DNA from: Podospora anserina | Lineage: Eukaryota | Direction: 5' to 3' | Length of the DNA stretch: 64,000 nucleotides | Assembly: GCA_017654855.1 (NCBI GenBank) | Contig: CM030332.1 | Span: 2,914,001-2,978,000, forward strand | In this document: in pieces, positions 1-64,000 of the stretch | Layout of the letters: every line of letters begins with the position of its first letter | Position numbering within the stretch: the first letter of the stretch is position 1 | Position numbers and translations under genes: made by a program | Notes under the pieces: generated by a model | What the model was told of the DNA's origin: nothing | The model's input: the letters and a program-made list of their open reading frames with translations, nothing else | Databases searched by the model: none

Positions 1-975
1 TAGATATCAGGTGCCTCGGAGGTAATTAAGGTTTGAGTTTGGAAGGCAACTGCATAAGGTACCCCCATTACGATCGCGGGGCAGTCACAGCCAGCCTGAC
101 TACCAATACCTACCCTCACTGCCCTGATCAGATTTGATGGTTTTCTCCTTGCACCAAACCTTTCACCTATCCTCCCATCTTTTTTGAACTCATCCTCGAC
201 GATACCACGTTTGGATGTGTGGTTTTTTATTAGCACACTGCATCCCATACCCTTGACAGCACCCCCCTGCTGCACTCTGCCGGCCGTGTGCCCTTTCTTT
301 CTGCCCCCCCGCGCAACCGCTCGCTGCCGCCGCTTGGCCCCCCCAGGCTTTTGAGGTGAGGGCTCAGCGCAGCGCAGCACTGACACCTCCTGCAACCCGG
401 TCGATCTGAGCCGCCGCTTTTGCCCATTGATCACAGACGATCGTCTCGTCCTGCCGACGTCTTTTCTCTGCCTCTTGTCCTCGTCGTCCAGCTGCTGCTG
501 CCGCCGCTCCGCCCCCAGACGGCGTAAACGAATGAAACCTTGATCATAGCCGCTGTCTTGTTCGACATTGCCAGGGCACCATCATCAAGTCTTCACACGC
601 ACAAAAGGCACGGACCACAGCTTGAGGTGACTGCACTACCGTTACCCATATTTGGTGTTCCCCGGTGCCATCTCTTCCAGTGCCTTGTGTTGGCCGACCT
701 GATCGCTCACCCGCACCCCGCGTCTGGCTTCTCACCGATCACAAAAAGGAATTCATTCTGTTTCCCATCTGCTGCGAAATTGCAACAACTCTTCGGACTC
801 AGGTCATACGAGACATATTATCTTCTTAATTTTGCGCCGCCAGGGCCATCTCTGGGCCCAGCAGCTCACTTAAAACAAGCTCACCAACGACCTCGAGCCC
901 TCTCTTTATCATCTACACAACAGCCCGGCCCACCTACCAGTTTTCACTTAAACATCGCGGCGTCGTTGACGAATC

Positions 976-1816
976 ATGGCGGGGTTATTCAAGCGAGTGT
1001 ACGACTGGCTGTTACGGACCTTCTGGTAAGCTGCGCACCTCCATGCATCCCGCGCCCCCGAGCTGCTGCGGGGCTTTTCCGTCTCTAAGCTCGTCGACGA
1101 CGGCGACGGCGCATCAGGAGAACCCGGAGCTGACACAACCTCCAGGGCCACCGAAATGGACGTCACCATGATCGGTCTGCAGAATGCGGGCAAAACATCT
1201 CTGCTTCGGGTGCTGTCGGTAAGCAAGACCCAAAACCTACCTCCCCGGTACATGTGATGCTGATGACCTCTGCTTGCGCACAGGGCGGAGAGTTTGCCAT
1301 AGAGTAAGTTGTTGACCACCAAGCAACCTTCCCACCCCTCCACGACCTCGATGCAACATCTTGTGCCCAGTTTCTCCAAATATCTCCCGGCTGACCATTC
1401 CTCGCAGCTCGATACCGACAGTGGGCTTCAACATGAAGCGGTTGCAACGGGGGCATGTGACGCTCAAGTGCTGGGACTTGGGTGGGCAACCCCGCTTCCG
1501 TCCAATGTGGGAGCGATATTGCCGGAATGTCAACGCTATCGTGTTCATTGTCGATATTGCCGACGTGGATGTGCTTCCCATGGCCCGCGAAGAGCTACAC
1601 TCATTAATGAGCCAGCCAAGCCTGGATGGCATTCCATTGCTTGTTCTCGGAAACAAGTCGGATCTTCCAAACAAGCTCACCGTGGATGAGCTCATTGACG
1701 CCATGGATCTCAAGAACATTGCGCATCGAGAGGTGTCGTGCTATGGCATCTCGGCAAAGGAGGAAACCAATCTGGAGGCGGTTCTCCAGTGGCTGATGAA
1801 GTTTGCCAACAGGTGA
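976..1816 (+). CDS. ARL8: Arf-like small GTPase ARL8 (4 exons: 976-1025, 1146-1218, 1284-1303, 1408-1816)
   Basis: Spliced translation MAGLFKRVYDWLLRTFWATEMDVTMIGLQNAGKTSLL...IPTVGFNM...WDLGGQPRFR...NKSD...SAK. G1/G3/G4/G5 motifs and WDLGGQPRFR match ARL8; all introns GT-AG. Confidence 0.93.
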
Positions 1817-3828
1817 GCCATCTCATTTCTGACATGGACCATTTGTCATTGTGGACATCTGGCGAGGTTGGATTCAGTTGGCTTGTTCACTGTGTGGACT
1901 CGAAGGGACGTCCGTTTCATCGTTTTCGCCCGGCATTTTCGTGAAGAAAAGGTTCATCTGGGGGGGCGACGACCGACTCAGAACTGACGTTCCAATTCGC
2001 AGCAAAAAATGATTTCGTTTCTGTGATATACGACACATCGCCCAGCGCCTAGCTGGGTCCAGACAGGAGCCGCAAGGCTAAGGGGGCATGATTAGCAACA
2101 TAACTCATACAGCAACATATGAAAGTGGCGTCTGTCACTTTTTTCTCGGGGCAGTTGGGATGGACGGAATGGGTTATCAGCGGGCCAGGGCGTTTTCTTG
2201 TCTTTTTTGTGCGTATTTCGGGGAAGAGGAACTGGCGCGAAGCCTCGGTGTATTGGATAGCTCGATGTATTTTTGGTCTTTTTGTTTTGTTTCTTGCGTG
2301 GCTGTTTCATGGAACCACCACCACCACATTTAATCTTTGACGACGTATGATGATGATATGGCAAACCGAGCGGGTCGTTTTCCAATTGTGCTGTAGAATA
2401 GTGCCTTTGCACGTATCTCTGAGAGCAACGTTTTCGAGATTCTGTGCCAAGCAATGGCATGTGTGACGAGGTGAGTCTGTAGGGTAGGAGGAGGGGAAAT
2501 CGAGACAGGGGGTGTGTGTGTTGAGAGGGCGCTGAGACGATGCTCCTCAATATTCACACATGGACGGGTTCGAGGGAAAACCACGACATGTGGGAAAAAG
2601 AAGACTTGGGGAAAAAGAAAAATGGGAACGGGACGGGACTCGAGAAACTTTCTATATAAAAGGGAAGAAAAAGATGTAAACCTTTTTCCCAAATTTAGTT
2701 TTTTGAAATTCTGAGGGGAGGAGGGACCCTGGGCCGTATTGACGTGGGAGGGCGTGATTGGCTGGAGAGGATTTATGTGGTTTACCACCGCCGGACGGAA
2801 CAGCACCACCACCACCACCACCTTGAGAACCGCAGACCAGTGGATGGATAGATGGGCTTGGGTTTCTTGTCGGTGCGGCGCGCGCGCTTGGAAGGGAATG
2901 GGTATCGACTGGTTTGTATCTTGAGTGAGGTTGGAACAGGTAAGCGAGATTTACACTGACTTGGGTCTCTTTTGGTTGTGGTTGGGTAAGAGAAGGAAGG
3001 CAAGCATTACTTCACCTGATGGTACTGATATTATCTGTCTCGGGTGCTGTCTTGATGGCTGGCTTGCGTTGCCTGGCATGTCTTCTTCAAAGTGAGTGTG
3101 AGTGTAAGTGATATATGTTCATTCTCATGGATTCCCTGCAATATCCCACTGGGCCATTGAGCGTAAGATAAGATAATGAAAAGGAAATAGACCGAGTATG
3201 TGCCTTGTGGATGAGACCCTGGGCCGACGTCACTGCTTCTGGCGAAGAAACCGAGAGGGAAACCGAAACCCAGATTGAGGCCGCACATGATATTGGATTT
3301 GGTGTTCTACCCTCGAGTCTCCAAGCTGGTCGGCGTTCCCGAATCCCGGCTACGCTCTCACATTGACTCCCGGTTTCCCCCCCTCGTCCTTCCCAAATGC
3401 GCCTCGGAAGAGATCAACGTGAAGTTGGTGAACACGGATAGCATTGGGGACCTTCGGTTTATCTTTTTGGGAAAAACCAACGATCATTTGAGCTGCCTCT
3501 ATACCCGAACTCCCCCCTCCCTTTTTTTTTTTCGTCGCTGAACATAACAAAAAACGGGCGCCTGATTTCACAATGATTCCACAAAACAGACTCCCGTCGT
3601 GAAAAGGTATCGTAAAGGTGGGGTCAACAACAAGAAGACTCCGAGTCTGATTCCTATCTCGGCCGGGGGAAACAACCACCAAACATAAGCGCGGAAGCCC
3701 CTCCTCGGCAGGCCATCTCTTCGGTAAGATGCCAAATATCGACTCGTATTCTGACCAATGCAATGCCGAACGCCGTCCGTGTCCACCCGAATCCTCCGCT
3801 TCCCCAAATGACCAAACGAACCACCGCT

Positions 3829-4505
3829 TTAACGGTAAGACTTCTGGAATCTGGAGCGGGCACCCTTACCACCGAACTTCTTGGGCTCGCACCGACGGGG
3901 ATCGGCGACGAGGAGGCTGCGGTCGAACTGGATGAGGGAGCTCTTCAGGACGTTCTTGGTGTGCTCGTCGATGTACTTGGCGTAGTAGGCGACCTAAAAG
4001 GTGTTAAAAGTCAGTCAAAATCATGTTGCGGGTGCGGCGCTCGAGTATCGCTCGTCGGTTCGATGCTTCGGGACGGTACGTACAACAGCCTTGGCAATCT
4101 GTTTTCCCATTGTTAGCAATTTGTCCCTGTTCCCATTCTCGAGTTTTGTTGCGAGGTGATAACATACAGCCTGGCGCACAGCGTAAACCTGCGAAGTGTG
4201 ACCACCACCAGCGACCTTGATTCTGATATCGATGGCAGCGAAGTTCTCGGTGCCGAGGATGAGGATGGGCTCGTAGAGCTTGGCCCGGAGGATCTCGGGG
4301 GCGAAAAGCTTCAGAGGCTTGCCGTTGACCTTGATGAGGCCACGGCCCTCCACAGCGCGAGCGACGGCTGCAACGATGGCGATGGTTAGCGATTTCGCCC
4401 TCGGGAGTTCATTTCGACAATTTCGGCAGGGCGATCAAAAATCGGCATACCTGTGGCATTCTTCTTCTTGCCAAACACCTGGACGGCCTTCTTTTCGTTC
4501 GCCAT
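3829..4505 (-). CDS. RPS16: 40S ribosomal protein S16 (uS9); exons 4505-4451, 4367-4168, 4098-4084, 3993-3829
   Basis: [21 protein letters not shown]...[25 protein letters not shown]...[24 protein letters not shown], the characteristic uS9 sequence; canonical introns. Confidence 0.97.
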
Positions 4506-5880
4506 TTTGAGTTGCTGGCAAGAATGACTTCCTGTTGTTAGTTCGGGCAGGCTCAGCAGGCTGTGATTTTTCGGCTTCAGCTTGTCAAAATTTGTGTGTG
4601 GAGGGGGAAATCGGTATGGGGCTAGCGCACCTGCGCCAGTAATCACGTGTGTCAATGTGGCTAGTGGCAGAGTTTGTGGCTGGTGAACCTGGGCCCACCT
4701 GCACTCCAAAACCTGTCCCCACTCTGCCGAAGAGCCGGCGTTGAATTCACTTTAGGCCCACATTTCCCGGTGATGCTCCCCCCGATCCCATCCATTCCGT
4801 TTGCTGTCGTGCACCCCACTATCTCCGGTCGAACTGGCGTCCTCCGTTGTTGTTGCTGTTTCCAAGGGTTAGATTCACAAGGGGGGTTTTCCCCTTCGAC
4901 TGTCCATCCTGTCAAAAAACCCGATAATTTCTCTTGTACCCTTGAATCTCCTGATGTTTTCAACATCCGGTCTTTTCATCTTTACATTGTACGCCATGGT
5001 AATACTGGAGCCGGTGGATGTTGTGAATGCCTACCTCTCACCTTGAATACGGATGTTTATTTTCATGTTGTGGTTGTTTCGCCAAGGCATGACAGTTCCG
5101 ATCCGCTGACGACGTTGAACGATATGCTGTCATCATTGTGAGGCGATGCCAGGCGAGCGTACCAAAGCGTACTGAAGCCGTAAAGGCGTTTCTCTCACCG
5201 AGCGCAACGCTGCTGAGCCACCGATCCTCTCAGGCGTCTTCTTGCTCGGTCATCAGTGAAGGCATTTGGAATATCTTCCTAAGTGTGATTTGGAAGTTGC
5301 CCGCAGTTTCGGGAAGAGATGGAATGCTTTTCACCAAAAGACCGGCCGAGCATGGCGCATAGTGGTCGTCACCCAAGATCTTGGACAAGCTTGGCAGGCT
5401 GCCTCCATTAACCTCATTGGGCAAGTCATGGAACAAACGGAATCCCATTGGACCTCAGCCACCTCGGGCCACGTTATCGGTCATTCATTATCAGCGTGTG
5501 CCGAGAAATGTCCCACGGTGCAGTTTTCTGATTCAAGGAGGCGCAGTGGCATCATCTGCTCCCGCACCTTTTCGCTTCAGAAGAGTTGCTTTGGTGCTTC
5601 CGTTGCCAGGATCCACAGTGCTGAAACTTCTATTGGGCAGCACGTCACTCACTCTCAAGCAGTGCCTGTCTTCTTTGTTCATCTAATTCCCGCCACCCCT
5701 CTGCCAACAAAATCCTAGAAAACACATCGTCATCTAACACCACCTACATCACCACTACTTGCAGCAGCAAAACGTGGATTTTTAGACGTTTTCATCGATA
5801 TCAGTTGAATCTCGCATTCGCAGAATCTACACAACATCGCAGATTGGAGCAACAGAGAAAAGCGATATCAAATAGCCACA

Positions 5881-6529
5881 ATGGCTCCGCTCGTCTCTGA
5901 TCAGCTGGAGAAACGCCAGTCGTAAGTCGCGACTTCATTTCAATCCCCCCGCGCATCAACCACACTTTATGCTAACGATTATCTCTTCCAGTTGTCCTTC
6001 AGGGTACTATTACGACAGGGGTTACTGCTACCGCAACAGCGCCTGGAGCTGGTGGGGACGATGGGTATTCGCAGGTCTCGCCGTTCTCTTCGTTCTTTTG
6101 GTGTTCGCGCTTCTCTTGTATGTTTCCCCTACTGTCTCTTTTATCGTCGCATAACGCATTGCTAACGTCTTTCGCAGCCGTAACTCACGCCGCAGAAGAA
6201 AGCAAGGCGCCCGACCACTCTACGGCACCGGCTGGATGGCACCCGCACCGCAGTACTACCCACCTCCTCCTCAGTACACCCCTCAAGACCAGAATCCCGC
6301 TCCTCCAGGCGGGTACAAATACAACGGGAACGATGGGTACTATGGCAATCCTCAAGCTGGAAGCAGTCAATATGGCAGCCCGGGTCCTTATGGTAACCAG
6401 GCGACGAGCCCCTACGGTCAGCAAGAGGGCATTCAGCTTCAGCAACCCGAGCATGCTTATCACCGTGGAGGTGACGCCGATTATGCCCCTCCTCCCGGAC
6501 CTCCGCCCAATGCCGCCACCAAGCCTTAA
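5881..6529 (+). CDS. RCR-family (chitin synthesis regulation/Congo red resistance) single-pass membrane protein; exons 5881-5921, 5992-6117, 6178-6529
   Basis: MAPLVSDQLEKRQSCPSGYYY...WGRWVFAGLAVLFVLLVFALLFRNSRRRRKQG..PLYGTGWM..PPPPQY..YAPPPGPPP: transmembrane segment, basic stop-transfer, YGTGW motif and PPxY motif. Confidence 0.8.
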
Positions 6530-8721
6530 ATGGCTAAAATCCTGGTTTCGCGTCGTTGTTTGTCAGATGCTGGGAGGAATGAGTTCTTGATTATGGCGTT
6601 CAGGATGGGTTGGGTAAGGGATGTAGTTACACATTCCTGAGACAGGGTTTTTGCGTTTGGAAAAGGGAGATGATGAAGGGAAGATTCGAGACGATCCCTT
6701 ATGGGATACCCCGTTTATGATGGCAAAACTTTCCTTTTTTGTTGTTCAACTACGCAGTATGCTGTTTTTTAGAGGTACACTAATTAATGCATGATATGGG
6801 TTGACGAGCCTCACATATGTTGTCGTGATATCAGAGTTTCGTGTATGATATCATCGTGCTGGTTGAGTTGCTCGGGTCGGACGAAAAGTGAGGAACACAG
6901 CCTGAGTCATGTGGTCAAGCAGGGCTCTCCCTGGGAAGAGCTTCGCATATAGGAAGACCAGGCCAGCGCGAGGCTTCAGCCTCTGAACAAACAACGAGCT
7001 GCAGCTGTAAGTGGCGAATAAGCCTTACTTACATCTTATATTGGTATGTGGTTGCTTGAGTAGGTCGGTGGTGGTCTTGATCATGGCTGATGTGCATTAT
7101 GGTGCTCACGCTTACTGGCCCTTGGGCAGGCCGGTCCTCATCTTATCTGCCGTTTCGTTTATCAGATTTAAGACCTTTTCATCCTGTTCGGACTGGACAA
7201 GATATTCAGACGTCTCATCTCATAGCGTCGGACTTTTCCAAGGTTTTCCTCAATGAGCTACGTCGGAGAAGTGGCTGATACAAGTGAAGATTTTCAGGTC
7301 GAGTTGGTTGCCTCTTGAAAGATGTTCAGGTCTCATATTGCGATCACTCCGGTGTGTGTTTCGATGAGGGGGGGTAGTGTTGAGCGATGCAACTTGGAAA
7401 ATTTGGTGCGGTATATTGAGATGAGATGAAGCTTTTGAGTGTAAATGACGACGCTCGTAATTTTATAAGTACATGTATAGAGAGGACAGTATTCGCTGGT
7501 TCTGTGGCCGCGTGTTGCATTGCTGCGAGAAAGAGGCGAAGGGAAATGGAGGCTTTCAACGGCAACATGTACCGAACAAAAGGACTGGGGACGGAACAGC
7601 GGAAGGTCGCTTTGACGATCACGAAAATAACAGGGGTTGGAAGAGGTGAAATTGGGCCGGCAGCGGAGTGTACACCCCGCCTTGGCTGGAAGCCGCTTCA
7701 ACGAAACTCAACCTTGAGTTCAAGAAGTGTAGTGACAAGTGAAAAGAAAATGTGTCAAAATAAACAGGAAAACAAGGCTCCCATTGCATAAATATCAAAC
7801 CGCCAGCAGGCTGAAGAAGTGCAAGAAGAAGACGTGCGAATCCAGTGACGATTGGACCCTCTTTGACCCCCGTCGGGCCGCAGGATCAAAAGACCCCACC
7901 CGTACCTGCAGCTTGCCGGCGCCAGATGAACGAGGGGCCCGGGCCAATGCGCTTGTGAGATTCTCCCCCCAAGGGCTCCCGTCTTTTCTTTTCTCCAACG
8001 GGAAACCCTCCTCCTGGTGCCTTCTCCTGAGCCAAAGGGCTGACAGCGCCCACTTGGTTTCACGTCTCCCTGAAGTGAGACGAAGCAGAACCACTCCTTT
8101 GGACACACTGTTCGTCCTGTCTTCGCAGGTCATCCTTCGGGATTTTGCCATTTCCGCTCTCTTTTCTTGCATAATCCGCGTTTGTTTCCCCTAAGTCCAC
8201 TCTTTTTTCATGACTAGTCAGTTACCGACATCGCCAATCGCCGCCCACGATAACTGCTCTCTGCCAATTGAGGCCGTTGATGATTTTTGCCTCGATCGCG
8301 TTACCTACGACCACTTTCATTTTCAGCATTTGCCTTGCTACGACTGCATTTACTGTAACCAGAAAACCCAACAACCAGGTTCAACGCGCGACGCATCACT
8401 TTGAACTGTTTGACTTGCTTTCATCACTGGGAGGGAACTGGAAACCAAGACGGAATCACGCACAGAAGCTCAAGACGATCATACACGCGCGACAACCAGC
8501 CGCACAATGGAGTTGTAGCGCTCATTGTCTACTACGAATCATATATCATCGACATTACTCGTCTTACCCGTGTCTATTCGACACCGTGCGCTTGCTACGA
8601 AGGGGCCCTTAGAACTACCAGTGGGGCCCTTCGTTTTCCGAAGCTAGAACAACTCAACAAAACTACGAATATTCGTTATTGAGCAAAGCTTAGGACAGCT
8701 TTCAATCTGGGACAAGGCAAG

Positions 8722-10570
8722 ATGCCTGCGGTAGATGTGGCTATGAGGAGGAGTGTAGGGGAAGGGTTCTTGGACTTGCTGGCTCGCGCGATTCATCCGG
8801 CTCTCGTGCGGAGAAATCTTGAGGGACAGATTGGAGATGTCCGGGCAACATTCGCCAGTTGGGACAGCTGCATGGCGGAATCCTATTGCAAGTAGGTTAT
8901 TCTCTTTGCCGCCGAGCTTTGGGTATATTGCTGACGCGTTGCTGTTTAGATGGTTAGTAATCGGGCTCATGATTCTTGGGGGTATCATCATTTTCTCAGT
9001 GCTATGGTGCATCATTCGCTGCGCGTGCTGCGCCAAATCATGTTGCTGCTCGTGCTTCAAGTGTCTCCAGTGCTGCGGTAATTGCTGCGGGTGCTGTGAC
9101 CCTCCAAGGGGGGACCGAAGGCAGTATCTTGACGAGCCGTACATCCCGCCAAATCAGGGTTACAAGTCGCAGGAGCCTATGCACCTTGGGTATGACAGTC
9201 GCCCTACTGCACCCCCTGTTTTTAGTGGCGGTGGTGGTGGTGGTGGATATGCCGCTTCGACGGGCGTGACAAGCAAACCCCAATATGCTGAATTCGATGT
9301 CGGCAAGAACAAGCCTGGAAATGAAGATGCACTTCCCGAGATGCCGAGCTGGGAAGGTGCGGAGAGCAAGAAGATCGTGTTGGAAGAGGAGGAGGAGGCC
9401 GTGGAGATGAACCAGTTGAAGAAGCCCGAAGCCAACTCACCAAACGCGCAAAGCCCGACCATGATGAATGGAGTAGCTGCGGCGGGTGCAATACCTGGGC
9501 GTGGTTCTACGAGCCCGAACCCGGGGAACAGAAGCCCTTACGGACCACCAGGCGCTGGAGCACAATCTAATGGATACTTCCCTCCAGGGGCTGTGGCTAA
9601 CGATCCATACAACCAGACTGCGCAGAGTTACAACCAGCCAGCGGGTGGTTATGGACAGCCGGGTCAAGGGTACGGTATGGCTCCAGGTGCAAACGGACCA
9701 GGTGCAGTGGGAATAGGTGCAATTGGACCAGGCGCAATGGGGCCAGGTGCAATCGGACCAGGACGCAGGTCTCCTGGCAACGTTGGCGGCGGGTATAATA
9801 CTGGGTATGACAACAATGACTATGGACAGCCAGGCTACGGACAACAGGGCTATGGACAGCAACAGCAAGGTGTGACACCTCGGCAGACGGGACAGGGTGG
9901 TGGATATGACAACTATGGCGATATCTACGACAGCTACGGCACTGGGACGAATCAACCGTATGGTGGCGCTCAGGAACTGGACGCTGGCAGCTATGGGCAA
10001 CCCCCATCAGCACAACCAGCTGCTGGACCTCAGGCGGGTTATGGAGGAGCCTATGGCCAAGGCCAAAGACGGACACCTGGCCCTCAAGCCGATGCAGGGT
10101 ATGGCAACCCCAACCAAAGACGGACACCCGGACCCCAGAGTGATTACAACAATGGCTACGGTGGAAGCCCAAGACGCACCCCTGCGCCTCAGGATAGCTA
10201 CGGCGGCGGCGGTTATGATGCTCCCGCCCCAGCATATGGCAGCAGCCAGGACAGACGGTCGCCTGGTCCCCAGCAAGGATATGGCCGCCCACCCCCCAAC
10301 AGACAATACTCGTCGTCTGACTCTCGCGGTCCACAACGTCAGTACTCGGGCAACGACGTGAGCTCGTCCTCCGACAACATGGGAGGGTTTGATTTCGGCA
10401 CAGGCTACAGCCGTCCACCACAACAGCAGCAACAACCAAGCAGCGGATACGGCCGTCCTCCACAAGCACAGCAGAGCAGTGGATACAGGCAACCGACGAC
10501 TCCCGTAGTGGAGGAGCAGAGCGCGGCGTACCCGGGGTATAAGCCTTATTCACCTGGACCTCCCAATTGA
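8722..10570 (+). CDS. Single-pass membrane protein with Cys-rich juxtamembrane segment and long G/Y/Q/P low-complexity tail ('fibroin-3-related'-type fungal protein); exons 8722-8891, 8950-10570
   Basis: MPAVDVAMRR...SWDSCMAESYCK|WLVIGLMILGGIIIFSVLWCIIRCACCAKSCCCSCFKCLQCCGNCCGCCD; intron GTAGGT...GCTGAC...TAG at 8892-8949 keeps the frame. Confidence 0.82.
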
Positions 10571-13500
10571 TAAGTTGGTTTGTGATACCCTGATCTTTTT
10601 TTGTATAATGGAATGTATTGTACAGTTCTCTATGGGAAGGATGTGTTGTGGCTGCCAGCTGAGCTTGCGGCAGGGGGGTTTGGGATGTTCATTGATGATC
10701 TCTTTTCTTTTTCTCGAAATTTTTGAACATGGTGTGGAGAAGGGGCATGATAGATGGTGTTTTTATGATTATTGTCTTTCGTTTATGATGATTTTGGGAA
10801 GAGGGGGGGGGGGGGTTCATGTTAAGGCGCTTTTTGCAAAGAGGGTGGGGTTTTCGATTCGAACTTGTGGTAAGAAGCAAAGTTGACTTTTATTTTTGGT
10901 TTTCTCGGGAAAAAGGGAAACAGACCCTGGTGGTGGCTATTTAGGGTGGTGGTGGTGGTTTGGATCGCATTTAATGGGGTCAGTGGTTGTATATAGGTGA
11001 CCTACGACAGATGTGGTGAATGTACCTGGTTGTTCCTAAGTAAGTGGGTGGGCGGTTTTGACCGGTGTTGGGTTGTAGAGTGATATGTCATTCGCAAAAC
11101 TGCTGTTAAGCGCTGGGATCGAGGCTTTGTGGTGCATGCGTGCCTTGTTGGCTGCTTGGGTGATGATGATGCCTTGGGCTAGTCTTTGGGGGGATTTGCA
11201 GTTGTCTGGGAGGGATGTTTGACGTGGTTGACGGTGAGCCAAGGGATAGAGCTCAGAAGGAAGGTTATGCAAGCTGACAGGAATAGGGTGAGCCGCTGCT
11301 ATCAACTCGGCGGTTTGGCATGAAAGGCTCACGAAGCATTAATAATCATGGCCCTGCCTAATAATAAGTCAGGTTTGTCCTCAACAAGATATCTGCATTG
11401 TCGAGGACCATGTTGCAAGCGCTGACAACCTCCAGAACTTGGTAAGATGTTGGATGTGTCGGCCAGCTCCCTTGTTATTGACCGTCCATCCAACGGACCA
11501 TGTAGGAACACGGAAAAAAGGTAGGTAGGTGTGTTACGAGCTGCCCAACAAGGCAGAAGAAGAAAAAACTCCTCATCGTCCGCGAGTTCAATCTCGGCCT
11601 TTTCTTATTATTATGCTAATCCGCTGAGAATTCTTTTGCAATGTCTTCGGGGTTCCGTATTCCCCGGACTTGGTTCGTACTTTTCGTATACCATGTCCGT
11701 TGCCGGAGTAAAGAAAGTCATTCGTTCCCGGAGCGATACAATGATCATGTTTTGGTAATGTATGTGTATTCAAGCAGAATTAGGTGACACAGCAGCGGCA
11801 GCCAGTCAAGGGTCCTCTTCGGACTTTTTTTTCTTTCTGAAATTCTAGAACATGATTTTCGTCCTCGTTTTTGTGAAACTTGGAAAACTAGCAAATGATG
11901 TTGTGCTGTGGTGCTTGTGTAATTGTTGCATTTCCAAGAAGCCCTACAGGTTGGTCCGGTCGGTTGTGGGTTGATTGTACACGCAAGCCAAAACAGGTAA
12001 GTAAGGTTGGTTGGCAGAGGTATATCTTAACGGACTTGGGCTGAATGTGAGGTTGGTGGAGTTTGTGGTCATCTTTGGGGGTTGGGTACCTATGTTGCTT
12101 GGTCGGATGATAGGTCTGGAGGGTTTGGAATCATAACTTCGAGTCTGTTTTGAGCCGTTTGACTGGCTTTGGCCGTTGTCTTTTGACCGTTTAACAGAGC
12201 CTCATGAGCGGCTAAAACCCGCACCAGGCGGAGCTGTAGGATCCAACGGCTGGGTGTTGTCAGCTGTTGAAGTCTCCCGCACGTCTCTGCGCTTAGAGAT
12301 CCGATCTGTTGGTTGGATGATCGAACGAGTCATTCAACATAGCCAGCTAGCCAGCAGCAGCAGTTTCCTTCCTTTCGGGTGCGCGGGAGCCGGTAGTGGT
12401 GACGCGGGTTGTGCGGAAAGTTAAAAGATCCCCCCAACCCGCCCAAGCCTACTGACGTGGTCTGGTGGCGGTGCAAAACTGGAATGATGAGTTGACGTGC
12501 ATGCTCCATTCAGAGCTCCGTATTGGATGGTGGAGAGATTTCTAAATCCGAACATTTTCTACGGATGCTAGGAAAATAGGGGTTCCGAATTGAAGACGGA
12601 GAATGGGGAAATGGTTGCGAAAGTTTTCCGTTTCACTTCTTCCCGACTGTTTGAGCTACTGTTGGTCGAAAAAGATCAGGTGAAGTTCTGATCTCAACGG
12701 TCGACGGGCGATTGGGAAGTCTATTTCCGCGCTTCTAGAAAAAAACGATCTCGTTAGAAATCTGGGGATGAGCCCCGCCAAGCACACAACTCAATTTTGG
12801 CCACCCTGCAAGCGGCAGGCATCTGATCTTTTTTAAAACCAACGCTTGCACTGGAAGAGGAAGGACAAGTTGCAGGGGTTTGGAGCGCCAAGTATGACGT
12901 TGTCTTGAGGCCTTGTTCCCATTTCTCCAGAATTTGGATGCTTGGGGGGGCAAGCCCAAGAAATCACAGAAATGAAAAGAATTCTTCCGGTGGTCTTGGT
13001 GTAGTGCAGGATTGCTGGGCAGGAATATGCCCCTTTTTTTTTCTGTCTCTCCCACGCACATAGGGACAGGTGACAAGACTGAAGATGCGTGCGGGTATGT
13101 GTGGACAACAAACTTTGCTGATCGCCCAGAGGCCATGTCAAACACCGAACGAAGCATTGTACCTGTCTTGTCAGAAAGAGAGAGACATGCAGCATTTATT
13201 GGCCGAGAATGAAGGATGAAAAAGAAGCGTTTAGACCTGAGCTTCGGCCGTGGGAAGTCATTGCTGCCGTCGTATTCGGAGAGCCCCCGCCAAGTCACCT
13301 ACGTACAATCTTATGTTTTTTGATCCTTCAGTGTTGGGCCTCCACGTTGTGAAGGGACCTCTTTGTCTGACTGCTCGAGTGTCCATCTTTTCCCTTTTTT
13401 ATTCCCCCGTTTGCAAACGACCCAACGGATTTTTGTCCATCACCACACCAACTCTCAACAGAGAACGGGCGACTCCAGCAGCTCGTCAAGGTTACCGCTG

Positions 13501-13714
13501 TTATCGACTCTCCACCGGTGAATCGGTCGATCCACTTGGTGTTCCAGCTACCGAAGGGTCCTGCTCGGCGTCCCAAGCCGTCGATCGTTTGGATCTGTAC
13601 ACAGACTACCGTCTGGGAGTTTGAATGGACTAATTAAAAAAGACACTGGGGATCTCTGGGCTGGCTGGGTGAGGCTAAAACATTTTACACAACAAAAACT
13701 GCTCAGCCGACACC

Positions 13715-16700
13715 ATGTCGAGTAAGTCGCAAAACGGTCGTATGAGCGTCTTTGGTTTGCGGCTTCCCGCGTTTCACTTTGAAAAAGAAGGCCAGGACAA
13801 GAGCGAGGGAGAAACAGACGTAACTAGTCTTGGCAGCAGCACAAGCAGCGAGCTCTCTGCAAAGACCGAGAGGCCTGCTACGCCACGTTCCGAGACGGAT
13901 AGCGGCAGCTCTGGGTCTCCTGTTACCGGGCATTGCTGTACGTACCCAAGCACAAGCCTAGTGTGTACGAGCCAGAACAGTGGGTTCCGAAGATCTGGGT
14001 TCATGGTTGCTCACCACGCGTTTTCATGCAGATTCGCACCGTCGTTTCCCTTCTCAGCCCCAGAACAGGCCGATCCATCGAAAACCGGTTCCGAGCAAGT
14101 CTTATACCCCCTATACCCCGCCAAACAATACCAACGCAGCTCCAACCACCACCACCACTACCACCACTACCCCCACCACCATCAAAAACTACACCAACTC
14201 GACCGGTCCCTTTGAGCCGCCTAATGAACCGGTCAGTAACGTGAAGAGTAACGACTCACCTCTTCAGCCTGTAACCAATTTCGCGCCTTCCTCACCACCA
14301 CGCCCACACCACAACGTCTTGGGCTCTCCCTTCCAGCCCAAAAAAGCTCCCACCATGCCCGTCTCCAAACCCCCTCCGCAGCAGGCCATACCGGCCATCC
14401 ATCCACACCTAGCTTCACCTCCCCCCGGCGTACCGAATGTCATGACGACGGCAGCTACCCCGGCGGCCACCACAGAACCCAGAAAGCTACAGAGAAACAG
14501 AAGCCCCTCCCCCGAAGGCCCTCCTCCATCGGCGGCGGCCAACAAGCTCCATGCAAACCGTCTTCACCCTCGTCACCAATCCCCAGGTGCGGCGCCTAGA
14601 GGTCGCAGTGTCTCGGCCCAGCCACCCACAGGAGGAGGACCAAGGGGACTCTCTGTCGATGCTTCCAGGGCAGTGTCCAACCCACTCGAGTTCCGTGCGG
14701 ACTCGCAGCCACGGTCCAGCGAAGCAGGAGGGAACCTCAGTCCCACCACTGCGGCCGGCGGTGCTGCCCCTCCAGAAACCAAGAAGAAAGTACGGAAGAG
14801 CTGGCTGCCTGGGGCAAGGTCAAGGTCCAACTCGAACGACTTGGGGAAGCCAAAGGGCACAGGAGCGTGGATCATGTCGCCGGATAACCAGGTGGATTAC
14901 AATGTCGCTCCCTTGTTTACCGGGGATAAGGTGAGCAACCTCGATCATGAAATGCTTGGCGAAATCACACTTCTGACCTTAATATCTGATGTCATAGGTC
15001 CCCGAGCTATGGAACGAACAGGGGAATGTGCTGGTGTACCTGCACCCAAAGGAAAGAGGGCTCGGGCCTTCGTTTAGGGTGCATGATTATGCGTTCAGTT
15101 CGTCATTGATACTGAACGAGCTGTTGGTGCAGGAGATGATGGCCTTGGCGGCGATGAGCTCCGACTTTTTGGGGGTGGATGACGCCGAACGGCGCCAACA
15201 ACGGCCGGGGCTGCAGTCGCGGAATTCGGGAGGGGGCGGTGGTCTTGTTGCTGATGGGCACTTGTATCTGCCTCTTGGGAACAACGAGGTGGACTGCCTC
15301 GTGGCGGCGAGGAACTTGTTTGCGTTTTTGACGAACCAGCCTTTGGTCGGGACGCCTCAGCAGCCGACGCTGTTTCAAGCGCTCATTCAGATTTCGGAGC
15401 AGTTGAGGCAGTTTCAGTTTACGAATTATGACGGGACTTCGTACGGCGAGTCGGTGGACGCGTCGTTTGATATGCTTCTTGATCAGTTTCACATCGCCGA
15501 TGTTAGACACAGCCGAGAGAAGACGATTGAGGGGTTGGTGTTGGGGGAGCACATGAAGTCTTGGAACTTGTACAACGAAGCGTTTTCTCATGCGGTGGGG
15601 AAGTATGAGAGCTTGCTTGAGCTTAAACTCCCGCTCTACAACAGCATCTCGGCCGTCACGAGGGAAAGGCTGGAGCGCGCTCATCTGAGTCTTGCCAACC
15701 GCCAGGCCAACGTCCAAGGCCGCCTCGAAAACTTTGAGTACCCCTCTCTCTTCGCCGGCACCGCCAGCTCCACCTCCAACCCAGACTACCGCATCGTCCG
15801 CTTCAAAGAATGGCGCGCCGCGTTTTCCAGAATGAGGACGTTTGTCCTGGGGTACTACAAGGACTTGTTCGGGTCCTGGCCACCAAAGGCGCGCTCGAAA
15901 AAGAACCACTTTACCCAGTCTGGTCTCAACCGCCAGTGTCTAAAGATGCTGTATTCCGACCTCTGCGCGCTGTATGACCTCTTGGTGGACAGACAGTCGA
16001 TCACGCCCCGGGTGATCGACCAGGACTACTACGGCGCCGACTCGAAGAACGCGGAGGGAAAAGAAGACAAGAACAAGCCCAGCATGGAGCTCATCCCGGC
16101 GTGCGTCTCCGCCCTGAGGCAGATGCTCTCCGAATTTGAAAAGTCTTCCCCGCCGGTGCTGCCGCCCATCCCGTTTGACATACCCAAGATCCCGACCATG
16201 ACGGCCATCTACGAGACGTACGACAACCTGCCCGACAAGAAGAAGGCCAAGTTTGACAAGGGTTTGCAGACGCACGAGCTGCAGCTGATCATGATCAAGT
16301 CGAGGAACATGGACACGGACGCGCTGGGCATGCCTTTTTTGCAGGCGTACAAGGAGTTTGAGCTGAAAGAGGCCAAGGGGGTGCACCCGCACGACTTGAT
16401 TGATCACCGGATTGGGCACTGGTTGTTTTTGTATGTCACACTGCAGAGCCTGCCGATGCTGGTGGTGGACGCGCCCGGGTTGCATTACACGGAGGGGGTG
16501 GAGTACTTTTTGTGCGAGGCGCCGCAGGGGAACCCGCCGTGGAGGGCCGAGGACGTGGGGGAGGTGAGGAAGATGTGGTATCAGACTGCCGATCAGAAGA
16601 CTGTGGAGCTGAGCGCGGATGTGGTGCTCTTTAGTGTGGAGGGGGTTTACATGAGGAGTCATTGTTGGCTGGCGGGGAAGGAGTGGGAGGCGCAGAACAA

Positions 16701-17409
16701 GGAGGGGGGGGTTAATGGGAATGGGTTGGCGGTGCCGGGGCCAACGGCGGGACAGATTGGGGTTGCGCTTGGGGGGGAGGGGGGAGGGATGGGGACAGAT
16801 GATATGATGATGGCGGGGGGGTTGCCTTTTGCTAGCCCGTTGCATCCTCCCAGGGCTGTGTTTGCGGATATGGATCCGTTTAATGCTGGGGTAGGGGGGG
16901 GACATTCGAGAAGGGGTTCGGATGGGAGTGTTGTCGCGCCGGGGTCATCGCAGGTGAGGGCACGGAGTGGGAGTCCGGCGCATCGGGCTAGGCATGCTTA
17001 TCGGGCGAGTATTGCCATGGGGCTGGAGCCGTTACCGCATGTGGGGAGTGACGCGCCGCCTCTGCCCGGGGACAGGACGTCACGGGTGCCGAGTACGGGG
17101 TCTGGGTCGAGCAGCCCTGGGTTTACCGGTGGGATATACGGGCCGGGCGGGCTGAGGGCGAGCAGGTCGGCGGTGAACTTGACCGGCCAGCAGGGGCAGC
17201 AGTGGCATGTGGGGGATACGCATATGGGAATGGGATCTAGGAAGTCGAGTTATGGTGGTGCTGGGGGTTTGCCCGGGGGGGCACCACCTGCTATTCCTGC
17301 CGCAGGGCAAGGACACTCGAGGGAAGGGTCTCAGGGTGGGAGCACGTTTGATGATATCTTGAAGGGAATGGATACGGGAAAGAAGAAGAAGAAGGGGTTG
17401 TTTTTCTGA
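13715..17409 (+). CDS. Large fungal protein of unknown function (Pro/Ser-rich N-terminus, globular core); exons 13715-13937, 14032-14930, 14998-17409
   Basis: Three ORF-track segments join in frame through GTACGT...CAG and GTGAGC...TAG introns; core VPELWNEQGNVLVYL...WPP...HWLFLY...YFLC..RSHCW; ends KKKKKGLFF. Confidence 0.78.
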
Positions 17410-20400
17410 AAGAGGAGGGTGTTACTTTGTTGACAGGCAGGCCGGCGCTTTTGTTTGGAAATGGTTAGGGTTGGGGCAGGGGATACAGGACAGATTAGTG
17501 ACCATTTTCTTTTTTTCTTGCACATGTTTTATCTTGATTACCTTTATTTAACTATAAACTTGTTTGTGAAAGAAAGAGAGCGATACTTGCATCTGGATAG
17601 ATGATACCCACAACTTGTATATTCTTTCGGGTTTCTTGGTTTTGCTGTCTTGGACTTTTTATTTTTATTTTAGTTTGGGGCTGCTTTATATTGAGTTGAG
17701 GTACTAGTTGAGATAGTTGAGATAGCACTTGAACAAAGACACTAAACTGAATATTTTCTAGTTTGCCCTCCTGTTGTCTGGCTGTGGAATATCGGTGTTG
17801 CAGTTCAATGATATTAGAAGCACATCAGATGAGGCACTCGTGAATATCTTTCTCAAGATCAAATCTTTTTATTTCTGGAGAAATCACAAGCTACCTACCT
17901 TACCCAAGCTAAAATCTTGACTGGAAAATGGGAAGATGAATTAGCCAAGGAAGCGAAGTACATTGTGTAGCATATGCAGGTACCACAGTGCACTAATGCA
18001 ACTTTCACATGATACTCGAAGCTCGATGTGGAAGTGACAAGTGGGTGGGAGGGGGGTTCAGCTACCGCAGCCTCGTCTCTTTTGCCCATTCGGTGGTTTT
18101 TGAATTTCCACTTCTTTTTTCCAATCTTCCACCGTGGCCGCCGCTTCAAAAAGACACACACATGAACATGGTCGAGATGGCCAGTGATGTCGGTCATTGT
18201 TTTCTCAGGCTGGTAAAGCACGCAGACCTAGGTAGGTAGATCGTCATGATGGGAAGCTGAACTTTTGGACGTGATAATACAAACTCCATCTCATTGGCTG
18301 CCTCGGACTTGAACTCGGGAACTGGATGTGGTTGTTGTAAGTTGATTCACAATATTACCAAAGTTGGATCATCCAGTGAGGCCATCCCTAGACAGAGGTT
18401 CAACTGCCATACGAATGAGGTCTCCTTGGGGTCGGTGTTTCAAGCCTTCTTCTTCCACGACCATGATTGATGATTTGGGGTCCAAAACTCCCAACAGCAC
18501 ACTCTCGTATACCTTACCCGCAGATGTAAATCGTCGGATCCTCGGTATCCGGCAACCACCTCGACTTCCACATCTGGCCCCCAGATGTAAAAATCCATCT
18601 ACATGGTGGCTGCCTCCCTGGCTGACGCCTCAACCTTCCATTTCCAATCTTGCCCTCCTCGGCACTTGTAAATCAATATAGTAAAAAATCCTGATAGAGT
18701 CATCTCACTTGAAAATGTTCCCATGTCTCTATATTGATTCAGCTAGACACCAGGCTCCAAGCCAAACAACGCCATTACCAGCCTCATCTCATAAACTATC
18801 TACCTACCCACCATACCCAACCGTCCTCAAAATACCAGTCTGCCTAGGTAGGTAGGTAGGCATTTACCAAAGACAAGAAAAATGAGGACATCACAATGCC
18901 ACACAACCTTACCCGCATGCGCAAATGCAAAATCCCGAGATCTCGGTAGTGGTGGTGGTGACATAGCTGCCCAAGGCCATCAGCCAACCCTTCTCAAAAC
19001 AGCAAATCTCCCAAATCATAAAACACATCATCAAGGCAGACTGCGCAAATCCAACATCAACACCCAACACCCCCATCTGCGGCATGGCGTCCGGCCCAAC
19101 ACACCACACACGGCGCCGATGCATGCGCACCACCCTCCAAGAGCAACATCTCAATTGTACCATGTTGTGCATGTCTTGGTAGTAACTAGTCCATGTGCAC
19201 AGTGACAGTGACAAAAAAGTGACAGCTGCGCGTAACACCCCTTCCCCCTACCTACGTAACCCTCCTTCTTGCTTGAGCTTGTAATTGAATTTGTACCCAA
19301 GATATCATTCAAGTTGCTTGTCCCCCTTTTTTTTTTTTTTTTTTTCCGTTTTGCGCCCGCGCATTGGCGCTCGTCAGATGGCACCCAAGGCTGACTTTGA
19401 CTCACCTTAAAACAACAACACAAACAATAATGAGTGCTTACCTGAAAAAAAACCCGCCTACCGTTCCAGGAAAGCAACAATCAACACAAAATCAGATCAA
19501 AGCTGGCCGCATGAAATCCGGCCTGGGCAGACGCCGGCCGGCCGGAGGTTCTTGTCTAAACTCTGATGGTGGGGTGGCATGGCGGATGATGGATGGTGGG
19601 TTGCATGCGAGAAGGGGCCGCCCCCCGTTGCGCAATGGCATGTCCCGCAAGGCTGGGCCCAGACAAAAAAAAGCGTTGCTCCAATTCTCCGAAAGTTGAA
19701 GTTTCCCTTCAAGATGATGTTGTTCATCACCGCAAAATTTGGCAAGATTCGAAAACAATCCGACGGTCATAGAAACTTGAGATGGTCCATTTTCCCCACA
19801 GGTAGGCTCCTGATAATCGCTCATGATCATTCGGCGCTCTTTGTGAACCTCTAAACGCTTCAAATCCACCTCGTCCTAGTTCGCGGCCTGCGGTATCAAA
19901 AAAAAGGCAAATGAGTTTTCGCAAATGCTGTCCTAGTCGTGCCTCGTCCATCCCTAGATCGCAAAAAGTATTCGGTTTCATCAATTGTAACATTCGCGTC
20001 GCTATCCGCGTGCTGTGACGTGCGCATTCGAGCATAAGTGCCTTTCCCGTGCTCCCGCGGGCCGCCCAGAAGACCCCATTTTCTGTAGCCCGTCTCGATT
20101 TCCGGTGAAGCAAGGCCATTCCATTGGACGGTTGTATAAGTGTGTTAGAGCTGAATTGACCAATCAGACACCCCTGCCACACCGATTTTGGAAAACCGCC
20201 CAGGGCTCACACACCATCGAGGGGGGACCAGAGACTAGAGGAGGCTCTTCGAGCTGCCCCAAGGCACAGAAAACTCGACGAGAAACCCTCGCCTGGCTGC
20301 TTGTCTCTCCTCTTTTCTATACCCGTACCCTCTGGCCTTTAAAAGAAACATCTCGGTTTCCCCAGCTGGCCCGGACCTATCGTTGGACAAACGACCTCCT

Positions 20401-20538
20401 GAAGAGAAAGCTTTGCCGTATCGGTTGCCTTGTTTTGTGTCATTCGAACTTGGCTCACACTGGCCTGCTGTCTCATCCACATAACCACATACCTAGGCGC
20501 CGCTAGCCCCGTATTATTGATCCGATCTTGGACCAACC

Positions 20539-22430
20539 ATGTCATCCCTCATGCTTGACCGCTCCAGAATTCGCGGTGCAGGTGGGTTCCCATGGGGGGA
20601 ACCTGCTGCTGCACCCCGCAGCCAGGGACTTGACCGGGACTCTGCAAGTACCTCTTCCCAAAGTGACGACTTTTCCGACCTCTTTGACTGGACGGCATAT
20701 GAAAGGCATGGCACATCTGATGTGACCACACAATCCCAACACTCGGCCGAAGGCGCCAAGGGTGTTCCCGCATTCCCCAGGTCACCCCAGTCGTCACCCC
20801 AGTCACCCGGTCCTGCCTCCGATCTTGATGGGGATCTTCCCATGTCAGACGTTGAATCAGACCCCCACGTTCTCGTCTGGCCCGTCCTAGGACCGGAACC
20901 AACACGCGAGATGTCGCCCATCGAGCTCCGTCCCCCTCACCTTGGCCAACCAGACATGGCTGCCCCCAGAGCTGTCCAAAACGAGCGGCCCCAGAGCAAG
21001 AGGCCTCGAGTTCTGGAGTCCCCAGAGCAGACCAAGGAGGTACGCGATGCCGGGGCGTGCTACCACTGTAGGATGAACAAGAGCAAGGCAAGCAGGGCCT
21101 CTTCTTCCCTTCTCCCTGCCCACCTCATTGCTGACTGGGTCTCTGTACATAGTGCTCTCCTACTTCTGCCTGCGAACCCTGCTTGAAACATCCCAAGCCC
21201 GAGCTGGCCTGTGTTCGACAGCTTCTGTCGAGCATGGTCGCCAGCCAAAGTGGTATGCTTGTCTCGGTGCCATGAGAGCCGAAGTAAAGACTGACTGTGA
21301 CGTCAAGCACGCTGGAACTTGAGCGAGCCTCCGAGGCGTGAACCTATGAATGAAGGCGGGTCCTTCGTCATTTTTATCTCTTTCTCAGACAAGACCAACA
21401 GTCGTTGCTTGCCCTTGACGGTGGCTCCCTTCATTCACCCTGACCAGGGCACTCGGTTTGGTATCTCATTGTCATCGCAACCGCTGCAAGAGAATGCCCT
21501 TCTGGCGTGGGCACAGGATGATATGCAGATGGATGACAGAATCGATGACTTTGAGTCGCTCCTCAACCACTTCCACATCCACCATGTCCGCGGCGAAGGT
21601 TTGAAGAGGGCCATGGACCGCGCAACTGCGGGCAAGCCGATCAAGGCTGTGGAAAGCCAGAAGAAGCTCTTGTCTAATTTGTTAGAGTTGAAGCTGATGT
21701 GGAAGATCTGGAGTTGCAAAGACTTCTTTGGCCGGCGGCAAGAAGCCGGTGCTGGCCGCCCCCTTGGGTTGCAGTTCTCCTCCGTTCAGAGCTGGCTTCG
21801 CTTCACCGCGGCCTCGGCAATTTCGAGGCTTGAAAAGAACATTCTGGAGGTCTTTGATGAATACCTCAAGAAAGATGCTGCTGGCTTGACAACCGCGACC
21901 AAGCCGATTCTCGAGCTTTCGAGATGGGTGTCGCTCTGGCAAATGATCTTGGTCTACCGCCAGTCGCTCAGGCTGCTCCAGGAGCACAATGAAGCGGAAC
22001 CATATGTGCCAGGAGGTGAGCAAAACCCCAGACAAAGTACTCCACCACCGTTTTGGTACTAACAACAAAACAGTTGAGACCAATGAGAAGCGACGGAGGT
22101 TTCGAACGACAACCGCGGACTTGTTTCGTAGCGTTGTTGTGATTTACTGGGAGCTGTTCCACAAGCCAAAGACAATCCAGAATATCCAGAACCCTGAGGC
22201 GAGACTTTTCGGAGATGATGTTCTCCATAGAGGGTTCCAGAGCGTGGTGGCTGCTGTGCCAACATTCTGTGAGTTGCCGTCCTAAAAATCGGCATCGGCG
22301 ATGTGATCGACTGACGGTAAATTTCCCAACAGACCAGCAAGTGGCAAATCTGAGTTTGCCGGCAGACGAGTTCTTCCGGGCACATCTTGTCGACAGAGAC
22401 CTCAAGAAGCCCAAGACGAAGCGCCGCTAG
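20539..22430 (+). CDS. Zn(II)2Cys6 fungal transcription factor (5 exons; first intron GC-AG)
   Basis: Splicing 21088-21152 gives CYHCRMNKSKCSPTSACEPCLKHPKPELAC (six-Cys cluster). Further GT-AG introns at about 21253-21307, 22016-22072 and 22269-22332; stop TAG at 22428-22430. Confidence 0.8.
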
Positions 22431-22839
22431 CTTCATAATGGTGTAGCTCTTGAGTGAGGCGCTCTGGGTATTTGTTATGATTGACGATGTCGATGAGGTT
22501 GATGACTCGATGACATTGATGACGATTGATGACTGTTTTCTTGGCGTTATGGATGGGAAAAGACAAGGCCCCCGCGGGTGATTGGGGTGTTTGGGTGCTC
22601 AAGAATGTTGCATAGGCCCGAAAGGTTGCTTGATCTGGCATCAAGACTTGTCAGGTTATGCTGAGCCGGGCGCTGGATGTTTTGTCGTCTTTGTGAGGTG
22701 CTACTCTGTTTTGCCTTTTGTCTGGGGGAAAGTCGAAGAGAGGTTGTCAGATACGTTCCAAAGATAGAAACATACTCTCAACCGTCCGTCCATCATGGCC
22801 TTGAGTGCAGCCTAGCCGTCCATATTCAACAATCCTGCA

Positions 22840-24721
22840 TCAAGCAAGTACATTGACTGTGACGATAACCTTCTTCTTTTCGTCACCATGCTTCCCGACC
22901 TTCTTGAACAACTCCCTCAAGTCGTCAAAATCGAGACCTCTCGAGGCCTCTTTGCTGATGGTGATCTCGAGATGTAACTTGTACTTCTTCCCCTGCTCAG
23001 CGCTGGAACGGAACGAGATCTTGTCCCTGATGGCCTCATTAGACTTGGGCCACGCTGGAATGACTGTTGCCAGTGCTGCTGTTACAGCCCCCGTATAGTC
23101 TGCCCAGAAACCAGCGTTCGGATCTGCCGCATCGACAAGCTCGCGAAGATTCCGCTGGAGCTGTTGATCGATAGGGCACAGGTTTGCGCCCCAGCGTGCG
23201 CAGAGAGTCACAGCCAAAACCGCGCGAGCCAGATGCGTCAGACCCGGCGAGTCAGGATGGTTGATGGCATCGTGGAGAGCAGAAGACGCGTTGGCAGCAT
23301 CACTCTCGCCCATTCGACACCAAATGTGGCTGGCGTAAAGGGGACCAAGCTGCAGACTGAAGACGCTGGCTACGCTGGTCAAGTCGAAACCGGGCGGAAA
23401 TGCCGAGTGCAAGGTGCTGAGGAGGGCTTGTAGGGTTGTGCCACCTTGTGCTGGACCCGAAGGAATTGAGCTCTCAATGTCATCTGGAAGTGACAAAGGA
23501 TTGCTGTTCCTGATTTCCCGAGGTAGCATCATCAGCAACGCACCCTCCCGGTTGCCCCCTGAGCAGAACGTTGCTGAACGTATAGGGGGCACTGCTGCAA
23601 TGAGAGCTTCAACAACAGTGACAATGGCTGGAAACTGGGCACGTCTGCGTTTTGACATGCCAAAGATTTTGCCTTCAAAAGACTTGTTGACTTGAAGCAT
23701 CTCCTTGGTTTTGTTGAAGAGCTGTCCAGAGGCCGTGTATGATCCGATTGATGGGATCGGATAGGGCTGGATGGGATTCTTGTGCATGATCATGCTTCCG
23801 TAACCCCGGAACCCTCCGCCGCAGAGGAAGATATCGATCCCCGCCTCCTTCCCCCTCGCCTCAGCAGCAAGCTGGGCGAGGGTAGGAAACTTGGCGCACA
23901 GTGTCTGAAAAGCCTTAGCCATGCCATCTTGGAGCTTGGCTTTTTCGGACGTCTGCACATCGACGTGGGCGGTATCGAGAATCTTGATGAGGCGAGCAGC
24001 TCCAAACGGCAGACTCTGTCCCGCAACCGCTGCTTCCACCTCAGGGAGAGGCTGTCCCTGGTCCTGTTGATGCCCAGAAGTACCAGACGTGTCCATCCAC
24101 GTCATCTGAACACTACCGCCGCCGAGATCGAGAATCAAGCCCTTCACATCAACAAAGCTTGACCGAGCCCCCACGGCTCCAAAGAGGGTCTCGACTTGAG
24201 GCGAAAGGATATGCACGCTCAGATCGGGAGCCTCGGCACGTATCGCCTCGAGCATAGACGCGGCATTCTCGGCCCGGCGCATGGCTTCTGTCGCAAAGAC
24301 GATCAGCTGACTGGGAGGCACATCATAGCTGTCGACAGCAATAGACCTGAAGCGTGCCAGTGTCTGCGAGACTTGCTTGATTGTCGCATCGGGGAAGACC
24401 AAGGGATGGTCGCCATGTGCCGATGTTGATGGCCGGTTCAGGGCATCGAACAACGAGATGGCCGCCCTTTCTCGGTAGAGACACTTGAGCAGGCGGGCCC
24501 GAGGAGGGCAGAGATCCGAGACAGAGAACCGAATGCCATTGCTTCGAGGGAAGCGTGATGTTTGATTAGGGAATGGTTACGGAGAAGGAAGAGAAGAAGG
24601 GGCGCTCGGCTTACCTTCCCATGTCAACCAGGGCATAGCGGTGGTTTTTGCTGTTGGGATCCCATCTCGGCAGCTTCTCCTTGTAATTGCCAATAGTGAC
24701 AATATCGACGGTGGAGGACAT
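22840..24721 (-). CDS. RTG2: Retrograde regulation protein 2 (Ppx/GppA, ASKHA family); one intron near 24543-24613
   Basis: MSSTVDIV...ALVDMGSNGIRFSVSDL...ATEAMR...DLGGGSVQ...SLPFGAA...CGGGFRGYG...GGNREG: Ppx/GppA motifs typical of fungal Rtg2. Confidence 0.88.
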
Positions 24722-24758
24722 GGTGATCAATTGGGGGCGGAGTAGTGAGTGGGTGCAG

Positions 24759-24790
24759 TAGGTAGGTAGGTAGGTAGGTAGTTAGGTAGG
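24759..24790 (+). repeat. (TAGG)n microsatellite (similar runs at 18845-18860 and 61940-61960)
   Basis: taggtaggtaggtaggtaggtagttaggtagg seen directly. Confidence 0.9.
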
Positions 24791-25305
24791 CAAAGAGGTG
24801 AAGTGGACGCTCTGACTTTTGGGTTAGGCAAATTTGGAGCAGCGCCCAAATGTTGCTAGCCTCGTGACGTTACTGCCCAAAACTCGCGTCGTCCTTTCTC
24901 AAAGGCCCGTATCCGATAACGCACGCAATCTTTTGCGTATTGCAGCTTCCATCTGCAACTTTGCGCAACGTGGTCCGGCGCGACTGGAGCAGCTTGAAGC
25001 AGACTCGGAACGACAACGTCGGATGTGGTCCCACGATTTGGAACTGGCTGATTCACCAATGAACTGTAAGGGCCCGAGATGACGTTGGTGCAACCATGTC
25101 AGCCGATGACGCCTTAACCGCCGCGCTCCCATCCTCCGCCTATTTATGGTAGTGCGCTATCTTATCCCACGCTCGTCGTTTCAACCAACAATGTCAGGCA
25201 TAGGAGGCTGTGTAACGCAGTAAGTATGAGTAAGGATGCAAATCTAGTATGTATTATTTATTATTATTGGTATACCTTTCATGTCTTGAAACCCTTCACT
25301 GGCTC

Positions 25306-26713
25306 TCATGGCCATACTGTCGCCCTCAATGTGTCCGCCTTTTCTGAAGATCCAAGAAGGATCGAATACCTATCCTGATGTTGGATAGGGGAGCTGGTGG
25401 CGAGAGACTGTGGCTCTCCGTCTGCTCCTGGTACAGAATTCCGCCTGAGTGCGATGTTCCAGTCAAAGATGGAGCCGCTCAGGCCAACGGTCAGTCCCGC
25501 CCGAAGCATGATCTCGTAGTCGACGAGCGCACGCTGGTCCCATGTGAGTTGCTCGAGAAGCTCTCGGCCTTCCGGTTCATCCAGCATTAAATCCTGCTTG
25601 TATACCATCGTCACGCCCACCGCCTCGGCCTTTTTGGATAACTTTCGTCTGCGCTCTTCTGTTTCTCCCGTGGCAACAAAAGCAAAGCCGGTCGTTGAGT
25701 TGGTGACAAGCTCGACCAAGGTAGAGACCTGGTCGTCGAAGGGTGGAAAGATAGGAGTCGCATCCGCCTCTGTCCTGAGATGTAGTCCGGGGAAAGTGCT
25801 GTGCTGGAAACCCTGCTTAGGGTCCAGATTCAGTTGATATTTCTTGTGTAGATTGTACAGCGCAATAGCGGCGAGCACTCTGGCGTCTTTACGCGGCCGT
25901 AGAAGACGGCCAAAGTTCTTGGCCAACTCTGGGTTCCCATATGCTGTTGGGAAAACCGAGCTTATCACATCGGATCTGAACCGTATGGGAAACGGACGTG
26001 TCTCTGGGTCCTCTGTCCTGTCGATGTACGACTTGATCTGCTCCGACAACGTATTCATGTCCTCAATAACGGAGCCATTCAGTTTAGCTCCAACATCTTG
26101 TAAGCTAATCTTCCGAGCTGATTGCACCTGTGGCACATCCCAAAGCTCGTTCATGGATCGATATAATTTCAGCTGCGGGCAGTGCTCCGATAGCGTTTGG
26201 TTGAGGTATTCATAGTCGAACAAGTAGTCGATAAACTCCCCGATGTAGGGACCGCCGCCGTTCTTGGGCCGGGTATTCGCAACGTTCTTATCGTCGCGCT
26301 TGATGATCCGGGGAAGAACCAACTCGGCTGAACAAATCCATCCGTCAGTTTGCATACCTCTTTTGAATGTCAGACTTCTCCATCTTACCACCAGCCTCGA
26401 TAGCGAAGCGAATGCAGTTCAGATGCGCGTCTTTGACTTGGCCAAAACCTCCAGATTGGGGATCACAAGACAGCATCAACCCTGGTGTCCAAGTCTTGCT
26501 CGCGCATAGCTCCGAGATACTACTGCCATCTAGTTGTCCGCCAACATCGTGATCCAAGAAATCCGTGATGAAGATATCCCTTTCGCTTTTGAACTGGCGA
26601 ACGACGCTGTTATACGCTGGCTGGTCCGAGACCATGTAGGCGACCAACCATACGACAATCAGTGCCGGACCGGCGAACTTGAGCAGATGAACGAGGCGCG
26701 GGGAGGCCAGCAT
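25306..26713 (-). CDS. Type II membrane O-fucosyltransferase-like glycosyltransferase (2 exons; intron approx. 26387-26329)
   Basis: N-terminal TM; GGFGQVK...NCIRFAIEAG|AELVLPRI...GLHLRTEAD...FVATG...LTWDQRALVDYEIMLRA...GLSGSIFDWNIALRR, resembling GT-B O-FucT motifs. GTAAGA...CTGAC...CAG intron joins the two ORFs. Confidence 0.72.
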
Positions 26714-29525
26714 GGCGACGACTGTTGAGATGGAACAGTCGAATGATCACATCAAGCCTCGACGATTTCAGCGAAAAGCCAGAGGTGTCCAAAATGAAGG
26801 GTGAGGCACAGTTGAATTCTCACTCAGGCAGCGAGAAAAGGGATGTATCCCCCGATGCCTGCTCAAGGGATTCCAAATGCCAGCTGAAGGAGCTGATGAG
26901 AGATCATCCCTCCCAAAAGGGAATAGCCCAAGCCATTATCAATGGTGTGCCGCGTGTGCACACCACCAGCCCCATGCTTATCATGGAACCTGGACCTGAA
27001 TTTGTGCCCTGAGTGTTTTGATCGAAGAAGGTGAAGTTTGGTATGGGATTGTGATGTTTTTATATCTGGATATATAACGTCTGGGCTTGGCCGTCGTCAA
27101 GCTGTCAAAGTGCCTTCCCGTCACGGAGGCGATGGATCAAGGTAGTACCCGCATATGGATAGAGTGGCACCCATCCTTAGCACCCCTGATATCAGCCGTC
27201 CACAACAACAGGAAGACTGTCCCTGGAAGCTTGTATTAATGTATTTGTTTCTGAGCTTGTGCGCGAGTTGGTCGCTGAATTCACCGCTCCTATTCTCCGT
27301 TTGGAAGTACCCAACTTAGAGGAGTGCGCAAACCAAGCTGCTGATTTCAAGAGCGAGGTGTAGAGTCGCTTCTTGAACTCATGGACATGGCTAGTACCAG
27401 AACCAGGTCCCAAGATCGCCATCATTCTTCCGAGAGAATAAGACGCGGTTCGGAGAGCGGTGTGTCTCACCGAAGCCAGAGGTTTTAATACGACGATGCT
27501 ATCCAAACCACGTTCTGTGTATTGTACTCTGTGGTCTCGTTTATAGAGCGCAGGTGTGTCTGTAGATGCTCGAGCGCACAGACGGGTGTGCTTGTAGAAC
27601 CTGGCTTCTCAGATTCTGGTAGATTTGCTTCGTTTCAACTCAACAGCATATCAATGCACAAATGTGCCTAAACAACGACAACAGGACTGACATATCATGA
27701 ATTATACCAAAGTGGCTCCAATAGCCATCAAGACGAGCCCTTGCTTCGTATTTTCATGCGCACAAGGATCCGAAAGGGGAAAGTTGTGGGAGTTTGCGGG
27801 ATGTGAGTGGGCAGAAAACCACTTTAAAAACGGCCACTTAGGGTCGCCCGCCCAAACGCGTCTGGCACGCGAAAAAACGCGACGGATGCCCCGGTCAACC
27901 CCTCCCACAACTTCACAAGCGAGGACCGTTGTTGATGTGGTCACACAGTGCCTTCTTTTCCCTCTCGTCCCAACAGTGTCCTGGGCTGCTATCATTCCCA
28001 TCTCATCAACCGCTTCCTTGGGATCAATCTAAATGCGAAATAGCTGGATCATCCTGACTTACCGTCTTAATGCAGCGGAGACACCCCGCCGGAGGTGTCT
28101 GACGTAGTAATATCCATCATCTCGATCTCTTCCCCAGTCGCTGGTCCAGAGTCCACCCACGCTTCTGCGCTTCTTTTTCCCCGCCAAGTGGTTTCCTGCA
28201 TGTCGACTTGCAGCACGCGAGAAATCCCCCAGCCCCTTCGTTTTCCCTCGTTCGCCTCGACTTTTTTCTGCAAGCCATTCGATTCGCTCTGTTCTGCGCG
28301 ACGCGTGAAGGAATCACGAACCCACCCACTGTCACTACTCCTCCCCCACTCGCCTACCACTCCTGCGCTACTTTCACAAGCCACTGGCTGGTCCTCGAGC
28401 TCCCATCCATCCCCAACCGGACACGCGTTGCTGCCAGCCGAACAGCTACGCTGCCCAACTGGCAACTTGATATCCATAGTCAGATCCTCAAGAGGTCCAC
28501 GAGTCTGCAAATCCACGAATCCACAACAGTTTGCCCTGCACGCTGCCTGAGGTTGGGGTTCCATCCCGGACGCAGCATCGCACACACCCCGCGGCAAGAG
28601 CTTGAAGTCGTCTTCTAGCGGGCCTGGGCCCTGTCGGCGACTACTGCGAGTGGAGAGTGGATAAGGTGTTCAGGGGACCTTGCGATCAAGGGTCCGCTGC
28701 CCTTCCTGGCGCCGCCCACATTCACAGTCACCACCCCCCCCCCCCTCTTCTCTGCTCAGCAACAGCACACAGCACAGTTACATATTCCCAACGTTCCCGT
28801 CTGCTGTAGTCCCCTCCCCCCTTCCTCCCCCTTTTCCTTCTGCGCAGTCACTCCTTTTGCGACCAGATTAAACGGCCGGTCGCGCTCGGCGCAAGGGTCT
28901 CAGATGCTCTACGGACACTCCAACACATGACGGACATCACAGACAGACGACTACGAGACTGACGACACGGTACTTTTTCTTTTTCCGTCACAAAATTCCG
29001 ACGATCATCTCAACCTCCCTGATCTGGATTTTCCGTTTTTCGCCATTATCAATTGTTCGAGGAGCTTATTGTTGTTGTTGCCGGACCTGGATCTTGCGGC
29101 TGTGCACTTGCTTTTTACGGTTGCGTTGCTCAGACCCCAGCTTTCCCCAGCCCATCCGTCACCTTTTGACCAGCCATCCGATTTTGACATGCGCTGCGCT
29201 ACCTTCCCACTGGCACCAACAAATCCCCAAAACGCGTCAAAACTCCCACAACGCGCCTCCAGAGCTTGATATTGAGCTTCCCACAGACAATCAGGTAGTT
29301 GGGATCTGTCTGTCTCTCTGTCTCTCTCTCTGCCTGGCTTGACACCATCAGCAGAGAGCGCAAAACAATCAACGAACGCGATACGATATTTACGACACAA
29401 ACATACGAACGACTTCCATTTTACTCGCCAAAACATCACCCCTAATTCCAAACCCCCAACCGAATTCCCTAGTTTCACCATAATTAGCTTCTTTATGACG
29501 CACTAGCATTCCGGTCAAAGACAAG

Positions 29526-31493
29526 ATGAATCAACATTCCGGTTCGGCAACCCTCCCACGGGGTTTCAGGTTTGAGATGCCCAGGACACCGGAGCCCTTC
29601 GCAGAAAACGATGAGGCTCAAATCCCTTCGCCACCAAAACCACGTCTAAGGTTGGTCAAGAGGCGCGTTGTCTCTCAACTCACGGCACCTACTCAGCAGT
29701 TTCTCGCTTCTGTGGCTGCCGCCGACGTTCCAATTCCCAGCATTGAGGAGCCAGAGACGAGTTCGCACGACTTCGCCATGGGGAACGCTGACTCTTTCCC
29801 CGCGAGAATGCGCCACGAGGAGATGGATGCGAGCTTTTTGCAGCCCATCGGGCGAACATACGAGCTCCCAAAGACGCCAGCACCCGACTTCATCCCGTGC
29901 TTATCGCCGGGGCAGTACCCCAACTGGACCCTTGACTCGACTGCCAGCAGCGTCGAGTCGACACCAGAGCCAGACTACGAATCCAGCAGACCTTCGACGG
30001 CTAGGTCGACATTGACTAGCGCATCCTTGTTCAGCCGCTTTTCCATGCTTTCAGATGACGACAATTGCGCCAGCCCTCTACTAGAAAGCAAAGAGCATTA
30101 TCGCCAAGAAGAACCCGAGCTTCCGCCGGCAGCTCAGCCATCCGCAGCAGCTGGTAAAGCCAAGGCCAGGAAGGCTCCCTGGACCAAGGCGATGAGCGAC
30201 CATTTGTGGTCAACGTTTATCCTGTATCTCCAGGACCCCAAGGTGACACCTTTCCGGATGGGCAAGAGCTGCCTCCCACCTGACGGTGTCTGCCTTCGCG
30301 TGGCGCGCGAAGCAAAGAGAAGTTGGAAGGGCGCCAAAGCTTTGACGAAGAAGACCAACGTGAGCGATGGAAGGAAGAGTGGCAGCACTACACCCACCGC
30401 CGAGAACAGCAGCACATTTATCCAGTGGCCTCACACTTGCGCCGCGACCCGAGTTCACCTGCGGGAGCTGTGCAGACAGAAAGCTGCGGCGGGCGCAAAG
30501 AACCCACGCTTCCTCCCTCGCAGCACGACCCCTTTTGCGCAAGCTGCTGCGCGTCACTCCAACATGCGCCCGGCGCCGGCGCATGAGCCTCTTCAATTCG
30601 CGACCCAGGACATGTCTCTGTCTCTTGCCTTGAGCACAGCAGAAAGCATGCAACCAACTGGTCCCTTAGCGCAACTCACGGGCTCAACCCCTGAGCCTGT
30701 GGAGGAGGAGCAATCTAATGCTACTGAGCCCTTCCCACTGGCACCGGCTTTTGACATGCCGATTATCAGCCCAAATATCGAGACTTACGAGGGCGGGCCT
30801 GGTTTCGCCGAGCGCCAACGTTTGGGATCCCCCTTTGGCGCGAAGAGCTATGGACCCAGCTCCTCGGGATCGCTTGCCACCGTGCTTGGCTTGAGTGGAC
30901 CAATGCCTCGCAGACAGAGCCAGACACTTGGCTCTCGCCGCACACTCCAGTCACCAGTACGAATGAGCAGGTCGGGTACTCAAAAGCGACGTCACACCCA
31001 ATCCAGCGTTCCTCGCGTACGACCTAGCATCGGCGCTGATCTGTGGCTCGACCCCAACTTCAGCATGAACTCCACGGGCGACGCTCGTGCCGACCGGGAA
31101 TTCTGTTCCACAGCGTCGAGCCACCACGATGAGCTGTTCATCCCAAGGATACCTCCGGTACCTACCCTGAGCTCGTCCACTAGCATGCCCAACGTGGGAG
31201 GCCAGTTGTTGGAACCTCCAGCTCTCCAGCCTCCCCGTCTTGGCTCTCCATTCAAGGGTCACCGAGCGACCCGCTCGAGCTTCAGCTTCCCCAGCAGAAT
31301 GCACCGGGCGCAAAGCGGCAGTGTCGACCTCGGCATGCTTGGGCGACCATTTGCCACTATCCAACAGCCCTCGACCGAGTCGAGTACCTCTCCCGTACGA
31401 TCCAATCTTGCCGGCCGCCTGGCTTACCTTGACCAGCGCCTCAAGGAGATTCGGCAGAGGGAAGCGAACCGTCGATCTCAGTCACCGTTGTAG
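29526..31493 (+). CDS. Ser/Pro-rich fungal protein of unknown function (655 aa, intronless)
   Basis: Long ATG-initiated ORF with a structured-looking core (WTKAMSDHLWSTFILYLQDPKVTPF...WPHTCAATRVHLRELC) and two RLGSPF motifs. Confidence 0.8.
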   Translation: MNQHSGSATLPRGFRFEMPRTPEPFAENDEAQIPSPPKPRLRLVKRRVVSQLTAPTQQFLASVAAADVPIPSIEEPETSSHDFAMGNADSFPARMRHEEMDASFLQPIGRTYELPKTPAPDFIPCLSPGQYPNWTLDSTASSVESTPEPDYESSRPSTARSTLTSASLFSRFSMLSDDDNCASPLLESKEHYRQEEPELPPAAQPSAAAGKAKARKAPWTKAMSDHLWSTFILYLQDPKVTPFRMGKSCLPPDGVCLRVAREAKRSWKGAKALTKKTNVSDGRKSGSTTPTAENSSTFIQWPHTCAATRVHLRELCRQKAAAGAKNPRFLPRSTTPFAQAAARHSNMRPAPAHEPLQFATQDMSLSLALSTAESMQPTGPLAQLTGSTPEPVEEEQSNATEPFPLAPAFDMPIISPNIETYEGGPGFAERQRLGSPFGAKSYGPSSSGSLATVLGLSGPMPRRQSQTLGSRRTLQSPVRMSRSGTQKRRHTQSSVPRVRPSIGADLWLDPNFSMNSTGDARADREFCSTASSHHDELFIPRIPPVPTLSSSTSMPNVGGQLLEPPALQPPRLGSPFKGHRATRSSFSFPSRMHRAQSGSVDLGMLGRPFATIQQPSTESSTSPVRSNLAGRLAYLDQRLKEIRQREANRRSQSPL

Positions 31494-32073
31494 ATGTGAC
31501 AAACAGCGATGGTGACCACTGTTCGGATCATAATACTTCACTTCTTTGTACATGCTTTTACCAGTCGGCACATTTTATTGTGGTGGCGGCTATCAGTGCC
31601 TAGACTTTACGACACATTTTTCTCTGACGACGTTTACATGAGAACAAGCCTGCTACAGAGGGCTTTTATGCACGACCTTTTTTCTTTTCACCCAAACTCA
31701 TGATGACTTATTGGCGCGAACAAACGGAAATACCCCCGCTTGGTGGATTTTGAACATACTACATCATCTTGGAGCATTGTGTTCATATCTTATCGGTGTG
31801 GGCGTTCTTTTATGGGATGACATTTATACCCTCCTCACTTACTTGACGGACTTTGGGTCGGCTCTTAACCTGGTTGGAGTTGGAAACAAGGATTGGGAAG
31901 GTTTTCTGGGGGAAAGGGACAGACTTTCTTTTCTTGTGGTTTCTATTTTTCTGACACTTGAGGTCATACACACACACACCTCTACGGGAAGGTTTTCTTT
32001 TTTATTTCTTGTCATGAAAAAAATGGCTATGATGTGAATGATTTATTTGGGATATACCACCACATTTTACAGA

Positions 32074-32101
32074 TGAGAGAGAGAGAGAGAGAGAGAGAGA
32101 A
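32074..32101 (+). repeat. (GA)n microsatellite
   Basis: About 14 GA units. Confidence 0.9.
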
Positions 32102-32902
32102 TACAGGCTCTGGAGATATCACATGTCTCAACTTTTTTTGTTCGGGTTTGTTTTTTTCTTTTAGTCTGGCGAGGTGTTTTTCTTTCGCATAGAAAGGAGT
32201 GATTTGCATGGTAAGGGAGAGATCAAAAGTGTTGTTGAGGGTTTGCTTGATGGGTGTTTAATCTGGGGTTTGATGGAGGGGGGGATGATATGAGATGGGG
32301 GTGGAGTGTATATACTTGCCCGAATTCTGTTCCTGACCGATGGGGCAACACGAACTTTGAAAATTGAAGTTGAAGATGTGGATATTATATTCTTGTTGAA
32401 CTTGGGATCGTGACGGCGTGTCTTCCATGCCATGTGAATCTGTACTACTGCATTTGTGCACCCCTCCCCCCAGAGACCCCATCTGCACACTAACTCCACC
32501 TGTACCTGGCATTGGCTTTCCTGGCTTGCTCCATATTCTTGACCATCAGCCCTGTGAGGCTTGTGATGCGTGCATCCCCCGGATTTGCGTTAGGTACGGG
32601 GGCGGTGACGGGGTCCATCCGGAGCATAAACGTGGGGGAGCCGGGGGGGCGTTTTTCAGTGTGGGGTTCTGGAGCTGGGGTTGCCGGCGGCAGCAGCAGT
32701 AAAGGGGTGATCCCGGCAAGCGGGTTTTCGGGCAACGTTGATGGGACCGCAAGGCGCGTTTCTTGAAATTCCATTATCAGTTCTCGCAACATCACTTTGC
32801 GCAGTCAGTTGGCGGAGTTTTGTGGTTTTCGTTTTTATTTCTCTCTTTGCTGTTTTTATACAGACAAATGGGCTGTTTAGTACGAGAATAACAGCTCTCA
32901 CG

Positions 32903-33969
32903 ATGGCGATAGGATCCCCTCTCTTTCGAAAAGGGGCCTGCTCGCCCTTGCTCCTTCTTTTCCTCGTCCTGTTCACCACCACGACGGTCTACGCAAGCGT
33001 GGGTGATCGACTCCCCGAATTTCAACAATGCGTCCAAGTCCGTTCCCCTTCCCTCTTCCCCTCCCCCCATGCTCCCAACTAACTTTTTTTTCCTCTTCTC
33101 TCCCCTAGGTCTGCCAAACCGAAAACTGCCTCCCCCCCAACACCACCCCCCTCCCGCTCCACCTCCGCCTCCTGTTCTGGACCTGCCCCTCCGAATGCGA
33201 CTACACCTGCCAGCACATCATCACCTCCACCCGCCTCTCCCGCAACGAGCCAGTGGTGCAATTCCACGGTAAATGGCCCTTCTACCGCCTCCTCGGCATG
33301 CAAGAGCCCTTCTCCGTGCTCTTCTCCCTCGGCAACTTCTGGGCTCACCACGACGGTCTGCACAACCACATCCTGAAGAAAATCCCAGCCACCTACTCGA
33401 TGAGGCCGTACTACGTCTGGCTGGCGAGGATAGGGATGGCGAGCTGGTTTTTCAGCGCGGTGTTTCATACTAGGGATTTCAGGGTCACGGAAGAATTGGA
33501 TTATTTCGCTGCTGGGGCGAGTGTGCTTTATGGGATGTATTATACTGTTGTGAGGGTGTTTCGGTTGGATAGGGTGAGCAAAATGGGGGTGAGGAAATCA
33601 TGGACGGGGACGTGTGTGGGACTGTATTTGGCGCATGTTGGGTATTTGAAGGGGGTGGGGTGGGACTATGGGTATAATATGGGGGCTAATGTTGCGGTGG
33701 GGGTGGTGCAGAATGTGCTTTGGACGTGGTTTAGCGTAAGGAGGTATAATAGGGAGGGGAAGGGGTGGATGGTTTGGCCGGGGTTGGTGGTGATGTGGGT
33801 GGTGGCGGCGATGAGTTTGGAGTTGTTGGATTTTGCGCCGGTGTGGGGGTGTTTGGATGCGCATAGTCTTTGGCATTTGGGGACGATTGGGCCGGCGGTG
33901 GTGTTTTATCGGTTTTTGGTGAGGGATAGTGAGGAGGTGTTGAGGAGGGAGGGGAGGCTGAAGGCTTAG
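32903..33969 (+). CDS. PER1: Post-GPI attachment to proteins factor 3 / Per1 (intron approx. 33038-33108)
   Basis: Signal peptide, then ASVGDRLPEFQQCVQVC...LLFWTCPSECDYTCQH...QFHGKWPF...QEPFSVLFS...SAVFHTRDF...DAHSLWH. The start could alternatively be the in-frame ATG at 32741. Confidence 0.92.
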
Positions 33970-34218
33970 CTGGGTGTGCGAGAGAGGTTGTTGTTGCTGT
34001 GATTGACTTCGACGCCGTCACCGGAGATCACCTTGATTTCATCCATACCGCTTGACCATCGGACCTTTTCTCTTGTTGCTGATCTAGCTGAGGGAGAGGC
34101 ATATATGTATCTAGGTGGGTTGGACATAGTAATCACATGAAACCAGGTGTTAGTACATCTTGTATGTTCCTACCATGAACCACAACGAAGATTTGCTCAA
34201 CCCATATATTATTTCACC

Positions 34219-34884
34219 TCATGGCTCTGCCGAGACACTAAGCACCTGTGTAGTCCACTCCCGCCTCAACAGCCCAAAAACAACCATATCATGTATCTTA
34301 TCACCCTTCCTCACCGCCTCCCGTTTCACACCCTCTTGAACGAACCCAACCCTGCTCAACACCTTCTTACTACCTTCGTTGAAGTCAAACACCATGGCCT
34401 CTAACCTCCTAACAGTCGGAAACTGCTCCCAAACCCAAGCGATAAACTCCTTCAAGACCGCCGTCATGATCCCCACGCCCCAGAACTCTTCTCCTAGCCA
34501 GTACCCGATCTCAAAAGTGTCGGATTCGACATCCCAGAGAGGCTTGAGGCCGATATCGCCGACGAGTACGCCATTGACGATGATGGCGTAGTCCAAGAGA
34601 AGAGGTTTGCCGGATTTGGTCGGTTTAGTTTCCGGATCTGAATAAGATCTGGTAGCGATGAGAAGCCAGTGATTGGCATCTTTGGATGTGTAGGGGTACG
34701 GGAATGTATTCCGCATGCAAGAGGCGATGCGGGGCCTGTTGGCTATGCGGGCGACAGGGCGGGCATCGAAAATATGGAAGGGGCGAATCTCGATGGTTGT
34801 GTGGGTTTTGGGGGTGAGGGTCAGGATTGGTGGTGGAGGGGTCGATGGGAGCCTCAGAACCGGAGTCTTTTGGGAGGTGGACAT
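34219..34884 (-). CDS. GNAT-family acetyltransferase (RimJ/RimL type)
   Basis: RNTFPYPYT...EIGYWLGEEFWGVGIMT...RLEAMVFDFNEGSKKVLSRVGFVQEG motifs. Confidence 0.88.
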   Translation of the reverse strand: MSTSQKTPVLRLPSTPPPPILTLTPKTHTTIEIRPFHIFDARPVARIANRPRIASCMRNTFPYPYTSKDANHWLLIATRSYSDPETKPTKSGKPLLLDYAIIVNGVLVGDIGLKPLWDVESDTFEIGYWLGEEFWGVGIMTAVLKEFIAWVWEQFPTVRRLEAMVFDFNEGSKKVLSRVGFVQEGVKREAVRKGDKIHDMVVFGLLRREWTTQVLSVSAEP

Positions 34885-35772
34885 GATGTTGTTGTTTTTG
34901 GATGTGAAGAGGAAAGAGACAGTTGATGAGAGGAGTGGCAGCTGGGGCTTATGATATGGTCAAGAAGGTGAGTCACGCCGGTGTAGAGAACTTTTGCTTG
35001 TCTGGCGGAAACAATTCACATGTCCTCAGCCTTGCTGCGTTGAGCAAACGGGGAAGCTGCAGTTGTCAGTCAAACTTGCATTTCCAACTGCTTGGGATAG
35101 CTGCCAGGGGGAGGAAGGAGCTTGATCTCAGCTGCATGTGTAGTTGCAGATGCAGGGACGACATATCTACCGGCAGTCTAAGTTCTAAAGCAGATTAGCG
35201 GTCACCCTATTAAGACTGTAAAGCTTGCATAGAGACCACAGACTCGAATGCTCGACAACCTCGCTTCATATATCCAACAGATCGAAGCGTTATCTTATCA
35301 GTGATCTCGGGCAAGCCAAGATGCTCGTTCATGTTCCTGGCGCCGTTCGGTGCCCCGCTGCGGAGGGTCCGGCTACCTAGCCTGAACCCCCAATTGAACC
35401 TGGGGACCAATCACAGCCGACGCCCGCGTTGGAGCTGGCCGGGACCTGAAGCTGATATGTGGATATCGATTGTAAGGTGGCCTTAACTTTTTGTTAGCTG
35501 TCTCCGGCGCGGTGCTGGACGAGGCTGATGCACTTTGGTTTCATCTCAACTGCAAAGTTGCCAGCAAACGATTCACTGCTTCGTGGTGGGAACTCTGCTG
35601 ATGATCCCGCTCTTCAATTGATGCCGCTCCGTTGATTCTGAGCCAAGCAGCAGGTCCCCATTTTCTGACAAGACACATTCCAATCCTAAAAAAGCACACG
35701 CCCCGCGAGTGTGGAACCTTCGACCTTACACCTGAGACTGGTCCAACAAACGACGACGAACAAATAGGCAAG

Positions 35773-37205
35773 ATGGCTGCGAAATCGAGATTCACAAAGC
35801 TCGATGCTTTTACAAAGACGGTGGAGGATGCGCGAATCAGGACGACGTCGGGTGGTATCGTTACCATCGTCTCGTTGATTGTGGTGTTCTTCCTGGCTTG
35901 GGGAGAATGGCAGGACTACAGGAGGATAGAGATCCATCCCGAGCTGATTGTTGACAAGGGGAGAGGTGCGCTCTTTTTACAGAACTGCAGGACTTGAAGA
36001 TAGATGGCAACTAACCAGAAGGCTGAACAGGCGAGCGCATGGAGATTCACCTCAACGTCAGCTTCCCACGAGTGCCCTGCGAGCTGCTGACCCTCGATGT
36101 CATGGATGTATCCGGCGAGCAACAACACGGCGTCCAACACGGTGTCGTCAAGACTAGACTGCGTCCTCTCAGCGAGGGTGGCGGTGTTATCGAAGCCAAG
36201 GCTCTGGCTCTCCATGCTCGCGACGAAGAAGCTGCCCACCTCGATCCCAACTACTGCGGTCCCTGCTATGGCGCTGCTCCCCCTGTCCACGCGCAAAAGC
36301 CCAACTGCTGCCAAACATGCGACGAGGTCAAGGAGGCGTATGCCGCTCAGGCTTGGGCTTTCGGTAGGGGCGAGGGTATCGAGCAGTGCGAGCGCGAACA
36401 CTACGCTGAGAAGCTCGACGAGCAGCGCAATGAGGGCTGTCGCATCGAGGGTAACGTTCGTGTGAACAAGGTCATTGGCAACTTCCACATTGCCCCTGGC
36501 AAGAGTTTCAGCAACGGAAACATGCACGTCCACGACCTCAAGAACTATTGGGACACGCCTGTTAAGCACACCTTCACCCACGAGATCCATCATCTGCGCT
36601 TCGGCCCGCAGCTTCCTGATGGTCTGGCGAAGAAGCTTGGCAAGAATAAGGCTCTACCATGGACCAACCACCACGTCAACCCCCTTGACAACACTCACCA
36701 GGAGACCGATGATGTCAACTACAACTTCATGTACTTCATCAAGATTGTGCCCACCTCTTATCTTCCTCTCGGCTGGGAGAAGACATGGCAGGGGTTCAAG
36801 GACCAGCACCACAAGGAGCTGGGTTCGTTTGGTCAATCGGCCGATGGCAGCCTTGAGACTCACCAGTATTCGGTTACCAGCCATAGGCGCAGCTTGTCCG
36901 GTGGTGATGATGGTTCTGAGGGCCACAAGGAGCGCCTCCACGCCAAGGGTGGTATTCCCGGCGTCTTCTTCTCCTATGTAAGTACATTTTGAGTAGACCT
37001 GGACGTAAACAAATGCTGACTCGCAAATCAGGACATCTCCCCCATGAAGGTTATCAACAGAGAAGAAAGGCCAAAGTCGTTCCTCGGTTTCCTGGCTGGT
37101 CTCTGTGCCATCGTCGGTGGTACCCTGACCGTGGCCGCTGCTGTCGACCGTGCTCTGTTTGAGGGTGGCATGAAGCTCAAGAAGTTGAGGTCCAAGGATC
37201 TATAA
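35773..37205 (+). CDS. ERV46: ER-derived vesicle protein Erv46 (ERGIC3 family); introns approx. 35967-36030 and 36978-37031
   Basis: MAAKSRFTKLDAFTKTVEDARIRTTSGG...YCGPCYGA...CCQTCDEV...EGCRIEG...GNFHIAPG...THQYSVT...PGVFFSY|DISPMKV...CAIVGG. Confidence 0.95.
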
Positions 37206-38221
37206 AACATTCTTGGTTTTTTTTTTCCACATTGGATGTAAATATATAGGTTATACGCTTTTCGGTCTTTCTTTTTGCTTTTCTGTCTGTTTCCAAGGAT
37301 TTGCTTGCTTGTTGGGTGGTTGCTAGATGCATGATGAGGAGTTTAGGAGAAAAAGAATGTTCACTTGGTTTGTTTACAGGTGTTGTCGGCCACGCTCTAG
37401 TGTGATGACTGGCGTGGATCTGGTCTTGTGCAGATCGGCTTTGTTTGCCGCTTGAATATTTTATGCTCGACCGGTCTGGGGGGTGAGAGAACGGTTGACT
37501 CGCGTGGAGCTTGTCTGTTCTTTGGGTGAACGGTTCTGTGCTAGTCGTTGGTCGTTGAGGTTAGTTACATAACGGGCTCGCTTCAAGGAAAACTGCGCTT
37601 TGAGATGGTATGGTTCTTCCTCACAGTGGCGATGTCATCAATACTGGAAGTCTTTCATCTTGGTTTTCGAAACAGGTTGTCGCCCTCGGGCATATGAAGC
37701 GGCGCCGAGACATGTTAGGGCTCATATCCTCGCAGCTGTTGATGATTGACCTCACTTGTTACTATAGACTGTCCGCTGATTTCCGCTGACTGAGCGAGGG
37801 GTACGGGGTTTGTCTCTAGGCTCCGCTCGACGATTTCGAATCACGACTGATTGTTGTAGGTTTCTTCGAAACTCTTTTCCTGACAGGCTGCAAAAGATCG
37901 CTCGACAACTCAGCGACGACGACGACGGCATATTCAGTCTTTGATGGGACTTCGGCCCTGATGAAGGGCCTCTGAAGCTCTCAACAATTCCCGAGAGAGC
38001 ATTCCCGAGTGGGCGTTCATTCCTCGAGAGGGCATTCCCAATTAGTTGTTTTCGAAGAATATCCGAGAGGAAAGCATTCCAGCTCTTCGAAGGATCTACA
38101 ATCTCTCCCAAAGGTATGTACAACGCTGGCAACGGAATCTTCATGACAGAGTACTGACAAACAACGAACAAAACGATAGAGTCAAAACCCTCTCCCTCTA
38201 CAACCTCAACATCTTGCCGTC

Positions 38222-39235
38222 ATGGCACCCACCGTCATAGCAGACGAGAGCGTCTCCAACGTCCTCCGCTACCTGAAAATCCTTCACCGCCACATCTGCC
38301 ACACCCCAATCACCTACGACCCTCCCCCCCCCCCTCCACCTCCCTACTCCCACTCCCCTCCCGACCCTCCCCTGACAGTCCCCGACCCGAAAATCATCCT
38401 CAAGACGTACGACCAGCTAGACGAATGGTACGAGACACTTATCCACGTAGCCTGCCTCCTCAACCTTGCCCCCTTGTTCCTCGACCCACCCGACTTCTTC
38501 ACGGGGCACACCGACAAGATGACTTGGGATGACGAGAGGATGAACAACCAGACCGAGTTTGCGAGTTGTTACGATGATGATGGCGGGCAGACATATTCGC
38601 TTACCATCCTCAAGAAACCGGAGTACCCCGTGATATGGGAGCGTTTTCCCGGCGTGTTTCTGCATCGGTTGACGGTGCTGGAGGAAGAGAGTCTGATTGA
38701 GAGGGTTGAGAGGGATGATGAACGGGGTATATGGGGGTTTTTGGGGCAGGGGAATGGGAGTAGGTATACTATTGTTTGGAAGGAGGCGCCGAGTAGGGAG
38801 AGGGAGAGGAGGTTGGGGTGGGATAGGCTGGAGCGGGAGGAGAAGAGGGAGTGGGAGGGGGTGGTGGGGAGGTGGGAGAGGGAGATGAGGGGGTATGAGA
38901 GGCAGGTTTGGGCGTTGGGGTTGATGAGGGCTTGGTTGGGGGGGGCGATTGATAGGGGGTTGTTGAGGAAGGTGATGGATCCGGATGAGGGGGTGGTTTT
39001 TGAAGTTAGGAAGAGGGGGGGGAGGAGGAGGGATGATGATGTGGGGGATTGGGGGGAGGCGGGGGGATTGAGGAAGTTGGTCATGGGGTGTATGAGGGTG
39101 TTGGAGGTGGAGGAGGATGAGAGGTGGAGGGTTGAGGAGGAGAGGGAGGAGGAGGAGGAGGAGGAGGAGAATGAGGAGAATGAGAAGGAAAGGAGAAGGG
39201 AAATTAGGGAGAAGAAGAGGAAGGCGGTGGATTGA
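38222..39235 (+). CDS. Hypothetical protein (337 aa; Pro-rich N-terminus, Glu/Arg-rich C-terminus)
   Basis: Intronless ATG ORF with the same C-to-G compositional gradient as neighbouring genes; no family recognised. Confidence 0.6.
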   Translation: MAPTVIADESVSNVLRYLKILHRHICHTPITYDPPPPPPPPYSHSPPDPPLTVPDPKIILKTYDQLDEWYETLIHVACLLNLAPLFLDPPDFFTGHTDKMTWDDERMNNQTEFASCYDDDGGQTYSLTILKKPEYPVIWERFPGVFLHRLTVLEEESLIERVERDDERGIWGFLGQGNGSRYTIVWKEAPSRERERRLGWDRLEREEKREWEGVVGRWEREMRGYERQVWALGLMRAWLGGAIDRGLLRKVMDPDEGVVFEVRKRGGRRRDDDVGDWGEAGGLRKLVMGCMRVLEVEEDERWRVEEEREEEEEEEENEENEKERRREIREKKRKAVD

Positions 39236-39403
39236 ATGGTGCAAGGAGGTTGTGTAGGACGTTGTTGTTTAGATTCTGTATAACAGACCATTGTTGACCG
39301 TACCTGGCCTCGATGACATTCCCCGCGGTTTGATGCTCCGAGGTGATTGATTTATTTGGCCATAACAGTCATCAACTTACATCTTAAAAAGGAATAGCCG
39401 TCC

Positions 39404-39529
39404 TAACTATCCTTTCAGGCCTGTTAACTATTAGTTAAGGTCTTTCAAATATCCCTTACAACCTACTGACTATCTTTGAAGGCCTGCTGACCATCTCTCA
39501 AGACCTATTAACTGTCTTTCAAGGCCGTC
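39404..39529 (+). repeat. Degenerate 21-bp tandem minisatellite, 6 units (consensus approx. TAACTATCTTTCAAGGCCTWT)
   Basis: Units in exact 21-bp phase: taactatcctttcaggcctgt, taactattagttaaggtcttt, caaatatcccttacaacctac, tgactatctttgaaggcctgc, tgaccatctctcaagacctat, taactgtctttcaaggccgtc. Confidence 0.85.
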
Positions 39530-40035
39530 GTTGAAGGGGCAATGTCGCTTTTGATCAAAGGAGCAATCCGGATGTGTTCGTCACGGAAGTAATGGTTGAG
39601 GAGAAGGGAGCGTGTTTCTGGCTTTGGAGGATCGGGCTTGGGACCGTGACTGGTCCATTTGTTGAGCCTTTGGAAGCCCTGTTAAGGACATCACAGGTCT
39701 CTGAAACTCCCACCTTCCACCAGCTAAGGTAGGTTAAACTTTTTAAGCCATCAATCCATTTCCTCGGTGCAATTTCCTCGTGTTCTTCTGGTTCTTTCCA
39801 TTCCCCTGGGTATGGAAGTTGAAAACGGAGGGAATCTCAGCTGTGGCTTCCCATGACTACAAACTGAGACCAGTCCATCAACCGTTTCAGCGTACGACGA
39901 CGTCGTTTCCAGCTCAACGATCGACCTATTCTTCATCAATTCCCAAAACGCCATGTTGCACCTAGTTTGAGTTGCCTCTTACTTCCTCTTCAACTTGCTT
40001 CCCCTAGACAGCCAGTGAATCTAACTTTCACATAG

Positions 40036-41482
40036 TATCCTCGCGCTCTTCGGTGAGAAAGTCACCATGCAATTCATGAGCCAGGCTACCGGCTGGGCCG
40101 ATAGCATCATCTTGGCAATGGCCCCATTGGGCATTATTACCATCATCGTGGCAGCTATTCGTGTTGGTGGCCCCTTCTGGCTCGGATCAGTAATCGGAAG
40201 AGCTCGGGAGAACCGCGCGGTGCCAGAGGCCGAGTTGATGTCGTCAACCTCTTATGAGGTACGTGAGCTCTGGAATGGCCAAGAGATTGTCCGGGTTATG
40301 GGTCAGGGGCCCATTCGAGAGTTTATTATTCTCATACCTGAGGATAAAACCAAGGATGAAAAAGAAACGGAAGAGGGGCGGGAAGGCCATATGCTCGAAG
40401 TGAGGGCAATGGAACTGAAAGACCCCCCACAAAATGAACAAGGAGTACTTGGGGCCATGTGGTACGTGTATCTGTCGCCACAATGGGTACTATTTTTTCA
40501 AAGTAGTGTGCTCGCCTGGGCTGGGGTAGCTACCTACTACTTTCAATATCCGAAGGACGACAAGGAAGGAGAACCCGTCGCATGGGTTCGTCGAAATTTC
40601 AACAAGAATCCCGAAGCAGTTCCTCTTACGGCCGGATTCGAATTGGACTGGCTTGTAATGACTCTCGAAAAGCACAGGACTGCCCTTTGGTTCTTGTCAA
40701 AGTCCGATGAAGACTGTGGCCAGTTGGATGAGTCTTCGAGACCATGGGCAAAGGGTGATGATTCTTGGGACTGGAGAGTCGCGGCCGTCCAGAACCCCAA
40801 CAACGTGAAAATGGATCCTGATGAGCACAAGTCCGAGTCGAGGCCTCAAAGACTTATGCGCATTCGGAGAGAGCTTGGTAAACTTGCTGGTTGGGCTGGG
40901 GTTGCGTCAGCGGAAGCAATTTCACTCACGCGAGCCATCGAATTTACAATGGACACCCTTTTCAGTCATGGGCCCATAGATTCAGGAGACATGTGGTGGT
41001 CACTTACTGTCAGCGGTGAGCCTGTTTACTTTCGTCGTTCATGGAAAGCCGGACACTGGACGGCATACTCGGATGAGCTGGACTCGGTTCTCCCTCTGTG
41101 GATGTATTCTGCCCACGAGAAAGAGCAACGCAAACATACGAAAGAAGGTGACAATACAAAAGGGGATGACAAAAGCAAGACCTCGGACCAGTGGTTGAGC
41201 GATAAAGGCACCTCGAAAAAGCCGAGCCTGCAGATCTTAGCCATCCGCCGACCAAGAAACACACAACGATATGTCAGCCTCACCTCACCAACTTACAACT
41301 TTTCATCGCCTTCCTTGTCTTCCCCAGGAACTGCGTCAGATGGTATGGAAGATGGCCATCCGGCCAAAGGTCCCGGCCGCGCATCGATTTCCTATCTACG
41401 ACGTGGGGGCCGTCCCCGAGACGCTTCACAGAACCTGCGACTTGATATACCACGACCCACGTGTCACCACCCGCGAGACTAA
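40036..41482 (+). pseudogene. Truncated relic of a large fungal ankyrin-repeat-associated membrane protein (N-terminal region only)
   Basis: ILALFGEKVTMQFMSQATGWADSIILAMAPLGIITIIVAAIRVGGP..IGRAREN..EAELMSSTS.EV.ELWNGQ matches, from memory, the N-terminus of such proteins. It follows an orphan acceptor (ctaactttcacatag) with no recognisable upstream exon, has no ankyrin repeats, and its 3' end runs out of frame into the next gene. Confidence 0.6.
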
Positions 41483-42488
41483 TAGAGAGCAACTATACAA
41501 GATTTGCGCTCCCCAAGACATCACTGGAACAGATTCTCAGGCAAAAACCTACTCGTGGGATGGAAACAATAGCTCGGCATACATCTAGGACGCCGGTTTA
41601 TGGGAGGCATGTGCCGAGTCGAAGCGTGTTGCGCTGTAGGAGTGGAGAACTCGAGTCGAAACCGATATGTTGGAGGATATACGGCTACAAGAAAATGACG
41701 GCTATGACCTAGAGAGTGCCTCTGAGCTGGTAAAGGAAGTGTACGTGAGTCATTATGTTTACACATCAGCGTCACCAATCACCCACTACCAACGAAATCT
41801 CCCCAGCTCGGCCGTAACGGAGACGGCCCCCCTTTTAGTCATTGCGCTAAGGGATCTGTTTTGGCTCGATGTCCAGTCGACGGCTCTTCTTTTCGACGAT
41901 TTTTGGCTTGGGGACTCGGAGGGGATCGAGTTCATGGAACGTCTAGTATGCCCTTCTAGCTTTTTCCCACAAGTGTACGGAGGATATGGGCTGTGGCCGA
42001 GCAACATCACGATCGAGGTTGATCCGGCCTGGAATGACATATGCGTGCAGGGCGACCAGTTTCCAATCCTTGACGCCATGGTTGGTAAACCAGCGGATGG
42101 GTCGCCCCGAGATTTTCTGTTCCGGGCCATCGACTATTGCCACAAGTTGGTCGTCGACAAGTATATCACCAACGGCAACGATGAAACGGACGAACACCCG
42201 TCTATCTGGCTCATTGACAGTGGGCGTGGTGGTGCCCAGTATCGCCGCCGAGGTGGCCGAAACTCACCTTCATGGCCGGATTGCACATACGAAACTGGCG
42301 GCTGGGCGAAGGGTGCTGTCTTTTATGACTGCGAGCATACCTACATGGAGGCAGACAGCTACGGTCCACTCATCGGGGAAATTTTGTTCACGAGGATCTC
42401 AGAAAGAGACAGCTGGGTTAACGGTGGACCCGAGGATGTGATATTCGAGGTGTCGCGGTGCGTCGCTGTGCTTGTGGTGACGCCTTGA
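41271..42488 (+). pseudogene. 2EXR-domain protein gene with two in-frame TAG codons (41586-41588, 41637-41639); pseudogene or A-to-I-corrected gene
   Basis: MSASPHQLTTFHRLPCLPQELRQMVWKMAIRP is 2EXR/F-box-like. ORFs 41271-41588 and 41667-42488 share one frame: ...NSSAYI*DAGLWEACAESKRVAL*EWRTRVETDMLED... Confidence 0.72.
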
Positions 42489-45400
42489 GAAGTGTTTTCT
42501 CCAAGATTGTGTGTGGGTACTGGGTCAACAAACCAAGATAGCAGAATTGTTGTATTTTTGAATATATGCATAACTTTGTTGCTCGTTCCTTGTCCCGCTA
42601 CGCACACCAGTTGGTGCGAGCATGGTCTTATTGGAACATGATACACCTGAGTGAACAGCTTCTGGGTCTGGCTATTGTTGGCCTTCAAAACATACGCTCG
42701 TCATGGAACTTGAATCTGCACACCTTTCTCTTGATTACCAACTTCCCCCCAGAACTCTACAGTCCCCGCAACACTCACCGTCGCGTATCTCTGATGTCAC
42801 CGGTTCCCGAGCTGACCGAGCTGGATTTTTCGTGTCATTGTTCTGTTTAATTGTTACAATTGCCACGATCAAGAGGCTGAAAGAGAGACATATCAGAAAA
42901 AAAAAGGGAGGAGGCAAGAGATGAGGGGGGGAGATGGCGACCGGTCGCGTGGGACAGACAGGTGGGCTTGACTCGAGAAGCAAGGTGAACACGGATGTGG
43001 CGTGAAACTTCCACTCTGGAGAAACGGGTTGTGTCCGTGTTGCTGTTAGTGGGTTCGGAGTTGGGCTATACGAAGGGGGAATATGGTGAAGGTAGTCAAC
43101 CAAGTTGTAGTTGGCATATGCTTGACTTGATGTTTCGAGGCATATATCAAAAAAGAGACGGGCGTACCTCATTGGTCAATACCCCCATTGCCCAGATGAT
43201 TCACGACGAACGGTTCTTCTCAAAAGCCACCAAATGACTTGCCGCATTTCCCAAGTCTCGATTCGCACTTATGCATGCAGGTCGCAGGTCACGGAATCGC
43301 TGTCGGTCGCTTTTTGGGCGGCCGGCCGGTGTACCTGCTGTGAACTGCTGCGGTGCGAGGTTGATGTGTAACTGGTGATCGTGGAGAATCCCTGTTCAGA
43401 TAATACTCTTCTTTCTGTTTTTTATGTACAAGATCCAAGGAACTGGAAGGGAGGTTCCTGTTTCCAGGTTAGGTGAGGTCTCCGTGAACTCAACTCTTGA
43501 GACGTCAGGGTGGGATGGATATATGATTGGTTGGTCAGGGGTGTCTCGTCCTTATTAGGTAATTTTTGGTGTGGACCACACGCAATTCGAGGTTTTCCTC
43601 TTTGCCCACCCTCTGTGCCATCTGATTATTAGTTCGACTGCAGGAGCCGGGCTCAGCAGTTTTTCTTGTGTTTGGGATGCCACCGTCTTTCGGAAGACGC
43701 AAGAATAATCAACAATAATACTGCGTAGCTAACACCACATTGGCATATGCAGCGAGAGATGCAGAGGGCCAGACTCTCAAGAATTTCAATGGAATAAATC
43801 ATTGGACGCTAGCTCGGATCAAGACCCACGGAACGAGCCCCGGGCGGACCCAGACCATCTCGGCAAGCCGTGGAAGTCCTGTTCGAAAAAGCTTGTCAAA
43901 GTGATCGATGGATCTACAATTTGTTTTCCACGGCCCCTGGAGGAGGCCTTGTCATGGAAGGAATTGTTGAGCTTCTAGTGAGAGAAGAGATGATAAGGTA
44001 GAGATGGATTCAGAGTTTGAATCTGCGATCCCGACATGTTTTGTGGCACGAGAGCAGGCGCAGACCCTGCTTGTGCCTTCGTGGTGCATTGCATGCAAAG
44101 GGTCCAGATCCTGCGGCACCGACCGTCGCGGCCCCAAACGGATCCAATGCAATTCGTCTCAAATGGCAATCCGGGGGGCCGTTCAGATGAACATGAAATT
44201 CGGTGCAATATCCGCGGAGGGGCCTCTGGGTCTCGGGGTATTCTTAGAGTCTGGAAAGTAGCACCGCGTTACGTCTTGCCTTCAACACAGATCCATAGAT
44301 GACCCGTTGACGTCGTTGCAACTGATGGCCAACTGCATATTCAGGTTCGGCACTCACGTCGAGGCGGAGTCTTTGTGTGACGCCTCCATGGCGCAACCTC
44401 TACGGACAGACCGGTGAGGGGCTTTGTAGTTGGAAGGGGCATGCATTGTGGTCTCTTGAGGACAAATATTAGTTCTAGGAAAGGGGAAAAGCGCAGTCTG
44501 CACCCCATGGTTTTTGCTCTCTCTTGGGCCACCTAGGGAGTGCCCTGGGCGCTATCGCACCGCAGCACCGTTACGCTGTTGCCGTCTGAGCCCAGGGACA
44601 CCCGCACACCGTCTAGCTGCTTCAGTGCTAGCCCAGCCATAATTGGAACCATTTGCACACGCTTTTCCCAAAATGGCATGGGGGCCAGAAGCAAATTCAT
44701 GTGGGCGCTGGCTTCGCAGGTTGGCTTTCCGTTAGGGACCCGCTTCCCCGTTCATTCCCCTGGCCATCCCCCTTCCTCGGCCTGGCCTGCGAACGCAACG
44801 TGACGCTTCTTTCTGTTCTCACAATCATCCTCCTCCAACTTGTGGTGTTGTGAGACCCCAGGACGAACGATCTGACCTATCTATTTGCCGCCTACCTACC
44901 TTACCTACTCTCGTTTCCAATTCTCACGCTCGTTCTACCCCGTCCGTTCGTTGCCGCCATTCGTGACTTGCCCGTTGCTTTTTCTCCTTTTCTACCACCT
45001 TACTACCTTACTTACCACAACCTGTGTGGCTCTTTTATCGGCTGCTCACCCGCCCGCAGTTCCTGTCTCTGAATGCGCCGCCCATCCCCGCGACGATACC
45101 GGCTTGGACCTTGAAACGACAGCCCTCACCCGCCGCACCCCTCAAAAATCTTGATGTTGTTTCGAGAGAGGCATCAGCACCTCGAGTTACCACTGGCTCA
45201 CCCGCATCTTTACATTTGACGCTGCCTCTTTTTACGCGAGCCGACAATCTTCCCGATCGCGGTTCACCCTTCTCCAAGCCACCAAATACTCGCGCATCTT
45301 TTAGGTCGATCCCGCATGGTTCGAGTCGCACGCCACACTTCGTTTGCCGGTTGGGTGGTCTGAGTCGGCCAGAGTTGACCTCATATTTTATGCGCCTTTA

Positions 45401-45608
45401 GCTCGACGTTTCGGTATTCCGTCGACGCTGTTGCCCCTGACGTCTTGCCCAGGACCGATCTTCAAACCCCAGGTATCAGCGGAGGGTTGCGGTTGAGGAG
45501 GAACCCCCTCACTGGACCGCCACGCATCGACCCAGCAGATATTTCGAAGCAAACACTACAACAACGTATGAATCATCGTAGGAAATATTTTGCATCGCGA
45601 ACGGCACC

Positions 45609-47861
45609 ATGGCGAACCGACCTGACTTTATCGACGTGAGGTCGAAATCCTCCGCTTCCGTTGGACGCCCGCTACGATCCCCTCGTCTCCATGTTGCGGG
45701 CGAAGCACCGCCGGAACTATCACCTCTCGATGCCTTCGCGCTACAAAGCCGTCTGCTGGCAAAGCAGCTGCAGGAAAGTCAAAAGTCTGGGCGACGCATG
45801 AGTCGACTGCCACCGTTGACTACTGAAAGCCCGTTGATCATGCAGGGAAGGTCGGAGTATTTTCGATCCATGTCCCACGATTCTGCTTCCGAGGAAGAAT
45901 TCGCTGCGCAGCACAGCGCAGGCTCTGGATTTAGACCAGAGGTGGAAACTGATATCAACAACCGGCCTGTATCAGTGCATCCCCGAATGAGCCATATACC
46001 ACCTACGCCTGAGCAGAATGTCCCGGTACCAAAACTGCCGCCGACCTTTGACTCACAGAAGGAGGCAGATCAGGAGCAGGAACAGGACCGCGAGAGCTTG
46101 TTCGGGGTCGGAGCTCGAAGGGAACATTCACCAGGCCCAATGGATACTGCTGCTCCCCCTGCCCAACTGACGAGGACGGTAACGCAGGAGAGTATACCTC
46201 TCCCAGCATCGACACCTACTCGCTCGATTACTAGCTCCCCCGAAAGAATATCCAAGACAACCTCCCATGAAGCCGGGGGACTTGTTCCTCCTCGGCCTCT
46301 ATTCACTAAGCGCTCTTCGAGTTTGATGTCCTCTCATGACAGTTCGGCCGACGATGAAGGATTCAGCACCCCGATGAGCACATCATTTCACTCTCAGGGG
46401 TCTCGCAAGTTTTCTACCAGCAGCGGTGTTTTGTCGCCTGGGTTTGCCCCATACCAGCGATCACCTTCCATCAGCTCGGATATTTCTGCTTTGCCGCGCC
46501 CGTCGTTCAATTTCTCTAGACCACTCAGCAGAGCTGGGACACCAAGTCTGGATCCACCAGCACGGCAAGCATCATCTGATAGTCATGCTTCGTTCATGCT
46601 CACGACCGATGATGCAGCCCATACGCCCATCAGTATGAGCAGCGAGGCACTCACCGAGTCTACGCCCAAAGAAGACGTATTTGTGCTGCCGCGGGGTAAG
46701 GCTTTGCAAAGGAACTCGGTTGTCCTGCCGGACATGAAGGCCCCGGCGAGATTTTCATGGGAACATCCTGTCGAAAACCATGGACAACCACCACCATCCC
46801 CACCTAGCAGGCCGGCAAGCAGGCCAACAAGTTCAACCGGGCCACCGAATCCTCCTGAAGCCAACACTCGGCCGTCACACGAGCGTAGTAAGCTCAGCAC
46901 TGAGATTTTTAGATCGGGACCAGAGCCATTCCCACCTCTGGGCAGACCATCGACAGAGAGTGCCCGTGTGTCTGGAGAGTCGCAACGAGGCCGTGCTCCC
47001 TTTGCCCATCTACACGATGCTGCTGCGGGGAGATCGATAATGTCGAACAACACAAGCGATTCGGCAAGCACAATCAAGCCTGGACCTGCCACACCGGCTA
47101 ACCCACCAACGATGGCCGATCTCACTGCGGAAGAACACGTTAACAAGGCCATTGCTCTTCACCAGGAAGGTTCGCTGCCAGAGTCAGCGTGGCATTTACG
47201 GCACGCAGCCAAGCAGGGTCACCCTACTGGCATGCTGCTATATGCTTTGGCTTGTCGTCACGGCTGGGGCATGCGACCGAACCCTCGTGAGGGAGTGGAG
47301 TGGCTTCGGAAAGCCATGGATTCGGCGAATCTGGAAATCAAGGAGGACGAGGAGCATGCCAAGGAGGGCAAGCATGTGGATGTGAACGAGCGGAAGACAC
47401 ACCGTGCTCAGTTGGCGCTCAGTATATATGAACTGGGTGTCAGTCATATGAACGGGTGGGGGATTGAGCAGGATAAGGTGTTGGCGTTGAAGTGTTTTGA
47501 AACTGCTGGAGGTATGATTCTTCCTTACTACAATGATTCGGTATTCGGTGCTGACAGATATCCGTGTAGCTTGGGGAGATGTCGATGCGCTTGCGGAGGC
47601 CGGGTTCTGCTATGCTCAAGGCATTGGCTGCAAGAAGAACCTGAAAAAGAGCGCCAAACTCTATCGGGAGGCCGAGTCGAAGGGAATGAGCATGGTGGGC
47701 AATAGCTGGTATGTTTCTGTCATGTATTCTCTGGCAAGAAAATCTTTTAACATTGGCACAGGATTCACAAGCCAAAATATGCCGACGACCCTGAAAAGGA
47801 CAAGAAGGACCGGGCAAAGTCGAAATCTAGAAAGAGCATCTTTAGCAGAAAGACGCATTGA
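45609..47861 (+). CDS. SEL1-like repeat protein, DSF2/Nif1 (mitosis inhibitor)-like; introns approx. 47512-47569 and 47709-47761
   Basis: Ser/Pro-rich N-terminus, then HPTGMLLYALACRHGWGM...ALSIYELGVSHMNGWG...WGDVDALAEAGFCYAQGIGCKKNLKKSAKLYREAESKG..GNSWIHKPKY. Confidence 0.85.
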
Positions 47862-48533
47862 TCTCTTTGCTCGCCATGCCATGCCAACAAACATTACTCT
47901 TCAAACCAGCATAACCCGCCGACCAACGACAACTCCCCTACCTATAAAGGACGGCATCTTTGTCTCAACACTTTGCATTTTTCTTGGGGGTTTTTTTTTT
48001 CTTTGTTAGACAGTTTTTTTTCAGTCATCATCTATCGTCATCATCATCACTCATACCCCCATCAGCCTTTTTTGTTACTTTTTTGCTTTTTGTGGAGTTT
48101 TTTTTTTCTTTTTTGTGTGTTTTGTTATAGGGGAAACTTGCAACATATTGTGGGCGTTGCATTTTTTCCTTTTACAAATTCGTTGCGGTGGGCAGGTGCA
48201 AAAAGAGCAAGGTGTGATGGGTAAGGGGGGCTTTTCTAGGGATTCGTTTTCTTTTCAATTTTCTTCCTGTTGATCTCCAAAAGTCGGATATTGAGAGGAT
48301 CTTCTTTTGTACTTTTTTTTTGTGTTTGTTTGGTTTCTTCTTTTCAAGGTTATCTATTTTGGTTTGGTATTATGCTTGGGGTTTTTTCTTCTTTTTTTGG
48401 TGGGCAGAGAAAGAGGGGGGACTGGATTTAGCGAGGAGTGAAGAGTAGGAGGGCAAAGATGGGAGGAGGGGGGGGGAGGGCCGGTGGGAAGTTTTTAAAA
48501 ATCTAATCGTAGTTTTTCTCGATGGTTGGTTTG

Positions 48534-48534
48534 G

Positions 48535-48583
<49 letters not shown>

Positions 48584-48644
48584 CGTTGTTGTTGTTGTTG
48601 TCGTTGTTGTGTAGATATATTTGCTGCTGCTGTTGTTGTTGTTG
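48534..48644 (+). repeat. (GTT)n microsatellite
   Basis: About 25 near-perfect GTT units with GTC interruptions, plus a short GCT/GTT run. Confidence 0.95.
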
Positions 48645-48905
48645 ATCAGCAAGAAAGCTTTTTGTAGATATCTGCGAGCTATGTATGTTACCTATTTAGT
48701 TGAAGGTGGTGTTAGGTAAGATACTTATCCAGAGGTGGGGTGGAAGCGAGGGAGGTGGGAGATGAGACGGACCTCGTAAAGACCCTGGGGGTTTGACAGG
48801 ATCGAAGATTTCTGGAAGATCTTGACTTTCTGGTGATTCATGTGTGGATTTGAGTATGATATCCACCTCAGTATCAAGAGCTTGAAATATGATTAGCACG
48901 CCTTT

Positions 48906-48989
48906 GAACTGTCTTTCAAGGCCTTTTCACTATGTTAAGAGGCCTTTTAACAATCTATCAAGACCTATCAACTATTTATTAAGGCCTAT
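48906..48989 (+). repeat. Second copy of the 21-bp minisatellite, 4 units plus a degenerate fifth
   Basis: gaactgtctttcaaggccttt, tcactatgttaagaggccttt, taacaatctatcaagacctat, caactatttattaaggcctat; shares aactgtctttcaaggcc and tcaagacctat with the 39.4 kb array. Confidence 0.82.
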
Positions 48990-49159
48990 CGATTTCATTA
49001 TCTTTCAGGGCACGGTTTGACCGACAATATCGATATAGCACACCAAATACGTCCGAAATTAATGATTCGACTTGAGCTCTATTAGTTCTTTGCCCACGCC
49101 TGCTCTCAATTTCATCACATCAATACTAATATCACATGACCCACGCCTCATCCCAGCAC

Positions 49160-50048
49160 CTATGTGTCAACCTCCATCTTATCGCCAGCCTCCGCCTCCG
49201 TCAAGTCCGTGATACTGACAAAGTTCCCAATATCCTGCTTCCTGATCGTGATCTTCTCGTTCAGCACCGCCGTGGTACCCGTTGGGAACACATAGCTCTT
49301 GAGCTTCTGCGTCCTCTCGTTTGGCTTGATGTAGTTCCTCTTGAGAATTGTCTTCTCCGGCGTGATGATTGCCACATCCACGTTGCTACCAGAACCCAAA
49401 TCGTTCCAGATACCAGCCTCGATAGCATCCGCGCAGAGCTTCACAGCCTCGTCCTGGGTCAGCTTGGCCTTCCACTGCGTCTCAAAGACGGACATGGCGG
49501 CGAGGGAGCCGGAACCCATGGTCACGTAGGGCAGCTTGTCGGTGGAGCCGTGGGCGTGGACGGTGAAGAGGTGGGTGCCAGTGGGGTCGACGCCGGCGAC
49601 GACGAGGTAGGCGCCGATGTGCCCTTGGTAGCGGAAGAGGTGCTGCTTGAGCATGGTCATGACGGTTACCACGCGGGGCTTGCGGCCGGTGGAGAGGGAA
49701 TGGAGCTCGAGCTGGGAGGAGATGAGGGCGGTGGTGAACTCGGTGTCGGCGGCGGTACCGGCACCGGCGCACCAGATGTTGGGGGAGATGTAATGGAGCT
49801 TTTCGCAGTTCTTGTCGGCGACAATGGGGCCTGAGGTGGCACGGGTATCGGCGGCGATCTGGAGCGGAGAGGGTTAGATATTATGGGATGGGGGTTAAAT
49901 TCGAGGGGGGGGGGCAGCATACCACTACACCACCATCATATATACATCCCACAATGGTGGTACCTGTGCTGGTCGCCTTGGGGAGGGGCACGCCGCGGGC
50001 GTGGAGAGCCGCATTGCGGTTGTAATTTGAGAAATCAAAACCAGGCAT
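49160..50048 (-). CDS. PUP1: 20S proteasome subunit beta-2 (intron approx. 49922-49859)
   Basis: [34 protein letters not shown]...|[24 protein letters not shown]...[10 protein letters not shown]...[10 protein letters not shown]: propeptide plus catalytic Thr. Confidence 0.96.
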
Positions 50049-50893
50049 GGTGTGTGGTTGGTTTGTGGTTGAATATCGTCGGTTCTAAGTGTCCAAGCTC
50101 GGCTGTGGGGGTATGTTCGTGGGAAGGGGGCTCTTGATCGAGGCCGTTGAAGGGCTGATGACAAAGATGGGATCGTAACGCCTTGGCTGGCAGCCGCAAC
50201 TCTTGAATGCGGGATTGTGGAGCGAGGATGCTACGGGTGACTTGATATGGTCAGACGTCTGGGCCTGTAGCTGTCTCAGTCGTGGATGATGGTGTCTTGA
50301 AGCTGTAGAAGGTTGCTACCGCAGCTTTCCCGAGCAGGATGTTGGCGGGCGTTCAGGCGGGCGATACAGTGGTCGTCAAGCTTGGACTGACGCGCGCTAC
50401 AGGGTGCTGCCTGACTCCACAGCGGGACCTGGAGGCTGGCCCAAGCTCTCCCCACACGTGACAAGCGCTAACCAAGAGGGGGAAGGCACTCTTGAGTGAC
50501 AGGGATGTGCTCTCGGGTTGGCATGGCAGGCAGAAAAATCGTGGGTCAATCGCTCATTGGCGCGTCGTTCACCATTTCTTTGAGCTGGTGTTGACTTTCA
50601 ACTTGCACAAAGAAACTGCAGTCCCAACCCCCTCCTGGCAACATTGTTACTGCCAACCAACAACTATTCCCGATCGAAACGACACCCATAATTAGGGGGA
50701 CACGCGCAAACTATTGCTATTTCAATACTTCCAATCCCTTTTGCTCGACGACTTCTCGGACTCGCTGCCCGATCGCGATACCGCTTTGGCTGGATTCGCT
50801 CTCGAGCCCCGGGACACCTTGCCCGCTGATGAATCACGCTAGACTCTGAGCTCAGGTCCGCTGTCTAAGGCCGGCCGCATCGCAGCTACAGCT

Positions 50894-53800
50894 ATGGCTT
50901 TCGGTTTTGGAAACGCGAGCAATGCCATGATGGGCGCACCTTCCGCTGGCGGGGTGGGGGGGTTGTCGCAAGGAAGCGATCTCGAGGTTATCCAGACAGA
51001 GGTGAGATAGGTGCACGGTGACAGGTGGTTGAGCTCACACCAGAGTGGAGTGTTAATTTGTATATACAGGGTCTTGGATTTCTCTCTCTCGCCGGCGATT
51101 CAAAGGTTCAGTTGACCTCAAAATGGCAGCCTGCTCCAGCCCCAACGGCATCCCTTCTTAGCATTGCCCCTCGAAAGGGTCTGGTTGCTGCGGCCAGCCC
51201 AGATGCGGTACACATCGCCACAACCGAGTCTGTACGGAAAGCGTTCGAGGGCCCTAAGAATGGCGATAGCGACGTCCGACCGTTCACACCCCAGGCCAAG
51301 GTGCCGCTTGGCATCAGGATCTCACAGTTAGCCTTCACCGTGGATGAACAATTCCTCATTCTTTCCGCCGAGTCGGGCGGTGGTCTTGCTGTCTACAATA
51401 CCGACACGCTTACACAAGGCGGCACGCAATCCGCCTTCGAAATACCTACAAATTCGGAATCTCTCAGGGCTCTGGTTCCAAATCCTTCACCGGATCTCTC
51501 GCACTTCGTCGCCATCGTGACGGACAAAGGCAACCTCTTGATGGCGAACCTTGCGGAGAAGAAGCTTGTATCGGGCGCGAATGGGCCAGTACTTCGTTCG
51601 CAAGTCAGCTGTGTCTCATGGAGCACCAAGGGAAAACAGCTGGTTGCTGGTGTAGCTGACGGCTCCATCTACCAAATGACACCCGAAGGTGTGGAAAAGG
51701 CACATATTCCAAAGTCCCCCAGTGTTGGAGATTACCATGTTGCCTCGTTGGCCTGGATTGAGAACCACGTGTTCCTTGCTGTTTACAACCAGACAAATGG
51801 TCAAGATCCATCTGTTTTCAACCTAATCACCCGCCATCAACCACCAGGAGGAACACCTACGTTCACCTATCAGAAGATCACTGACCCGGTAGAGCCTTTT
51901 GTGGCCGACAAGACACCACACCACACTATCCTCAGGCTGAAGGATTTCCCCCCAAATCTCGACGAGTGTTTGCTGGTTGCGTCAACGGCCAATGAAGGCA
52001 TTGGTTTATTGACACGCTCCAAGACCCCCTTGACACAGGACAAGGATGCGGACAAGATCACAAATGTGTTCACAACAACTGAGTTTGCTGACGATTCTAA
52101 GCGTGCTCAGCTCCCTATGGGCGAGGACCTGACCGATACGTTTCCTATCGGAGCGACGCTCGACCTGTCCAGCAAGGAAAAGGTTTACAAGCCCATCCCG
52201 ACGGACGAAATCGAGAACTCTCCCGGGCCTCTCCCTGGCCTGTGGGTGCTCAATAATGAAGGCGTGCTTGTGTCCTGGTGGGTTGTCTATAACGAATCTA
52301 TTCGGGCCGGGACAACGTATCCGGGCATCGTAGGAGGGTCTGCCGCTCAGGCAATCACACCAGCGGCCCCAGCTAGCTCTGGCGTCTCTGCCTTTGGGTC
52401 TCCTGCCGTTGCTAGCTCTGGAGCTTCTGCTTTTGGGTCCCCTGCCCTTGCCAGCCCTGGAGTCTCTGCCTTTGGCAAACCCTCTCCTGCTCCAGCTTTC
52501 GGGACACCGTCCTCTCCCGCGGCATTCGGTGGTTCCTCTGCTTTGGGAGCCAAGGCTTCACCCTGGGCTACCGCATCAGGTACATCTGCTGCCCCAGCGT
52601 TTGGTTCCAGCGCGTTCGGTAGTAAACCAGCTGCTGCTGTACCTGCGTTTGGTGCCCCTGCTTTTGGCCAGCCATCGGCCCCTGCGTTCGGCCAGAGTTC
52701 ACTAGGATTGGGGTCGGCTAAGCCTTCTCCATGGGCCACGGGAACAACTGCTTCTGCAGCACCTGCCTTTGGACAGTCAGGTTTAGGCAGCTCGGCAGCC
52801 GCCGCCGGTAAGGTGTTCGGTAGCGGTGCTGCTCCACCAGCTGGTGGTTTTGCCAGTTTTGCCAGTAAGGGTGGCTTTGGGTCTCTGGGCGGTGCTTCTT
52901 CCGGATCCAGCATCTTCGGATCAAAGCCTGCTGGCTCTGCCCCCGCCCCTGAAGTCTCAATGGATACACCTACAGCATTCCCTCCGCCGGCTGCGAAGAC
53001 GGACAGACCCGCTTTTGGGGCTTCTCCTTTTGTATTGGGAAGTACATTCAAGGCTGATACCTCAAGTGCTGCTAGTGCCTTTGAAACTAAAAAGCCAGAA
53101 GGCAGCTCCATGTTTGGAAGTGGGTTCAGCTCTGCCTTGGAAGCCCCAGCTTCCAAGGATGAGGATATGGATAGAGTAACGCCAGCGCCCGAGGAGAAGC
53201 CCAAGTCTGTATTTGGTGACCTCGGATCTACTACGCCAACATCGACACCGGCCCCCTCGAAGTTCGGCTTCCAAACTGCTGGCGCCGAAGCTGCCAAAAC
53301 GACCCTATTTGCCCCGAAGGCCTCGGCTCCCACATCTAGTATCTTTGGAACTCCAGGACCTGCTTCGTCGGGGCTTTTTAAGCCAAAGCCGGAAACTGAC
53401 CTCTTTGGTCAACCGAAGCCTGCTGCTAATCCTTTTGGCGCACCGAAACCTGCCGCGGCAAATGTATTTGGGTCACCAAAACCTGCGGAAAATCCTTTCG
53501 GAGCACCAAAGATCAAGCAAGAGGAAAGTGATAAAGAGAATGTTAAGAGTGTTCCGGCGGCCCCTCTGCCGCCGGATGCAACTAGTAAGGCCGACTTCTC
53601 TTTTAGCTCTTCATCTTCAGGATCAAACAACTCACAAGAAGCAGATACCAAAGCTCCTGTGAAAGCAGAGGAGGCGCCACTCCCTCCGGATTTCATGAAA
53701 CCAGGCCCCCCCTCGAAGGAAACATCTAAGTCACCAGGATTCAGTGAAAGCGATACTGGGCGGATGCCCCCCAACCTGCTTTCGAGCAAACCGAAGCCTG

Positions 53801-55563
53801 AGGTCTACGATGCCAAACCACCTACCCCTGAGGAGGCCCCCTTGCCGCCTGACTTTATCGGCAAGCCCGCCACCAAACTTCCGGATGTCCCTGCTGTGCC
53901 AGAAAGCCCCGACGAGAGTGAACTATCAGAATGTGACGTGGAAGATCAGACTCACGAACTTGAGGAAGGTGAGGTTGATGAAGAAGAGGAAGAGTACGAT
54001 GAGGAAGAATCGGAAGGCAGCGGCGTTGATGTGACTAAGGAGTTCAGCCCGACAGCTGGCGGTTTTGAGAGTCACACTCCTGGCATCACTCCCCATGGGT
54101 CTTTTGATGGTGGCATGACTGGAAGTGCGTTCTCGACCATTTCAAGATCCGAGGCCAACCAAGGTCGCCCGCTCTTTGGCGAGATCAACACGAGGAACGC
54201 CCCGTCGTTCCCCAAGCCGGTGCCGACAAGCCCTCGATCGCCGAGTCCGATGCGAGGTCCACCTCGGGCGAGCCTTCTTCGGCCTGGTCCCCCCGACACT
54301 CCTCGGTCCTTTGCGCCAGGTGTTGCGTCGGATCTCTTGGGACGTCGCTCAGCACCCCCGGCTACCAGCCCGTTCGGTTCTGCTCCAGCTAGCCGGGCGC
54401 GGCCACAGGAGGTCGACCCTAACATCAAAGCCCAGATGAGGCTCGCGGCCAAGCGAGAAGAAGAAGCCAAGCAAGCCCTCGTAGATCCGGAAGACGAGGG
54501 CATCCAGCAACTTCTCCGCTCCAAAATTGAGCCCACTCTGCAGATTGACGAGTTCTTGGCGACGGACACAAGGCTCAAGGAAATTGAGAAGCGCGGAGAG
54601 AACGAGATCCCAGCTGCGTGCGAGGCTCTCTGGCGGGATATCAACCGCATGATTGATCGCCTGGGCCTCAACTCCCGAGCGCTCCAGTCTTTCATCCTCG
54701 GCCATACCACCCTCCGCAAGGAGGACGGCCACGACCAGGACGATCTCGAACACCCCGATGACTGGGTCCTTGTCGAAGCTGAAGATCTCGGTAAAATAAT
54801 CGACAGCCAACTCTCCCGTCGCCTGGAAGAGGGCCGCATTCAAGAGATTGACCGCGTCGAAGATGAGATTTCTGGCCTGATGCGGGACCTGACCAAGCTC
54901 CGCGCCAAAGAAGAAGACATGCGCAAGATCATCATGGCGCATGTCGATCCCGACCAGGTGAATGTTGCCAAATCTTTACCTCTTAGTGCGGAGCAGGCCG
55001 CGCAGCAGAATGAGCTCAGACGATCCTTCGCGACGTTTTCGGGGCTGTTGGCGGGAGCAGAAGAGGCATTGACGCTGCTCAAGGCAAAGATTGCTTCTGC
55101 AGGGGGTGCGAGCGGTAGAGCACCTGTTCCTACGGTGGATGCCATCTTGAGAACGATTCAAAAGATGACCAGCATGGCGGAGAAGAGGAGCGGGGATATT
55201 GATGTTTTGGAGAACCAGATGAGGAGGTTGAGGTTGGGGACTCCGGCGAGGAGCAGGGAGGGGAGTCCGTTTGTTGGTGGAGGAGGGCCGGCCACGCCGA
55301 CGCCGAATAATAGGAGGTCGTTGTTGATGAGCCCCGGCAGGGGGGAGTCGCCTTTTGGGGCGTCGGTTAGGATGGGAAGTGTTGGACCTGGCGGCGGTGG
55401 TGGGGCGGGGCCTAGTCCGAGGAAGAAGTTGAGTCAGTTTAGTGAGGAGGAGAAGAAGGTGCTGAGGGAGAGGGAGAGGAGGAGGAAGAATGTGTTGGGG
55501 TTGTTGAGGGGGAGTTTGGAGAGGACGGGGGGGAATGTTAGTCGGTTGAGGGATGATGAGTAG
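50894..55563 (+). CDS. NUP159: FG nucleoporin Nup159/Nup214 (intron 51002-51069)
   Basis: N-terminal beta-propeller-like region (WSTKGKQLV), many SAFG/PAFG/FG repeats, acidic/Pro-rich linker and C-terminal coiled coil. Confidence 0.9.
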
Positions 55564-56061
55564 TTTGTATGGGAAAGGGGGACGGGAGCAAAGTGTATGC
55601 GTTTACAATCAAGGTTCACGGTGTTTTGCTTTGGAAGAGGTCTGGTCTCGTAAGTTGGGTTTGGCTCGCAGCATCGAGTTATATGTCTGTCTGGGTTGCT
55701 ACATAATTAGGATTGTCAAATCACAATTTTATGTGGTCAGTTGTGGTGCATGTGTGTGCGTGTATGTGTCTGTGTGGTAGACATGAAGCAAAATTGCTAT
55801 CTACCCCTATTTACTCCGCTTAGTTGTTGTATCCCACCACGCTGTCCTCTCAGAAGACTCTGAAACAAACCCACAAGAAGTTTGACTAAACCAAAAAAAA
55901 ACTCCATTAACGCCCGAAACACAGGCCCCTCCAAGATGAACAGTGATTTTCCGGCCTGTAGTAGGTAATATAGAACCAAATGCCATATCCTTCCTTTCCC
56001 TCCTTCGATTCATTCCTTCCTTGTCAATTCCCTAACCTTCCAACCTATCTCAGACGAGAAA

Positions 56062-57340
56062 TCAATCATCATCCCACTCATCCCCATTCCTAATCCCGCT
56101 TGGCTGCCCTCCGTTCTGCTGAGCCGCCTTCTGTTTCTTCTTCTTATCCTCCTCATTACTCTCACTCTCATCATCATTCAACGCCCTTGCCAAATCATCC
56201 GGATCCTGCATCTTCGCATCCGGATCCGCCCCCCCAGCCAAATCATCATCCGACTCATCCGCAAAACCTCCCCTACTATTGCTACTCGTCACACCCTGCT
56301 CCTGCCTCGACCCACCACTCTCCCCATCATAAACCCCCTCATCAGCACTAATACTAATCCCCCTACTCCCCCACTTTGCCCTCCCCGGCCTGGCATCCCG
56401 CCCAACCTCATGCCTCCCCGGTCCAAGCGCAGGCGCGCTCTCCTCATCATACTCATCCTCATCCGCCGCGTTGCTCCCACCCCTCAGGTGCTCGCTCCCA
56501 AAAATCTTACTCAACAACCACCCCCTCCTCAAATCATCCGCATCCACCACCCCCCCATTCCTCAGCTTGACCCTCTGCCTCGTCCAGTACACCCACGCAA
56601 AATCCGCATACAGCGCCGTCTGGACAATCCCAAAAATGACACTGATCGGGTTCGGCTTCCGCCCATTCGTGTCCAGCTCCCTGAGGAACCAGTTCAGCAG
56701 ATACAACCCCCTGTAGCTCCCCAAGAACACAATGTAAAAACTGGTAATCACCGTCGGGACGGTCGTCTGCCGCAGCAGCAACAGCTGCGGCAAAACGCAG
56801 ACTGACTCCAAGATCTGAGAGAACACCCAAAGCCATTCTGTAAAAGCCCACTCTCGTTGCTTATCAAAGATGAGCATAAAGAAGGGGGAGAGGACGAGGG
56901 ATCCGGAAAAGACGAGGCCGGCGAGCTTCCAGGCGATTTCCTTTTCGCGCGTGCGGGGGTAGACGAAGCGCATGATGCCGAGGGTGTAGAAGGAGGAGAG
57001 GAGGTAAAAGACTTTGAAGAAGTAGTTCCAGGCGTGGGTTTCGACGAAGAGGTCCGTGTAGCGGGTTACGAAGACGAGAGCGTAGAAGAGCTGGGTAAGG
57101 AGGGAGACGCCTGAGACACAAAAAGGGTTAGAGATGGTTGGGAAAGGGGGGGGAAGGGAGAAGGGGAAGAAAACTAACCTTCGGCGCTCCTGTTACGGTG
57201 GATGGAGAAGATGAGGATGCATTTTGCTGTTATGTGCGACAGGTCGGCCGCTATTCTGAAGATCTAGCTGGTTGTGAGCTTTGTCTGATCAATCCTTGTG
57301 ATTGATTGAGGTATCTGGCGTGACATACGTTCCAAGCCAT
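56062..57340 (-). CDS. ERD2: ER lumen protein-retaining (KDEL/HDEL) receptor family protein with long acidic C-terminal tail; 3 exons (first exon 12 nt, 57340-57329)
   Basis: MAWN|IFRIAADLSHITAKCILIFSIHRNRSAE|GVSLLTQLFYALVFVTRYTDLF...FSQILESVCVLPQL...LGSYRGLYLLNW...QTALYADF. Confidence 0.85.
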
Positions 57341-58477
57341 CTTGAACCACTATCCACCCCTGACGGTGTCTGTAGGTGCAAAAGACGCTATCGCAACGTG
57401 GAGAGCTTCGAGTTCGGGGGGGACAGGAGCTATGATTGCATCACAAGCAAGGTGCCGCTCGCAAGGGACACCTTGGAAACCAACAACAGGTGGGGTTGCG
57501 TAGGTGGTTTCGATGAAAGATGGTAGTATATAGACAGCGTCGCGGACGGCCTGTGTGAAGCTGGTAGCAGAAGAAGCTGGATTTGCGGTGGGAGAGGAAG
57601 TTTTGTTGATTCTGAAAGCGTGCGCGTCAAGCTCTTGATGCGGGTGGTTGCTGAGCTAGGTTGCAGGCGGCAGCAAACTGACGGCACTTTGCAGGCTGGG
57701 GAGGCGGGCCGGAGTGGCCCAACGATGATCAGCTGAGGTCAGCTGCGGAATCCCTAGGGTTAGGGTTGTATACCGAAAAGACATGCTCTTTGACACTCGA
57801 TTTAAGACATCGTTTACGTGATTTCCAGGTTTCCATTATGCAAAACACTTCAATCCATTCGGCCCGGGCACTACAAATTCCGTTGATGCGAAAGACTAAA
57901 AAACATGAGAAAAAGGGTCCAAGTCTCCCTTCCACTTCCGGCTGATATCCGGTGCCCTATGCCGGCCGCCTAAACCGGTCCGGAGCCGGCCTCGGCCCGG
58001 AAATGGTCCCCCGAGCAGATCAGCTCCGCGGCACGGCGCTGCATCAACTTCCCTCGGATGATTCAGAGCTAAGAGTTTCACTTTTGGGCAATTGGTCCAA
58101 TGATTGGTGTGATCTCATCTTCTCATTACTAGTTTTCAAGGAACAGCATCATTCCAAGCTATCAATACAGTAGCAGTCATGTTGTTCCTGCTCTCAACAA
58201 ACCAGCGAACTTGATCCAAAAAATCCAAAATACAAAACAATAACCAAATAGATCAAGCTGGTATGAGTTATGCTTTGCTCCTCCTCGCAGCAAGAAAAAT
58301 GACCGCCACTAAAACAATGGTACATCTATTCTTCCTAGCCAGGGCTTCCTAATCGGCGTCGCTTCTCTTGGCTCGGCCCAGCCCCGTCCATGAAACTCTT
58401 TGCTGCAATTCCCAAGGAGCGCCGTGCAAATGCGGGTAAAATAAAAAGAACACAGTTAGTGAAATCGCTCAAGTGAC

Positions 58478-60399
58478 TTAGATCTCAAGAGTGACCTTCT
58501 GGCCCTTGACTCTACCGATCACTTGGCCAGGAGCATACTTGGGAATGACCTCGTCGTCGTGGAGCATCTCGAACTCCTCGGTGGCATCGCGGCCCATGAA
58601 GTTGAGGATAGCCTGGGGACCACCGGGGTGGTCATCGAGCCAGTTGGTGAGGTCCATGACGACACCCTTGACAACAACCCAGAGATCCTCCTTCTTGTTG
58701 TGCTTGGCAACCTCCTCAAGAGTGAACTCCTTGTCGGGGATGGTGAAAGCCTTGGTGTCGGCCTTGGCGGGGGCAGCAGCAGCCTTCTCGGCAGGGGCAC
58801 CAGTCTGAGCACCGGGAGCAGGGAGAGCAGCCTGCTCACCACCCCACTGGACCGAGATCTTGCCGGGAGTGGAAGGATCGATGTGGAGGGCGATCTGGCC
58901 GAGACGGGCAGCGCCAACATTGCCCTTGAGAGCCTGCTGGAAGTGGTAGTTGGCAGCAGAGTCACCGGCAACACGGCCGTAGACGACGCATCCAAGGAGG
59001 GAAGAACCACCAAGACGGTTGGCACCGTGGACACCACCGGCAAGCTCACCGCAGGCGAAGAGACCCTCGAAGGGCTTGCCCTCCTTGTTGAGAACCTGGG
59101 CCTTGTCGTTGATCTCGATACCACCCATGGTGAAGTGGAGAACGGGCTCCATCAGGGAGACGTGGAAGTCATCGTTGATGTCGAGGGGCATGTTGTGGAA
59201 GAACTTCTTGCCCCAAGGATCCTTCTGCTTGCCCTCGGCAATGGCGTTGTAGGTCTGGAAGGTCTTCTGGAGGTGCTCGGGAGTGCAGCCGATCTCCTTG
59301 GCGAGCTCCTTGCCGGTGATCTTCTTCATGAGACCACGGCCAGAGTAGTGGCGAGTGTGGAAGTCAAGGACCTTGGAGGCCTTGGAGTTGAGGACAAGGC
59401 GGACGGGGTACTTGCCCTTGTCCTTCTCCTTGTGGATCATGCCAGAGACGTAGTCACGGTGGCCGAGCTCGTCGCAGAAGCGGTCACCATCACCGTTGAG
59501 AAGGATACCACCCTCACCACGGAGAGCCTCAGCAGCCAAGAACTTCCACTTGGAGCCGGGGTCCTTGGGGTCGACGAGACCAGTAGGGTGGACCTGAACC
59601 TTGTCCATGTCGATGCCGTTGCCGCCAATCTTCATGACGAGCTTCTGACCATCACCGGTAGCGTGGGAGCCGTTGGTGGTGGCAAGACCCATGGTGTCGG
59701 GTCTGTGCTTCTGGAGGAGCGAGCCCTCACCGAAATCGGCGGCATAACCACCGGTAGCGAGGACGACGGGGCCGTGGATGGTGAGGGTCTGGCCCTCGTG
59801 CTCAGCCTTGACACCGCTGATGACGTTGCCCTCCTTGATGAGGTCAACAACGCGGGCCTTCTTGGTGATCTTGACACGGTGGGGCTCGGTCTCGGCGAGC
59901 TCCTCGAGTCTCTGCATCAGAGCGTATGTGATGGCCATGCCGGGAAACTTGGCATCGTGACCACGGTGGGTACGGGGCTGAGAGTGACCACTGATCACAG
60001 CATGTTAGCAAGGCTGTCTAACTACCGGAAATGCCGGAAAGTAGTTGCCACTTACCCAAGACGGGAAACGAGTGTGAGGTCAAGGTTGAAGACATCCTGG
60101 AGCCACTCAACGGCAGCAGCGGACTTGTAAGTGAGGACCTTGATAAGGTCGGGTCTGGCCTTGTCACGGGCAGACTTGAGTGTGTCGTCGTAGAACTGCT
60201 TCACGGAGTCCTTGATCCCAAGATCAACCTGGGTGCGGGTGAGGGCACCGTTGATGCCAGAGGTGGCCTTGGTGGAGTTACCACCGAAAAAGCCCTGCTT
60301 GTCGAGGACGTGGACGTTACCACCGGCGAGGTAGATGGAGTGCGCCGCCGAAAGACCCGCCAGACCGCCACCGACAACAATTACCGTGTTGGACGCCAT
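58478..60399 (-). CDS. OSM1: Soluble FAD-dependent fumarate reductase (Osm1/Frd1 family) with C-terminal cytochrome b5 domain; intron 60055-59991
   Basis: VIVVGGGLAGLSAA...GGNSTKATSGING...GGHSQPRTHR...VQVHPTG...EALRGEGG...HFTMGG...HGANRLGGSSL; b5 domain EVAKHN..DLW..HPGG..GRDATEEF..H. Confidence 0.93.
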
Positions 60400-61808
60400 T
60401 GTATCTGAAAAGAAGCAAATGCCGAGCAAAGTCGATAATGGAATGAAGGAAAAAGTTGTTGCAGAGGAGAACGGCCTGGAATGAAGACGGGTTCGAGGGA
60501 GGTGGTTTGTTAAATGATTCGCGCGTCGTCCGTCGTCTGTGGTAAGCCGAGGTCTGGATCCTGTTAGGCCGAGTCTTAGCCTCAGTGAAACCCCCACTGG
60601 AAGCGATATCCAAACGCAGGCCGAGACAGCTAGGGACAGGTACAGGCAAACTTACCCAGGTTATGTTTGTCTAGGAACGGGTATCTTGAAGAAGAGAAGA
60701 ATGAGAGAGAGCTGCACACTGAATGGTAGAAGGAGGACAAAGAGAAGCTGGTGTTGCGGCAGAGGGTGGCTTCTATAACGTCCCGGTTCGGACGCCTTGC
60801 GCTGTCCCTGACTTGCGAGGTTGCCGAGGCTTGGACGGTTGCCACTGGATCCGGGCAGTCCACACATCACATGCAGCCTGCCCCCCCCCCCGCCCAAACA
60901 ACAGCTCAATGTGGAATTCCCCGAGCTCGTCGGTCCTCTCGCGAAGAGACCAGCAACCCCCTGTTACCCCAGTTTTACCCCAAGTTGAGCCCGGCAAAAA
61001 GTCAGTCGCAAAGCTGCTGATGGAACGTGGGAGGACACTTCAATGACATGTGATGCATTGAGGTCCAAGAAAGGCTGCAGCCTTGGCGACACTGGGCTCA
61101 TCACTTGATCAAATCCTCACTTCGGACCACGGCCACGTCCTTGCCTTAATTGCATCGCAATGGCCGAGGATGTTGTCGACTGCAGACCGACACATGGCCG
61201 TGGGAACATTTGGACCTTGGGTGTCGGAATTGAACCATCAACCCCAAAGTCTCCAACCGGGGGCTTGTAAGGCTTGGCTCTGAAGTTAGCCAGCGCCAGG
61301 CGCTCTTACAAATCCTAGCCCACCGATTCGTCGCCGCCTTCGTCTTCACACCCGATGAATCAGCTGACGTCACTGGAGATTCCGTGCGCTGATGGAACTA
61401 ACACCTCGAACATGAGGCTTCAAATATTCATTGTTTTATGATACTAGATACACTTTGACTATTGGATTCGAGGCTCCGAGCGAAGGCAAAAGAGGATTGC
61501 CAATTCCATGAGAACGGCTTGCCTCCACCGGTCAGGTGGCGCGATGCCCAGAATAGGATTTGGAATGGCTTCATATTTGTAGTGTAGGTTCAAATGCAAC
61601 TATGTCCCCATGTAAGCAAACTACGCGTGCTCGCTGATTCTTGCTAATTCATACCGAAAATTAAGTAAACAAGAAACCCATTGAATCCATATCTAATTCC
61701 TACGCCGAACAGCCCAGCCAGATCTTGGTGATGTTTTTGAACTCCCGCCAGCCGTTATCCATTCTCCCCATTCCTAACAACACATTGCTCCCTTACCACC
61801 CTCCCCCT

Positions 61809-62777
61809 TCACTCAAGCTCAATCTCAACCTTCTCCGCAATCACATACCAAATCGCCGCCTCAACAATCCGACAAACAATCTTCAAGTCACTCTCATCTG
61901 TCCACATCATCTCACGTCAGCCCTCTCACATCAACCCCATAGGTAGGTAGGTAGGTAGGTATCAAAAACAAAGAATAGAGAACTCACCCCTAGGAGCATA
62001 AACCATACTAAACGTCTCCGGCAACGGCGCCCTAACCCACCCGCTCCACGCCATCGGATGCCTCTGCCCCCACCCCTTCTCCAAAATCTCCTTGATATCA
62101 TCCGGGTGCAAGTTCATATGCATCGACCGATCCGAACTGTGAATATGGACAATCTCCCCGTTCCCACAAACATTCAACGGGTGTCTCGCAAACAGCGCAA
62201 ACCCGTGCTTCTCCAGACAAGACGTTGCGGTGACAAACACACTGGGGTGCTTCTTTGACAGGTTCTCGAGTGCTGCCCTCAGTCGGTTGTAGCACTCTAC
62301 TGAGCCGTGCTGGTTTAGCTGACGCTGGGGTGCCAGACCGGCTACGGTTGGGCGAGGGCCCGGGCGGTAAGGGAGTTTGGATAGGATCCCGGTGGAGGGG
62401 GAGGAGACGACGTCCCGAGGGGGGGGTGTGAAGGGGTCGCGGAGGGTGAAGAGGCGGTAAAAGGTTAGACGGGCGTAGCCGGAGGGGGTGGGGGGTGTCC
62501 CACCGGGGCCGAGCTTGAGGAAGTTGAGGTAGTCGTTGTGGATGAGGAGGGCGATGGGGACGGCGATGATGAGGAACTCGAGGAGGAGGTGGTCAACGAA
62601 GTGCATTCCCAGGACTGTCAGGATGGAGACGGCCAGGAGGGCGGAGGCGTCGAGTGTTACGTAGAATGGGTCTTGGCGGATGACCATGTTGACGGTGGGT
62701 TGCTGTTGTTGGGAGGACGGGTCGGCGGGTAGGGAGGACATGGTTTTTGATGGCTCTGAGGTGACTGTGAGAGACAT
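61809..62777 (-). CDS. Luciferase-like domain protein with N-terminal TM segments (intron 61987-61898)
   Basis: DYLNFLKLGPGGTP...RPTVAGLAPQRQL...SCLEKHG...EIVHIHSSDRSMHMNLHP...GWGQRHP...VYAPR|DESDLKIVCRIVEAA, resembling the fungal luciferase family. Confidence 0.78.
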
Positions 62778-64000
62778 TTTGGACGATGCGATATCGTTAA
62801 TATTGGTGGTGATATTGGTGTTGGGACTGTTGTGAGAGCACTCTGGGACCTAACAGTCCGAGCTATTTTGATTGATTTCAGCGTCGAGATGTCCAGCTGT
62901 TAGCAAAGCCAATATTCATGTCAGTGAGATGGATGGTTGTGGTTATCGGTTGGGCTTGAGCATTCTTCAACACAGGGAGAGGACGAGATGGTCTTGTACG
63001 GCGATTCTATGTGCCTCCCGGGTCACTAGGGGTGAAAGCGGAAGAGGGCGGAGATATACAAGTAATACCAAGCGATTATCGGCAGCAAGGCAGGTGAGAC
63101 AACAGGTTGAGTTTCCAGAGTGTTCTAGTGAAGCGTGATGGCTCACTGCATATATAGACGATTCGGTGAAGACCACACGGCCCATGCCACGACAAGGTGC
63201 ATATTTGAAGCCCTGGTGTCTAGGATGTAAGGATGTGAAAGATCATGAACGACTGGTGGAACAATGGTGTCACCATGCGTTTAAGTGGGCCGCAGAGCAG
63301 GGCAGAGGGGGGCTGTCATCACTCGATGAGAACAAAGCAACCCTTTCCGTTCGGGTGGTAGCCGTAAGCTGATGCCCACTCAGGGTACCAAGCCCGCCCG
63401 ATGCTGATCCCAGCTGCATGTATGCGACTTATGAAGGAGCTAGCTTCAAATGCAGATGTCAAACGTGATATCTCGTAGATTCCGAAAGTTATGTTTTGTT
63501 GGATGGGAAACTGTTGTGTTCAGGAAGACAGTTTTCTTTCATGAGGAGGACGTCATGGTGGACTCGAGGGTTTGATCTGCATTGGCGTGTGTCTTCCATT
63601 GATGAATTTTGCTTGGGAGATAGGAATTAATAGACGTGGTGACGTCTGTTGATGATATGTGCAAGGTGTCTCACCCAAAGGCAACTTCCGTGTAAGTCGA
63701 ACATCAAAAAGTGCCATTGCCTCGTTGCAGCCTTCGATGCCTTTGGTTTGCAATAGCATCAACCTCAAGTCGACAAACCATTCCAACTTGGAGAGTCCGA
63801 AAATGTTTCGGTTCTACCATGCCCGTTATTCAAATCAACTATTGTACTGCCATCCCACGCACTCAGGTTCCCCTCTCGGACGCATTCTTCAAAACTTGAA
63901 GAACTGGCAGGTCTTATGATCTACTGCATTGAAGAAAAGCCATCTGATTCGTCTATACCCAGCCTATTCACACTGCAGAGCTAACGATGCGAGTACACCC

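Follow-up and report, generated by a model that had tools for sequence, protein, structure and literature searches.

Is a protein-coding frame that is open apart from two premature UAG codons the relic of a dead gene, or a gene whose message may be corrected by A-to-I editing in the sexual stage? This question is raised by a locus of the 2EXR family that lies within a 64-kb window, the whole stretch of DNA considered here.

A frame interrupted by two UAG codons

The frame runs on the forward strand from an ATG at 41271 to a TGA at 42486-42488, and contains exactly two internal in-frame stops, both in the context TAGGA, which read SAYI*DAGLWEACAES at the first site and VAL*EW at the second. The principal features are:

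41271..42488, forward strand: 2EXR-family frame of 405 codons, open except for two TAG codons
41586..41588, forward strand: premature TAG no. 1 (site 1), codon 106, context C-U-A-G-G-A-C; a Trp position in near homologues
41637..41639, forward strand: premature TAG no. 2 (site 2), codon 123, context G-U-A-G-G-A-G; a Lys/Trp position in homologues
41301..41645, forward strand: match to the Pfam 2EXR profile (PF20150), residues 11-125 of the read-through product, spanning both stops
40067..41482, forward strand: upstream open reading frame of 471 codons in another frame, given as context and not part of the 2EXR gene; no Pfam match

A preliminary description of the locus had reported a single 405-codon frame broken only by two TAGs and free of frameshifts. 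Both the frame and its codon census (12 TGG, two TAG, no TAA, and TGA only at the terminus) confirm that account, and no frameshift was found across 41271-42488. The stops are 51 nt apart, both within the conserved N-terminal domain, and because they interrupt that domain, the locus is a pseudogene at the DNA level. Sequencing error is ruled out as their source by an independent run (X1), in which one 9362-nt contig is identical across the entire gene and carries the same stops; all 142 sampled words of the gene are present in 17 runs. The upstream open reading frame extends into the 2EXR frame, covering its initial 212 nt. A window-wide scan for further long frames interrupted by TAG only returned nothing convincing. 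Among relatives, a search for fragments of the N-terminal 132 residues found only the window's own 82-residue piece, P0007.

The assignment to the 2EXR family, likewise made in the preliminary description, is borne out by the profile match, which for the product read with Trp at each TAG has an E-value of 1e-5 and a score of 27 bits against a cut-off of 24.8. The nearly invariant residues of the family are all found in the frame: F11, F14, L17, P18, I25, W26, R31, H38, and P81 and, around the first stop, N100, S102, Y104, D107 (an Asp that is nearly invariant across the family), G109, L110, W111, A113, C114, and S117. The nearest named PF20150 relatives are two proteins of Hirsutella minnesotensis, HIM_10677 and HIM_11580 (P0004 and P0005), at an identity of only 27-34%. 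They have in common with the window's frame the N-terminal motifs F..LP.ELR..IW and N.S.Y.WDAGLW.AC.ES and the C-terminal blocks PRGF, IWLID, and FYDC..Y, but they are intact and have Trp at both stop positions, whereas the window copy carries two stops and is missing a [DE]xW block. A full-text literature search on 2EXR found no paper on this protein family. Structural comparisons with an intact homologue provided no functional lead either, as the best Foldseek match in the PDB had an E-value of 0.3 with TM scores of at most 0.17, and the best match in a wide VIA-align search (Z 5.9) was to a helical hairpin only.

Transcripts and splicing

Three runs (X18, X19, and X20) are guessed to be RNA, of unspecified tissue; their contigs drop minor variants, and the parts that they leave uncovered are uninformative. 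In these runs the contigs of the 2EXR gene reach 2-4x, against 12-15x for the downstream gene, and there is no cover between 39800 and 41281, that is, over the upstream open reading frame. The contig from X18 spans 41572-41793 (depth 2.9) and has A at both stops, while that from X19 spans 41328-41595 (depth 4.3) and has A at site 1, each being identical to the DNA. An A-to-G change was thus not seen at either stop in these low-depth contigs, whose RNA label is a guess and whose tissue is unspecified.

The same contigs contain no joint inside the gene, which is therefore unspliced where covered. A stop-removing intron is rejected on the basis of the joint-free contigs over 41328-41595 and 41572-41793. 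The pairing considered in the preliminary description, GT at 41555 with AG at 41638-41639, does cover 85 nt and, as had been said, would put the frame out of register. Formally, 26 pairs of GT and AG span the stops in frame; none of them has a GTRNGT donor, and each would delete the invariant motif.

Residues of homologues at the two sites

Site 1 is occupied by Trp in all seven of the nearest homologues that cover it, in the pattern Y[LM]WDAGLW.AC.ES. Across 146 aligned family members Trp is the second most common residue of this column (32 sequences), behind Ile (57), so that the motif with Trp at the first stop, which the preliminary description had given for related proteins, holds for the nearest homologues and not for the family at large. 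At site 2 the four nearest homologues have Lys. Trp occurs there in 11 of the 78 aligned homologues, including both Hirsutella proteins, and is therefore tolerated at this position. The orthologue comparison that had been proposed for the two stops accordingly gives the anticipated Trp at the first, but Lys at the second among the nearest homologues.

Sequence and structural context of the stop adenosines

As a motif we used the base preferences around edited adenosines in Fusarium, as given in the accessible part of PMC9600606, with U at -1, a purine at +1 and +3, and G at +2 among the six positions scored. Both stop adenosines have the preferred -1 U, +1 G, +2 G, and +3 A, and each matches five of the six positions, in keeping with the favoured editing context claimed for them previously; the off-motif positions are +4 at site 1 (C, depleted) and -2 at site 2 (G, depleted). 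All four preferred bases at -1, +1, +2, and +3 surround only three of the 285 adenosines in the gene, two of which are the stops. Single-base changes could create a nonsense codon in 167 ways in this gene, 75 of them giving TAG and 18 giving TAG with the preferred -1, +1, +2, and +3 bases, from which we estimate a probability of about 0.011 that two random nonsense hits would both be preferred-context TAGs. The next codon (GAC for Asp and GAG for Glu, respectively) accounts for the GA behind each TAG, and the repeated TAGGA is therefore not an independent signal. It still sets both adenosines in what, judged by the motif, is a favoured context for editing.

A hairpin is predicted at the second site:

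41629..41647, forward strand: predicted small hairpin with a 5-nt loop, GUAGG (41636-41640), in which the A of TAG no. 2 is the third loop base

A position in a hairpin loop is a preference of edited adenosines and not a requirement. The hairpin at site 2 is predicted with flanks of 12, 25, 30, and 40 nt, and is absent with flanks of 15, 20, and 60 nt. The adenosine of site 1 is paired in the ±30-nt fold, and looped only in short windows. As a control we considered all UA sites of the gene, 16 of 50 of which are also predicted to lie in hairpin loops; the hairpin at site 2 is for this reason weak evidence.

The host lineage and known cases of stop-codon correction

The window's RTG2 open reading frame is identical at 472 of 480 positions to a cluster named Podospora comata, which places the window in the Sordariales, a Sordariomycete order. 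The Sordariomycete editing background invoked in the preliminary description would then extend to this lineage, as editing is treated as general in Sordariomycetes in the accessible text of PMC10776026 and PMC11156358. According to the available portions of PMC11156358 and PMC11087585, editing has further been documented for both Neurospora and Sordaria, and it was in Sordariomycetes that the interaction of Ame1 with Tad3 arose. UAG is the sole stop codon that A-to-I editing converts to sense, according to the accessible text of PMC11156358. For Podospora itself, our literature search turned up no paper that demonstrates A-to-I editing; one Podospora preprint cites editing in other fungi only, and lists ADAT genes.

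The closest known counterparts are the premature-stop-corrected (PSC) pseudogenes of F. graminearum, which number 71, six of them with two sites (PMC10776026). Examples described in PMC10776026 and the accessible text of PMC11156358 are PUK1, with two adjacent UAGs, and the two-site genes PSC03, 25, 34, 51, 62, and 68. Most of their TAGs go back to TGG, and origins from other codons at a distance of a single change are also frequent (PMC10776026). The 2EXR locus resembles these genes in having in-frame UAGs in an otherwise intact frame, with U at -1 and G at +1, in having one stop that derives from an ancestral TGG, and in encoding a Pezizomycotina-restricted protein without known function in a Sordariomycete host. 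It differs in that editing has been seen in the Fusarium genes, whereas the present gene is a candidate from sequence in a host of the Podospora complex, and in that the Podospora-group copy has also lost a conserved motif. A text search of Table S1 of PMC10776026 found no 2EXR gene among the 71.

With roughly even confidence, we favour the explanation that the 2EXR locus is a PSC-type pseudogene whose stops may be edited in perithecia. We infer both that editing may operate in this organism at all and that it may act at these two sites. Translation of the low-level mRNA of vegetative cells would stop at codon 106. The Tad2-Tad3-Ame1 adenosine deaminase of the sexual stage, acting in perithecia, would turn the middle A of each UAG into inosine, to be read as UGG (Trp). 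Site 1 would thereby regain its ancestral Trp, and site 2 would acquire a Trp that the family tolerates; only transcripts edited at both sites would yield the 405-residue protein.

Deletions in the window copy and its closest relatives

Alignment with homologues adds two length differences in the C-terminal part of the frame:

42375..42383, forward strand: codon 370 (GAA), junction of an in-frame deletion of 93 nt that is specific to this lineage, placed by homologue alignments
41994..42272, forward strand: segment of codons 242-334, present in the window copy and absent from P0006

The close relatives P0003 and P0006 both keep 31 extra residues at the codon 370 junction, including the family-conserved [DE]xW motif; this 93-nt deletion of a conserved motif is a feature that the preliminary description did not contain. 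The aromatic residue of the lost block is conserved in 100 of the 111 homologues that reach the C-terminus (Trp in 78, Tyr in 18, and Phe in 4). The intact homologue P0009 has a confident predicted model that forms one globular unit (pTM 0.80), and in one of two alignments (A1) the lost 31-residue block corresponds to two of its helices. The X1 contig has no indel at the junction.

Because the deletion took the conserved Trp motif, the rescued product would probably be impaired in this lineage. Within the favoured explanation, this is a gene that would once have depended on editing and would now be in decay, not one kept in good order for the sexual stage.

Ordinary decay is a strong rival to editing, and we give it an appreciable probability, somewhat short of even. 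It holds that the locus is an ordinary young pseudogene, in which two spontaneous nonsense mutations (TGG to TAG at site 1, and AAG to TAG or TGG to TAG at site 2) were followed by the 93-nt deletion, the editing context being coincidence and the low transcript never usefully corrected. The RNA-like contigs with A at both sites, whose label is guessed and whose tissue is unspecified, are in line with this, as are the lesions of three different kinds in three close lineages: 31 codons with a conserved motif are gone from the window copy, a separate stretch of 93 codons from P0006, and P0003 stops 11 residues early. Fragments also occur among the next, more distant homologues (P0008 with 255 aa and P0010 with 116 aa), which fits a high-turnover family. 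Between the window copy and P0003, six of about 261 residues differ; between the RTG2 open reading frame and its named relative the figure is 8 of 480, a comparison that does not indicate unusual constraint. At so low a divergence, by our estimate, the downstream frame would be expected to have stayed open whether or not selection acted on it.

Several observations speak against ordinary decay. The low chance probability of two preferred-context TAGs given above is one, and the indels in the window copy and in P0006 are both multiples of three. P0003 and P0006 both start at Met133, directly after the stops, which suggests that they share one or more upstream breaks with the window copy. The stops appear older than the split of the three lineages, none of which has acquired further stops or frameshifts. 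Finally, the read-through product is still predicted to fold (AlphaFold pLDDT 74.0, pTM 0.78), although AlphaFold is a poor judge of deletions.

Less probable again, and in our view rather unlikely, is that the gene is still functional and editing-dependent. As such a working sexual-stage gene it would be doubly gated, with the 31-codon deletion either tolerated or an adaptive remodelling. Since both UAGs would need to be edited on the same mRNA, protein output would be proportional to the two editing levels multiplied together, and vegetative cells would be kept strictly free of the protein.

Origin of the stops and extent of the functional unit

A further proposal concerns the origin of the mutations and is compatible with either fate of the gene, namely that the stops were left by repeat-induced point mutation (RIP) following gene duplication. 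TGG to TAG is the classical RIP nonsense change, produced by CpA to TpA on the opposite strand, and the change at site 1 is of this type, as in RIP-inactivated duplicates of the Sordariales. The usual thresholds for RIP are a TpA/ApT ratio above 0.89 and a (CpA+TpG)/(ApC+GpT) ratio below 1.03, together with low GC. The latter ratio is 1.06 in the gene, the lowest among 11 coding stretches (1.12-1.52 in the others), and 15 of its 42 NTA+NTG codons are NTA, compared with a combined 107 of 627 for 13 other ORFs (Fisher p 0.006). The gene nevertheless falls outside the RIP class, with a TpA/ApT ratio of 0.68, a composite index of -0.38, and a GC fraction of 0.54, and its (CpA+TpG)/(ApC+GpT) ratio reaches 1.02 only in the N-terminal third. 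RIP in P. anserina favours CpA/TpG, as the accessible text of PMC10787394 states.

Unlike RIP-inactivated duplicates, the gene has no second copy in the 64-kb window, where tblastn and blastn match only the gene itself, and its second stop is probably a transversion, since the four nearest homologues have Lys at that position and RIP does not make the change from AAG to TAG. Transitions account for at most half of the six substitutions relative to P0003. The RIP alternative raised in the preliminary description thus finds little support in the indices or in the window, and we consider it improbable. One further sequence, P0012, was considered as a RIPped paralogue and rejected: C is read as T at 18 of 18 detectable positions, in every dinucleotide context, G as A at none of 34, and CGA changed to TGA is read as Trp, a pattern of a bisulfite-type artefact and not of RIP.

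Very improbable, lastly, is a domain split in which the functional unit is shorter, either the 273-residue open reading frame from Met133 (41667-42488, without the 2EXR domain) or the 105-residue N-terminal fragment: public gene calls do consist of these pieces (P0003 and P0006 from Met133, P0007 covering residues 24-105), but the first stop lies inside a helix of the near-invariant N.S.Y.D.GLW.AC.S motif, the P0009 model is a single globular unit rather than two domains, P0003 alone has no Pfam match, and none of the 150 homologues listed is split in this way.

Implications

Restorative stop editing has been worked out mainly in Fusarium graminearum. How widely it occurs in other Sordariomycetes is under debate, as is the question of whether the genes concerned are maintained or only delayed in being lost (PMC10776026; PMC13431901). 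If the two sites of the 2EXR gene are edited, it would be the first known PSC gene of Podospora and also of the 2EXR family; if they are not, the locus would be an ordinary pseudogene, and could usefully serve as a negative control when editing sites are predicted from motifs. Podospora anserina serves as a genetic model, and its sexual cycle is obligate. Were a two-site case confirmed in Podospora, it would be testable by means of uneditable and pre-edited alleles, and the extra deletion in this lineage would allow a look at a PSC gene that is possibly decaying.

Two TAG codons in a 2EXR-family frame

As the preliminary description had it, the gene runs from ATG 41271 to TGA 42488 (+ strand) as a frame of 405 codons with exactly two internal stops, both TAG; its codon census gives TGG 12, TAG 2, TAA 0, and TGA 1, the last being the terminal stop. 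Read with TAG as Trp, residues 11-125 of the product (P0001) match the Pfam 2EXR domain (PF20150), scoring 27 bits where the cut-off is 24.8, so that both stops lie inside the sole recognised domain. Both stops are genuine. In a 9362-nt contig from an independent sequencing run (X1) the gene is identical throughout, with differences only upstream, at 40797 and 41037, and all 142 words sampled from the stretch are present in 17 runs.

Features at the 2EXR locus (window positions)
40067-41482, + strand, upstream 471-codon ORF in another frame, sharing the gene's first 212 nt; no match in a Pfam search
41586-41588, + strand, TAG (site 1), followed by GA
41637-41639, + strand, TAG (site 2), followed by GA

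The 471-codon ORF has a hydrophobic N-terminus, and both X1 differences fall within it. Downstream of the 2EXR gene lies a minus-strand gene (42592-43200) with a 145-codon ORF (42735-43172) that has no Pfam match. The segment 38000-39500 shows a sharp GC-skew swing, from -0.42 to +0.60; the product of the ORF at 38222-39235, again with no Pfam match, has a poly-Pro stretch and a long tail rich in Glu and Arg, which explains the purine bias. The housekeeping neighbours are RTG2, an ERV-type transporter, NUP159, an ER-retention receptor, and a fumarate-reductase-like flavoprotein. The RTG2 ORF (22840-24282) shares 472/480 residues with a protein cluster that carries the name Podospora comata, with Triangularia and Apiosordaria as next matches (83-86%); judged by sequence, the window's lineage is the Podospora anserina species complex (Sordariales, Sordariomycetes).

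Ancestral residues at the two sites

A word-indexed search returned three relatives, and a full HMMER scan returned 220 at E <= 0.001. Across the stops, the 43% identical homologue P0008 reads NNSVYMWDAGLWGACAESRRIVTKEWKARVQTD, P0010 reads DSMYLWDAGLWGACAESKRIVAKVWEGRVETA, the intact homologue P0009 reads STYLWDAGLWTACAESRRLMMKRRE, and two Hirsutella minnesotensis proteins (P0004 and P0005) read AYLWDAGLWTACRESRE[VI]MMWHFR. Trp at site 1, described earlier as frequent in related proteins, is indeed present in 7/7 of the nearest homologues, but family-wide it is second to Ile (I 57, W 32, V 15, T 12 among 146 aligned members). At site 2, P0008, P0009, P0010, and P0031 have Lys, the Hirsutella proteins have Trp, and P0013 has Arg; of the 78 family members aligned there, 20 have Arg, 17 Lys, and 11 Trp. 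The alignments suggest that site 1 likely arose by TGG>TAG, and site 2 likely by AAG>TAG (or TGG>TAG). Editing to UGG would return site 1 to its ancestral residue and place a tolerated one at site 2. Precedent for both such routes exists (PMC10776026, section 9) among the premature-stop-corrected (PSC) pseudogenes of Fusarium graminearum, whose stops are repaired by sexual-stage A-to-I editing.

Fit to the editing motif

Editing in Fusarium, as described in PMC9600606, favours U at -1 and G at +2, a pyrimidine (C/U) at -2, and a purine (A/G) at +1, +3, and +4, with positions ranked there -1 > +1 > +3 > +2 by importance. Site 1 (C-U-A-G-G-A-C) and site 2 (G-U-A-G-G-A-G) each have 5/6 preferred positions, the four most important among them; all four core positions are preferred at only 3 of the gene's 285 adenosines, namely the two stops and 41849. 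Single-base changes could create a nonsense codon in the gene in 167 ways, 75 of them giving TAG and 18 giving TAG in the preferred core context, and the probability that two random nonsense changes would both be of this last kind is ~0.011. The GA after each TAG is no separate signal, because the next codons (Asp, Glu) dictate it; GA from these codons makes nonsense changes at both sites unusually editable. Predicted RNA structure contributes little to the editing case: in folds predicted with 12, 25, 30, and 40 nt flanks the site 2 adenosine occupies the third position of a 5-nt loop, site 1 is paired in the predicted +-30 nt fold, and the hairpin background in the gene is 16/50 UA sites. 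A base rate comes from edited Fusarium genes, where canonical UAG stops are reported to be edited too (323/1559; bioRxiv 10.1101/059725).

Transcription and splicing

Three runs (X18, X19, and X20), labelled RNA by a guess, behave in an RNA-like manner, with 0 cover of the upstream ORF, pieces of the 2EXR gene at 2-4x, and the downstream minus-strand gene at 12-15x. In the latter, one contig joins 42667 to 42724 across a 56-nt GT..AG joint (an intron on the minus strand); no contig of the three runs has a joint within the 2EXR gene. A transcript of the 2EXR gene appears to exist. Records from X18 (41572-41793, over both stops) and X19 (41328-41595, over site 1) show no difference from the DNA, so that in these samples, of unrecorded tissue and in contigs that drop minor variants, the stops are not spliced out and the major form is unedited; for those same two reasons the contigs neither confirm nor exclude sexual-stage editing.

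The previously described 85-nt GT..AG span (41555-41639) is present and its removal would shift the frame. An intron over both stops has 26 formal in-frame GT..AG spans, none with a GTRNGT donor, and all 26 would remove the invariant N.S.Y.D.GLW.AC.S motif.

Decay, constraint, and the weighing of readings

P0003 (293 aa) and P0006 (211 aa), two close relatives, each begin at Met133, the first Met past site 2, which suggests that at least one upstream break is common to them and the window. Both carry 31 residues, DF[LS]LLRTDRGLPPYTEEWYQTSDCFMQWLNW, that are absent from the window at codon 370. In a 150-sequence alignment one column of this block is aromatic in 100/111 homologues that extend to the C-terminus (W 78, Y 18, F 4); in a smaller alignment the block maps to P0009 residues 371-397, two helices of the predicted model (419 aa, pLDDT 77.3, pTM 0.80). 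The two alignments differ slightly on its placement, and conserved family residues lie within it in both. Since this conserved block is present in P0003 and P0006 and missing here, a 93-nt in-frame deletion took place in the window's lineage; X1 has the same state. A further 93 codons (242-334) are missing from P0006, and P0003 stops 11 residues short; these are either real lesions or assembly artefacts. The P0001 model resembles that of P0009 (pLDDT 74.0, pTM 0.78; residues 381-390 at 59); AlphaFold judges lesions such as the deletion poorly. Amino-acid differences number 6/~261 between the window and P0003 and 8/480 between RTG2 and its named relative, so that divergence from P0003, as far as sequence tells, is not clearly above the RTG2 level.

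P0009 is predicted as one confident globular unit; Foldseek finds no match in the PDB (best E 0.3) and VIA-align helical-hairpin matches only (best Z 5.9), and on these models the 2EXR fold seems uncharacterised, with no recognisable solved relative.

We consider it an even prospect that both UAGs are edited in perithecia. Given that the context is expected by chance at about 1% and that PSC genes with two sites are known (6 of 71 in Fusarium; PMC10776026, section 6), it can be argued that selection allowed only editable stops, which implies that the gene was editing-dependent when they arose. The loss of a conserved motif from this lineage and the damage in the relatives argue that constraint is weak at present, and within the edited reading it is improbable that the gene is functional to this day. 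That it is a plain pseudogene is a substantial possibility, short of even, and minor alternatives take the remaining probability. These estimates are rough, drawn partly from Fusarium counts and partly from our own guesses on pseudogene numbers.

RIP as a source of the stops

TGG>TAG, the likely change at site 1, is of the type made by repeat-induced point mutation (RIP). The gene has the lowest substrate index among 11 coding stretches, and its NTA codons are somewhat enriched (15/42 vs 107/627 elsewhere, p 0.006), which may equally come from weak codon bias. However, its indices (TpA/ApT 0.68, substrate 1.06, composite -0.38) and GC of 0.54 place it outside the RIPped class, and the site 2 change, by comparison with homologues, was probably a transversion. 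RIP in P. anserina is described as preferring CpA/TpG (PMC10787394). No second copy of the gene, as had been proposed for checking, was found within the 64-kb window. RIP as the source of the stops, a question of origin separate from and compatible with either an edited or a pseudogene fate, is thus very unlikely.

P0012, a 53-residue library protein, corresponds to codons 270-321 (42078-42233) and differs from them at 15 residues, every one a C>T-type change. As a RIPped copy it was discarded because its pattern (C>T at 18/18 detectable sites in every dinucleotide context, G>A at 0/34, and a CGA>TGA translated as Trp) is what bisulfite-converted reads produce; once translated, such reads can pass for a RIPped paralogue. 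Elsewhere, a single 1-kb segment of the 64 kb, 13501-14500, shows RIP-like indices (TpA/ApT 1.16, substrate 0.98); it is C-rich, has Pro- and Thr-rich translations, and holds no long ORF.

Relation to known systems

The nearest known system is the Fusarium PSC class, defined by A-to-G in RNA of the sexual stage. The gene is a candidate member that shares those class features tested in its DNA; unlike this candidate, no entry in the Fusarium PSC table is a 2EXR gene. Full-text literature searches yielded no account of A-to-I editing or PSC genes in Podospora, and nothing on 2EXR proteins. If not confirmed, the gene would be an ordinary pseudogene; if confirmed, it would be an additional PSC-type gene, in a tractable model fungus.
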